The notes under the pieces are model-generated. The model did not search any database and had not been told where the DNA came from. It worked only from the letters and a program-made list of their open reading frames with translations. Below, one piece after another: positions 1-64,000 of a stretch of 64,000 nt of DNA. A program made the translations under genes and the position numbers. Each line of letters opens with the position of its first letter. The first letter of the stretch is position 1. Source of the stretch: Schmidtea polychroa (taxonomy: Eukaryota). The stretch lies in assembly GCA_044892525.1 (NCBI GenBank), contig CM097886.1, positions 32,178,001 to 32,242,000 on the forward strand, given 5' to 3'.

Positions 1-3000
1 TTTTATTTGAACATCCGACGTTTTAAAGAAATTTCTTATTAAATGGTTTTTAAAATACTTTTAATCCAAAATTTCTGTCAAATTGAAACCGGCTAAATTT
101 TTTGTGTTACTACACTTGTATCAAATAAAATATAAATAATATGATAAGCAAACTCAGTTTCATTATTTATTAAATCAGAATCACATTAACAACAAATATT
201 ATTTTGATTAAACAAAATTATGTCCAAAAAACAAACATTGCGTGACAATATTTCATAAATTGTTATATTTCTATCAATTGAAAAGAAATTAGAGCTTGTC
301 TGTGTAAAAAATAACAAAATAAGTTTAATAGATTGTATTGAAATTAGATAAACAATGACATTTTGAAGGGGTCTGTTTTTTCCCCTGAACTTCATCAATT
401 ATACTATATTCAAAATTCTACTGATGACGCTTAGCAGACGGGAAAAAGATCAAACAAAATAGTAGAGATTAGAACTTTTGAGTAAATAAAACATTTAAGA
501 AATTTATATTACTAATGTTTTTTTAATTTNNNNNNNNNNNNNNNNNNNNNNNNNNNNNNNNNNNNNNNNNNNNNNNNNNNNNNNNNNNNNNNNNNNNNNN
601 NNNNNNNNNNNNNNNNNNNNNNNNNNNNNNNNNNNNNNNNNNNNNNNNNNNNNNNNNNNNNNNNNNNNNNNNNNNNNNNNNNNNNNNNNNNNNNNNATTT
701 TGTTATGATTCATCCAAAGCAATATTACAAGTTTTAACTGAAGCTGTTGAATCTCGGATTTTAAAAATAACGTAAGTTTTGATTAATGTTATTATTAATG
801 GTACATTTATCAGTTTTTATCTTATTTTTTTTAAATTTAATTTGACAAACTTTAAAATTATTGATTATTATCTATTGATCAATTCTATAAGTATTAATTA
901 TATCTTGAAAATTTGAATTTTTTTGAATTTTTTTTTTTGAACTGAATTTTTTTTTCTAAGTAAATAATAAAATTTGTATTAACATAATTCTTAATAAAAA
1001 CGGTATTATGCTTTTGAGCCTGTAAGGGTTTAGAAAATAATCATTCAAGTCCGTTTTCGAGAGTGTCATAAGTTTACATAAATAAAACTCATGTCGCTTC
1101 TTGTACAAATTCTATAGTACAAAGATTTACTGTCAAAATATATTTATCTAAAATGTTGAGCCTAGGAAATTAGGCTAAGCTCACTCTTAAATATCTTGTA
1201 TTGGATTCAATAGTCAATTCCCAAGAATTAATTTGTATTTGTTGTAATAAAACTTTAAAATTATAAAATCTTTCCATGCTTTTATTGAATTTTTAACTTT
1301 TTAACATGTTCACAACCGCGCGAATCACTGGTGGCCCCCACTAACCTGTCCCATTAGGGACGTATTTGATTGTGTTATTAGACGTATATTAGACGTATTA
1401 TTATAGAATTTAACGTATATTCGTCAAAAACATTTCAGCATTTCAAATATTTATATATTATCGCTCAATCCAGACAAATGAGCGTATATAAACCTGCATT
1501 TATTTGTTAAATTTATTGAAAATTATTGACATTTATTATTTTCATAATATTTATCAGTAATAATATTAATTTTTTACCATATATAAAATTAGTGGCAAAA
1601 GCTTGTAATGCGAGCTAAATCATCATATTTTTAAATAAAATTTAGGTTAAAGGACAATGTAATATTTCATTTTATTAAATTTTTATAAATTTTAATTAGG
1701 AAAATTTAACTTAATATTTTACCTAAAATATTATAAGTAAAATATTTTTATTTTTATTTCCCTGCAATTGTTAATATTAAAAGGACAACAATTAAAGAAT
1801 AGCTTATGTTTTAATGATTTAATTATTTTTACTGAGATAATCAGTGCCGGTTCTAGGAATTTTCTGTGTGTAGGCAAGATGCGAATTTGCCTCCGCAAAA
1901 ATAAAAAATGTAATTTGAAAAAAATAGAAAAACACTGAATATCTGAACTGTTGGGTTATTGAGTTGGTGATAAATTTAAATGTTGCTCTGACTCGAAGCG
2001 TGTCTTTGACTGATCCACAAATAACATCAGAAATCTTTATTGATAATCACAAATAAACTTTCACTTTACACTGACAATCAATTTAACACTCTAATTGGTG
2101 ACTATACAATGCTTATTACAACACTCGGTGAGGAATAGCACTTTCGTATAACACCGGATTAAAAGATCACAAATTACTGATTGGTTTCTAAACTGGGACT
2201 TTCAGCTGGTTGTTTTCTCTGACCTTCACAATTTATTCAAAATATTCAGGTAACTTCTTTTCGTTTAATTTTTTCAACTTACTCTTTTTTTCAAATCTTC
2301 TCCAACAACTATTCTTCACAATTATTTTCTTTAAAATTATTCTCTACAAATCGTTTTCCAATAACGTTTGTTCGACTCTGTCCAATTTTCTTTCTATTCT
2401 CGTTTCGCTTTTGTATTAATTTGTCTCTCACGCTTCGTCTCAATTTCGAGTAACTTTTTGTCTCGCTTTTGTCTAATTTTTGTCTCTCTCCTTGTCTTTG
2501 ATAGTTTCTCTTTATATAGCTTGCTTATATTGTGGCACTCAAGATAATCAAGTGTTTTTCCACTTTCTTTCTCCTGCCTTTCCCGATTGTTCCATTTTTA
2601 TCTCTGGCGGCTGTCAAGATAGTTTCTCTTTTTCCTTTTTTGTTCAACCGCCTTCTAACGGCAATTACGTTATTACTAGCAAGCTGTCGAGATAAGAATA
2701 TTGTTATTTTCCTTTTTTCCTGATTTCAAAATTCCTTTTCCTTTTTGTACTAATTAATTAGTACTGACCTTGGTTTTTATTTTCTTGTTTAATTTCTTTT
2801 GTTTCCTTCCTCTTTCTCATTTCTTTTTATTCCGTTTTCTTTTCGGAGTTCAAATAGATCGTCCCATTTTTCATGACGATCTTCCCCCAGGTATTTTATT
2901 TATTTATTTATAAATTTGTTATTTAGGTATCCTCAACAATACATATATGTGTATGTTTTTCAAGATTTCAAACCGAGCCCAAAAAAACATTTTAATTGAC

Positions 3001-3522
3001 AAAAAATTAGAAAATGCCGCCGTCGGCGGTCGCGGATGTTGCCTACGCTTAAAACCGAGCCTGGAGATAATAGTTGTTGTATATTCATTTGGAACCTACT
3101 TACATTACTACAGTATTTCCAGTATATGGAGTAATAGTGCTTGTACTTTACTGTACATTCCATTTTTAAGGAAATCGCCTATAATAACATCTGGTTATAA
3201 AAATAAATTCTGGAAAAAGACATTTTATTATATCCGGAAGTTTCTGTATATGAACAGATCTTAGACTGTGGATTTAAGTCTAATACTAGAGTACATTTTA
3301 GTATTTAGTTGTAAAAATAAATGTTTTTGTTTTAATTCAATGAAGAATAGGCTTAATATAACTGAACGATATTACAGGTTAGTAACATTTGGCACATGAT
3401 GATACTTTCGTTCGTGAACTATATACACTGTTATATTAAAAGGATAAATTAATTAATAAAAACTTACAAATTGCATTTCTAGCCAGTGGTTGAATAATCT
3501 GATGTTGATTGATAATTGAGAT

Positions 3523-4298
3523 TAGCGTTTCCCAAACTGTTACTTACTAAAAAATAGGGTATTATTAAATGTGCTCAAAAAATAAACATTACTGTGCTAA
3601 TGAATTACTTGATTGTGCCCATTGATTTATAATATGTAATAATTAATTAATTATTTGACATCAAGAAATTGATGTGCTCATGGATTTATTAATTGGGCAC
3701 ATAAATTAATTTAATTAACTCGAAAAAAATTTAATAGTGTAGATAAATTAATTATCAAAGAGAATTAAATTAAATTTAAAAACAAAAATCAATTTTAATA
3801 TTAATTATTACTTTCAAACTTGTTTTTTGATAAAAAGTGTTTGCACTTTATATTTTTGTATAACATATTATAATGAGAAAAATGAACAACAGCAGTGAAT
3901 TCCAGGAATTGGACCAATACCATTCTGATGAAAATATTTCAGACGCAGACACTGAATCTGTTGCCAAAAAAACCAAATTGTTTAAAAATTGGGATGCAAT
4001 TCAGTTTTTGAAATTTATAAAAATTATTTACCTTTTAATCAGTTTCCATATTCGTCTTTTAAATAAAAAATTTGTGGTTTCATAAAATTCTAAACGAACT
4101 GGGATTTCCACTGGACATTCCACTCACGATCTGAAAAAATAATAATTCAATATTAAATGAAATGGAAATACATTTATAAAATTTAATCAAAGTACATTTA
4201 TAAATGGGAAATCCAAATGGTCAAGTTCTTATTGTATGTTTAGAATTAGATTAGCAAAAGTTCATTTAGGTTCACTGAACCATATTTAGGAAACGCTG
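3523..4298. mobile_element. hAT (Charlie/Buster-like) non-autonomous element
   Basis: Imperfect TIR (t)agcgtttcccaaa / tttaggaaacgctg. 8-bp flanks attgagat / atttagat (7 of 8 match). Confidence 0.65.
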
Positions 4299-6153
4299 AT
4301 TTAGATTAATCATACGTGAAATGAAAATATTCTTAATAAACATTGAAGAACTTTATAAAGCAACATTTTTGCAATTGTAAAAGAAATAATTATAACAATT
4401 TTTATTTACAGTTTCCAAATGTAGCAATTATTGTTAAATTGTCTTTTTTTTACCATCTACCGCTAATTATTTCTCTATTTTCCGTTAAATATTTCTAATG
4501 AAATAATGATAAATTTATTTGAAAAACGTCATATTTGCTTATTAATTACGGCTTTGACTAAATTATTTTGACAATTTTTTCGCTACTTTGTCTTTTTTTC
4601 TGAAAAACACAAATCGTACGTTGGCTGAGATTTTTATACTGTTTTGAAAATATTCGAATAGCATGAAAAGAAATATCATATCGAATTAAAATCTCATAGT
4701 ATTTCATGCGTTTTCAAATAAAATTTAATATTGACTGAAATCGAAAAGAAACTTAACAATCTTGCCATATTTTTCCATAAATATTTTAATTCACTTGTTA
4801 TGGGTGTAATTATTTCATTTTTAAACTAGAATGACATATACCTCATCTTGGCTAAAAAAAGTTTAGCTGACTTGAAGTTCGTTCGTTGAGGAAGACTTTG
4901 ATGCATTTTAGTGCTTAACCAGAAACCAATTCCTAAAATAAGTGCGCAATCTATCGAAGTATTATTGTCATTTAGATTTTCCTATCTTTGCAAATTAAGA
5001 CTTTTCCGTACTAATGGAAATGAGTATTTATTGTTCAATAGTTGGACACTCTTAAAATTTATTTGCTTTCAAAAACTACTTCATTCTTCTCATTAAAATA
5101 GTTATGATGTAAAATGTTATTTAAAGTTTAAAAATTTGATTGATTGCCTCTTTATTTAAAAGGAAATTAATTTATGCTTTTATATATGTAGTAAATTTAT
5201 CTAATTACAAAAAACATTATTAGTTAAATTTTTTATTCTTTTTACCATAAATCTTTTCGTAGATTTTCTTTACAATAAAACAAAATATTGAAAAATATCT
5301 CAAAAACAAACCAAAAAACTTTATTTCAATTCAAAGTGTATTCTTTTTAATCAGATGAATCAAAAAATACCAGCCAAATAAATTTCACCAAGATGATAAT
5401 AATAATGAAATATATAACTAATCAAGTAGGAAGGATTTCGCATTTGGAAAGTAAACTAACGGTAAAACCATTCATACGTCATTCTTCATACTTCATTTAC
5501 CAGACCGGAAAATCGAAATTCAACTCTCCACAAAAATCTGAATTTTTATTACAGAAAAGATTTTTCATTGACGGATTTTATATTATTGTTAAAATAATTA
5601 TAAAATTGAGATTTTATTTTTATAAATTGTTTCTATTTTATCAATTGAAATAATGAAATCAAATTAAATTCCTTCAGTAATGTTTTGATTTTTGGCAAGA
5701 TTACCTAAAATAGATGGAAATAATTTTTTTTAATTAAATTACGAAAATATCTTAAAATAATGGTTTCTATTCAACTGGAAGACCACGTTTTTGATTTCAT
5801 TAAGGAAAATACAAAATTACTTCAATTTTGTTTAGCCAATTTAAAATATAATTATCCACAAACATTACTTTTATTGCTACTAATAATGTAATTGATAAAT
5901 TTTAAATAAATAATTTTATTTATTAAATAATTATAAATTAAAATTATCAAATGATCTCATAAATTATGCGAATTTTCTTTAATTTAAAATATAATTTAAT
6001 AAAAATTAAAAAGTGATAAATCTTTGTATAAAAACTGTTGAGGTTCTCAAATCTCAACTTGATGGTTCATATATAACTAAGAACACAAACACTGGTTCAA
6101 TAAATTTATTTATTTATCACAATTACAAATTAATATATATATATATATATATA

Positions 6154-6795
6154 TGTTACGGTAAATGTACAATCTTGGGAAATGTACACTTTTACCGTAA
6201 AATGTGTACATTTCCCAAAAGGTTAGGTATAAGTGAACTGAATATAATGTATATGTACATTTCCAGGCAAATGTGTACACCTGCCTATACGTTTTGGTAA
6301 ATGTATACTCTTACCTTCGTATTTTAAAGCACCAGCACCAACTATTATCCCAATGTAATGTAATTTTAATTATATGTGTTGAAGTGTAATATTCTTTACT
6401 TACTATTTACATTTTACATTATATATATATTTATAACTCATTTATATTTATAAAATATTTACTCATATATATTTATAAAAGAAAAAAAAGACTTGAGCTT
6501 TTACACGAAGCGTACGTGTGGGGGTAGGCGGGGTTGAATGTACGTGTACCCTTGTGAGCAGTACCCTTTGGGGGTCAAATTATAATTTCGGATAGTCCAG
6601 ACTATATATATTAAATTTCGTATTTTGTATGCTCACATTCTCCAAAACGACATGGTCATTGTGAATTCAATGTACATTTCCCTTATTTGAAATTGTGAAT
6701 GTTAGTTGAATGCACATTACCAAAATGAGGAGGCTAATGTGCACATTTACCGGAAAATGTGTACATTTGCCACAATATCTACTTTTACCGTAACA
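6154..6795. mobile_element. TGT...ACA terminal-inverted-repeat element inserted in a (TA)n tract
   Basis: TGTTACGGTAAA / TTTACCGTAACA termini, (TA)n on both sides, and repeated subterminal aaatgt(gt)acatt motifs. Confidence 0.85.
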
Positions 6796-9700
6796 TATAT
6801 ATATATATATATATATAACAATCACCTCAAAATAACTTTAATTTATATTTTATATATTTCACTGAGAAATCAGTCTGCTTATATATTAAAATTTTTGTTG
6901 ACTAAATAAACATAGTGCACTTCGCACTGCATAATCTCAGATCGTTCAATAATAAATCAATTGTTTTGTGGAGTGATATATTACAATTCGCATTGGATTC
7001 TAAATTTGGCGATTTTCAAAAATTATGTTGACTGTTGCAAATTAGTTTTATTATCAACCAATAAAATTCTAGTTTTAAATAAAAAAAAGTAAATACGTGA
7101 TTTCAAATATTTGGATTAAAAAGTACTTTGAATTTCAATTTAAATCGAGTTTGTTTGTTTTGCAGAATTAGATTTGTATATTTTGTTGACACAATTTCGA
7201 AAGCGATTTTTCCAATAATTTTTATGACAATGAATAGTTTTTAATGTTTTGACATTGTTGTCTCGTGAAAAGATATCATTGGTATGATTCTGCAATTTTA
7301 TTGATATAAAAATTGGATATAAAAATTGAAAATTTTAAGATGTAATTTTTATGTAATTTTTATTTAACTAATACAACATCAGGCCGTATCAACCCATGGC
7401 AGAGACAGTAGCGTAACTATTGGTACCACAACTGCGGGGCCCAGGCAAAAGGAGGTCTATTTTCAAGCCTGAAAAAATGAAATATTTTAATTAATAAATG
7501 CACAACAGAAGACGGGAAACCGAAACTTCTTGTAAACTCCTTATAATCTATGTAATATCAGTAAAACAATAATAAAAATAATAACAATAATAAAAATAAT
7601 AACAATAATAATAACAAACAACAAATAATAAACAATAATTGCAAATAATAAATAATAATAAACAACAATAATAACCCAAATAAGTATCATCGTTTTTTAT
7701 CCGTTATTTATTATAAAATATAAAGTTCATGTAGATCATAATAAACCAATAAATCAATAAAAACAAAATATATAATTACAGCTTAATAACATAAATAAAT
7801 AATTTGATTAATCACATCGAAATTGTTAATAATCAAATATAAGTTATTATCACAATATAATAATGTTTATCTCATTAATCAAATAGATATTATTAGATAT
7901 TATCCACGTGTATATTGTGTATTTATTTGTTCCTATTTTGTAATGTTTAAGTTTTAAAATATTAATGTTCGTCCATCTTCTAACAAAACTACAGCATGAC
8001 TGTAACATTGTTTGAATTAAGTAATTTAACGCATTTTAATTTTATTTCTTTTTCCAATTCCATTTGTTATAGAAAAACCGAAAGAATATTCAATGTTATG
8101 CTGCATTATATTTTAAATAGTAAAATGAGTAATGAAATCACCCGAAAGAATTATAATATATAATCGTGAAGCAATTATTAGTGTTAGGATTTTAGTGAGA
8201 CAGTGTAAGTTATATTATTTGATGTTAATAATTACATTAACTATCTTTATTAATTGTAAATGTGGTAGGGGCATAAATATTAATAAAAATAATAACAATT
8301 TTTCTAGGAGAGAAAAGAATTGAAAAAATGCATGTGTATAAAAAATATTTGGAGCAATATATAAAATAGGACTTTTTTTCGTTTATTTACAAAATAGAAC
8401 ACTTTTTTCAAAACCAGAACGTTTGAAAGTTTTTTTACAAATAAGATGATTTGAAATCATTGATTTCCATATATAATTAATAATATTAAAAAAACAGGAA
8501 TCCTCTTTAAATTTAATTTCTTTTATTAATTTTTTTTGTCTGAGGTTTTCCCGACATTGTTTGAGCGCATCTTTTAAAATGTGTTTAAATTAATAGAAAA
8601 ATAGAATGGTTTGGGAAATTCAAGGGGGGAAAATGCCCCTACTTGCCCCTCTTTGCGGACGCCCATGAGTCTGGGTGAAATGAATACATAAAGATCCTAT
8701 TTTCTGATTTAATTAAATGTAGTAATCAGAACAGTGCAAAAACATTATAAAATAAAAATTTATCATATCATTGGTTTATTCATCCTGATCATTGACTGAA
8801 ATGTATTAATTTCTAGCTTTTTGAAGAATTCTTTCTCTCATATCTTTAGTTTTTATTTTGAACATCATAATAAAAACTCTTACTAAACCACCGCGTATGT
8901 AGATCATGTAGTAGGCAGAGACGGACTTACTCCTGTCAAGAAGTTGGATGATAGCAATGTGAATATGAAGATTGTTTGAAATTGTTTTTGTTATTTCGAG
9001 CAGAGTTAGTTGAGTTCTTTAAAATGGTCATGGATATCAACAGGAACCAAACTGATGCAGCCTCAATTTTTAATAAAAGCTCTTAAGGAGTATAAACCAA
9101 ACCAAATATCCAAGATTATATAGTATTACGTCAATATTTGAGGTATTTTACATACACAAATAGGGCCACATCAAAGTGGCCACATTGACGTCAAAGGTCG
9201 ATTATAATATCGTCATATATATCAATTACATAATTTTTAAGATGTAAAAATAAAATTTAAGGTGTTTATAATCCCATAACATTATTTCTGTAAATTTGAC
9301 TCTGAATCATTAATAGGACAACTAATTATAATTCATAATTATTTATGTCTAAAATTCAGTTTCTAATTCTAAATTTCAACAGCATTTATTTCTTCGTTTT
9401 ATTTAGTTTTTAAAAATATATAAAAATTACTAATTATTAATTAGAAAGTTGCCTATGATAATAGCATTATATAATAAATAAAATTTCATTAATGAGGTTT
9501 GATTGGTATGCACCCTTGTGGCTGCAACTGTGGGATCGGTAATCCACCTAGAGCAATACTAGTTCTTTTCGCTTTTCAGGCAGAATTCACCGTTCGAGAT
9601 TTTTTGAATACATTTCACCTTTTTATTTGCGGGCTAATATGTGTATCATATTTCTCAGGCGCTCAAACCTCTCCATTGAATTTTTCCAACATTAAATTAC

Positions 9701-11229
9701 ATAGGCTAATAGATATTATATATCTGACTTCTCGATAAAGATAATGAAGTGAACACGGTATCTCAAAATGATTAATAATTGATCTATCGAAATCTCGCCA
9801 AACATATCCAAGATTACCCCGATGATAATCAACTTCTGACCACATTTGATAAAGTTGCTTCAGTTCATACATTGTTTTTTGTCATTTGTTGAACAAGTAA
9901 ACAATAGGATTAGAAGTCGGTGCAAAATATGTAGAAAGTGATAAAATTTTAGATTATAAGATAATCATTTGATTTATAGATTGATTTCAAGAGATTGGTT
10001 TCAAGAGATCTTATAATTGTATAATTTCTCTCACTTAATACATATTTTGCAGCTAAGACTTGTCTTGTTATTTATTTGTCATTTAATTTATGCTGCTATC
10101 AAGAAACGATCATTTAAAATTGTTATAATAATAATTATTAGAAGCTGTTAAAATATCTTCTAAATTATTTTTTAAATCTAGTTCAAAAGTTAACGTCATA
10201 ATTCCAAGTATTTATTTAATGAAATATTGTATAATTTCCAAACAAATTTTCAGCGTTGAATAAAATATTTCAAAAAACCATTTATTAAAATTTCGATATT
10301 TAAAATATATTTATTTAAAAATGATCCGGTTAAAAAGCTTGTTTAATTTAAAAATTTAAAAATTTCAGTTTAAAAATTATTTTCAAAGTTATTTTAAATA
10401 GTCAATTATTTATCATTTAAAATTATCTTAATAATTTTTTGAAATATATAACTCTCAGCTGAAAACACCTCACAATAATAATAAACAATTAAATGATAAT
10501 TTAAGCATTTTGCTGCGAAGTATATATTTAATAAAATGAAAGAATTTTCAACTATAAAAATAATCCTTTTTATAGAAAATTCTTTCATTTTATTAATTGT
10601 AAATGCTCAGCAAAATGCTTAAATTATTATTTTGTTGCTTAACACTTTAATACTGCTACCAANNNNNNNNNNNNNNNNNNNNNNNNNNNNNNNNNNNNNN
10701 NNNNNNNNNNNNNNNNNNNNNNNNNNNNNNNNNNNNNNNNNNNNNNNNNNNNNNNNNNNNNNNNNNNNNNNNNNNNNNNNNNNNNNNNNNNNNNNNNNNN
10801 NNNNNNNNNNNNNNNNNNNNNNNNNNNNNNNNNNNNNNNNNNNNNNNNNNNNNNNNNNNTTCTTTATTTAAATTACATTTTATTTATTTATTTAAAATAA
10901 CAAATCTATTTTAAATTACTGCCGACTGCGCACATTGAAAACGAATATTTCTGTAATTTCAATATATGTCTTTCTAAATTTTATTTATGATTTTCATGAG
11001 TAGAAATCTCTCAGTTTCTTACTGTTTTAAAAATTTCTTCTTTTCATTCAAGAGAAATTATTGATTTTATTTATTAAAAGTTTAAAATATTATAAAATAA
11101 AAATATGAGAATTCCCATAAATTTGAATAATAAATCCAATAAATAAATACAAATTTTTCCTATAAATTTAAATAAATAAATAAAATTATATATTATATAT
11201 TAAATTTAATTTAAATTCAAATTCAAATT

Positions 11230-12060
11230 TGTAATAGTAACTTTTTAAAAGTGGAGTATATCTCTGGCTGAGTTTCTCGATTTTTAATATATTTGATTGA
11301 AACAAGCATCAGAAAACAACGGTTTTATTTTGACAAGTCTTTTAACGAATAAAGATATTTTAATGTTGGATGATGGTAAACCAAGTAATTTAAAAAACAA
11401 TTATCAAATTAGTCGACGTGTGACTTTGAATAAAATAATCAAAGAATATAAAAATATATGGGATGTAAGCAAAACCAATTTAGTATAACATTAAATATTA
11501 ACTAAAAGTGAAACTATTGTTAATAACCCTTGATGCCAACCATTTCATCTAATTGACAAAATTGAAAAAAATATTATGGATATTATGGAGTAAAATTGTA
11601 TAATTATTCAGGTATAATAAGTATGAAAATGCCAAACCATGTGAACTACAATTAATAATGGAAAGCGTAAATCAGAAAGATAAGAGTTACAAAAAAGAAT
11701 GCAAGGAAATAAGGAAGATAAATTATTTTTCAATAAAGCAAGACCAAATCGAATTTTCAATATCGGGAATGTTGTTTTGGTAAAAAACATGTGGCAATAA
11801 AAATGAAGATAGGTAAAAAATAAAGAAGTTGCATGAAAGAAGTTTCATGATCGAATTTCAAAATGGAAAATGGAAAATTAGAAATGTGGAATGAATCACA
11901 TTTTAAAACGAGGGGATATAGGATAACTATAAATAATACCTATTTCAATAAATATTATTGTATGTTAAGTTTGTAATAATTGATTATTATGTAATGTATG
12001 TCTGAATATCAAAGATGTAATATAGTATCAATTTATTTCAACTAAGCACCAATTTAAACA
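11230..12060 (+). mobile_element. Highly decayed gypsy integrase 3' remnant with PPT-like tract
   Basis: ORF 11297 resembles an integrase core. A degenerate 'PYH..SNGQIE'-like segment lies near 11530, and aaacgagggga near 11906. Confidence 0.5.
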
Positions 12061-13234
12061 AAAATCTTACTTTCATTTAATTATCAACCACATGTAAAAT
12101 TTTATCATTTTGTTTAATTAAACAATTTACTTTGACTAACTTTAAAAAAATTTATTAAAGGAAATTCCTTTTTTGATTTCCCGAAAATTTTCATCGTTAT
12201 TAAAAGAAATTTTAATTAACCAATTGATTAAATTTTTTGATCTTTTACAAAGAGCCACTTAAATTTTCAAAGAATATTTTCCGATTCTTGATAAAAATGA
12301 GAAACGAAAAAGTTCAATTAGTTAGAAGCATTGACAGATTTTTCTGTTTTTATTTAAGTTTAGCCATAATTTAGTATTTAATTTATCTTTAAAACTCGTT
12401 GCTTTATAAATTAATCTTGACATTACGATAGGGGAAATATTCTGATGTAAAATATTTTTAATTTATCCTTGATTTATATATTTAATCTTTTCCGGACGGA
12501 TTATTTTACAAATAATGAAAACAGGTTGAACATTACTCAAATGTAGGATTATAATTTTTAGTTTCAATATTTTTAATATTTGCATTTTTCATTGTAATTT
12601 CATTAGCTACATATTTATAANNNNNNNNNNNNNNNNNNNNNNNNNNNNNNNNNNNNNNNNNNNNNNNNNNNNNNNNNNNNNNNNNNNNNNNNNNNNNNNN
12701 NNNNNNNNNNNNNNNNNNNNNNNNNNNNNNNNNNNNNNNNNNNNNNNNNNNNNNNNNNNNNNNNNNNNNNNNNNNNNNNNNNNNNNNNNNNNNNNNNNNN
12801 NNNNNNNNNNNNNNNNNNNNNNNNNNNNNNNNNNNNNNNNNNNNNNNNNNNNNNNNNNNNNNNNNNNNNNNNNNNNNNNNNNNNNNNNNNNNNNNNNNNN
12901 NNNNNNNNNNNNNNNNNNNNNNNNNNNNNNNNNNNNNNNNNNNNNNNNNNNNNNNNNNNNNNNNNNNNNNNNNNNNNNNNNNNNNNNNNNNNNNNNNNNN
13001 NNNNNNNNNNNNNNNNNNNNNNNNNNNNNNNNNNNNNNNNNNNNNNNNNNNNNNNNNNNNNNNNNNNNNNNNNNNNNNNNNNNNNNNNNNNNNNNNNNNN
13101 NNNNNNNNNNNNNNNNNNNNNNNNNNNNNNNNNNNNNNNNNNNNNNNNNNNNNNNNNNNNNNNNNNNNNNNNNNNNNNNNNNNNNNNNNNNNNNNNNNNN
13201 NNNNNNNNNNNNNNNNNNNNNNNNCTATTTTTAG

Positions 13235-13515
13235 ATTCAATATAACAAATCCAAAGGAATATCAAACACTGAAATATGAATTTACTCTTGCTGTATCAGA
13301 CGTTAGTCCGGTTACAAATATATTAAGTGATCTATTTCAAGTGAGACTTAGGTGGACTGGTGAAAATCTTTATCCCTTGAATTCCATTAAATCATTTCTC
13401 AGTGAATTTGCTTTGGCCCTAAAAATGGGGAAAATAGCCAATTATGTCGACCCAGAAGATTTATTGATTTATCTCGTACTGCACAGCAGAGATTTCCGAG
13501 TCATTTCTCGTGACA
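13235..13515 (+). CDS. Dystroglycan-like gene, first identifiable exon (end of Ig-like domain plus S6/SEA-like region)
   Basis: ttttag acceptor, open frame FNITNPKEYQTLKYEFTLAV...LVLHSRDFRVISRD, GTGAGT donor (phase 2 in, phase 1 out). Assigned by colinearity with the clearly dystroglycan-like downstream exons. Upstream exons were not found and may lie in the 12621-13224 gap. Confidence 0.65.
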
Positions 13516-15608
13516 GTGAGTAAATAGATCAGTTTACTGCACTAATTAATTTTTCTATTAATCAATTTCCACAGATGTTTTATTTGCAAAATAATTTATA
13601 AATATGAAAATTTTCCGCTTAATTTTTCTTGTCTGTTAATGAAAAGAATTTTAATTTTCCCCTGAAATTAGAATATTAAATAAATGCGAATTTAATTAAT
13701 TGATTAAAATTAATTAATTGCACTACTCTAAATGTAATCGATAAAATAAAAATTATTTACTTAAAACTTGCATTTGAATATCTTTCTTCGGTTCTTGATC
13801 GTTTGTAGAAATTAATTTTTGTTTACGTCAGGTCAGGTTAAAGACCAAAGAGAATTAAATGACAGAGAAAGTCTAAGTCATTCTTGCATAGTATTCGCTA
13901 GAGGGCTTTATTATTATTGTGATAAAATGATAAAGTTATTTTTTTAATATTTATTTTAAAAATTTTAAATTATAACATTGTTTCATCAATATACATTGTT
14001 AATAAAAAATATCAAAGTCATTAATATTATTGATATTGTCATAATTTCTAAATGAATAAGTTGCTGTCTAGCTGTGAATTGTTCTAATTTCAATTCATTT
14101 CAATTGTGACTTTTGGATATACGATATTTTTATCTTCCGACTTTTTCATCCTGTGACTTTTTGAAAGTTGCCTTTTATTTAAGATCTTTTGTTTGAGAAT
14201 TTATCATAGTAAAGAAATCCAAAATGAGCAAACTTCACCATTTCCTAATTCAGTTATTAATTCAATCGGATTTAACGACAAATACTAATCGTACAAAATA
14301 TTTCTATTTCTGTAGTAGGTATTGTGAGTAAAATGTAATAGCATAATAGTAAAATAAAAACTTACCTTAGTTTTCAAAACTCGCAAAAATACAAAAAAAT
14401 TAACTTAGAAAATATATAATATAAAGTAATTTATCTATAAAAATTATAACTTTTTGTAAATCTTATAAAGGACTCGTAACTCTTTCACTTCGAAATTGCA
14501 AGTGAGTGTTTTCTTTAAACTCTTACAACATTTTTTGAGCTGTTAGGGCATTTTGTATTATTTGTACACAAAATTCTCCTATCATAAAAATATTAATTTT
14601 TAATTGGTTATCGTAAATTTTAATTGGTTGCATTTTTAGATAATTTGGTGGGCTATTTTATGGGAAATTAGCGATATTCTATTCATTTAGTCACGTCCGC
14701 AACAGATAAGAGTAATAAATAAAAGGTTCTTCCTTTCAAGTAGCCAGAAGCTGAGATGTCAAGTGAAGTGAAACTTTTTTTCTCTTCTTTCATGCTCAAA
14801 ATATGTAATATAACATCAAATTCCAACTGGGAATTTAAAATATTTATTGTAACTTTGTCCCTTTATTATACCTTTTAGGTATTTATAAATACGATATTTT
14901 ACCCATAAAATTTTCTAGAAAGGATTTTTAATTTACCGTATATACCGGTAAATTTACCAAGTGTTTTTTTTTGCCAATGCAATCTCTAATTGTGAATTTT
15001 CTTCCTGTTGCTTTCAAACTGTTGCTATGTTTGACTGTACTTGAGATTACATAACTAAATGTTGCTGCTCCATATGTGCAGTTATTACCATTTGCATTTT
15101 GCAAATTATAATGAATAATGTCAACTGATTCATAAAATGTTACTCTTGGTGCGTCATCAAATTTCAAATTACTTTTAATAATTTGCTGCATTTGAGAAAT
15201 TCTATTTTTCTAAATGAAAAAATAAACTGTTGATAAAAGTTTTCAAATGTAGTACTAATGCATTTGTTTATTGTCAAATAATAATATAAGCATATTTTCT
15301 AGGTGTATCTCAATACATATAGTGACACCAACTAATAGAAGAATAAGAATGTGATCTGTCGATAATATAGCAGTTTGACATGACGGTGAGTAGAAAAGAT
15401 TTAAAAACCTTTTGTGAATATATATTCTCTGATGACCACTTTAGAGTTGTAGTATTTGTAAAAGTATTGAAAAACAAATGAAACTAAATGGTCAGTAGAA
15501 AGAACCAAAATGCGTAAAAAATCATAGTCATTCAAATTAACATATTTCATTAAATTTTCTTTATTTAAAAAAACGCGGAAATTATTAGATAGTAAACCTG
15601 TTTTTTAG

Positions 15609-15863
15609 TGAAACCTGATGATATGTTTGAATTTCAAATTGTCTATAAACCTTCTAAAAATGCATCCTGTGAAAAAGCGGCATTGGTTGATGCGGTACCT
15701 TATATTCAAACTAGGCAACAACTAGCTAATTTCTACATCGATTCAATATCAACGATTCCTCTTAAAGGTATTTGTAACCCATCTCAGAAACCAACAACTC
15801 ATTTAAAGACTTCGACAATTTCTACAACCATTCCAAAACCGACTCCAAAAACCCAACGAAAAC
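15609..15863 (+). CDS. Dystroglycan-like exon ending in a short Thr/Pro-rich mucin-like stretch
   Basis: ttttttag acceptor in phase 1 joins the previous exon (a+tg = Met). Encodes ...CNPSQKPTTHLKTSTISTTIPKPTPKTQRK. GTAAGG donor. Confidence 0.7.
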
Positions 15864-16462
15864 GTAAGGATTTTATATCGTAATAAATATCTAATTTGAA
15901 AGCGATTTTTTTTATAAATTCAATTAGGTTTTACTTTTTGTAAACTTTATTTCTAATTTCAAAAACATTTACTGAACACTTTTGAACAAGAGTTACTAAA
16001 AATTCAAAAGTATTTTTTGCATGTTTTTTTGTTTATATTAATGGAGTGAATGGTACAATCTATGTTACTGATCTAGAAGATAATACTAAATTTTAACATT
16101 ATATATGTATTTTATAGGATAGTAAGGTCTTAAATTTAATTAACTTTAATTTATTGGCAGTTAATTTTTATTTTTGAACTGTGGAAGAAAGAAAACCTTT
16201 TTCAAGTGAGCCCAACATTGCTAGCAGCACAGAAAAAACCATGAGCCGAGCCTATATATTTATATATATATATATATATATATATTTTATTTTAAATTTC
16301 CCAATGATAGATTTTGAAATATAACGAGTAAATAAAATAATAATTTCACAGAATGCTTATCATCAACTCTAATTCAATAATTAGAATAAATGTTTAATAT
16401 TGAGCCCATCACTGAAATCGTCAAAAGTTGATTTAATAAATTATTTATATATCAATTCTTAA

Positions 16463-16658
16463 CCCTTTCCTTGTGTATGACGAGTAAGTCTCATATTAAA
16501 ATTCCAATTCTAAAAGCGGATGACGAGTAGGTCTTTTAATGATTCTTGGTGTTTTAATGATTCTTGGCGTAGTACAATAACAAAAGATATATAAAAGATA
16601 TTATGCGCTAGATAGATTTTTACGCGTGTCGTCATAAAAGCTAAACGCAGCGAGCGGG
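16463..16658. mobile_element. piggyBac-type MITE
   Basis: TTAA on both sides, CCC...GGG termini, and subterminal tatgacga / tcgtcata. Confidence 0.6.
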
Positions 16659-17787
16659 TTAATTTTAATCCCCCATAAAATTGTTTAAAAAGACTAATAA
16701 AATATTATTGAAGAAAATTCAAGCACAGTATAGGAGATTTGATTAAAGACAATACACAAAATTTGAGTTAACTACCTTAATAACAAAACTGTCTCGTTAA
16801 TTACTTTTTATTATGAGAAGGATATTTTTAAAAATATTTCCTTTCAAACAAAATATTTATGATTTTATAATTCTTAATATTTAGACTTCATTACGAATTT
16901 ATTTTAGGCTTAATTTTCTAGAATATATACCTGGGATTTTTTATTGTGAAAAATACCTAGATCTTTTTCACTAGGAATTAATCGGGAGAAAATACGTAGG
17001 CTTATTTATTGAGGAAAATATTTAGATTTTTTTCATTGAGAATTAATTTAACTGGAACGATTCGAATTTTTAACTGTTTATTCTTCTAGCACTACTCGAA
17101 TATAAATTATATAAAATAAAATATACCATAAATTATAAATAAAATGATTAAAATAAAAAATAATTCTAACAACATCTGTTTCTAAACTTATAATTTCTTC
17201 GTCATTTTACACTATTTATTAGAATTTATAGAAAATGTAGGAAAAATAAATTGGTAATGGGTCGTTAAATATTTTAAAAAATAAAAGATTTTATTGATAA
17301 AAGAAATTTATTATTTTATAAATTTTTCAATTTCCTTTTAGGCCTTTAACAATGTTATATATCGGATGTTGTAGACGAATTCAGAATAATCGGGAATAGT
17401 TATATAAATTAAGTTGAATTAAAGATGTAGAAAAACATGTCTATTAGAGATGGATATATCCGCGCTTTGGGAAAACCCTGTTTCGGACAAAATAATTGAA
17501 GTCAAGAAACCATCACAACATGCTTATTATATCAAAACAATTGAACGGTTTTCAATAATAGTCAACAAATATTCTTTGCAAACTTTTAAGTCAACAAATT
17601 ATTTAAAACAAATAACTTTTAATTAAGTAAAATTCATGTCGTGCAAATTTAAATAAAAGAAATTAAAAAAGAAATTTTTTCATTAAAACAAAGAAATTAA
17701 AATTGAAAAACGAATATATTTTTTAATATTTTTATATACATTTATTTATTTGATAAAATAATTTATTTTTATTTTAATAAATATATT

Positions 17788-18093
17788 GGTGGCCGGACAA
17801 AATGTCGTGGACAAAATGTTATGTGGACAAAATGTCATGATATAAATGTCATGGACAAAATGTCGTGGACAAAATGTCATTGACAAAATGTCGTGGACAA
17901 TATGTCGTGGACAAAATGTCGTGGACAAAATTTCATGGTATAAATGTTGTTGATAATATACCATTGCGACATGTTGAATGTGATCAGTACCTTTGCGACC
18001 AATACCCATAGGGGGACAAAATATTTTGTATGATAAACTCTGAGTATGTATATTTTGTCCACATTTTGTCCGGTGACATTTTGTCATAGAACC
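17788..18093. mobile_element. 306-bp DNA element with tandem ~15-bp GGACAAAATGTC repeats
   Basis: 8-bp TSD AATATATT, GGT...ACC termini. About ten units on the left and inverted units at the right end. Confidence 0.85.
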
Positions 18094-18989
18094 AATATAT
18101 TTTGTAATTTTTATTATTGGAATATTGAATTTTGAATTTTAATTTCAATTTTAAAAATTAAAATATCAAATGCGTTTTCCGAGTAATTTTAGGGATTAAC
18201 AATTCTGGATTTTTTTTTCACTATCAATAAAAAAGATTTTCCCTACTAATAAAAATTTTAAAATGTGTATGAAATACAAAAAAAATATTTAACTTGGTGA
18301 TGACAATTCTTGTTATGTGTTTGACAGCATTACATAATAGTGTCTTATTGTGATATTATGCAATCGACCTTTTCCAGTTAACAATATATTACATTGCAAT
18401 AAAATATTTGATATTGCTGAATTGACTTAAAATGTAACTACAAGATATCGCGGCTTTACTTGACGAGATCTCCGGAATATCTAGGGAAATTTTCAATGTT
18501 CTTCAGTAATAATTTATTTTTATTCAAAAATTTCGAACGTTCTGTAATTACATTGCAAAGAAAATGCAGTTTAAATATTGTTAATTTAGATCTTCATCTA
18601 CATTTGGCAGAGTCTTTTTAAAGAACTTTTAGTCTGTTCATGTATTATGACTATATCTCAAAAATTTATTTTTCTATGCCTTTATTGCACTAATAATTAA
18701 CATAATAAGAGATTCATAGTGAAAATTATTTCAGTATTTAACTAGGCGTTGTTGATTGTTTTCTCGACTTTCCGATAATAAAAATTTTAATTATTAATTC
18801 TTTGAGTTTTAAATTTTTTAGTAATTAAAACTTCATCTGGGAGTGGCTATTGAGCAAATGCATCAAATTCAATTCCAATAACTGGATTTGTGGATTTGGG
18901 AATTTTTCCAAATATTCTTTTTTGAATTTTCATGTATTTTATATTGTGAATGCAAAATTTTAAAATCTTTTAACAATCTAACCCTCTAT

Positions 18990-19064
18990 ATTATATAATG
19001 TTTTTGTTTAAATTGATTATTATAGAGTCTATAATAATCAATTTAAACAAAAACATTATATAAT
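18990..19064. repeat. Perfect 75-bp palindrome
   Basis: Two 37-bp exactly complementary arms around a single G at 19027. Confidence 0.95.
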
Positions 19065-19099
19065 TTTAAAATTAAAATTAAATATAAATGAATAATTTT

Positions 19100-21525
19100 T
19101 TTACTGATGGGTATTAAAATATTTTTGGAAAAATTAAGAAAGGAGGATTGTCATGAAATGTCACATATATCAGTCCGTGACTTAAAATCAATGGATCGTA
19201 AATGAATAGAATTTGATATTATTTTATGATTTAGCTCCGGATTTCAATCCTTCGCTTCTCATAGATAATTTCGATGTCGAGGCGGGTAAGATTTTCTGTA
19301 TTGAATTTTTTGTTTTATTTCATTGTTTGAATTTCGATTTTTTAAATTAATTTTAAAAATAAACTAAACCCCACAAATAATATACACGGAGTAATTCGTA
19401 TTTAATGAGGGGGAAATCGCAGCTAGTAATTGTGCATGTTTGATGGCTTGAAAGTGTAACATCCTTTTACCACTGCGAAGATGAAAATTGGGTTTTTTTT
19501 AAATAAATTTTTAAACTAATAAGTAAATAAACTCAGTTCCTCTTATTTAATGCTCTTGAAATTAAAGAAGTTAAGATGGATATAAAGAGGCAGGTGTAAA
19601 ATACATTCGAAAAAATGAAAAATAGAATGATTAAGCACGAGAAGCTTGTTAAAGAAATCAATTAAAATGTGGAAAACGTTGCATTGTTAATCAAACTCCA
19701 ATATTTATTAAGTGACTTTTTATTAGTCTCTTTACAGTCATTTAATTTTAATAATTAATTATAATAATCATGATTATACAGTGAATGATGTCGATAAATT
19801 TGAAAGTGTGATTAATGATAGAATATGTACTATAAATGAAAATAATTCAATAATAAAATATGATTCATTGGGGTGTAAACCTATCATTGAAGTTAATATT
19901 TATAATAATAATTACAAAATTTTCCTCGATACTGAAGCAAAGGTAAATGTGATTCAATGAGATTTATTAGAAAAGTATCAGTTATCAGAATTAAGACAGT
20001 GCAGTATAAAAGTTAAATATTTGAATGATAACTCACTAAGAATAATAGGTACAGTTACACTTAATATCAAAATTAAAGGAATGATGCAGAGTAAGAATAT
20101 TGCATTTTATGTTGCTTAAGAAGTTACTTCAAAACTAATTGGTGGAATGAACTTTTCAGAAATACCTTTATGTTATAAACCAAAAAAGCCTTTAACACCT
20201 CAATTTCAGACATGTATCAACTACCTTAGCGGTTTATACTTTGTTATGTAATATAATAAAGGTGAAAGTCATTCTAATGCCGATGCTATGTCAAGAAATG
20301 AGTGCACATCATGCATACTATGCCAAATGATTCACCCAGACTCAAAAATTGAAAAACTGAAAACCAAAATTTTGGCTTTGATGACAGATGATAGTGAAAA
20401 CATTTGGCAAATGAATGTGGAAGAAATTAAAGATATTATCGAAAATAAAGATAACAGGAAAATATGTAAATTTATAGTTCAAAATGGAATAGTAAAAACA
20501 GAAATCAATAAAGCATGAATACGTGAAGTAAAAAAAGAAGATTTTATTCAAAATTATCGCAAAAAAACTATGCCATGCTGGGTTAAAAAAAGTTGAAAAA
20601 TATATTCAAAATAACTTCCAATGAAAGATATGAAAGATACAAAACAATAGAAGAAGCACAAAGTTATGAATCCTCATGATGTAGAATTATTTGAATCAAT
20701 ATTTTGTTGATTTCTGTGGACCATTAAAAACTAATATGAACAATAAAAAATACACATACTAGCTATTATTGATCAGCATAGCAAATATGTATCATTAAAT
20801 GCAGTGAGTACCCAAGATGAAAAGACTACTGCAATGATCATAAAGAACCAGTGGATATTAAAATTTGGAGCACCACGAGTTATACATATTGATCGGGGTA
20901 AAAGTTTTGAAAGCGCTATTTTGAAAGAACTTTTCAAATTACATAACTGCCAACTGGTATTTTCAAGCCCTTATCATCACTCAGCTAACAGACAGCAGAA
21001 TGGCAATTTCGTACACTTAGGGATACAATTAATATTTCACCTAAAGTTATATTTCATAGAAATTGTGTTGAATTGCTTCCAGAAATTTTGAAAATGCTTA
21101 TATTGTGTTAATTAGAAAGATTTACATAATAAAGAAGACGACCGATATGAAGGCCCAGGACTCCTGGGCCAGGAGTAATAACCAATAAAAGACATGAAAT
21201 GAGTCAAGCCTTTTAAAGGGAGGGGAATGTAAGGAATAAGTTAAATAAAACTTAACTTAATTAATTAACGAATTTAAATATTGTGTATTAACTAATTTAG
21301 AATTTAATAAGTATGGTATGTAAATAATAATTGTAAATATTATAATTATAATTTAAATGTAAGTATAACTATAATATAATTATATAATTTAAATTAATAG
21401 AATTATTGTAGAATGATGTTTTCTTGCTCAATATATTGTTGGCGTAAAATAATCCTCTTGTTTGAATATTGTGAATAATAAAAAATATTTGAATTTCAAA
21501 TCTTTAATTAATTTAAATGGATACA
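19100..21525 (+). mobile_element. Decayed, internally deleted Ty3/gypsy with PPT and 3' LTR start
   Basis: FLDTEAKVNVI near 19921; HSNADAMSR near 20270; FGAPRVIHIDRG...SPYHHSAN. Purine tract aaagggagggga followed by TGT at 21228. Both outer boundaries are approximate. Confidence 0.85.
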
Positions 21526-24500
21526 ATTAATACTCGGTCCACACAGTCTAACTATTATTATTAATAATTATTTTTAATTGAATTTAATTTAATATCTCTT
21601 CATTCATAATTTCCATTTCACATCTGGCGATATTAATTCATTTCTTCTGTCTCCTATTGACAGAATTGAAATTTTGCAAGTTGTGCCCAAACAAAAATAA
21701 TATTAAAAATCCCATAATCCAATTAATTTAAACAGCTGGAAACTCCTCAATCCTATGGACTTACTTGATTTCATGATTGATTATTGAAAACTAAAATATT
21801 CAATTATTTCCTAATTAAAAAAAGAAAATTTCAGGACTCCAGAAATAAAGAAAACTTTCAGTAACTATTGGGTCTAATTGATCAGATAATTTGACTGTGT
21901 TCATCGTTTCTACTGTGATTAAAATTTTATGAAGAAATTTACAAATTTCATTATTAATAATTTTTTAAAACTTTTTAAGTTTTTTATTCTAATTAAAACA
22001 AATAATAATAATTAGTGTTGCAATTCAAAAAAGCCTCTATTATTTAATTTACATATTACTCATCAGTAAATATGATAATCTGCTTCATATGGAATTGATC
22101 TGAATTATAATTTGGATTATTTACATGTCCATCTGTCTTCTGTAACACTCTAAGAGGTGAAATATTATTTGATTGGAAAAATGTATAATTTCCGTTGACC
22201 ACAAAAATAATAAATTGGACGACACTAAATTTCAAGCTTTGAATGAAGTCTTTACAATATTAAAAGTATTATGAAAGTTATTGTACAAAATTTGTGGATG
22301 TAATATACTATTCAAATCAAACATAAAGGTTTATGATAAATAATCTGAAACGGATAAATAATCCATTACCTACGTCTTTTTACTGATGTCTGGGCCACAT
22401 ATTGTCTGATATCCAAAAGTTTACAAAAGGAAGAAATACGAAAATTTTTTTTTAATGGAAACATTAAAAATTATTTTTAACTGTTTTTATTTAAATATTT
22501 ATTTAAAATTTTTTAAATATTTATTTTCTGTGTAAATAATTAACAGTGAAAGGGTAGAATTCACGTTTAAGTTAAAACGGAAAATTGCTAATAAACATTT
22601 AAATTGTATTTATCAAATTACATAAATTTTTATATAAACATTTAAATTAATAAGTTAAAGTAAGCTTAAAATATAAAAATAAATTAAAATATATTAAATA
22701 TTAAAATCAATTAAACCAGCATTGAAATCAACATCAAAATTAAAATAAAAAATTTTTTAAGTTGAAAATTTTTACTTTTAAATTAATGCAAACTGTGAAA
22801 AGGGCTTACCTATTTATTTGAAGCCTAAAAGTTTCTATAAGTATATTGTTAAGAATTCTTCATCTTATAGTATTCGATTTGTGACAATTACACATTGTGA
22901 CAAATATTTTCTTTGCACTTGGATATAGATTTTATCTCATTACAATAAGAATGAAGGACACGTTCAAAACGTTCTGAAGTGATTGGAATTGAATCATTGC
23001 TTCAGCTTGATACGCCATGCATTTTACAAGATCCATCAAAAGTAATTAAAGTAGTTCAAATTCAATGAGTGAGGTGCTAGTTTTAGTTGCACCTCTTCAA
23101 TCAATTTAAAATATTTTCTAAACTGGTTGTTGAAGTTTTGGAATACCATCATATATAAACTAACTGCCATGTCCTGTATTAATGAGTAAAAAATTATTTA
23201 GAAAATCATGCAACTTTTATTCCAAAGAATTACGACAGATTTTTTATTCAAATTTGATGTAGGAATTATGATTTGAATCATTATTTGCAAAGAATGTTCC
23301 ACCAAACATTTACTAAAAATCGTTATTGCCGGTACTACATTTGGAGTTTTTCAGTATGAATTGTATTGCATAAATAAATACAAAATTATACATTGTAAAT
23401 TTGTTCGGGAGCAAAATTACTTTGTTAAGGTACTGATGTTATGGCAATCAAATATCCAATTATATACTATATGGCAATTCTAAAACTGTTTTTCCTCATT
23501 AATTTCGAGAGAAAAATTGTTAATATTTAAACAAATAGTTTTAGTTATTTAAAAATCATTTAATAGTAAGTGACAGATGTTTCAAAGTATTTACAAAGAA
23601 TTGTCAGCAGTAAAAAAATAAGTCAACATTTACACTGCCAGTGTTATAATTCTGATTAAATGACCGTAAACGAATTGAAGATTAAAACAACTAATGAATT
23701 CATTGTTAAGATAAATAATACCCGCCAAGTAAAAGTATCGGTTTACTGTGTATCTTGTTTAATAATTTATATGACTCTCGTCGGTGTTCCTCTATCTAAG
23801 AATTTCATTTTTCACTGGCAATTTTGAAAGGATGAAAAAATTTATTTTATAAAGACCATTTCTAACTGTTTTGCATTAATTTATATACAATTTTATAAAT
23901 TATAAATAAATTCATTTGATAATTCATCAAAGGTTTTCGGTGTTTTATTGCATGATTAAATATTTTTTGAACTCACTATATAGGTTTTGTTTGTTTAAAT
24001 TAGACCTCCAAATTGACATTGTCGATATAGTTTCTGATGCGTTAATTTTTTCATTGTAAACTCAACATTGAATAATTAAATTAAATTTTATTTGTTTTGT
24101 GACACTGAATCATTATTTCATTTAATAAAGAATTGGAGAGTAATTTGATTCTCTAAAAATCAATATGGTTATGATTATAATAATATAAAATTATGGTTTT
24201 TTGGTAGCAGCATAAGTTAAACAAGTAAATGACAATATAAACTTTTTTTCTGTAATATATTAATTTAAAAATTTTATGATTATAGGATAATTCGAATTTC
24301 AAATTGAAAAGTATTTTCTAATAAACGAATTTTTTTTTCATTTAATACAAACTTTGCAGCAAAAAGGCTTANNNNNNNNNNNNNNNNNNNNNNNNNNNNN
24401 NNNNNNNNNNNNNNNNNNNNNNNNNNNNNNNNNNNNNNNNNNNNNNNNNNNNNNNNNNNNNNNNNNNNNNNNNNNNNNNNNNNNNNNNNNNNNNNNNNNN

Positions 24501-27500
24501 NNNNNNNNNNNNNNNNNNNNNNNNNNNNNNNNNNNNNNNNNNNNNNNNNNNNNNNNNATTCAGACCAAAAATAAATTCTGTCCACATAATTATTAATCAA
24601 CATATTTGACGTTTATTCCAGAAATTTATCAGATGATTTAAGGAAATTTCAATTACGAACTAAATATTTATTTAAAAGCTACTATCAAAACCAATGAACG
24701 AAACTCATTGAAAGGCCTGTCTTTTTTTTCTGTTGAGCTTTCCGTGTGAAAAATTTAGTTATCATCTATCTTACAGTCAGATTTTTCAATTGATTAATGT
24801 GGAAAAAAAATGTTAGGGAAAAAAATGAAATTATTTCATCTCTCTCGTGATAGAGTTGCATAGTATGAGAATGGTAAATAATAGTTTCTCTCTTTTAGTC
24901 GGAGCCAAACCAAAAGTTGATAAATTGAATTATAGTGTTCCCTCGTATGATCCCAAGTGTTGACAAGTCGTGTCGAAGCCGTTTAGTTATACTGATGTAT
25001 GTGAAAAATAATAAGTAAAAAGTACCATTTTTTCGTTGTCGTAGCAATGGGGTACATAATTGCTGGATTTCAACTGTATGTAAATTCCAATATCAAACCA
25101 GATACTAACTTTTTATTTTGATTCTCTTGTTAGTTGAAATGGAAATAGAAAGGTGATAATTTATTAGAGCATTATCAAATAGATTTTGAAAGATGAAATT
25201 CAAATCGAAAGCGTAAAACTGGTGGTAAATGATATGATTTAAAGTTACATTCGGAAATTTAAGAATTCCTTAGCAATTTTAATTTTTTGCAGCCACTTAA
25301 ATTTTACTTTGAGAATAGAAAAAATGAAAATTAACTTAAAGAATAAATTTATATTTTTCAATTTTCATTACCGTTCTCAGTAAAGCTAAGTTTAGATGGT
25401 ACCCAATGAAGATAAGTGTTTCACACTGTACTCGTAGAAAGAAGAATTCTATTTTTTAGGTAGACAGTGTCACTTTTCTTAATATTGAAAACTGGTAAGC
25501 TCAAAGCGACAATAACATATGAACGTACGCGTGATTTCAGTCAGAAAAAAAGAATTGAAAAAAACCCTCGATAATTTGGTAAATAATAACTTTGTGGTAT
25601 ATTGTCTTGAGAACGGTTCCTGATCAATTTTAGAAATGTCAATGGATTATTTTTTGAAGAAAATTGTATTTTTTCAAGATGCAGATTTTAACATAATTGA
25701 AGATAAAATATTACAAATTTTTATCATTTATCTTCATTTAGTTCTTGGTTATAAATAGTTTTTTTTTCCATCTAACATAAATTTTTAGCATTGCTATTGT
25801 TTTTTTTTGATTTTTCTTGAATCGACAAGTGAAAAAAGCATTAATTTATTTTTAAAGATTTTTTAAAAGTTTTAATTTTTCCAAACAAGCATCATCATAA
25901 ATTGGTTTATATCAGCAATGTGCATCTAAATCACTATCGTTAATCGACAGAGAATTTTTAAAGTGAAGCACGAACAAATGTCTAATGATAATGGAGAGAT
26001 AAGTAGAGAAGATGTGTCTTAGAAAAATATGACTTCTTTAAAAATGTGTTGTTTTTTGTTTTAATATTATGGTTTTGGCATATATTTTCAAAATTAAATT
26101 TCGAATTTCAATATAATCACAATTACCGATATCTGACGTATCAGGTGAAGAATTTGCAACCATTTGTGTGTTTTCCTTTATAGTTTAAGGATTTTTCATA
26201 AATATGGATGGAAACAATATACGAAAGGAAAGCACAGAATAAAAGGAAAATTAACTTAAAGAATAGATGATATTATTTCAACTGTGGAATTTTGGTATTT
26301 CTAAAAATTATTGCACGGCTTTCTCGTAAAGCCAAGGTGACACTCGAGGAAATAAGTGAAAAAAATTTTCATTGTAACTAAATATCTCAAAATTCACTCA
26401 AAACATGTAATTTGTTAGGTATTCTGTCAAACTCTTCCAAACGATTTTGTAACTGAAATTACATAAATATGATATTTAATTGCTTTTTTTCTATTAATCG
26501 ATTTTTAATCTTTGAGCACTGTGAAAATGAATTATAATTACTTTCGATTATAAGGATAATAAGTTCGCATTAAAAATTCCCCTTTAATTATTTTTTATTT
26601 CAGTAATTAAATATTTGATGGAATAAGTATGAAAACAACAAATTATTAAGAAATTAATAAACAAATTTATTTCATATTTTATTCACATAACATTGGTTTT
26701 TTGAAAATATATCTAAAAAAGAGTTTATTTAAAAAAATACCTAAAAATATTTTCAAAATTTATAAAATACCTAAACAAAATTATGAAATTTATAAAATAT
26801 CTAAAATAATAATAGAATTTATATAATACCTAAAAAAATTAATATCTAAAAATAAATTTTAAAAATATTTAAAGAAAACTTAGATCAAACAATAATTTAA
26901 TAAAGAAAATCTAAACACATCAAAATAAAGCAAAATAAATTAAGAATTAAATAAAGAAAGTAAAGGAAAATAAAAAAAATTTATAAGAAATAGTAAGAAA
27001 TAAATTAAATTAATATTTAATTCTTCATTTATTTTCTTTATTTTGATGTGTTTATATTTTCTTTAATTATTTTTTTAAATATTTATTTTTCAATTTATAT
27101 TTAAATATTAATTTTTTATTATGAGAACTTTTTTTCCATGCCGAAAATTCGTGAGTATCAAAAAACATCAATATATTACTGATTTATAGTCGTCAAGCTC
27201 TCTTTATAAATTAATTTTTTAGGTAATCCTCATAAGATTTTGTTGGAGTTACATAAAAATATTGCAATATAAATTAACCAGAAATTAAAATGTATATAAG
27301 AGGGGTCATGGAACATGAGTTAGAAAAGAATGAATTGATTTACTGATTGGAAAATTAGCGGATTTTAGGAAGGAAATCGGGAAACATGTTAATTAAAAAT
27401 ATTAATGTCTATCAAATGTTTTCAAATTGAAGGATGTGTAGATACAAAAATACAGACTAATATATTAAAAAAGTTATCTATCTCATCAAGCAACGTAAGA

Positions 27501-27799
27501 GAAAAAAATATCATTTTCGACAATCGCAGAATTAAAAATCGACATGTGTAGGATTATGATGTAGAATTTAACGAGAAAAGAAGAAAATCCACAATACTAG
27601 TTGATGGTCGAAGGTCATATATAAACCGGTTTAGAATATGAATTGACGTTTCTGCAAAAGGACTAAGAGAATTGCGTGAAATTTACCAAGCAGATTGAAG
27701 ATAAATTTGTAAGATAGTTAATGATTTCAGGAAATTGTGATAATTGAGTGTAACCTAATTAGATTTATTCACTGGAAGTACGTAAATAAATTATGCAAG

Positions 27800-29260
27800 T
27801 ATTTAGTGGAAATAAATCTTTAAACTTGTTAGGTCTTATTTATATTAATAAAACCACGATTCAAAAGAGAGGATCATCCTACGAAAAGTCATCGAGGGTT
27901 GTTAAATTTGAAGGCGGCAATATTCATTGAAATAGATTGAAGTTGTTGCCTTGACAAATTAATATTTAATAATACTTCATACCAGATCATGATCGAACAT
28001 AGAAAATCGAAACTCGTGATTTTTGAATCAATTGATTTTGTTGTAATTTTTATAAGTACTTCGAGAGTTGATTTAGCTGCTTCTTGGAGTGCTTTATAAT
28101 TTTTTGGCAGTTCAAAGCGTAAAGTTTTTACTGTATTAATGAGACTTTTTCCCATTTCGTATTCAATTTCTATTGAACCTTCCAAAAAGTGGAATCCAAT
28201 AAAACTTTCATGGATATGAAGTTAGATTTTTTATTATCCATGTTTACATATCGAATGAGCATTGGCCATCTATTTCTGGTGGCTAGTGTCTGCAGTACAA
28301 TCAACAATAATTGAAAGGTACTTGGATTTTTAGGCCCTCTCTAAACTGTGGCTTTTGATGCAATTGCCAATCATGACCATAATTTCATTCTGGATATCTT
28401 TTCCTAAGTAGTGCACAAAATTTGGTTTTTCTTTTGCTCTTAACAAATGTTTCAACATAACCGAGTCAAATTCGGCTAAAAATTTTAAAATTTTTAGAAC
28501 GATTCCGTTATTGTCTTCCTTAACGTTGTAAGAAGATACATTGCATGTCATATTTCGTTTTGTTATTATCGTGGTTAATTAAATTAATCTTATTTTCGTA
28601 TTGTTCCACTTCCCTTTTCAGGCTTTTTTTTCCATTATGGTATCCACTGACGCTCCTTTTTGTAATCGATTTTTTGGTTCCATCCATTTATTGAAGCAGT
28701 CAAAAAGTTCAACACTTCGCTCATATCTTTTTAAAATTTGTGAAATATGTCGCCAATCATTAATGCCATTTCGAGCCAATGTATCAGGATTCGGAGCAAA
28801 TATTTTATAGCAAAAACAAAACATTTTGTTAGACTTTTTGAATAAACTAACATCGATCTCCGAAATATTTCACCATTTATCCATAATTCGATAAACATAA
28901 TTATTAAAAAATTTAAATTTTGCGAATTTTTCGGATACTGGCTCAAATTTTCTTGGACATTGTCGGCTGCTTTAATGGCTCTATGCTGAATGAAATCTTT
29001 GTTTATATTTTCTGTCCAGTCACTAAAGTCACCAAAACATAACAATGATTCAATGATTCTGTTGGACTTATTTCTACTGGATCAACAGAGTCATTCAAGT
29101 GGACTGGACGTACATTTTTCGGTTCAATGGAGTCAGTGGTTTGAATTAATTTTGCAGATCGGATTTCAATATCTTAATTTCTGTTGGCCATTTATTCTTG
29201 ATGAGGTTTCCAAACCAGAAAGTTTTCTCTTTTCGATTGTTTTCTTATTTAGGAAATAAT
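27800..29260 (-). pseudogene. Decayed hAT transposase (ZMYM1/DUF4371-like)
   Basis: LARNGINDWRHISQILKRYERS; LKILKFLAEFDSVMLKHL...HYLGKDIQNE; FDFLCSIMIWYEVLLNIN. Frameshifted across several ORFs. Confidence 0.85.
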
Positions 29261-30099
29261 AAAAAATGAATTCTTATAAAAAATTTTAAAAAATTAAGCT
29301 TAAGCTTGAAATTATTTTGATTTTTTAAACATTTTCAATAAAAAATTATAATTCAATTAAGAAATAGTATCAGAACTTACCAATTGAATAAGAAAAAAAC
29401 AAAATATATTTCAAACTATTTTAACAAATTTACTTGGCACATTATTAAACTGGAATGGAAATTCCAAATGGAAATTGAAATTGAAAATAAGAAATTTCAG
29501 TCAAATTTTCCGCCGACTTAACTATTTTTTAATAATTAGTTTTTATACACTAAAAATAGAACACATTGAAATTGCGGTGAATTAAAATTTTCAGTCAAAT
29601 TTTACCATCTCCTGTGATTTTTCCGGCATGCGTCTGCGTGATATTCACGCATTTTCCCCGTCTTANNNNNNNNNNNNNNNNNNNNNNNNNNNNNNNNNNN
29701 NNNNNNNNNNNNNNNNNNNNNNNNNNNNNNNNNNNNNNNNNNNNNNNNNNNNNNNNNNNNNNNNNNNNNNNNNNNNNNNNNNNNNNNNNNNNNNNNNNNN
29801 NNNNNNNNNNNNNNNNNNNNNNNNNNNNNNNNNNNNNNNNNNNNATATTGATATCAATCAAACAAAATAATTTTTACAATTCCAAGGTTTTCAGTGGTTA
29901 TTACAGTGCTTCATGAGGAAAACCACTATTCAATAAAGCTGAGATTCACAACCAGCTGACCATTGACTATGTTCCTTTTACCTTTCTCAGTGGCTCCTCT
30001 TCATGGATTTACTAGAAATTCACATAGCATCAGTAGTATCTTTTCTAAATTGCTCATTTAGTTTTATAAATAAATCTTTGATTTTCTTTTGATAAATTT

Positions 30100-31740
30100 C
30101 CCTTAATTCCCAAATAATTTTGCTCAATTTTATTTTTCCTTCTGTCATTTGTACACTTGGTCATATGGTATCGATTATTAATATTTATATTTGATGTTAC
30201 CATTAACATTTAACATTTCTAATGCGGTTTCATCGTAATTTTGCCGCTCTATATTTTGTCTCTAAAATTATATAAACAAATAATTATTTATTTCATGTGA
30301 TCATACGACAGAAATATCACTGCATCCATCAATTATCTTCTTTTTGCGGCACTCAGAGCCTTTTGATCTAATTTAATTAATTGTTTTGTTCCTTCACCAT
30401 TTCTCAATTCTTTATTCAAATGTCACTTTTCTGCAATCAACGCATTATTCAAATTAATTTCATTACTATTCTCATGTTAATATTTAAAACATCCTCATCT
30501 TTAATTGTTAGAAAAGTTAGAAGTTTAAATGAAATGGAAAACGTAATAGTAGAATGGTTTTACATTTTTAATTTCTCTACCGTACCTATTTTCTTGCAAT
30601 TTTTAGTTTTGGTGAGACTATTTATTGGAAAGGTCCTCAATGATTTTTCAGAGAATAATCTTTGAAAACTACTATTGTGAATTTTGTGGATTTTTGTATT
30701 TGACCATTTTATTTTTAGGATTTGCATTTATGCGAGAATTGAATATCAAAGCTGCAATCAACGAAAAACTCGTTCGGTATTTCAATCTGATAGATGAAGG
30801 TTAGTAATATGTGAAATTCTGATAAATGTAATTGAACCCCATACCAATTATTAGAAGAAAAGAATGTGACGGACAATAATTGGATAGGTCTGTCATCAAA
30901 TGGAACCTTTTTATTCGGCCTACCTCTCAAGGAGCATGTTCGCAAATTGATTTATAAATTCTGGTAATAATGATTTTGTTCCCGAGTGCCTCACAATTAT
31001 TATTTATAATAAAATTAACAATTATTTATATTATTTTTAATCATAAAAAATTATTAAATAGAATATTTTTATTATTTATATTATTTATTTATATTATTTA
31101 TTTATATTATTTATTTATATTATTTATTTATATTATTTATATTTATATTTATATTATTTTTAATTATAAAAAATTATTAAATAGTTTATAAAAATATATA
31201 AAATAAAAAATTATTTAAATAAACAAGAGGAAAGATATTTAGCAGATTCAAAAAAATGAAAGAGCGAAAAATGATTAACTCCCAGACCAATATTTTAGAG
31301 AGAAATTTTGAACTTGTAATGGAGTAAAAAAATGCTGAAGGTTTACGGATGCACTTGTAAACAGTTTATGTGTATAGACGGTGTCTCCAGAGGCGAATAT
31401 GATTTTTCAGACGCCATGTTTACAAGTTTGCAGATATTTTTTCTGTGATTTAGCTAATTTGCAAGTGATGTGATTTACAGTGTAACAGTGAAAGTATGCA
31501 ATAGAGTTGAATCAGCAATATTGTATACTTACCTGGCGCGAAGAGAAATCTTCGCGTCTTTTGCATAGTACTGATGAGAGCCAAAAGCTCGAAAAAAGCG
31601 ACAAAAAGGATAGTGATATATTCGCGTATCATTGTATCATTAATAACCAACATTAAAAAATTAGAAAAAATAATATTTCTCTTGTATTTTTAATTTTAAA
31701 AATTGAATCCGTCAAATTGACGGGTTCCGTAAATCTAGTG
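30100..31740 (-). mobile_element. Decayed piggyBac (PGBD4-like) with one intact terminus
   Basis: Terminus ccgtcaaattgacgggttccgtaaatctagtg followed by TTAA at 31741. VTFFSSNNWYG...EIPNEF resembles the piggyBac 'TCDNWFTS...EIP.EF' motif. The other end was not located. Confidence 0.7.
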
Positions 31741-32937
31741 TTAAAGATGCGGTTTAATGTTGTATTGAGGAAATCTTCACTTTTTATTATTCTAGAAGAG
31801 AAATCTATTAATTTTTTGGAATTGGCATAAACAGGTTGGATCTACAATCCGAATTTACAGGAGAATTGAAAATATAATTTTAAATATTAAATTCAGCGCG
31901 ATGGGCAGGATGATATACTTCTCTTTTGATTGTAAAAATTTGCTTTCTTGATATAATGAAAACTCTATCGTAGATATCGGTAGCAAGTAATAAAAACCTA
32001 AAGAATGCAAAAAATATGAATACTTTCAAATTTGTTTTTTGTGTGCTTTTGTTTAAAATGTTGAATGTCGTAAATAAATGGAGTTATTAAAAAAATTTAT
32101 AAATAAATATTTTATAATATTATTTATTAAAAAATTAAGAACTAGTTATAAAAGCTATAAAAACTTCGAAATTTTTTATTCTTAAATTTTGAATTTTAGA
32201 GTAAATTTAATTTTAAATTCTTTGAAAAAGTTTTATTTTGATTTATTTTGTTTTAAACAAATTAGAAGAGAGAAAATGGGAAAAAACGATCAAAAAGCAT
32301 TTGAAAATTGAAACAGTTTAATTCCAGGAAATTGATAAGAATTATTTTTATAGTCGAAATTTTTTTCATTTTATTTAATATACTAGGGCCTATGCCCCTG
32401 TTTGCTTCGCTTCACCAACCCCGTTAGAACGTGGGGTTAATGTTAAAATTAATATCCAAGGTATTCTTGGACAGGAGTAAGATTCAGTTTATTAATATTT
32501 TAACATAACTATGATGAAAGATAATAGCATAAACCGTTTCTAAGTAATATAGAACAATAAGTACAAAAGAATAAATACTTCAAAATTCAAAAAAAAATTT
32601 TAAAAAAAATTAAAAAATAGAAAATTAATAAAAAGTAAAATTCGGATGGAGGGGACCTTTAGCTTTTCTATATATAGAGAAATACTTCGCATCAAAGGGA
32701 TTATATTATTATTTAATTGTTTAACATTGTTTAACATAATGCTGCTATCNNNNNNNNNNNNNNNNNNNNNNNNNNNNNNNNNNNNNNNNNNNNNNNNNNN
32801 NNNNNNNNNNNNNNNNNNNNNNNNNNNNNNNNNNNNNNNNNNNNNNNNNNNNNNNNNNNNNNNNNNNNNNNNNNNNNNNNNNNNNNNNNNNNNNNNNNNN
32901 NNNNNNNNNNNNNNAATAGTTTTTAATTTTGGTTTAG

Positions 32938-33197
32938 GATCGTTTTATACACGGTAACTGCCCATATCCTAAAAGCTTCGTTCAGCATAAATGTGAAGCC
33001 TAATAATTGGATGAGTCGTACAATAAATCACATTATTAGACTGACATTGAGAATTAATGATAAATCCGAAGAAAATTATAAACTAACTTCTCTGAGTTTT
33101 CGAGTCCAACTCATGAAAGAAATTGGCAAAGTTTTAAAACCAGATTGCGAATATAAATGTGCTATGAACATTTTATTATTCGATTTGAAGATTATGC
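32938..33197 (+). CDS. Dystroglycan-like exon: end of CADG/Ig domain and first half of SEA-like module 1
   Basis: tttag acceptor. IVLYTVTAHILKASFSINVKPNNW...FRVQLMKEIGKVL...DLKIM parallels DAG1 'EYFMHA...FEIHV...KIALVKKLA'. GTAAAT donor, then a 55-nt intron. Confidence 0.75.
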
Positions 33198-33252
33198 GTA
33201 AATTTATCTTTTAGATAAATGATTTTTATTTTATTCAATTTTAATTTTTAAG

Positions 33253-33570
33253 AAAAATCTTTGATTCTTATCGAATGGAGTCATTTGCTTGTTCTGGATA
33301 CAGATGGTGACCTGAAAGAGATTGGCTTTCAGTGTCCATGGAATAATTTAAAGAAATTGTACAAGAACATAAATGGTATATCCAATTATGAGATAGAACA
33401 ACGAGCCGTTCAGAAAGTTCCAGCTCAAGCGTTATCAGAAGAATTACAAAAAGCTAAAATTGGTTCAGTAGTCGATGTTAAGATAGAAAGAATGGGAGCA
33501 TGTTCAGGTCAAGTACCAGATTTAGAGGTGATCAACAAGGATCTATTACCGAATATTACTGCAATTTGTG
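33253..33570 (+). CDS. Dystroglycan-like exon: second half of SEA-like module 1 and start of next Ig domain
   Basis: KSLILIEWS...FQCPWNNLKKL...GACSG...VINKDLLPNITAICG parallels DAG1 'GSIVVEWT...PCPKEQI...GSGSC'. Phase 1 at both ends. The donor is a weaker GTTAGA. Confidence 0.8.
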
Positions 33571-34738
33571 GTTAGAATATTATAATATAAAATCATATCA
33601 TTGAAAATATTTTTATAATATTTGTAAAAGGATAAATAATGAGCTTTTTACTTTGCAAATAACTCCGGAAATTGTGAAAGGAAAATTTGTTATGCTTGTT
33701 TTTATTTGAAATTATTTTTCGGTTGTTTAAATACTTGTCAGTAAATACTTTATGAATTTATACTCACTCTGTAATGTTTAATTCTCCGTACATTTATTCC
33801 GGAAATGTATTTTACTCACAATGACTATAGTAATAAATAGTTGTATTAGTTATGGGCGAAAATAGATCATAACAAATAAATGTAGTTATAATTATTAATA
33901 AGTATAATAATTATTATCATTATAGAGTTATTAACCTGTTAACCGGGTAGGACACACACATATATGTATAATATACATTGTATATGTCCGAGTAAATAGT
34001 AGTGACTACGGGCAGGACGCATATTTGTGATGCACCGAAATGGGTGGTGCGTTTATTTTTGTTATACTGTTTTGTGAGTTGTTGTACATGTTTCGACTTT
34101 ATTTTAATTAATTTTAAGTGTGGATTAAAAAGATTGAATTAATAAATTAAATGTATCGGGGTTAGTAGCTAATACACTAGTATCTTGGTAGATGTGCTTG
34201 ACAATGTTTCAGGAAATTTTCAGGGAAAAAACAAGGGTTTTGGTGTATTTCTTTTCATGGTTTAATTTTTTTTAATTTAAATTTTACATATTACATTATT
34301 TAAATTTTAAAATATTAAAATAAATTTTTATAATATTTTCCAACTTCCTAATGAATATTAGGTTGTCTGTACAGATTGTCTCTAGTAAGTCTATCTACAT
34401 GAATGGCATCTGTTCATTTTGACAGGATTTGTTAATTGAGATTTTTTTTCATTTCGAGATATTTAAGGTTTTGCATTTTACAATAATGTTAACCTTTAAT
34501 GTATTTATTTTGCTATTCCGAGATTCCGTGGGAATATGATACTGTATTGTCTTTTTATTATAAATATGCAAAGAAGACATTCATGTTTACCTTTAACTTA
34601 TAACTTTAACTCAATTTTTATAAAATTTGACTTATCCCCTTTTATTTATAACTGCTTAATTAAGAAATGTAAATCATTGAAATTTTGATCAGGTAAAGGG
34701 TCATTTTTACGAGTATTTTTATTTAGTAATTAATTTGA

Positions 34739-34740
<2 letters not shown>

Positions 34741-34790
<50 letters not shown>
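34741..34790. repeat. (TTA)n microsatellite
   Basis: About 16 consecutive TTA units. Confidence 0.95.
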
Positions 34791-34791
<1 letters not shown>

Positions 34792-37019
34792 TGACAAGGA
34801 CTATCTTATAGTCGAAAATTCTTTCATTAAATACATTATTTGCCGCAAAGGCTTAAATTATCATTTTATTGTTTTAAATAATAAATGCTGCTANNNNNNN
34901 NNNNNNNNNNNNNNNNNNNNNNNNNNNNNNNNNNNNNNNNNNNNNNNNNNNNNNNNNNNNNNNNNNNNNNNNNNNNNNNNNNNNNNNNNNNNNNNNNNNN
35001 NNNNNNNNNNNNNNNNNNNNNNNNNNNNNNNNNNNNNNNNNNNNNNNNNNNAAGGCTTTAGGATAACTCTGTGTTCAAAATATAAAAAATGTATTTGGAT
35101 GTCTATACGTACCCCATTATAACTTTAATTATTCGTTTTTTAATTTTTATATTAATAGAATTTTGTAGTTATTTTCAGCGCTCTTTAAGACGCATGGAAA
35201 TTTAGTGAAAATAACTCGTTACAAACCATAATATTAATTTTATTTATAGATAAATAACTGATAAATAAACAATCAATTTAATTGGTAGAAATTTCAGATT
35301 AAAATTCCTGTAACTTCACAATGATTGACTTAAGAATATCTGCTCATGACACACCTTGAACTTAAAAAAGATCCCACTTATATTGTCTAAAGAAAACTCG
35401 GTTGACTTTCAAGTCTTTCTATATAAATACGCTATTTATCAATTTTGTAACCATGAAATAATAAATTAGAAATTCATCATTATGACGAGCAGGGCCTCCT
35501 GTAAAAGATTCACATTGGACGAATAATTTGAAATAGCTGTATTATTAGTATGGTACAAATTGCGATCTTTAAATGTAATGCAAAAAGCTCCACAAATAAG
35601 TGTATATTGAAATTTGAAATAATAAAAAAGTTATAATCAATTTTTAAGAATATTTGTTAGAGCCTCAACAACACGTAAAGGCGTCAAAATTAGAGATAAA
35701 ACCTTTTGATAATTTTGTTGATGAGTTTCGTAGTTGAATTGTTAAAAATTTATTGTATAATATTTTATTGTATTAAATTTATTAATGTTTTAGAATCTCT
35801 TCAAACAAATGACTACTTCTTATAAAGGTTGTATTAATATTATAAAATCTTGTATTCAAATCAACGTCTGCTTTAACATTTGTTATCTCATTTTTATTAA
35901 AATCATTTATTGAAAAATCTTTGTAAATTTAGCCAGAAATTTTATTATTGTTCTTTATTAAATTCTTTCAATAAAATAAATCTTTTGAAACTTTGTTATT
36001 CATGATATATTCGATTCGTTGCAAGAGCGTATATCAGTACTAACATGGGAGCTCTTGTTGATAATTAATAAGCAGGAATTTTTTTTGTGCCTTTAAACAC
36101 ATTTTCAATATTTTTCATCACATATTTTACATATAAATTCTGATTTTGAATTAAATTTACTTTACTTGTTTCAATTGTTTTCTGTTAACAGATATTATAT
36201 CCTTGAATAACTGGACAAGTATTGTGTCCTTTAAATTAATTCATCAAAGTTCTTGGGTCCCGGGAAATTTTACAGACATTTTCAAATGAAAATTGAATAT
36301 GGTAAACTTTTTTGGCTAGAATATATTAATAGTATTATTAGTATAGATTGCTATATTTGGATGTATTTTGAAACCTGAAATAATTATTCTGTTGCAAATA
36401 ATTTCTAATGATTTTAACCTTTTAAAAGAATTAAAGTTAAATCATGAAATATTTTATTTAATAAAAATTTCAAAATGGTTTTTCATAAAATAATTTTAAT
36501 TTGAACTAATAGGAAAAATATCAGTAAAATAAAACCTGAAAATGACATGAAAAAATTATTTTAATAAACTTAAAAGCTGTAACCAAAAAAGATGAAACAA
36601 TAAAAAAACATAAGAAAAAAGGAGTNNNNNNNNNNNNNNNNNNNNNNNNNNNNNNNNNNNNNNNNNNNNNNNNNNNNNNNNNNNNNNNNNNNNNNNNNNN
36701 NNNNNNNNNNNNNNNNNNNNNNNNNNNNNNNNNNNNNNNNNNNNNNNNNNNNNNAATATGTATTAAATGAGAAAATTTTAGACTATAAGACAATCCTTTT
36801 CAATCCTGAGAGATTGTAATACTTATAATAAAGGATTATGATATATTATAAGAACTTTTTTTAATTGTCACCCCTGATTTCATTTCAACTGACATTGTAT
36901 TTATTAAAAAACTTGGCTATGAATCAGTAAAGATATAAAAAACACCGATATCTTTATTGGTTCATAGTCAAGTTTTTTAATAAATTCAATTATGATATAC
37001 ACTATAAAACAGAAAATAT

Positions 37020-37385
37020 GTTTCTGTCTGTCACAAGATCTCCACACAAAAGGTGAATAGTAACAATGTGACATGTGTATATTTCGTTTTGGCTGCCATT
37101 TTTAGTTCAACTGTAGTATTTTCAACCTTACATTATTTTTTCACTCAAGGTCACAGGCTTTCGTTTGATATACGAGTGCTTCTCATATAGACAGCTGTAG
37201 GAATTTAAGAGCAAAGGATGCCTCAACATTGTTCACCATCGTCGAAGATCAACAATAGACAAAAAATATTATTTATAGCCGCATATTGAAATAAATTTGA
37301 TATAGCAGGACGAATAACATTAATTATAATGAATGAAGAATAAATTTTAATTTATCCCGGGTGAAGCCGAATAATAAATCTCGTA
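37020..37385 (+). mobile_element. Helitron-like non-autonomous remnant
   Basis: ctgtctgtc start and a degenerate ccgggtgaagccg 3' hairpin about 15 nt before ctcgt (CTAGT-like). Confidence 0.35.
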
Positions 37386-37869
37386 ATAACTCTAATACTA
37401 ATAATAATATTATTATTAAACAAAATAATTTGATATTTTTAAAATAAAATGATTAATTCTGTTTAAACAACATGAAAAAGAAATGTCATTTATAATTCAT
37501 GAAAATAATTGAGCGATCATTGCTACCTGTCATGCTGTTGCTATCAAACATTATAATGCCTGTTACCGCCCATAAATGTTTGATGATTATTATTTTATTG
37601 TTTTTTTATGATCATTAAATTTTTTATAGTAAAAAAATTAAGTTTTTGTTTAAAAATAATTTTAAAATGAAAGCAATTTTTTTATAATTTGATTAATAAT
37701 TTTATTATCATTTTAACTGATGTATATTTTTTATTTGTTTTACTGATAAAGATTAAAAAAATAAAATTAATTTTACAAAATCATAAAACTGAATAACTTG
37801 TTTTTATTTTTTAATTAGAACCATTTTTCATTCAAGTCGTTCCTCAAAACATCATAAAAATAATTGATT

Positions 37870-38228
37870 TATCAATGTGAGGTGTTTTCAGCTTAGAATT
37901 AAATATTTCAATGATTTATTAAAATAATTTTAAATGATAAATAATTGCTTATTTAAAATAACTTTTAAAAACATTTTTTAATTGAACTTTTTAAATTGAA
38001 ATTTTTAAATTCTTAAATTAAAAAATTAAACAAGCTTTTATTAGTAAATCATTTTTAAATAAACATATTTTAAATATCGAAATTTTAATAAATGGTTTTT
38101 GAAATATTTTATTCAACGCTGAAAATTTGTTTGGAAATTATACAATATTTCATTAAATAAATACTTGGAATTATGACGTTAACCTTTGAACCGGATTTAA
38201 AAAATAATTTAGAAGATGTGTTAGCAGC
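37870..38228. repeat. Dispersed AT-rich repeat body
   Basis: Reverse complement of about 10140-10470. A further fragment lies at 42144-42225. Confidence 0.8.
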
Positions 38229-38753
38229 AAGGAGACAAGTTTGGCAGAGGATTTACAATCTGCTGTCTTATAGACAGACGAGTGAGGAGCCCCATAAATA
38301 TTTTACTATCATAGACGAGTTAGTCGATAAAATATTGGGACATGAGTTAAACAAGGAAAGTTTAATAGAATATCTGCTGGTACACTGTGCAGCCGAGAAG
38401 ACTTTGAAGCGAGAATTGTGTCTAAGTGACACCAAAGGAACAACAGAAGTAAAGAAAAAAATCAAGAAGTTACACGAATCTCGTGTAGTTGCAGAAGAGA
38501 TCTACGCAGTGAGAGAAAGAAGGTCAGAACAGAATATAACAAGAAGTTACAGAGACGCGGTAACAAATCAAGCAAGAAATATTGTATCACCAAGATATAA
38601 TAGCGAGCCGAGAGAATATCGAGAAGAAAGACCGAACAGAACTAAGAACGAATGTTGGATATGTCACAAGGTAGGACATTTCAGTAGAGATTGCATAACA
38701 AAGTAGGCAGTTACATGTTTTAGAAGTGGAAGACAAGGACATGTAAGAATGTA
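38229..38753 (+). mobile_element. Ty3/gypsy gag, 5'-truncated, with CCHC knuckles; interrupted by the 38754 insertion
   Basis: CWICHKVGHFSRDC, then a stop, then VTCFRSGRQGHVRM. The first ~19 codons of the tracked ORF at 38173 come from an adjacent repeat, not gag. Confidence 0.85.
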
Positions 38754-41405
38754 AGATCCGATGACAACGCTAAAGATTTTTGGTAAAAGTCCCCAGAGCT
38801 TAGTAGAATTACTTCATATAACATTCACTAGCACTGGGGCAGAAATCAATGAGTTCTTTATTGCTTTTCAGCTTTTTAACTATTTTTCAGGAATCATTGA
38901 AATGTCGAAGGATCTCCGAACTGCTTGCTGGGATTGTATTGGCTCCAATATTCGAGATATAAGCCAAAATACATATAGATATGCTGACAAGCTCATCTCG
39001 GGATGTTTTGTAATTGAAAACCTGGTCCGAGAACAGCATATAGAATTCCTGGATGCATTCGAATCTGCTATAAAAATATGGCAATCTAACGTAAATTATA
39101 ATCAAAATTACATTACTTTTAAGAATAATAATTCGTTAGAAAAACATGCTTTTTTCAAGAAAAATTTTAAATTTAAAGAAAAAATTAAAGAAAAAATTAA
39201 TTTTAAAGAAAACCCCAATAATTTTAAAAACACCTTAGATAAAATTAAGATAAGTAACGAAAATTTTATTAAAAAACAAGTTAATAAAAATAAAAATAAA
39301 AACGTGAAATATTTTAAAAATACCTTTGATAAAGCTAAAATAAGTAATGAAAATTTTAAAAATTTACAATTCCCTGGAAAAAAGCATGTTAATAATTGGT
39401 TCTTTAATGATTTCAGAAATAAAGAACTTTATAAAAAATCCAAAAAATCCAGAAATAAAAAACGAAAATTAAAGAAAAAACAAATTCAGAATAATTTGTT
39501 TATAAATCCTTCAAAATCCAGATCCGATGACAACGCTAAAAATTTTTTTCGTCCTCCTACGGAGGACGAAAATATTTTACGCAGCTCGCCGGCCTACGGC
39601 CGACTCACAGCAAACGTAAGCCCCGAGACCGAAATATTCAAACACAGCTCAACGGCCTTCGGCCCACTCCAGAAACCTGCTTATTATAGGTCAACGGTAT
39701 CCACGATGGCAAATTCCACAAACAAACCTCTTTATGGTAAACCAAAACCAACCATCAAATTATGGAACCCGGAATCCTCAATTTATATAAACTTACCAAG
39801 ACCCCACTATACTAGTCCTATTCCAAAGAAACCACTTACTATCCAAGAACTCTTTAATCGTAAGAAACGTAAAATTAAACATAATATGCGTTTTGAATAC
39901 CTCTTAACAAATAAGGAACCAATTTATTCAGAAATCATAATCAGCAATACCAATGTACCAGATTCGAAAATCACCAATCTTACTAACATCAACCTAATAG
40001 ACGATAGACCGATAAAAAATGAAAACGACACTTACTTACCAGCTAAAAAGAACACCGATAATGCCGATAATACCAAACTGACACCGAAAACTTCAGAACC
40101 AGATAAAATTAACTTATCGAAAGTAAGAAACATTGGTCTAATTGACGATAGCATAATCCAACATGAAATTAATAATGATGATAGCATAACCGAACCAGAA
40201 AGTGACAGTGATGATGAATATTACCCCCATGTAGAAACTAATTCGGATGATAACTGGGACCCCTACATCTTTAGAGATATTAAAGAACGCCATAACCTTT
40301 TGTTTGGTACTATAATTACAATAAACGGCGTAAAACCACAATGCTAAACCTTGATGACTCTTGAACAAATAGTTTACTATAATTTACTTTCTGACAGATA
40401 TGATGACAGACAGAGCCTTTTTTCAGAAAACAAAAATATTAAAAAACTTGAAAATATGCCAAAAATAGAAAAACCATTCAATGATAGACCAATCGTAGCG
40501 AACCCCGATGATGCTTTAATCCTCGAAGAGAAAATGTTATTGAATATGTTCTTTGAAATCCAGGGCACAAAAGGCAATATATCTGAACTTAACTATAGTG
40601 AATATTTGACAGACATGCATAAAGAATACTTTTCAAATAGAATTAAAAATGTAAAAAAATTCCGACCTGACCTCATTGATAAAAGAATTTCCCATAAAAT
40701 TAAAATGATTGATAAAATACCCAATTTAAAAGAAACTTCAAAAAATACCATATTATCAAATATTCATAAGAAAACCCCGAAAAAAGCTAATAAAAAAAAG
40801 AAGAAGGGAAAACGTAATTAAGTGATTATATTATCAATAGGTCAATGTAGGAGTCCTTGTATGGGCTCCGCCTAACTGATAATACCTTTTTAGTCGTTAA
40901 TATTTATAATATAAAACCTATTCCCTTAAACCTCCTTACCTTGAACACCATTCCTTCCAATCCTTACTATAGTATATTGTATAATATCTGACGGCTACAA
41001 AAATCCCAAATGGAGTCTTCTTACTCCGAATTATTAAATTCATTTAGATATGTGTGTGCACAGAATGCTTGCTGACAGAATACTTTATGGAGAACCGCGT
41101 TTGAAGCCAGAATTCGAAGACTGATATTGGGAAAGAAAAAACTAAACCACCGCTTGCTGATAAAATACTTGATTGTGAAAGAAACTATTAATCTCCTACG
41201 TAATGTATGCCCAGGATGATTGATGATAAAATACTTAGAAAAAAAAAACCACGTTTGATGCCAGAGTTCCTAACTCCAGCATCCAAAGAGAACAAACATA
41301 AAAATTTCAGTTTATTTAAGGGTGAGAACCGTTCTCTCCTTCGGCCTTGAGCCAGTTCGATTTACATAAAATAAAATTTGATTTTTTTTTTTTTTTTTTT
41401 TTTTT
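38754..41405 (+). mobile_element. Unclassified 2.65-kb insertion carrying a 686-codon frame (38761-40821) with one internal TAA and a terminal poly(T)
   Basis: Flanked by TA (38752-53 and 41406-07). Removing it and one TA restores the gag knuckle frame GHVRM*CP. No TIR. T25 run at 41382-41406. No recognisable domain. Confidence 0.75.
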
Positions 41406-42143
41406 TAGTGTCCATAGATGCAGAGAAAGGTAGTCGAATATTATGCGTGTGATACCCCGGGACACGTGAGAAGAGATTGTCAAAAAATAAGATATACGAG
41501 GTGTAGCTTGTGAGTTCATAAAGAGGCAGATTGCTACACAAATTTGGAGAGAATGAGATATCGGAGAATCAATGAGAATTTTGGAAGACAACAAGAGCGA
41601 CACGAAGCAGGGCATGGTTATCAAGGAACGAGAATGAAAAGAAGACAAGCAGACAAGAGATACGTAGCATTCATAGACAAACCAAGTGATGAAAGAATCG
41701 AAGATAAATACAGAGAATACCAAAATATCAACAGCGATGCTGACTCCCAAATTATTAATTATTATAATAAAAGTAAAATATCATGTATTATAGAAAAGGA
41801 TGTGAAAGATACAGTTCCTAAGGAGAGAAAAGTTTGAAGAGGAAATGGTAAGAATTGGAACAATTGAAAGTAGAAGTAGAAATTGTGTATAACAAGCTAC
41901 AGGGAAGACCTAGTGTAACAGTAATGGTGAATGGGGAAATTTTCAACCGGAGCACGAATAAACGTAATGAGTGTGAGCTGTTATAACAAGTTACGAGGAC
42001 AACAATTGATGAGAAGCAACGATAAGTTACAATGTACAAACGAAAGTACAGAGAGGCATGCATTCCCAATGCCAAACATAGACGAGATATTAGATTTATT
42101 AGTAGGGTCCGTTTATTTTAGCTCAATCGATCTTGGTAATGCA
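41406..42143 (+). mobile_element. Continuation of the decayed gypsy element (gag knuckles, protease, internally deleted RT)
   Basis: CP...YACDTPGHVRRDC...TRCSL*VHKEADCYTNLE; TGARINVMS (protease); HAFPMPNIDEILD...YFSSIDLGNAY (RT). Confidence 0.85.
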
Positions 42144-42225
42144 TATTGTGAAGTGTTTTCAGCTGAGAATTAAATATTTCAATGATTTATCAAAATAATT
42201 TTAAATTGTAAATAATTGACTATTA

Positions 42226-45200
42226 AACAGCGATGCTAACTCCCAAATTATTAATTATTATTATAAAAGTAAAATATCATGTATTATAGAAAAAGATGTG
42301 AAAGATACAGAGGTAACGGAAGAGGAAAATAATGTAATAAGGAAAGTAAACAGATTCATAAAAAAGGATTTTGCAGAAAGAGAAAGAGACAAAATACAAA
42401 TACTCACATTAGATGAATGGAAAAATGATATTATTAGTTATGATAAAATGCAAGGCCGGCCAAGTGTAACTATTAGAATACAAGATCAGAATATGGAATG
42501 CTTGCTCGATACAGGAGCTACAGTAAATGTCATGAGTTGGAGCAAATTTGAGAAACTTAAAGATGTAGAACTAACAACAGCGACTGATTCATTTAGATGT
42601 GCAAATAATAATGTTTTAGAAACGAAAGGTAAAGCAATATTAGAAATAGGAATAAATTGTAGGAAAAGAAGGGTAAAGTTTACGATAGTTAGATATATGA
42701 CTCCAGAGGTAATTGGTGGTCTAGAGTTGCAAAAACAATTTGGTATACAACTAAAATGGCCAGTAGAAGAGGTCGAGAAAACGAAGCAAGAGTATATATG
42801 CAGTATCGAAGCCAAATTTGAAAAGACAATAACGGAGATGGAACGATTTCAAAGAGCAAAGAATACTTTGTAAATAACGCGAACTACTGAACATTGTAAA
42901 AAAGAATCAAAATGTTTTTATGGCTGATAAATGGGACATTGGCTGCACAAAGCTGTTGAAGCATAAAAAGAAACTCAAGGAAAACAAGTTAAATATTAAA
43001 CCTTGGAGACAACCAGTCAACTTGGAAGGTAAAATAGATGAAGCGATAATAAACTTATGGGAAAACAATATTATCAAAAAGTGTAATTCGCCATGGAACA
43101 CTCCAATAATATGTGTCTGGAAGAAAGAAAAGTAAGATATCAGATTATGCCTTGATTTCAGGCAATTAAACCTAGTAATAGGGAGTCAGGCGTTCCTTAT
43201 GGCGAATATAGCAGAGATGTTAGATAAATTTGGTGAAGCAAAGTATTTCAGTTCGATAGATCTTGGAAATGCATGTTATCAAGTAGAACTAGAAGACGAA
43301 TCGAAGTTAAAAACGGCGTTTTCAACCAAATCAGGTCAATACTGTTTTAACAGAATGCCATTTGGAATAGCAGCGGCACCAGGTACATTTCAGGAACTGA
43401 TGGGAAAAGTATTAATGGGTACGAGATATGCAGTATACCTAGACGATATGTTGATATTTACAGAAACAATCAATCATCACTAAGAAGTTTTAAATGAAGT
43501 GCTGGATAAAATTGAAAGGGTTGGCCTTAGGATAAACCCTGAAAAGCGCCATATCCTTAAGGGGGAAGTCAAAGTTTTATGTCACATAATCAACAAAGAT
43601 GGAATACAGACGAACCCGTCAAAGCTAGACGCGATTAAATCATTTGAAAAACCAAAATTTGTTAAGAAGCTGAGAAGCTTCCTAGGAATATACAATTACT
43701 ACAGAAGATTTATAAAGGAATACGTAAAAAAGCCAAGAGTTTTAGAAGAGCTATGTGGATTAAATAACAAAAAATTAATTTGGACTGACGGATGCAACAT
43801 CGCATTCGAAAATATGAAAAATGCTTTAATGTCCTAACCTATTCTAGGGTTTCCAGATTTCGAAAGAGAATCCATTCTAGATACTGGATGCGAGTTTTGA
43901 CCCGATTGGAGCAGTATTATCACAGAAAGACGACAACTGTTGCGAAAAGGTTATAGTATACGGTTCTCATGCAATGAGCAATCGTGAAAAGGGATATTGC
44001 ATAACAAGGAAAGAGTTGCTGGCAATCTATTATTTTTGTCAACACTTCAATCATTATTTATATGGAAAACGGTTCATTTTGAGAACGGACCATAAAGCTA
44101 TCACATTTATGTTATCCACAAAGAAACCAATAAAAACGCAATTTCGGACATGGATTAACTACCTCAGTAGTCTGGATATTAAAATAGAGTATAGAAAAGG
44201 TACTGATCATGCAAATGCAGATATGTTGTCAAGGAGTACATGTGGAACATGCACACAATGTTCATTGGCACACGAAGATGTGAAAGTGGAAAGAATGGAA
44301 ACCCGAAGAATAAACACGATGGAAAACGTTGAAGATTATAAGTGGCAAAAAGATAATACAGAAATAGAACAAATAAAAAAGGAAAAAGCACAGGGTTCAA
44401 GTTGAAAATTTTTACTGGTAGACAACGTGGTTAAAACTATGGAGGGTAAGATATGGATACCTAGAGAAAAAAGACAAGAAATGATAAAGAGTATGCCTAT
44501 TTTGCTATCACACGCAGGAGCAGAAAAGGTGACAAAATATGTAGCGGACAATTACGATATTGGTGACATAAAAGGATCAGTAAAAGAAACGATTTGATCA
44601 TGCGAGGCATGTCAAAGAACGAAAGTTGTGACAACAAAGATGAAGGAAGAGACAATAAAACTGACAGCAGAGGAGCCGTGGCCCATTACAGGAAACATTC
44701 AGAAAGAAAAGATATATAGTCGCAATGATTGATCAATTCAGCAGATATATCTCTCTGACTGTTGTCGCTAAACAGGATGATGAAACGTTGAAGGAAACAA
44801 TACTACAAAAATGGATTCTTAGATTTGGAGCACCAAAGGAAATTCACACAGATTGTGGAAAAGTATTTGAATTTAAGACTATGAAAGATTTTACAAAATC
44901 AATGGCAATTACTCTATGCTTTTCAAGTCCATACCACCATAATACAAATGGTGTAATAGAACGTCAATTCAGGACAATAAGAGACTATTTAGATGCATCA
45001 TTAAAAGAAAGAAGTAGAACAGATTGGGCAGAGATCATACCAGAGATTGAATTTACCATGAATGCAACATTTCAGAAATCAATTGGGCGAAGCCCCGCAG
45101 AAGTAATATTTGGAAGAAAAATAGCTCGAGAACAATTTCATAGTAAAGCGCCTATTTCACAAAAAGAAGACACCCGAGAAACAACGCAAACAAAAAGATC

Positions 45201-45230
45201 ATTCAATATTGGAGACGAGCTTCTAATAAT
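42226..45230 (+). mobile_element. Second decayed Ty3/gypsy pol (PR-RT-RH-IN), no LTR seen
   Basis: LLDTGATVNV; CNSPWNTP; YFSSIDL...FNRMPFG...YLDD; ELLAI...LRTDHKA; IHTDCG...SPYHHNTNGVIER. Many stops and frameshifts. Confidence 0.95.
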
Positions 45231-46087
45231 CAACTTTTTGTTAACAACAAAAAATTTATTTTTTAAATCAAAATTAAAATTTTTTTAGAAGACATTACAT
45301 GAAAAATGATTTTTAAGTTTAATTGTAAGGAATAATAATTTCAATTGATAAGAAAATTAATAAAATTAAAAGCAATGTGAGAATTATAAATCAAATTACG
45401 CAAAACAATAATATATAAGTATAACCGTGTGACAAATATAATAAAACCCGCAGTACTGGGATATCTAGATAATTTCTGATAAAGAAATACAATTATAAAT
45501 ATGCCTGTATTTCAGTATTAAAAAAGAAAAAAAAGAGGCCATAAAGAACAAAAAATCTGTTTTTTTGTAATTCATATGAAATAGGTTACACATTCTGCAT
45601 GCTGATGTCAAAATAAATTTTAGATGATTTTCTTGTTTTAATTAATTGTTTGAATAATAATTCCGATAATTCTTGTTTCTCTTGTAACTGCTGAACAATT
45701 ATTTTAACTTTACGGATATTACTTTCACAATATTTTTAGGCAATTTTAATAAATTTAGTACTAATTAAAATGAAGGGTTAAAAACAGTTGTCTATTTGGA
45801 AGATATTGTAATATTTTTCAAAACATTCGAGATTCAATACAAAGAATTAAAAAAACATTTCAGAAAATAAAAAATTAACCCAAATAAATGTAATTTTATT
45901 AAACATGAATATAAATTCTTAAGGTGTATTTATAATAAAGATGGAATGCAAACGAATAAAAATAAATTATAAATTATAAATTATCGAAAATATTTTAAGA
46001 TCGAAATGAATGAAAATGTTAAAAACTTTTTAAAACTAACGTTTTATTATCGAAAGCTTATCAAAAATTATACATAATATGCTAGAA

Positions 46088-46323
46088 CAGAAGTTCTTAA
46101 TTGGTGGTCCGTGAACATGTTGCAAGTTCTCCGTCAAAAATTAAACATTGGCTTTTTTATAATGAATTTTTCTTATTTTATGTTTTTTTTGTAACCATAT
46201 GAAAAAAATCAAAATTCATACAAATTTCATTCTAAAATCGGATTTTTTTATGGTTTTGGTGTTCCTCAAATTTTTCTTTTAATCAAAAGTGCTTTGTAAC
46301 TTCAAAACGGTTAAGAACCACTG
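46088..46323. mobile_element. Charlie-like hAT MITE
   Basis: cagaagttcttaa / ttaagaaccactg termini, with CTAGA-type target sequence on both sides. Confidence 0.7.
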
Positions 46324-46331
46324 TTCTAGAG

Positions 46332-46882
46332 CACGGATGGGGAACCTGAGGCCTTTAGGCCACATGTGGCCTTCCGGAGCTTCATGTGCGGCCTCCGGAG
46401 CCTTATCGAAATAAATCTTAATTTATATAAAAAACCTTGAATTTTGAGGATTTACAAATAAAAATAATTGTAACTACTGAATATATACTGAATAATATAC
46501 TGAATATATATATATATATCGTACTGTACAAGCATCCCGTCGAGTACACAGAACGAAATATAAAAGTCAATCATTCACACCCAAAAATACAAAACTTATG
46601 TAGAAGAATAAATAAGATTATTGAGCAACCGTTTGTGAAATGATGACTTATTTGCATCAATTTTTCGATTCAAAAATAATAAAAATTTTCCAGAATATTT
46701 CGTACAGCTGCATTTTTCAAATCTGGAGACTGATTTTAAACATTGTTTTAATTACTAACTGTATACAAACAAAAAATTTAAAATGAAATTAATTAATGTT
46801 AAAATACTTTTTGACTGTGGCCTTATTTGGAGGCGACAAATGTCAATGTGGCCTATGGAAATAAAAAGGTTCCCTACCCCTG
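46332..46882. mobile_element. Charlie/Buster-like hAT MITE
   Basis: Perfect 8-bp TSD TTCTAGAG. Termini cacggatggggaacc / ggttccctacccctg. Confidence 0.9.
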
Positions 46883-47947
46883 TTCTAGAGTATCGGATAA
46901 ATTATTTGAATTAAATCAAAAAAAAATATATGATCTGAAGCATGTGAAGCTTTGTTTCGAGGTTTTAAAAAGTAATACAAGTATTTTACAAAATTATTTT
47001 AGAAACTTGTGTAAGCTTCAAAAGAACTGGTGTAATGTGATTATGAAAGGAGTAATTGTTTTCGTTCACATGTTCTAAATAAACATGAATTAGTATATTC
47101 CATTTTTAGAAAGCTTAGATGAAGAACTAACTACGGGGCAATAACTTTCACGTTGAAAACTAAAATTTCTATAACTCCTCAATTTGAAAATCGGATAAGC
47201 AAGCTAAACAGTTTGAATATCATATAGATAATATCATGAGAATGCAGATGCACTATCAAAAAATGAATGCCAGTTGTATGGAGTCCATACTATGGACAAT
47301 GTCAAAAGATGAATGAAGACTCAACAGTGGGAAAATTAATGCCACTACCACTACCACTACCACATATAGGAATATTATATAGATAATATCATGAGAATGC
47401 AGATGCATTATCAAAAAATGAATGCCAGTATGGACAATTGTCGTATGGACAATGTGAAAAGATGAATGAAGATTCAACAGTGGGAAAATTAAAAACAAAG
47501 ATTTTATTTATAATGTAGGAAATATATTTCATTTTGACAAAAGGATTCAAGAGAAATGTTGGATATTAGATTAAATAAATAACATTGAAAATATATGAGG
47601 TGGAATCGTAAGAATGTTTGTAATAGTGAAAGGTAAAATGTAAATACAATTTGGCAGATAATTTTTAATCATCGTCAAAACTCACAAACTGTTATTCCAC
47701 GCAGGTTTAACCAGGTAAATGGATATTTCTACGGGAAATATACCGGCTGAGAAAATAGAACTCATTTTAATAAATGTATAAAATGTGAAAACACGCGATA
47801 AAGTAAAATAAGAACGGCTTGCTCTACTACTGTCACTTTGAATTTATCAAGTTTGGCACCCAAATTATCAGCTTAATTTAAAATTGATTTAATTTATAGA
47901 AACATTTCTTTTTAAATTTAAAGAAAATTTAAATTTTATCTTATCAG

Positions 47948-48034
47948 GACTGGGATTTCGGGTGCCAATCAAAGCAATTCAGACGGATAGATCAATTTCT
48001 CAGTTGTCCTATGTCCAATTATATTTTGAAAGTA
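47948..48034 (+). CDS. Dystroglycan-like exon, N-terminal part of second CADG/Ig domain
   Basis: ttatcag acceptor in phase 1 gives ICG-LGFRVPIKAIQTDRSISQLSYVQLYFE and joins exon 50591 in frame. The donor is ambiguous: GTAGTA after 48031 or GTATAC after 48034. Confidence 0.6.
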
Positions 48035-49029
48035 GTATACGTTTTATTTACAATTTTAAATTTTATTTTTATTTGATTATTGTTTTTATTCTTTGTCTGG
48101 GAAGCCCTTTTATTTTTTATGGTATTTTAATATTTATTATTTGTTATAAAATACGCAAACTTTAACAAATTTTCTTTGATCCCATCTCAACTTGAGTATC
48201 TGTTAATAAATTCCTCAAATATATTAAAATTTATTGATACAGAATTACAATTATTGTACAACTTAAATGAACCAAGTATATCGAAGCCTATCAAACCTTG
48301 TAAAAGACATGATTTAGCTGTTTGGAAAAATAAATTAACATCGTGATTTAGCTGTTTGGTTATCCAAATTATGAATGCGTTGGAATGGATTACTAATAAT
48401 AATTTTAATTCTTTGCATATCCAAACATATTTTGTCTATCGATTTTCAGTGCTTGTGTATCATACACCTAATTCCGAAATAAAAAAGTTTCTATAATCTT
48501 AAAAAATCGATAAAGTTAAACACACAAACTTTCCAGTGTGTAAAAATTTAATGTTTCAAAACTTAAACATTTTTATATAGAAATTGAGAAAGTGATAGAA
48601 AAATAATTTTACATACAAACACAGCACACATAATAAAAAATACATGCAAATTTTTAAGAGGCTTTTTCATTTTGAAATTTAAAAGTGATTAACATATTGT
48701 TAACATATTAATATTTTCAAATTATTACAAAAACATCGTGAACAATTTTTTTGATAAAATTTTTTGAAGAGAAAATGACGAAAAAACTTTGTAAGATTTA
48801 TAAGATTGTTTATAGATTTAATATTTCTTTAGAATTTCAAATATTATAATCAGTATACTTATAATGAAAACAAATATCTCATTGTTTGGTTTAGGAAATA
48901 TTTTCGCTATAATAGCTATAAATGACAATTGGATATTCAAAATAAATTTAAAATATTCAACCATGTTCTTCACCTCTTGATTTCGAGGAAGAAAATCGAA
49001 AATCATAAATTTTAACTTAATTTCATTAA

Positions 49030-49560
49030 CTTAACCTCCATCCGTTCATCAAATCGACTACATTAAAGTCTCTCGGGTCTTTTTCGACCCAGGTAGAAAT
49101 TTTTGACTTAAAAGAAACAAAATGCAAATAATTAAATTAATTTTATTAGTAACGGTAATGTTGAATGTTTAGGAATAATAAAGAGCGATTTATGTGTTAA
49201 TTATTTATTTATTACATACATTATAGGAATGTGCCTTACAAATAAATCTTTTACAATATTTACATATAATGCATGTTTATTGTCCGATTTTTGGCAGATG
49301 TGAAATCTACCTCTTTTGGTCACGTATCCTTGTTGTTGGTACTTCTAAAGGAGATTTAGTTGTGCATTTTTGTTCTAATATAAATTATTGCCAATTATCC
49401 ACTCATGGCAAATGTCTTCTCATGTGTTCTTTAATGTTCTTCACCTACGGTTTCAATGAAAATTCGCATTCGATAATTTTTTTATATTCCAACCTGTAAA
49501 TAAAACAAATGCATTTGATATAGTTATATCTAATATATTGGCAAAAACAGCCAATCTAGG
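49030..49560 (-). mobile_element. piggyBac C-terminal remnant
   Basis: The minus strand encodes TCIICKYCKRFICKAH (Cys-rich tail). A subterminal cgggtc...gaccc palindrome lies near 49075. Confidence 0.6.
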
Positions 49561-50590
49561 TAACATATTTTTTTATTCTTTTCCAAAATTAGTTTATTAT
49601 CTCAACAAAATCAATGTCACGAAATTACAGATATGTAGTATTAATATTTTAAGATATATTTGCAAAACAAAATCGCTTCGTTTGGAAAAAGGCATGGCGT
49701 ACGGATGAAGAGTAATTTTAAAAAATAATATGTTAATAGAATCAGAACATGAAAAAATTCGATTAATTGATGCATTCGAAAACGGCGAAGATTACTATGA
49801 ATTTGAAAGATTGGTGAGAATGTATTAAAAAATTAATGTGTTTGGCAATTACTTTAAGAAATAATTCAAAAATTGATCTGACTTACCTTATATCAAAATA
49901 ATTCCAAATAATTCTAAATTAAATTGCATAAAATTCCTAAAAAAAACCTTTAAATTAATTAAAAATAATTTATAATATAAATGTTGACTAAAAGTAATAT
50001 TTAAGAACTTGAATAATGATCTCATAATTATATAAAATCAAAATCCAAGCCTTAAAATTTACCTAAAATTAAAAATCTTACATGAAAGCCATTTCTAAAA
50101 TTGAATAAATGAAGTTCTCATAAATGGTGAGTCACTTAAAACTTTATTATAGAAACTTTTATATTTCGGAATTAGGTGTATGTGCTAAACGGGACAAGCA
50201 AAGGTTTAATGATGAAGGATTTTTTAAGGCCATGTATTAGTATCTATAAATGATTGATACATTAAAAAACTACTCACAGATATTTGTGGTGGTATACTGA
50301 AAACTATTTATGGTGGAATAGGGTAACTGAATGTTACTGGAATACATTACTTAATTAAAAGTGAAACAGGCCAGTTTATTTAAAAAATTAATTCATTTCT
50401 TTGCATAATTATTTGTACCAAACATTTTAAAAATCTGATGAATNNNNNNNNNNNNNNNNNNNNNNNNNNNNNNNNNNNNNNNNNNNNNNNNNNNNNNNNN
50501 NNNNNNNNNNNNNNNNNNNNNNNNNNNNNNNNNNNNNNNNNNNNNNNNNNNNNNNNNNNNNNNNNNNNNNNNNNNNNNNNNNNNNNNNAG

Positions 50591-50696
50591 ATAATTTTGC
50601 GGTGCCAAAAACGCATTGGTTGACAGCTTCTGCAAGTAATCAATTTTTGTATGGGTTGCCAATGCTCCTACATATAACAAGCGGTCAAAAATATAT
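50591..50696 (+). CDS. Dystroglycan-like exon, CADG core
   Basis: NFAVPKTHWLTASASNQFLYGLP matches DAG1 'SWVQFNSNSQLMYGLP'. GTAAGA donor, then a 43-nt intron. The acceptor sits at the edge of an N gap. Confidence 0.85.
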
Positions 50697-50739
50697 GTAA
50701 GAGTAAATTCCAAGTAGTTCAGAAATAATTATTTTACAG

Positions 50740-51043
50740 ATTGTACATTTTCCCACAAAATGGTGTCAAAATACTAAGCCATTTTCTTGTTACTGTTTTA
50801 CCCAATCCTTTTCAAGGTTCAAAATTGAATCATAAAGTAACAATGCAGCTGGAATTCATCAGCATCGCTCCTCTGGGAGACAATATGATCACTGGTTTAG
50901 ATTTGCGTTGGAAAGTGGCCTCAGCATTAGAGACATATATAAGACCACAGTGTACGATTTCTACGACGGCTGTTGATATTCAAGAGTGTGCACTCAGATT
51001 TGATGTTATTCTTTTCACCATAGATAGAGTTTTCAATTCTCAA
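50740..51043 (+). CDS. Dystroglycan-like exon, first half of SEA-like module 2
   Basis: ttttacag acceptor. LYIFP...SHFLVTVLPNP...LNHKVTMQL...DLRWKVASAL. GTGAAT donor in phase 0, then a 54-nt intron. Confidence 0.8.
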
Positions 51044-51097
51044 GTGAATTACTGATTTTGTATATTCCATTTTATATATTCACTAACTGTTAAATAG

Positions 51098-51368
51098 GTT
51101 TTGTTTGAAATCACTTGGTCCTTAAGGTCACTATTGCAGCAAACATCCTACAAAAAGAAAAGAGAAATTTATTCAAATTCTAACAATCGACAATATGAAT
51201 GTCCTAGAGAAAAATTGCTGAAATTGAAATCCATGTTATTTTCAGAAAAAGACAATCGTCTTGAACCTCTGCCGAAACTTAAAATGCATTTAAAAACATA
51301 TGCTGGGGTTAATTTGAAGTCAGCCCAACTAAAACAGCTCGGACCCTGTGTCAACATAAACAATAATG
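51098..51368 (+). CDS. Dystroglycan-like exon, second half of SEA-like module 2
   Basis: VLFEITWS...YECPREKLLKLKSML...LGPC parallels DAG1 'IVVEWT...PCPKEQIAGL...GSC'. GTATTT donor in phase 1. Confidence 0.85.
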
Positions 51369-51594
51369 GTATTTGTTTATTAACTAATAATGTTATTATA
51401 ACTTTTTTATTAAATTCTTTAACCTCTTGTAGTTTCATTTATTTATAAAAAGAATGAATCTGAATTGATATTTAGATTTCACATGAAAACAAATCTTTAT
51501 AACTAACCTTCATTATCAAAAATAAAATACACTAGTAGAACTTCAGTGCCCGTACTTAAGTAATGTAAAAATAAATACCCTAAGGCCTTAAGAA

Positions 51595-51853
51595 AGTGAC
51601 AACGCAGCCAACATCAGCTGCAAGTCTATTGGTCGCCCTTCAAGAGGAATGGGAAGCAATTTCCAAATAAAACTATCAATAAACTTATATATTCAATGCC
51701 ATAATGTGAAACTGCTCTTTTAATGCTAAGGGAAAATCTACCAGATATTAAAGAGCCAAATATAATCATTTTTCATGGATGACTTGAGTTTTTTCATGGG
51801 TGTTAATAATCATAAATTTCCTCGGGTGTCCATTTACTTATGCCAATGCACTG
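51595..51853 (+). mobile_element. Tc1 3' fragment
   Basis: LLVALQEEWEAI...INKLIYSMP...AKGKSTRY*, then a TIR ending ...ccaatgcactg followed by TA. Confidence 0.85.
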
Positions 51854-52329
51854 TATAACACAGTTGTGAATTCGAGGGTTCCTATTATCTTATTCATTAA
51901 AAACTTATTTTTAATAAACTTTGATCTTCAAAACCCAAGTAATTGAAAAATTTTAAATCTTCTCATAGAATCTGATTTTTCCGATTTGATTGATGAATAA
52001 AATCATTAGTTTGAAATTCTTTATCTTCTAATGCGCATGATAGTGCAGTATTCATTGTTCTTTATTTTATAAATAATGAATAAAAATGACCTACCTTAGG
52101 ATGTTGTTTTATTAAACAATTTATTTATTAATATTTATTAAAAAGTTGACTATGATTCAATAGTAAATTTTTTAATAAATACAATGTCAATTAAAAAGAA
52201 GTCAGGGGTGAAAATTAAAAAAGTTCTTATCATATTGTATTGCTTCATTTTGAATGAAAGTACGTAAAAAGGGATACCATCTAAATATCCGCACGGCTAC
52301 GAAGACGGGCATCGATACGGATATATTAT

Positions 52330-52570
52330 TTTTATGCCATTTTAACTCATTGATACAACAATCTCGCTTATCGTGGCTAAGAAGCAATCTTTTAAATCTG
52401 AAAATCTTTCTTGTTTCTTGACGTAAACTATACTTTTCAAATGGTTCCAAAGTAAAAAATTCAACGGTGTCAAAAGTTCAACGCTCTTTTGTTCGTGCTG
52501 TGATCCTCAGTGTTATCTTACTGAAAATCAATATCAGAAATATTAAATTGAAGTCACAGAAAATCTTTAA
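52330..52570 (-). pseudogene. IS630/Tc1-family transposase fragment
   Basis: The minus strand gives FQ*DNTEDH and WNHLKSIVY in a frame other than the tracked ORF. Confidence 0.55.
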
Positions 52571-53986
52571 TCATTGTATTGCAACGTTCTGCATTTCCTG
52601 TAACAGCATTTTCACAATTATTAATTAGTCTATTATTAGGTGTTAGACTCAATTAAATTCAAAACTTCCTCCAACACTATTAATTACAATTTAAATTTCC
52701 TTCTATTTTATGAAAATTTAAACAACTTAGGCGTGATAATTATTAATATTGATGTAACTATTGATCACAAATATGATTAGTTTTAATATACAATTTAAAT
52801 ACAAATATTTATTTCTACTAGTTGATCACACTTATAACATTTAAACTATATTATTTTTAAATAGGAGTTTTGGAACTCCTTACATTACGCAATTCTTATT
52901 TTTGGCCATTCTGCAATTTACAGATTATTAATTATTTTAAATTAAGCAATGAAAAACATATAAATAATTCATTCATATTTCATATACACCAAAAATCCCC
53001 TGAGATACGCCTGCTATAATAAAGGGGAAAATCAATAAAGTTATAATATAGAAACATACCTACTCACCCTGGTGTTATTCTTTGCAAGTGCAATGAGATA
53101 CACTCTACAATATAGAAATTGAAAAAATCATAGAAAGATAAAATATTACATACAAACACAACACTTCAGAAAAAACACATCAGAAAAAAATAATTGCGAA
53201 AAAATTGAGTTTCTGTGAAAATGAGATATCATCGTATGATTTATTTTTAAGTTAAAAATAATTTAATATTTCCTTAGCATTTTGGAAATTTGCGAAGGTG
53301 AAAAGATGATATTGTAAGATTATTTATTACTTATAATAAATTTATTATTTCCATGCTGTCTCAGATATTGCTAGGCCTTCTAAATGTAATATTATTACAG
53401 AATTGTGGAAATTGACAATGAAAAATAGCGAAAAAAACATATTTATGGAAACATATTTATATTTTTGTTTAAATAAATAATTGATTTTAATTTAAATTGA
53501 AATATTTCCACAAATAAAATAAATAACTTTCTAAATATGTATAAAAATTAATAATAAAATTACTGAAATGGAATAATTTATGAGAACAAGTTGCTTTATT
53601 TAATTCGACAGTATCCGCTTTAGTGACACTATTGACATATTTTATTGGCTACCTTTGGCACAGTCAATCCCAACATCTCAAAACTCCAAATTAAAACAAG
53701 ATTATATTACACGTTTAATATTAATAATCCCAATAACAACAATAATGGCAAAAATAACAATGATTGCATGAACACTAATTACCCATAATTTACCTTAATC
53801 TTACCAATAATGATTGTGGTAATGCCACCACAAATATCTAAACTGATAAATTATCACTATAATTATTTTAAGTCGTTAGTGCCTTCTCCTGGATTGTGTA
53901 ATATGTTGGGTTGAACTGATGATGTAATTATTCAATAAATAAATATACATTCAGATAAGAAGTGTTAGAATAATAAATAATATTTA

Positions 53987-54202
53987 CCGTATTTTAGCGC
54001 ATATAACGCGCACGTTATACGCATTTTTACAAACCGTGCACCCCCCATGCGCGGTATCTGTGGGTGCGCGCTTTATGATTTATATTTTACACGTGGCGGC
54101 ATTGCCAGTGGAAATATTTTTATGATGTGACAGTAACCCTACCATCGGTTTTATTGTTTATTGTAATCAGATACCGTGCGCGTTATATGCGCTAAAATAC
54201 GG
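53987..54202. mobile_element. Tc1/mariner-type MITE
   Basis: Perfect 27-bp TIR CCGTATTTTAGCGCATATAACGCGCAC with TA TSD. Confidence 0.92.
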
Positions 54203-54897
54203 TACTTTTAATTGTAGTACCGTTTTTACAATGGAAAATCAAAATCCCATCAATAATGCCAACAATAATAGCAGTGAGCCCCAACAATTTTATTTGCCAA
54301 AGCAGCTTTCAAAAATATTCAAATTGGTCGTTGACTTGCATGATTGAAATAAATATTTTTTTACGTACAATTGACTTGTATGAAGAAGCCATTGACCAAA
54401 CCCAACTGTAAATTATTTATAAAAAATTTTATAATTATGTACTTTATTTTGTTTAAATTATTAAAAATATTAACTTATATGGCAGAGATGGCTCTTCAAA
54501 ATTTTTCATGTTGCTCCTTAGAGCCACAGAAAATTCATCGGTTTCACGTCAAAACATCTCTCTCAGCTAACAAATGAACACTTATCTAAACTTCTTCGGA
54601 TTGCATTAACAAATTATAAGCCAGATTTTAAGAAATTTACAGTCAAAATGCAAGCCTAAAAAAGAAACATTTGATATTTGAATAATAAATAAATTTTGAA
54701 ATGAATGATTGGTTAAAAGACATTTATGTAAAAATTAATTTTGTTGTCTTTTTATTTTTGCCAAGTTGTGGCTCTCCATAATTTAAGTTTATGGTTTTTG
54801 GATCTTATGGAAGAAAATGTTGACCACTCCTGTTATATAGTAACATCTCTACCTCTATAGTTTATTATGAAATTTTCCAGTAAAATAAAACAAAGAT

Positions 54898-55017
54898 CAG
54901 TGTTTCTCAATCCAAAACTCATCACAGGCCGCAAAGTATCTGCTTTTATTTACCCGAACTGGTGATAATATTATTTTTTATTTTAAAGAGCTGCGAACCG
55001 GCGGTTGAGAAACACTA
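54898..55017. mobile_element. Short Charlie-like MITE
   Basis: cagtgtttctcaa / ttgagaaacact termini. Confidence 0.7.
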
Positions 55018-55157
55018 TAATAATTGACTTAGAATTATAATTAGTAGTTTTTAGTGATAAACTTCCGTTTTAAAGATAAAATTATTTTTTACAATATGCA
55101 TTTCATTGTCCGAGGACTGTAGAAACAGCATAAAATATTAATTTCATTGTTTTTTTC

Positions 55158-55325
55158 AAAATAATAAAGTGATAATTTAAGCCTTTTGCTGCGAATAATG
55201 TATTTAATGAAAAAATTTTCGACTATAAGATAATCCTATCTTACAAGGACTATTTTATAGTCGAAAGTTTTTTCATTAAATACATTATTCGCAGCAAAAG
55301 GCTTAAATTATCACTTTATTGTTTT
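55158..55325. repeat. Foldback palindrome, family A (about 79-bp arms)
   Basis: The arms differ at about 4 positions around a ~10-nt spacer. Related arms occur near 10495-10630, 24340-24371, 34795-34890 and 36755-36800. Confidence 0.9.
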
Positions 55326-55696
55326 AAATAATGAATGCTGCTATCAAGAAATCATTAGTTTATATTTTTTCAAAATAATTGTTCAAAACACACTTTTTAA
55401 AAAAATATCTCTAAAGGTTTCAGGTGACCCTTGTTAGGTTCATAACTCATTGGCTGAGAACTACTAACATAAACCAAATTCGAATAAATGAAAATAATTC
55501 ATAATTTATTAATATTAAAGTGATTCTTAATTTATTTTAATGTTTCAAATATTATAAAAATTATCTTTTAAAATTTTATCTTATTCTCAAATATATGAGT
55601 ATATCTAAATGAAAACTTTAATTTCACTAGTTTTATATCATGATTATATGATGAACTTTGGTTCGGGAGAAATTTTATAAACTATAATCTTTTTAG

Positions 55697-55894
55697 AACC
55701 GGAAACACCCTCGTTACCATCCAAATCATCGGGTCAAGAAGACGGCCAGAAAATGTTTTTAATAACAACAGTTATTCCAGTCTGTGCGTTCACAATATGC
55801 ATACTTTTTGTTGCACTTATGATTGCACTTTGCATGAAAAGACGGAACTATTCTGGATACATGAAAGCCAGTCAAAATAGTCAATTGGGGCCAG
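55697..55894 (+). CDS. Dystroglycan-like exon, juxtamembrane region and transmembrane helix
   Basis: MFLITTVIPVCAFTICILFVALMIALCMKRR matches DAG1 '[30 protein letters not shown]'. Phase 1 at both ends. Confidence 0.9.
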
Positions 55895-56239
55895 GTTATC
55901 TTTTTAAATTTCTTAGGGAAAGGAGTTATATTTAAAATTCTAAGAAGTTTTATTGCAAAAATAAGGATTGTAAACATAATACTAGGAATTTCAAGAATAC
56001 TATACTGACTCAGAATAAATTCATTTTTCTTCATTTAGTTTTCACGTATAGATCAATATTTTTATTTGACGAACACTGCTGTTTTGAAGTGTTACTTCAT
56101 TAAAATTGAAGAAATATTCAACTAACTGTTAACATCAATAAAAAAGCCTTTTTGTATTTTATTTCTTTATATTATTAATTCCTATATGGTTTGTAGTAAA
56201 TCCGAATCAATGTCACCAGATCAGCACTGATATTTTTAC

Positions 56240-56460
56240 AACTTTATTATAAGTAGGCCAACCCAAAAATAGGAAAACTTCTAGCTTTTAAACTCTCTAT
56301 ATTAACTTCACTTTGAATGTATGTTTGAATGTTTGTATGAGCATACAAATCTTGTTACGCTAAATTGACCCATGATAGGATTGAGCTGAAATTTGGCAGA
56401 TTGATTCATCGTCGAGAACAATGCATTCTTTCAAAATTTCAGATCGATCGAAGGTACTAT
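56240..56460. mobile_element. Helentron/HINE-like non-autonomous segment
   Basis: ctttattata start, a short gt-rich microsatellite, and aaatttggcaga / aaatttcagatcgatcg motifs typical of DINE-1-like repeats. Confidence 0.4.
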
Positions 56461-56667
56461 AATTAACCTATTTGAATATTTTCAAAATTTATATAGTAAA
56501 ATATTTTCATTGTCAAAAAATGTTGATAAAGTGTGAAATATTCAGAATTACAAAAATATAGACATCACATATAGATATAAATGTAGATATCACAACGCAA
56601 AATGATCACATTATAAAAACTTCAAATTTCACTACTGATTTCTTTTCCATTGACATTGTAATTATTA

Positions 56668-56738
56668 AAAAGCTTGACTATAAATCAGTAAATATATCAA
56701 AAACATCGATATATTTACTGATTCATAGTCAAGCTTTT
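56668..56738. repeat. Hairpin repeat, family B
   Basis: aaaagcttgactat.aatcagtaaatatatc / inverse. Related copies near 36905-36985 and 27170-27210. Confidence 0.8.
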
Positions 56739-57994
56739 CAATAAATTATCACATTACTTATCTGATCATTTTTTGTTTCTTTTTTAAATCCTTGGTATCA
56801 ACTTCATTGGCTTTGAGCCTATGTGGCACTCAAATCTTATGAGGGCTAATTAACCCACTCCCAGCCATTCGATCAAGCCGAAACATTGATGGATTGACTC
56901 ACTAGCAATGACAATGCGTTTTATTGAATTTTGCTGCCACGGTCACACACAAATACAATAGCACATCAAATTTGTGTTAACTTGAATTTTGAAAAAAATT
57001 ATGAATTTCAAAATGATTTGAAACCGTGAGATTTTGCATATAAAGAATTTATTATAAAAACTGTGTTTTGATGGATTCCCTGCCTGGGCTACCCTGCGCT
57101 GTCCGGGGCTATTTTGAAGATTAAAAAAATATTACAAACGGCCCCGTGCAGTGATGTTAAACTAACAAAGAAAAAGATTATTATATGAAAATGTCTCTAT
57201 TTTCTTCATTTCTGTACAAAAATCACAATCCCACTTTATCTCACCCCATCCAGACTTAGCGTACCAGGAGAATAAAATAAACAAAAGAGATTAAAAAAAT
57301 TGAAAAAAAAATAATAAACGTTCTAAAATCGTCTAAAGTCGAATTTTCATGTTATTTTTTCGAATAGAAATTTTGACATATTTTTAGAATTAGAAGTTTA
57401 TTCGGTCTTCTACGTTTTAACTTCAAAAATTAGTGTATATATCCGGACATACAAACACACATACTTTTCTTTTTATTTGTTAAATGTGTTCATCTTCTAA
57501 AGCATACAATAATTCTCATTATCTTACAATAATTTGTAGTGTAAAACGATGGAATTAAAGAACCTAAAGAGGGTAGTAAATATAGTACATAAAGAAAAAT
57601 ATTTCCTTTTAATGTATTGCTAATGTATTAAATACTTTTGTTCTCAACTTGTGTTGGAATATATTCTTTAATTTAAATAATAAAATTCCAGCAGTAGAAA
57701 CTAATGTCTTGGGCATGAAACTTCTTATAACTGTTTTTGGAATTCGGAAAAGAGTGTGGTTTGTAGTGCCTTAGTTTTCTTAGTTTATTAATTTGCACAG
57801 TATCCTACAATCGTTGCAATTTTATACAGCGTCAAAATTTACATAATTTAAAAATAAAAGGTGAAACTGTCCAAAATAATAAAATACATCGAAAGCCCCT
57901 AAATATCCAAAAAAAACAACTCTTAAAATGTTAGTAGTACAGAAAAGTTATCAACTTTTTTAACAACTTTTTAAACATTTATTTTATTAAAAAC

Positions 57995-58968
57995 ATTAAT
58001 GTGTACCGGAAAGTATTGAATTATATCCAAAATCTGGATTGTGAAGTTGATGAAACTCATTTAAAATATTGCAGTTTTTTGCCAATGGATGAGGGCAATT
58101 GAAGCTACTATAAATACTAGTGACTTGCTTACGTCATTAGTTAAGCCTGACCCCCATCAATGCATACAGGAATTTTTGGATAAGCTCACCTCTTCGTGGT
58201 CAACCGTCCAGAAAGAAGGTTGGAAAGGTGAATTTGGCTTCCTCGCGATATTTCTGGAAACAATAAAGCACAAAGACAAAAAATTTTATTGCTTTGTTAA
58301 CCAGACAAAAAATGACTCCTTTTATATAGAATTGTTCCCGGTGTTGAAAGTGGGTTTTCTATTCAAATACTAAACGAAAAAAGGCAATGGCTTTCTCTCG
58401 AACAAACACCGATTCCGACACCCAAAGAAGGTTCTTTTATGCATTTGGTGCGAATGTGTTGGCATAATCTATTATTAGTTCATGCAACCTGGCCAGCTTG
58501 ATATAGCAGGCATTTATTGTAAAAATATTTACTGGCTCAAGTCTGGGTTTATCATCTCTGTGACCAGTATTATCAATCGGAAACGGGTAATCCTGCAATT
58601 TGATAGAACAAGACTGCATACGGCTATAACTACCAAGGAGTAAATCATGTAGCTGAGCTGAGAACTCTTATAACATCCTCAGTATTTGCCTGCCATAGCT
58701 TCTTCAGATAATCATCAATTCTACTCTTTGAAACCTTATTTGAAAAACAAGATATTCAGGAGTTTCGAAGATGTTCATTCTGGCTTAATAGCTTTTTTAG
58801 GTAGAAAGATGGAAATTTTCAAAAATTTATTTGAAAGCTTCCGGAATGTTGGCAAATCATTATTAAAAATGATGGAAATTACATAATTGATCAACATGTA
58901 TTTTTTCTAATAAAATAAATGTTTTAAAAGTTGTGAAATAATAATTAATTACTTTCCGGTACTCTTAA
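57995..58968 (+). mobile_element. Decayed mariner element with imperfect TIRs
   Basis: TIR core gtaccggaaagta / tactttccggtac. KWVFYSNTKRK...WLS; HPQYLPAIASSDNHQFYSL (YSPDLAPSDYHLF-like). Confidence 0.88.
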
Positions 58969-59058
58969 TAATTATTGAAGATAACAATATTAACGTCAAC
59001 GTAGATAAATCTTGTCCTTTTGTGAAAACGGATGCCTTTTTCAAAAATGACATTTATT

Positions 59059-59495
59059 CAGTGCTCGAAGTGAGGCGGGATAGCCGGGATATTATCCCGG
59101 CATTGATTATGTAGGCGGAATTGCATCCCGGCACTTCATTTCATATAATCTATAGGTTTATCCCGGTACTTATTTCATTTTATAGGCACACAAATACTGC
59201 AATTAAGGTCACACATAGTACATCCATATATGTATGTATATATATATTCTTTATTCTCTCTAAAATTGTTTGACACCCCCCCACATTAAAACAGGTACAC
59301 CCCCCCCATTAAAACAGGTACACCCCCTGAAACTTATGATTAAATGGGTGGACATCCCCCCCCCAAAAAAAATTTGTTGGACACCCCCCAAAGTTTTGCA
59401 ACACCCCCAACTGAAAATTTCTGCATAAAAGCCTGGAATCCCGGGTGCCACAGCATGCCTATCCCGGCACATATTTTGTTCCACTTCGAGCACTG
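59059..59495. mobile_element. hAT MITE with nested G/C-tract segment
   Basis: Perfect 14-bp TIR CAGTGCTCGAAGTG, perfect TSD CATTTATT, and repeated ATCCCGG subterminal motifs. Confidence 0.92.
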
Positions 59496-60705
59496 CATTT
59501 ATTTCAAAAGATGAGAAAGCTGCACCTGAATATAAAATTGTTAAAGAACTCTTAATTGTATTTCTTTGATGCAATGCTGCTTGAGACTTCAAATAAAAAC
59601 CACTTTTGATATATATTTTTGAAAATTCAATTTGGCTGTTATTTGGAAATCGAACAAAAAGGCGTGAATGACTTCAACCCTATTCAGTGAATGTTTTAAT
59701 CAATTCTTTTGTTTGGCGGCGAAATTTTTCTCGAAAGGGAAAAAATGCCTTTTTTTGTTCTGGCCAGGTCATTCCCTCAACTTAAATGACTTATCTAATA
59801 TTGCAAGAAGTGGATATTTGCCGGAAAGCCTACAGCATTAATCCAGCCAAGAATTTATATCACCAATTAAAGCATATTATATACAGAAAACATTTCAACA
59901 ACTAATCTCTACCACGGATGGAGAAAATTTTGAATCTATAAAAGATTTTTTGAAAAATATATAGTACCAATGGAGGATCATTGAGGGAAACGAAGCTATC
60001 CATATTAAATCATATTTGGCCAAAGATTATCAATAAGAATGATGTTACAATGATGTCGTAAGGGGTCCAAAATATTTATTTTCTTTGGAATCAATATGGA
60101 TTTGATGATTTCGTTGAATCGGGTATTTTAGAACTAATAAATTAACATGTAAATTTTCACGATAAAGATTTGGTCAACTGGAACAACAATTTCAAACAGC
60201 CAATTCAAGAATATATATCAGAAAATAGAATTTCAAATAATCGGAAACGGCTAACAACGAAGGATTTGTCTGATGTTCTTCAATATTTTGGTGTGAGATT
60301 GTACATAATTTTGCAGAAAATTATGTAAATAATTAAAATTTTTTTTGGAATTCGTGTTAAATGAAAAATAACGTGTCAAAAAATTTCTTCTTAACGAACC
60401 GTGTAAAAAAAGATTTTACTGTTAATGCTTTTTTGTGATGTCCTTAATAGATGTTCCAATACCCAAAATTTAATTTTACTTTTTACAACTTTATATATGC
60501 ATATCAATCAATTTTTTAATTATTGTATTTATGTACCTTTCAACTAATTACAAATTTAGAATTAATTTATTAACTAAAATAAAAAAATACATTTCTATAA
60601 GTAGTGTCAAAAGTAATTCAAAGTATGATATAAGAATTTTTAAAATTAAATTGAATGACAACATTAGAAATAAAAAGATTCAAATTTAATTATATTTTAA
60701 ATTAG

Positions 60706-60995
60706 GTTCTCCAGTAATTCTTCCAGATGAAATTGATCGATCATCATATCCACCATCGAAGCCACTGATTCTCCCCCACGAGAAGCCTCCATTGCCTCCA
60801 CCAGATTACAATCACGAATCAACACCAAACTTTGTCACAATGACAACTTGCTCTTACAGGGGACCTATACAAACAATGTCAAAAATGACTACAGGATTAG
60901 AAATGACTACATCATCGTTTGGTCGTCAACAAACTCCATCGATACGGAGTTCTCCGCATTCACATGACAGATTTCCTCATGGTGTTTTCGGATAA
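60706..60995 (+). CDS. DAG1: Dystroglycan-like last coding exon, cytoplasmic tail
   Basis: GSPVILPDEIDRSSYPPSKPLILPHEKPPLPPPDY matches DAG1 '[37 protein letters not shown]'. Stop TAA at 60993-60995. Confidence 0.92.
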
Positions 60996-61377
60996 CAGAA
61001 ATAGACGAATTCTATTAAATTGCGTGTTAAGCAGATCATTTATATGCTGATTAATGCCAACTGCTTGTAAACATTACTAAACTTAATGTGCAATGATCGT
61101 TACATCAAAACTCAAACCACCCGACTGGCGAAAACTAGACAATTAATAATTTACAACTTACTGTAGTTTTATAAAATTCAGTTGTTTCTACAAAGCATCT
61201 TTTTCTATTGGAACTTGTAAATAGTTGATGATTGAAATGGATTTTTTCCAATAATAATATTTGTATTATACTATTGTTTATTTATTATTATTAATAAACA
61301 TTAATTTAATTGACTCGTATGCAAATGATGGAAAAAATTTAAAAAAGCATGATTAGCCATAAATTATATTAAATAAA

Positions 61378-61767
61378 TTATTTTCCTTTTTCTTTAAAAT
61401 ATTGGCATAACTTTTCCACAGATTCTACAGCTACTGCAGGAAACATATGATCATTGTAAGTGGCCAGGACTATCAATTGATTAGTTTGCATTAAAATAAC
61501 TCCACTTTTTCCATTTTTTGCATAAATTGATTCTTTATCTGCTCGAATACATTCAAATTTTCGACCACCGAAATAGAAATCGTTTTCCCTAATTGAACTA
61601 GGTGATATAAATGATGCTATTATTGAAACAACTTGGTCTTGAGACAACGTAAATCCATTTGTAGAAGCCAATAATTTACCATCTAGGTTCTTGTCAATGA
61701 GACACGCATTGCTGACGTGACCAGTACGAAGAAGTACGTCTGTTATTAGATTTTGTAATGGATTCAT
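61378..61767 (-). CDS. PFN4: Profilin-4-like protein, 129 aa, intronless
   Basis: MNPLQNLITDVLLRTGHVSNACLI...FECIRADKESIYAK...ATYNDHMFPAVAVESVEKLCQYFKEKGK aligns end to end with remembered human PFN4 ([24 protein letters not shown]...CVRADEYSLYAK...[28 protein letters not shown]). Confidence 0.88.
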   Translation of the reverse strand: MNPLQNLITDVLLRTGHVSNACLIDKNLDGKLLASTNGFTLSQDQVVSIIASFISPSSIRENDFYFGGRKFECIRADKESIYAKNGKSGVILMQTNQLIVLATYNDHMFPAVAVESVEKLCQYFKEKGK

Positions 61768-61940
61768 ATTTTTAAAAACTGACATAACTGTCATCAAATA
61801 AATACTATAGCAACATCGCTACAATTGGATAATATTTTTGTTTCAATTAATTAACTTTAACGGCGCAACAAAATCAATTGACTCTCGAAAAAGATTTAAT
61901 TTTAACAAACATAAATTATATTGCTACAAAACATTAAATA

Positions 61941-62837
61941 TCAACGACGGTACGGATACCCCCGACTTTCCATAGGTCCACTATATCGTCTTTGAGATAA
62001 AGAATATCGTGATTCCTTATGAGCTTCGATTAAAGCTCTAGCCATAACTTCATATTCTCTATCTCTTCCAAAAGCTGAATTTCTGTTAACGAATCCACTG
62101 TTATTTCGACGAGAGAACTGATAGTGATCAATTCTCTCAGTTGGACGCCGATCATTTCGAGAGAAGTTAATAATTTGATCTCGATTACTATTTGAAAATG
62201 AAGGTTCACTATTATTAGCATTTGGAAATCTTTTATATACTGGTCTTGTGTTTGGTCTTCCTCTGTCTATTAGATGATCAATCTTAATTGTTAGTTAATA
62301 ATTATCCATACTGCTCGATTGATAACGTTCGTTATTCGTTGTTATTCTAAATGCCGGTGCTGAGTTGATCACCTTTGTATTAATACGATTATTTATTCTT
62401 GATTTACTGTTAGTATTAAAGAATTGATTTTGTCTTGGAACATTAGCTTAATACAAATCTTATTAACTGTCTTTCCATCCGCAAATTACTTACAATTTCC
62501 CGTTGATTTCTGTATATTTCTGGGAATAATTTTATTACTATTATTCATTTGCTTATTTTTTATCAATCTACTTCTAACATCTTGACGTTTATCAGAAATA
62601 TTCATATTTCTTTGAGGTAAGTTTATATTCTTTCTGTTTATAAAAGAATTTTTGGCTTTCTTAACAGCATTTCTAGCCAAAGAATTTTTATTTTTTATAA
62701 AACCAGGTTTGGATTTTTTATTTTTTCTGTCCATCTTAATTATATCATCTACAAATTTTTTACACAAATTTCATTTACACGAATAAAAATTTTAATTAAA
62801 AAACCATACCTAATGACATATTAGTTTTGTCAACCAT
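61941..62837 (-). CDS. UAP56-binding-motif (UBM) protein, UIF/FYTTD1/ALYREF-like N-terminus, 4 exons, 247 aa
   Basis: Exons 62837-62810, 62748-62494, 62446-62312 and 62266-61941 total 744 nt. Three GT-AG phase-1 introns of 61, 47 and 45 nt. Splicing gives MVDKTNMSLDDIIKMDRK, matching the ALYREF/UIF UBM 'DKMDMSLDDIIKLNR'. The rest is N/R/K/S-rich. Confidence 0.8.
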
Positions 62838-63349
62838 TTTAGCGCCTGCCATTTAATACTTTTATTATGTATTGAAAATTTTCTTATTTAATTTAATAAA
62901 ACAAATTATAATTAATCTACATACTTTCATCAATAATTAATAAAAGAAGTTGGTTTAGTAAAAATGAATTACTTTAAATTATAAAAATTAATAAGAATTA
63001 TATACATAAATTTTTATTTATTTTATTTTGCTTTTAGCGTTGTTCAAAAGCTTGTTAGAAAAAATCTAACAAATTTTATAATAAATTAATATTTATACTT
63101 CAAATTTTTGTGTGTGATGCACTTGTGTGTTATAAATTTAAAGATTTTATCACTCAAAAGTATAAAGGAAACAGTGGTTTTTAAATTTATCAGTTTGAAA
63201 TTTGTATAATGTCTATATAATATGATTGCATTGTGATTTGATCAAATTTATTAATTTTCGTCTGAGAAAGTTCGTTCAGAGGGTGTTTTGACACAATTAA
63301 AACTAATGAAATCAGTAATTCCTACGTATATTCCGAGCGAATTTGCTTT

Positions 63350-63830
63350 CTTCTTCCTTACCTGTTCTCGAAGAATCTTGCCTAATTCTTGAATTTTTAT
63401 CTTTTATAAAAAAGAATATCCATGATAGAAGCATAGCTTAGCAGGAAACTCGTTGCAGTGAATGGATAAACTTCTGCTGTTATTATGTTTCACACCGCTC
63501 GTTCCTCACTATCAATTTACAACTCTAGGGGATAAAGGAATTTATGAAACTTTATGAAACTTTAGAGTTATAGTAGAGTTTACATTGTAAGCTCCGTACA
63601 CTCTGAAGGCATTAAAAATAAACCACGGTTTAAAAAGTTGAATGCAAAAATGTCGACCATTTTATAGTTTTCCTGTATATATGGTAATAGTTGATTTACT
63701 AGCCAGCTGATAACTGATTTTCTACAAACATTTCCAGTATAAAAAATCTCGGTATTGTGAATGATAGAAATCATTCGTATATCCCTCCTTTTCAATGTTT
63801 TCCATAATTAAAATAGTATTTTTCCTATTC
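63350..63830 (-). pseudogene. piggyBac transposase C-terminal remnant
   Basis: KRRDIRMISIIH resembles 'KDKRDV.MLSTIH'. A downstream HCNEFPAKLC segment resembles the Cys-rich tail. Confidence 0.55.
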
Positions 63831-64000
63831 CTTAATGTAAAGTTTCATAAAATTTCACTTTTGCCTTTTTTAAATTATTGGGCAATCTTTGATTTCATCA
63901 TATTATTTTCCATATGCGGATTTTATTTAAAAGTAAATTCCTTGACAGTTCAAAGTTAATATTGAAGTTATCCATTTAGAGACAATGTCACTTTCCAAAG

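What the first reader, a model, noticed from the sequence alone, without database searches (positions are those of the whole stretch)
38754..41405. Unclassified 2.65-kb mobile or virus-like element with a large orphan ORF, inserted into a gypsy zinc knuckle
Seen: the segment is flanked by TA on both sides, and removing it rejoins gag in frame (GHVRM-*-CP). It has no TIRs or LTRs. It ends in T25 on the ORF's sense strand, whereas retroposed mRNAs and LINEs end in poly(A). Its 686-codon frame is nearly intact while the surrounding gypsy is full of stops, so it looks younger. I see no RT, integrase, DDE, YR, HUH or helicase motif. Inference: a non-autonomous member of an undescribed TE class, an accessory ORF of a Penelope-like element, or an endogenised viral sequence. 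The right boundary is ambiguous by a few T.
Basis: partly seen in the sequence, partly recalled or inferred. Interest (0 to 1): 0.78.

Follow-up and report, generated by a model that had tools for sequence, protein, structure and literature searches.

The report
Orphan-ORF, T-tailed insertion in a dead gypsy
A 2.65-kb piece of foreign DNA with a long protein-coding frame that matches nothing known sits exactly inside a zinc knuckle of a decayed gypsy retrotransposon; it looks like several RNA copies joined head to tail, but with one copy in hand its family cannot be named.

Summary
A related gypsy with an intact gag (metagenome contig L002) shows that the window carries exactly 2654 extra bases (2652 plus one TA) inside the second CCHC knuckle. 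The insert has no TIRs or LTRs and ends in T25, the only homopolymer above 11 bases in 64 kb. Its 686-codon frame has one stop and no frameshift. It is far longer than composition allows and has a coding-type base periodicity.

The frame has no relative in Pfam, NCBIfam, PHROGs, PDB sequences, IMG/VR, the word search or a full HMMER scan of 1.84 billion proteins. The host genome itself is not in those protein sets, so other copies in that genome remain untested.

One copy lies exactly at the left end and the other 766 bases in. Both copies end in T runs (T5, T7), and the first holds the frame's ATG. So the insert is built of pieces joined head to tail, each closed by oligo(T).

My best reading (confidence 0.4) is an enzyme-less, RNA-mediated insertion made by a template-jumping reverse transcriptase. 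It resembles Penelope-like partial tandems or LINE-made chimeras, but has T tails instead of A tails. The Helitron and Tc1/mariner membership tests failed. The Crypton test was inconclusive, and nothing supports a viral origin. It is a lead of moderate interest.

The parts
38754..41405 (+). The insert: 2652 bases, or 2654 counting one copy of the flanking TA. The boundary can slide by up to 2 bases.
   Evidence: Collinear gag halves against L002. GC skew is negative in the insert and positive in the gypsy.
38752..38753 (.). Left flanking TA (target dinucleotide or 2-base microhomology).
   Evidence: Sequence. The knuckle spacing matches L002 only if one TA is kept.
41406..41407 (.). Right flanking TA. 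Its T is the last T of the run.
38754..38781 (+). R1: 28-base repeat copy at the exact left end. It ends in T5 and contains the ATG of the long frame.
39520..39547 (+). R2: second copy (27/28 identical), 766 bases downstream, read in a different frame. The T run that closes it (T7) extends to 39549.
38761..40821 (+). Long reading frame: 686 sense codons, broken once by an in-frame stop, no frameshift. It has an N-terminal helical part (about 120 aa), a K/N-rich low-complexity part, a stretch covering R2 and the hairpins, and a C-terminal part predicted to be disordered with a basic tail.
   Evidence: No relatives found.
39546..39572 (+). Perfect 12-bp hairpin with a 3-base loop, directly after R2. 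Two weaker GC-rich hairpins in a roughly 39-base degenerate repeat follow, up to about 39660.
   Evidence: I7; z = -3.2 for 39520-39700.
40822..41381 (+). Non-coding 3' region, with stops in all frames.
   Evidence: Its fold is not better than shuffles.
41067..41290 (+). Three degenerate direct repeats of about 70-85 bases, each opening with the same 19-base motif.
   Evidence: D4, D8; 3 matches against 0.11 expected.
41382..41406 (+). T25 tail on the ORF's sense strand.
38173..41837 (+). Host element gag (three CCHC knuckles), split by the insert. It is broken by 4 in-frame stops and by the insertion.
42298..45288 (+). Host element pol (protease, RT, RNase H, integrase, in Ty3/gypsy order). 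It is broken by about 7 in-frame stops and several frameshifts.
41815..42310 (+). A second rearrangement of the same gypsy copy: 496 extra bases framed by an 85-base duplication and holding scraps of the element's own RT region and leader.

Best explanation
The insert is an enzyme-less product of reverse transcription, made of two or three RNA-derived pieces joined head to tail. It entered an already dead gypsy copy at a TA by target-primed synthesis or an equivalent break-primed route. A reverse transcriptase supplied in trans did the work, of non-LTR or Penelope-like type.

Proposed steps (all inferred):
1. Synthesis began at the oligo(U) end that now reads T25.
2. It ran to the 5' end of that template.
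3. It jumped to the oligo(U)-closed 3' end of a 766-base unit and copied that unit.
4. It jumped once more onto the 3' end of the same kind of unit and stopped after 28 bases.
5. The product was joined to the target with 0-2 bases of overlap.

An alternative partition reads the 28 bases as a common 5' end of two modules. It also needs a template jump.

The long frame is then a fusion. It starts in the 28-base partial copy, runs through the first coding module (helical plus K/N-rich), crosses the repeat and hairpins in a stretch where stops are few in all three frames, and continues in phase into a second coding module. The protein or proteins are lineage-restricted. At best they could be a nucleic-acid-binding ORF1- or gag-like accessory protein, which is inferred from composition only.

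Shown: the precise insertion, the composite build, the T runs at every joint, the coding signal and the absence of relatives. Inferred: the RNA intermediate, the jumps, the trans-acting enzyme and any function of the protein.
For: - Clean insertion with no loss of gypsy sequence and at most a 2-base duplication.
- A homopolymer tail at one end only, unique in 64 kb.
- No TIR or LTR.
- The 28-base repeat lies at the exact left end and 766 bases in. Both copies end in a T run of different length. The only two T runs of 7 or more in the insert are the one closing R2 and the terminal tail.
- The repeat carries the frame's ATG, as the pseudo-LTR of Penelope partial tandems does (PMC3846280).
- A perfect palindrome sits at the joint. 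A palindrome at the 5' end of a pLTR is also reported in PMC3846280.
- Non-LTR reverse transcriptases add untemplated bases and jump between templates (PMC8857657).
- Poly-T tails are an accepted tail type in SINEs: 26 of 61 grass families (PMC5585668).
- The sense strand is A-rich, like that of the gypsy beside it.
- The insert has one stop and no frameshift in 686 codons. The gypsy has about 11 stops and several frameshifts in about 1500 codons. This fits a later arrival.
- The same gypsy copy holds a second patchwork of its own pieces.
Against: - The tail is T, not A, on the coding strand. No ORF-bearing retroposon with such a tail is known to me.
- Internal T5-T6 runs argue against polymerase III transcripts, so the source of oligo(U) ends is unexplained.
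- No reverse transcriptase, endonuclease or ribozyme is present in the insert. I did not look for a partner element in the rest of the window.
- There is only one copy, so shared termini and variable tails among copies are untested.
- T5 and T7 are short, and their place at the joints could still be chance. My rough estimate is below 1% (2 such runs in 2652 bases).
- If the 766-base unit is a separate RNA, its frame has no stop of its own.
- A flanking TA is also what a TA-targeting DNA transposon leaves.
Confidence: 0.4

Rival explanations
1. It is a non-autonomous DNA transposon moved by a transposase or recombinase encoded elsewhere. It could be a TA-targeting cut-and-paste element with decayed ends, a rolling-circle (Helitron-like) composite in which one terminus is present twice after end bypass, or a tyrosine-recombinase (Crypton-like) element integrated in tandem at a short core.
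For: TA on both sides and a precise junction. There are no LTRs. A terminal 28-mer is present twice, as in Helitron composites with repeated ends or in tandem site-specific integrations. There is a subterminal hairpin and a 3' array of degenerate repeats that could be binding sites. The frame may be made of captured pieces.
Against: No inverted termini at any stringency used. The target is T|A, not A|T or T|T. The ends are not 5'-TC / 3'-CTRR on either strand, and no hairpin lies 10-12 bases from the 3' end (termini as I know them from the literature). There is no DDE, Rep/helicase or tyrosine-recombinase domain. A DNA mechanism does not explain a 25-base homopolymer at one end, or T runs at the inner joints.
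Confidence: 0.2
2. It is not a mobile element. It is a patch of host or other genomic DNA or cDNA, carrying a lineage-specific gene or pseudogene, that was copied into a double-strand break in the gypsy by end joining or microhomology-mediated template switching.
For: Only 0-2 bases of overlap at the junctions. Only a single copy was seen. It holds an orphan ORF with nuclear-protein-like composition. The same gypsy copy holds another patchwork rearrangement.
Against: The left end coincides to the base with the start of an internal repeat. The right end is a unique T25. Both points argue for defined termini rather than random break points. A processed host mRNA would end in A, not T.
Confidence: 0.15
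3. It is an endogenised viral sequence: DNA copies of two RNA segments or subgenomic RNAs of an unknown virus that share a terminal sequence, joined by a cellular reverse transcriptase.
For: A shared 28-base terminal sequence on two otherwise unrelated modules. A structured region follows it. The proteins are orphans, and the insert is associated with an LTR retroelement.
Against: No similarity to any viral or other protein in 1.84 billion representatives, IMG/VR, PHROGs, Pfam or PDB sequences. There is no polymerase or capsid signature. The insertion into DNA is precise rather than a copy-choice scar. The K/N-rich composition matches the host's AT-rich genome.
Confidence: 0.07
4. It is a derivative of a Penelope-like element: an accessory or ORF1-type gene framed by a much reduced pseudo-LTR and moved by a Penelope RT/GIY-YIG enzyme. 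This is a special case of the best explanation.
For: It has partial-tandem logic with the start codon inside the repeat, a palindrome at the joint, N-rich coding stretches, nesting in another retroelement and a microhomology-type junction. All of these are described for Penelope in PMC3846280 and seen here.
Against: The repeat is 28 bases, not about 180-220. There is no inverted copy, no RT or GIY-YIG domain and no hammerhead ribozyme. A T25 tail is not in the description of Penelope that I read.
Confidence: 0.1
5. It is an assembly chimera at one or both junctions.
For: The region is rich in repeats and the window has nine N runs.
Against: The flanks resume the same gag codon to the base, which a chimera would not do. 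No N run lies within 2 kb of the insert.
Confidence: 0.02

Closest known systems
Penelope-like elements in partial tandem (pseudo-LTR organisation)
   Same: A 5'-truncated upstream copy is joined head to tail to a full unit. The repeat contains the first codons of the ORF. There is a palindrome at the unit's start, N-rich coding stretches, junctions by microhomology or a short duplication, and frequent nesting in other retroelements (PMC3846280).
   Different: The repeat is only 28 bases. There is no RT/GIY-YIG ORF, no hammerhead ribozyme and no inverted copy. An unrelated 1.86-kb unit follows, and the insert ends in T25.
Chimeric retrocopies and end-to-end template jumps made by non-LTR reverse transcriptases (L1-made chimeras, R2 enzyme)
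   Same: Unrelated RNA-derived pieces are joined in the same sense, there is one homopolymer tail at the 3' end, the insertion into the target is precise, and no enzyme is encoded (mechanism: PMC8857657; L1 chimeras from my own knowledge).
   Different: The tail is T, not A. The flanking duplication is at most 2 bases rather than 7-20. The joints carry short T runs.
Poly(T)-tailed SINEs
   Same: The homopolymer T tail on the element's sense strand is an accepted tail type (PMC5585668).
   Different: SINEs are under 800 bases, non-coding and headed by a tRNA, 7SL or 5S-derived promoter. None of this is seen here.
ORF1-only non-autonomous LINE derivatives (HAL1 type; from my own knowledge)
   Same: A retroposon keeps only a non-enzymatic, helical or basic ORF and depends on a partner.
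   Different: HAL1's ORF1 is recognisably L1-like and the element has an A tail. The ORF here matches no ORF1 family.
Tc1/mariner and its MITEs
   Same: TA on both sides of the insert.
   Different: No terminal inverted repeats and no DDE transposase. One end is a homopolymer.
Helitrons
   Same: No TIRs and no duplication beyond 2 bases, the elements are often composite with repeated termini, and they often carry chimeric ORFs.
   Different: The target, the terminal dinucleotides and the position of the 3' hairpin do not fit on either strand. There is no Rep/helicase.

Membership tests
Ty3/gypsy LTR retrotransposon (the host element) | gag with CCHC knuckles, then protease, RT, RNase H and integrase in that order | tested here: met
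   Pfam hits on the pieces: zf-CCHC, RVP, RVT_1, RT_RNaseH, rve. It is 66-75% identical at DNA level to an intact relative, L002.
Ty3/gypsy LTR retrotransposon (the host element) | Pair of long terminal repeats | tested here: not met
   No repeat pair brackets 37.8-46 kb in blastn. This copy is probably truncated or too decayed.
Tc1/mariner | TA target-site duplication | tested here: inconclusive
   TA is present on both sides. It could equally be 2 bases of microhomology.
Tc1/mariner | Terminal inverted repeats | tested here: not met
   No inverted pair involves the two ends.
Tc1/mariner | DDE/D transposase, or ends shared with an autonomous partner | tested here: not met
   No DDE domain in the long frame or the three longest minus-strand ORFs. 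A partner cannot be searched for without the genome.
Helitron | Insertion between A and T without duplication; 5'-TC and 3'-CTRR ends | tested here: not met
   The empty site is ...TG-TA-GT... and the insert lies within the TA. The ends read AGATCC... and ...TTTGA(T)n; the reverse strand also fails.
Helitron | Short hairpin 10-12 bases from the 3' end | tested here: not met
   The nearest hairpin lies about 45 bases before the T run. The strong hairpin is internal, at 39546-39572.
Helitron | Rep/helicase ORF (autonomous copies) | tested here: not met
Non-LTR retrotransposon or LINE-made retrocopy | 3' poly(A) or simple-repeat tail on the sense strand | tested here: not met
   The tail is T25 on the ORF strand. 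On the other strand the A run would be at the 5' end.
Non-LTR retrotransposon or LINE-made retrocopy | RT (with or without endonuclease) ORF | tested here: not met
Non-LTR retrotransposon or LINE-made retrocopy | Variable 5' ends and variable tail lengths among copies | not testable with these tools
   There is only one copy and the host genome is not searchable.
Penelope-like element | RT plus GIY-YIG endonuclease ORF | tested here: not met
Penelope-like element | Pseudo-LTRs of about 200 bases, direct or inverted | tested here: not met
   There is only a 28-base direct repeat. Sizes are taken from PMC3846280.
Penelope-like element | Partial tandem with the ORF start inside the repeat | tested here: met
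   The ATG lies in R1, and R2 closes the 766-base unit.
Penelope-like element | Hammerhead ribozyme in the repeat | tested here: not met
   No Rfam match, even at E up to 1.
SINE | Polymerase III head (tRNA, 7SL or 5S) and length under 800 bases | tested here: not met
   No tRNA or Rfam match. The units are 766 and about 1860 bases and have internal T5-T6 runs.
Crypton / tyrosine-recombinase element | Tyrosine recombinase ORF; short identical core flanking the element | tested here: inconclusive
   No recombinase domain. TA could be a core. The right ends of the two modules are unlike each other.
Endogenous viral element | Protein similarity to an exogenous virus | tested here: not met

The most novel reading that the evidence does not exclude
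The insert represents an undescribed kind of flatworm retroposon. It would be ORF-bearing and enzyme-less, with units ending in oligo(T) instead of oligo(A). It would propagate as partial tandems in which a short terminal redundancy supplies the start codon, and its protein would have no relatives outside the lineage. A further-out form of this reading is that the 766-base unit comes from a circular or tandem RNA template, so that the frame runs past unit length.
Probability: 0.15. Interest if true: 0.75.

Novelty: new variant of a known kind. Interest (0 to 1): 0.45.

Why it matters
If other copies confirm defined ends and T tails, this would be an ORF-bearing retroposon that breaks the rule that coding retroposons end in A. 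That would point to a partner enzyme that primes on oligo(U), a mode so far noted mainly for some SINEs. It would also add a lineage-restricted protein to the poorly catalogued repeat content of very AT-rich flatworm-like genomes.

If it proves to be a one-off patch, it is still a clean example of how dead LTR elements collect template-switch products. It then has little wider weight.

Tried and rejected
- **Ciliate code (TAA/TAG as sense).** With TGA as the only stop, the gag-plus-insert frame opens over about 1000 codons, but pol stays broken. A metazoan miRNA family is present. Rejected.
- **Spliceosomal intron or introner.** The left junction makes a GTAAGA and the right end is T25 followed by AG. 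Splicing at those sites would remove 4 bases more than were inserted and shift the gag frame (read). Rejected as a way to restore gag.
- **Spliced leader.** I could not test whether the 28-mer is a planarian spliced leader. The papers I could open give no sequence, one paper is not held, and a literal text search found nothing.
- **Other places with the 28-mer.** There were none in IMG/VR. The one hit in metagenome contigs, L001 (58% GC), has no other similarity to the window and is a chance match. I did not take it for human and used it no further.
- **Inverted copies of the 28-mer 150-175 bases downstream.** These suggested a closing stem, but at up to 2 mismatches the counts equal chance. 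Dropped.
- **Structure.** AlphaFold2 without an alignment gave pLDDT 37 for the longer ORF piece and 45 for the N-terminal 120 aa. That is too low for a fold search, so none was run.
- **Sub-threshold Pfam matches.** DUF7288 scored 19 bits against a cut-off of 27 on the C-terminal module, and Tht1 scored 17 against 21. I treat these as leads only. Nothing is published on DUF7288 in the held library.
- **Exact-sequence look-ups.** The ORF pieces and the gypsy pieces were not on record.
- **gag word search.** No hits.
- **Host.** It is inferred only from the mir-753 match. From memory, that family is built on Schmidtea entries. The paper searches did not confirm this.
Full report
**1. Setting**

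The window is very AT-rich, about 25% GC, and has nine N runs that I left untouched. No standard-code ORF of 250 or more codons exists in it except the one in the finding. An Rfam match above the gathering score to the miRNA family mir-753 lies at 49998-50059 on the minus strand. From memory, that family rests on planarian (Schmidtea) entries. The paper searches did not confirm this, so "probably a triclad flatworm" is an inference.

**2. The host element**

Pieces around the finding hit zf-CCHC, retroviral protease, RVT_1, RT_RNaseH and rve in that order. This is a Ty3/gypsy element. No LTR pair was found.

The integrase piece finds only metagenome proteins, at 72% identity or less. The host genome itself is therefore not in the protein collections. 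This limits what "no relatives" can mean for the insert's ORF.

The best hit lies on contig L002 (5074 bases, ends overlapping by 162 bases). L002 carries an intact gag of 373 aa and an open pol.

**3. The insertion is real and precise**

- The two gag halves of the window align to L002's gag on either side of its second knuckle.
- At DNA level, L002 1736-2219 matches window 38269-38746 and L002 2228-2575 matches window 41409-41732.
- The pieces were aligned apart and not joined. The His-to-Cys spacing of knuckle 2 equals L002's only if 2654 bases are set aside, that is 38754-41405 plus one of the two flanking TA.
- A misassembly would not resume the same codon.
- GC skew is negative in the insert and positive in the gypsy.

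**4. What the insert contains**

*Reading frame.* It has 686 sense codons, one in-frame stop and no frameshift, and is in phase with gag-left.
- Its longest open stretch exceeds 500 codons. The maximum in 4000 composition-matched simulations was 171.
- Codon-position composition is coding-like. The other two + strand frames carry 15-43 stops per module.
- In composition it falls into four parts: a helical 120 aa; a K/N-rich 130 aa (48% K+N); a 62-aa stretch over the repeat and hairpins, where stops are few in all three frames (0, 1 and 3); and a 370-aa part predicted to be disordered, with acidic patches and a basic tail.

*The rest of the insert.*
- A 560-base non-coding region follows, with three degenerate 70-85-base repeats.
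- Then comes T25, the only homopolymer above 11 bases in 64 kb.

**5.

A 28-base direct repeat (27/28 identical) lies exactly at the left boundary (38754) and again at 39520. Its first 21 bases occur only at these two places in the window, against 0.00 expected by chance.
- Nothing else is shared between what follows the two copies.
- The two copies are read in different frames, so this is a nucleic-acid feature and not a protein repeat.
- The first copy holds the frame's ATG.
- Both copies end in a T run (T5 and T7). The insert has only two T runs of 7 or more: the one closing the second copy and the terminal tail.
- A perfect 12-bp hairpin follows the second copy directly.

The insert is therefore composite. 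There are two ways to partition it:
- (i) Two modules share a 5' end.
- (ii) A 28-base, 5'-truncated copy of the 3' end of a 766-base unit comes first, then that full unit, then a 1.86-kb unit. Each of the three pieces is closed by oligo(T).

I prefer (ii) because it explains why the repeat ends in T runs of unequal length. Reading (i) fits the open frame better. Both need head-to-tail joining of separate templates.

**6. Relatives of the ORF**

None were found. The two pieces were always searched apart.
- Pfam, NCBIfam and PHROGs.
- PDB sequences.
- Word search on the longer piece.
- Full HMMER scan of 1.84 billion representatives with the longer piece.
- IMG/VR.
- Exact look-ups.

Only sub-threshold Pfam matches appeared (DUF7288, Tht1). 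Structure prediction without an alignment was too poor to search with.

**7. Mechanism**

These features together are those of reverse-transcribed insertions:
- a single homopolymer tail;
- no inverted or long terminal repeats;
- a clean junction with 0-2 bases of overlap;
- pieces joined in one sense;
- a terminal redundancy that carries the start codon;
- a palindrome at a joint.

The redundancy and the palindrome recall Penelope-like partial tandems in particular (PMC3846280). Template jumping after untemplated addition is a documented property of non-LTR enzymes (PMC8857657).

The obstacle is the tail's base. It is T on the coding strand, and on the other strand the A run would be at the 5' end. 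T tails are accepted in SINEs (PMC5585668), but I know of none in coding retroposons. Internal T runs also argue against polymerase III transcripts. I give the RNA-mediated reading 0.4.

The rivals are listed separately:
- DNA transposon classes: the Helitron and Tc1/mariner membership tests fail, and the Crypton test is inconclusive.
- A one-off repair patch.
- A viral origin, which nothing supports.
- A chimera, which is excluded in practice.

**8. Age**

Against L002's intact ORFs, the gypsy shows about 11 in-frame stops and several frame changes over about 1500 codons. The insert shows one stop and no frameshift over 686 codons. The insert either arrived after most of the gypsy's decay or has been under constraint.

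**9. Limits and slips**

- I could not search the host genome, so copy number, shared termini and the partner enzyme are open.
- Slip: an earlier count gave the bounds of the two ORF pieces, which amounts to the place of the one stop. Several tool calls necessarily used those bounds as references.
- Slip: while reasoning, I read the gag junction codon by codon, stops included.
- Slip: while reasoning, I recalled from memory a few short motif strings, such as transposon terminal dinucleotides and promoter-box or leader consensus fragments. The terminal motifs named in the membership table are from my own knowledge.

Noticed in passing
window 49998-50059 (-): Full-length match to the miRNA precursor family mir-753 (67.8 bits, gathering score 62, E = 1.8e-13). 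It is the only Rfam hit in the window and the only clue to the host.
   Followed up: partly
window 41815-42310: The same gypsy copy carries 496 extra bases relative to L002. They are framed by an 85-base duplication (41730-41814 = 42226-42310, 96% identical). Inside are a scrap of the element's own RT region (42048-42155) and of its leader (42147-42227, 90% identical to 37876-37956). It looks like a template-switch patchwork.
   Followed up: partly
window 10144-10491 (-): A second, partial copy of the same gypsy family (leader plus the first 55 bases of gag, 86% identical to 37861-38228). It lies about 170 bases from an N run.
   Followed up: no
window 47215-47339 and 47370-47492: A tandem pair of about 125-base repeats (88% identical) downstream of the gypsy.
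   Followed up: no
window 36838-36986, 56602-56747, 52153-52235: Another dispersed repeat family (83-87% identical), present on both strands.
   Followed up: no
L002 1-5074 (JGI 3300036830, Ga0376669_0035003): A metagenome contig with a related gypsy whose gag, pol and integrase frames are all open. Its ends overlap by 162 bases (99% identical), so it is a circularly permuted or tandem assembly with a unit of about 4.9 kb.
   Followed up: partly
L003 (ENA ERZ25039515 contig_33250, 22 kb): A contig fetched through a distant integrase hit. It also carries a TBP-domain gene, a faint A32-type packaging-ATPase hit and a second rve gene. It may be a Maverick/Polinton-like or eukaryotic region and is unrelated to the finding.
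   Followed up: no
window 38741-38756: The left junction creates an 8-base tandem (ATGTAAGA twice), because the insert's first three bases repeat the three bases that follow the earlier ATGTA in gag. I take this for chance (about 1 in 64).
   Followed up: yes
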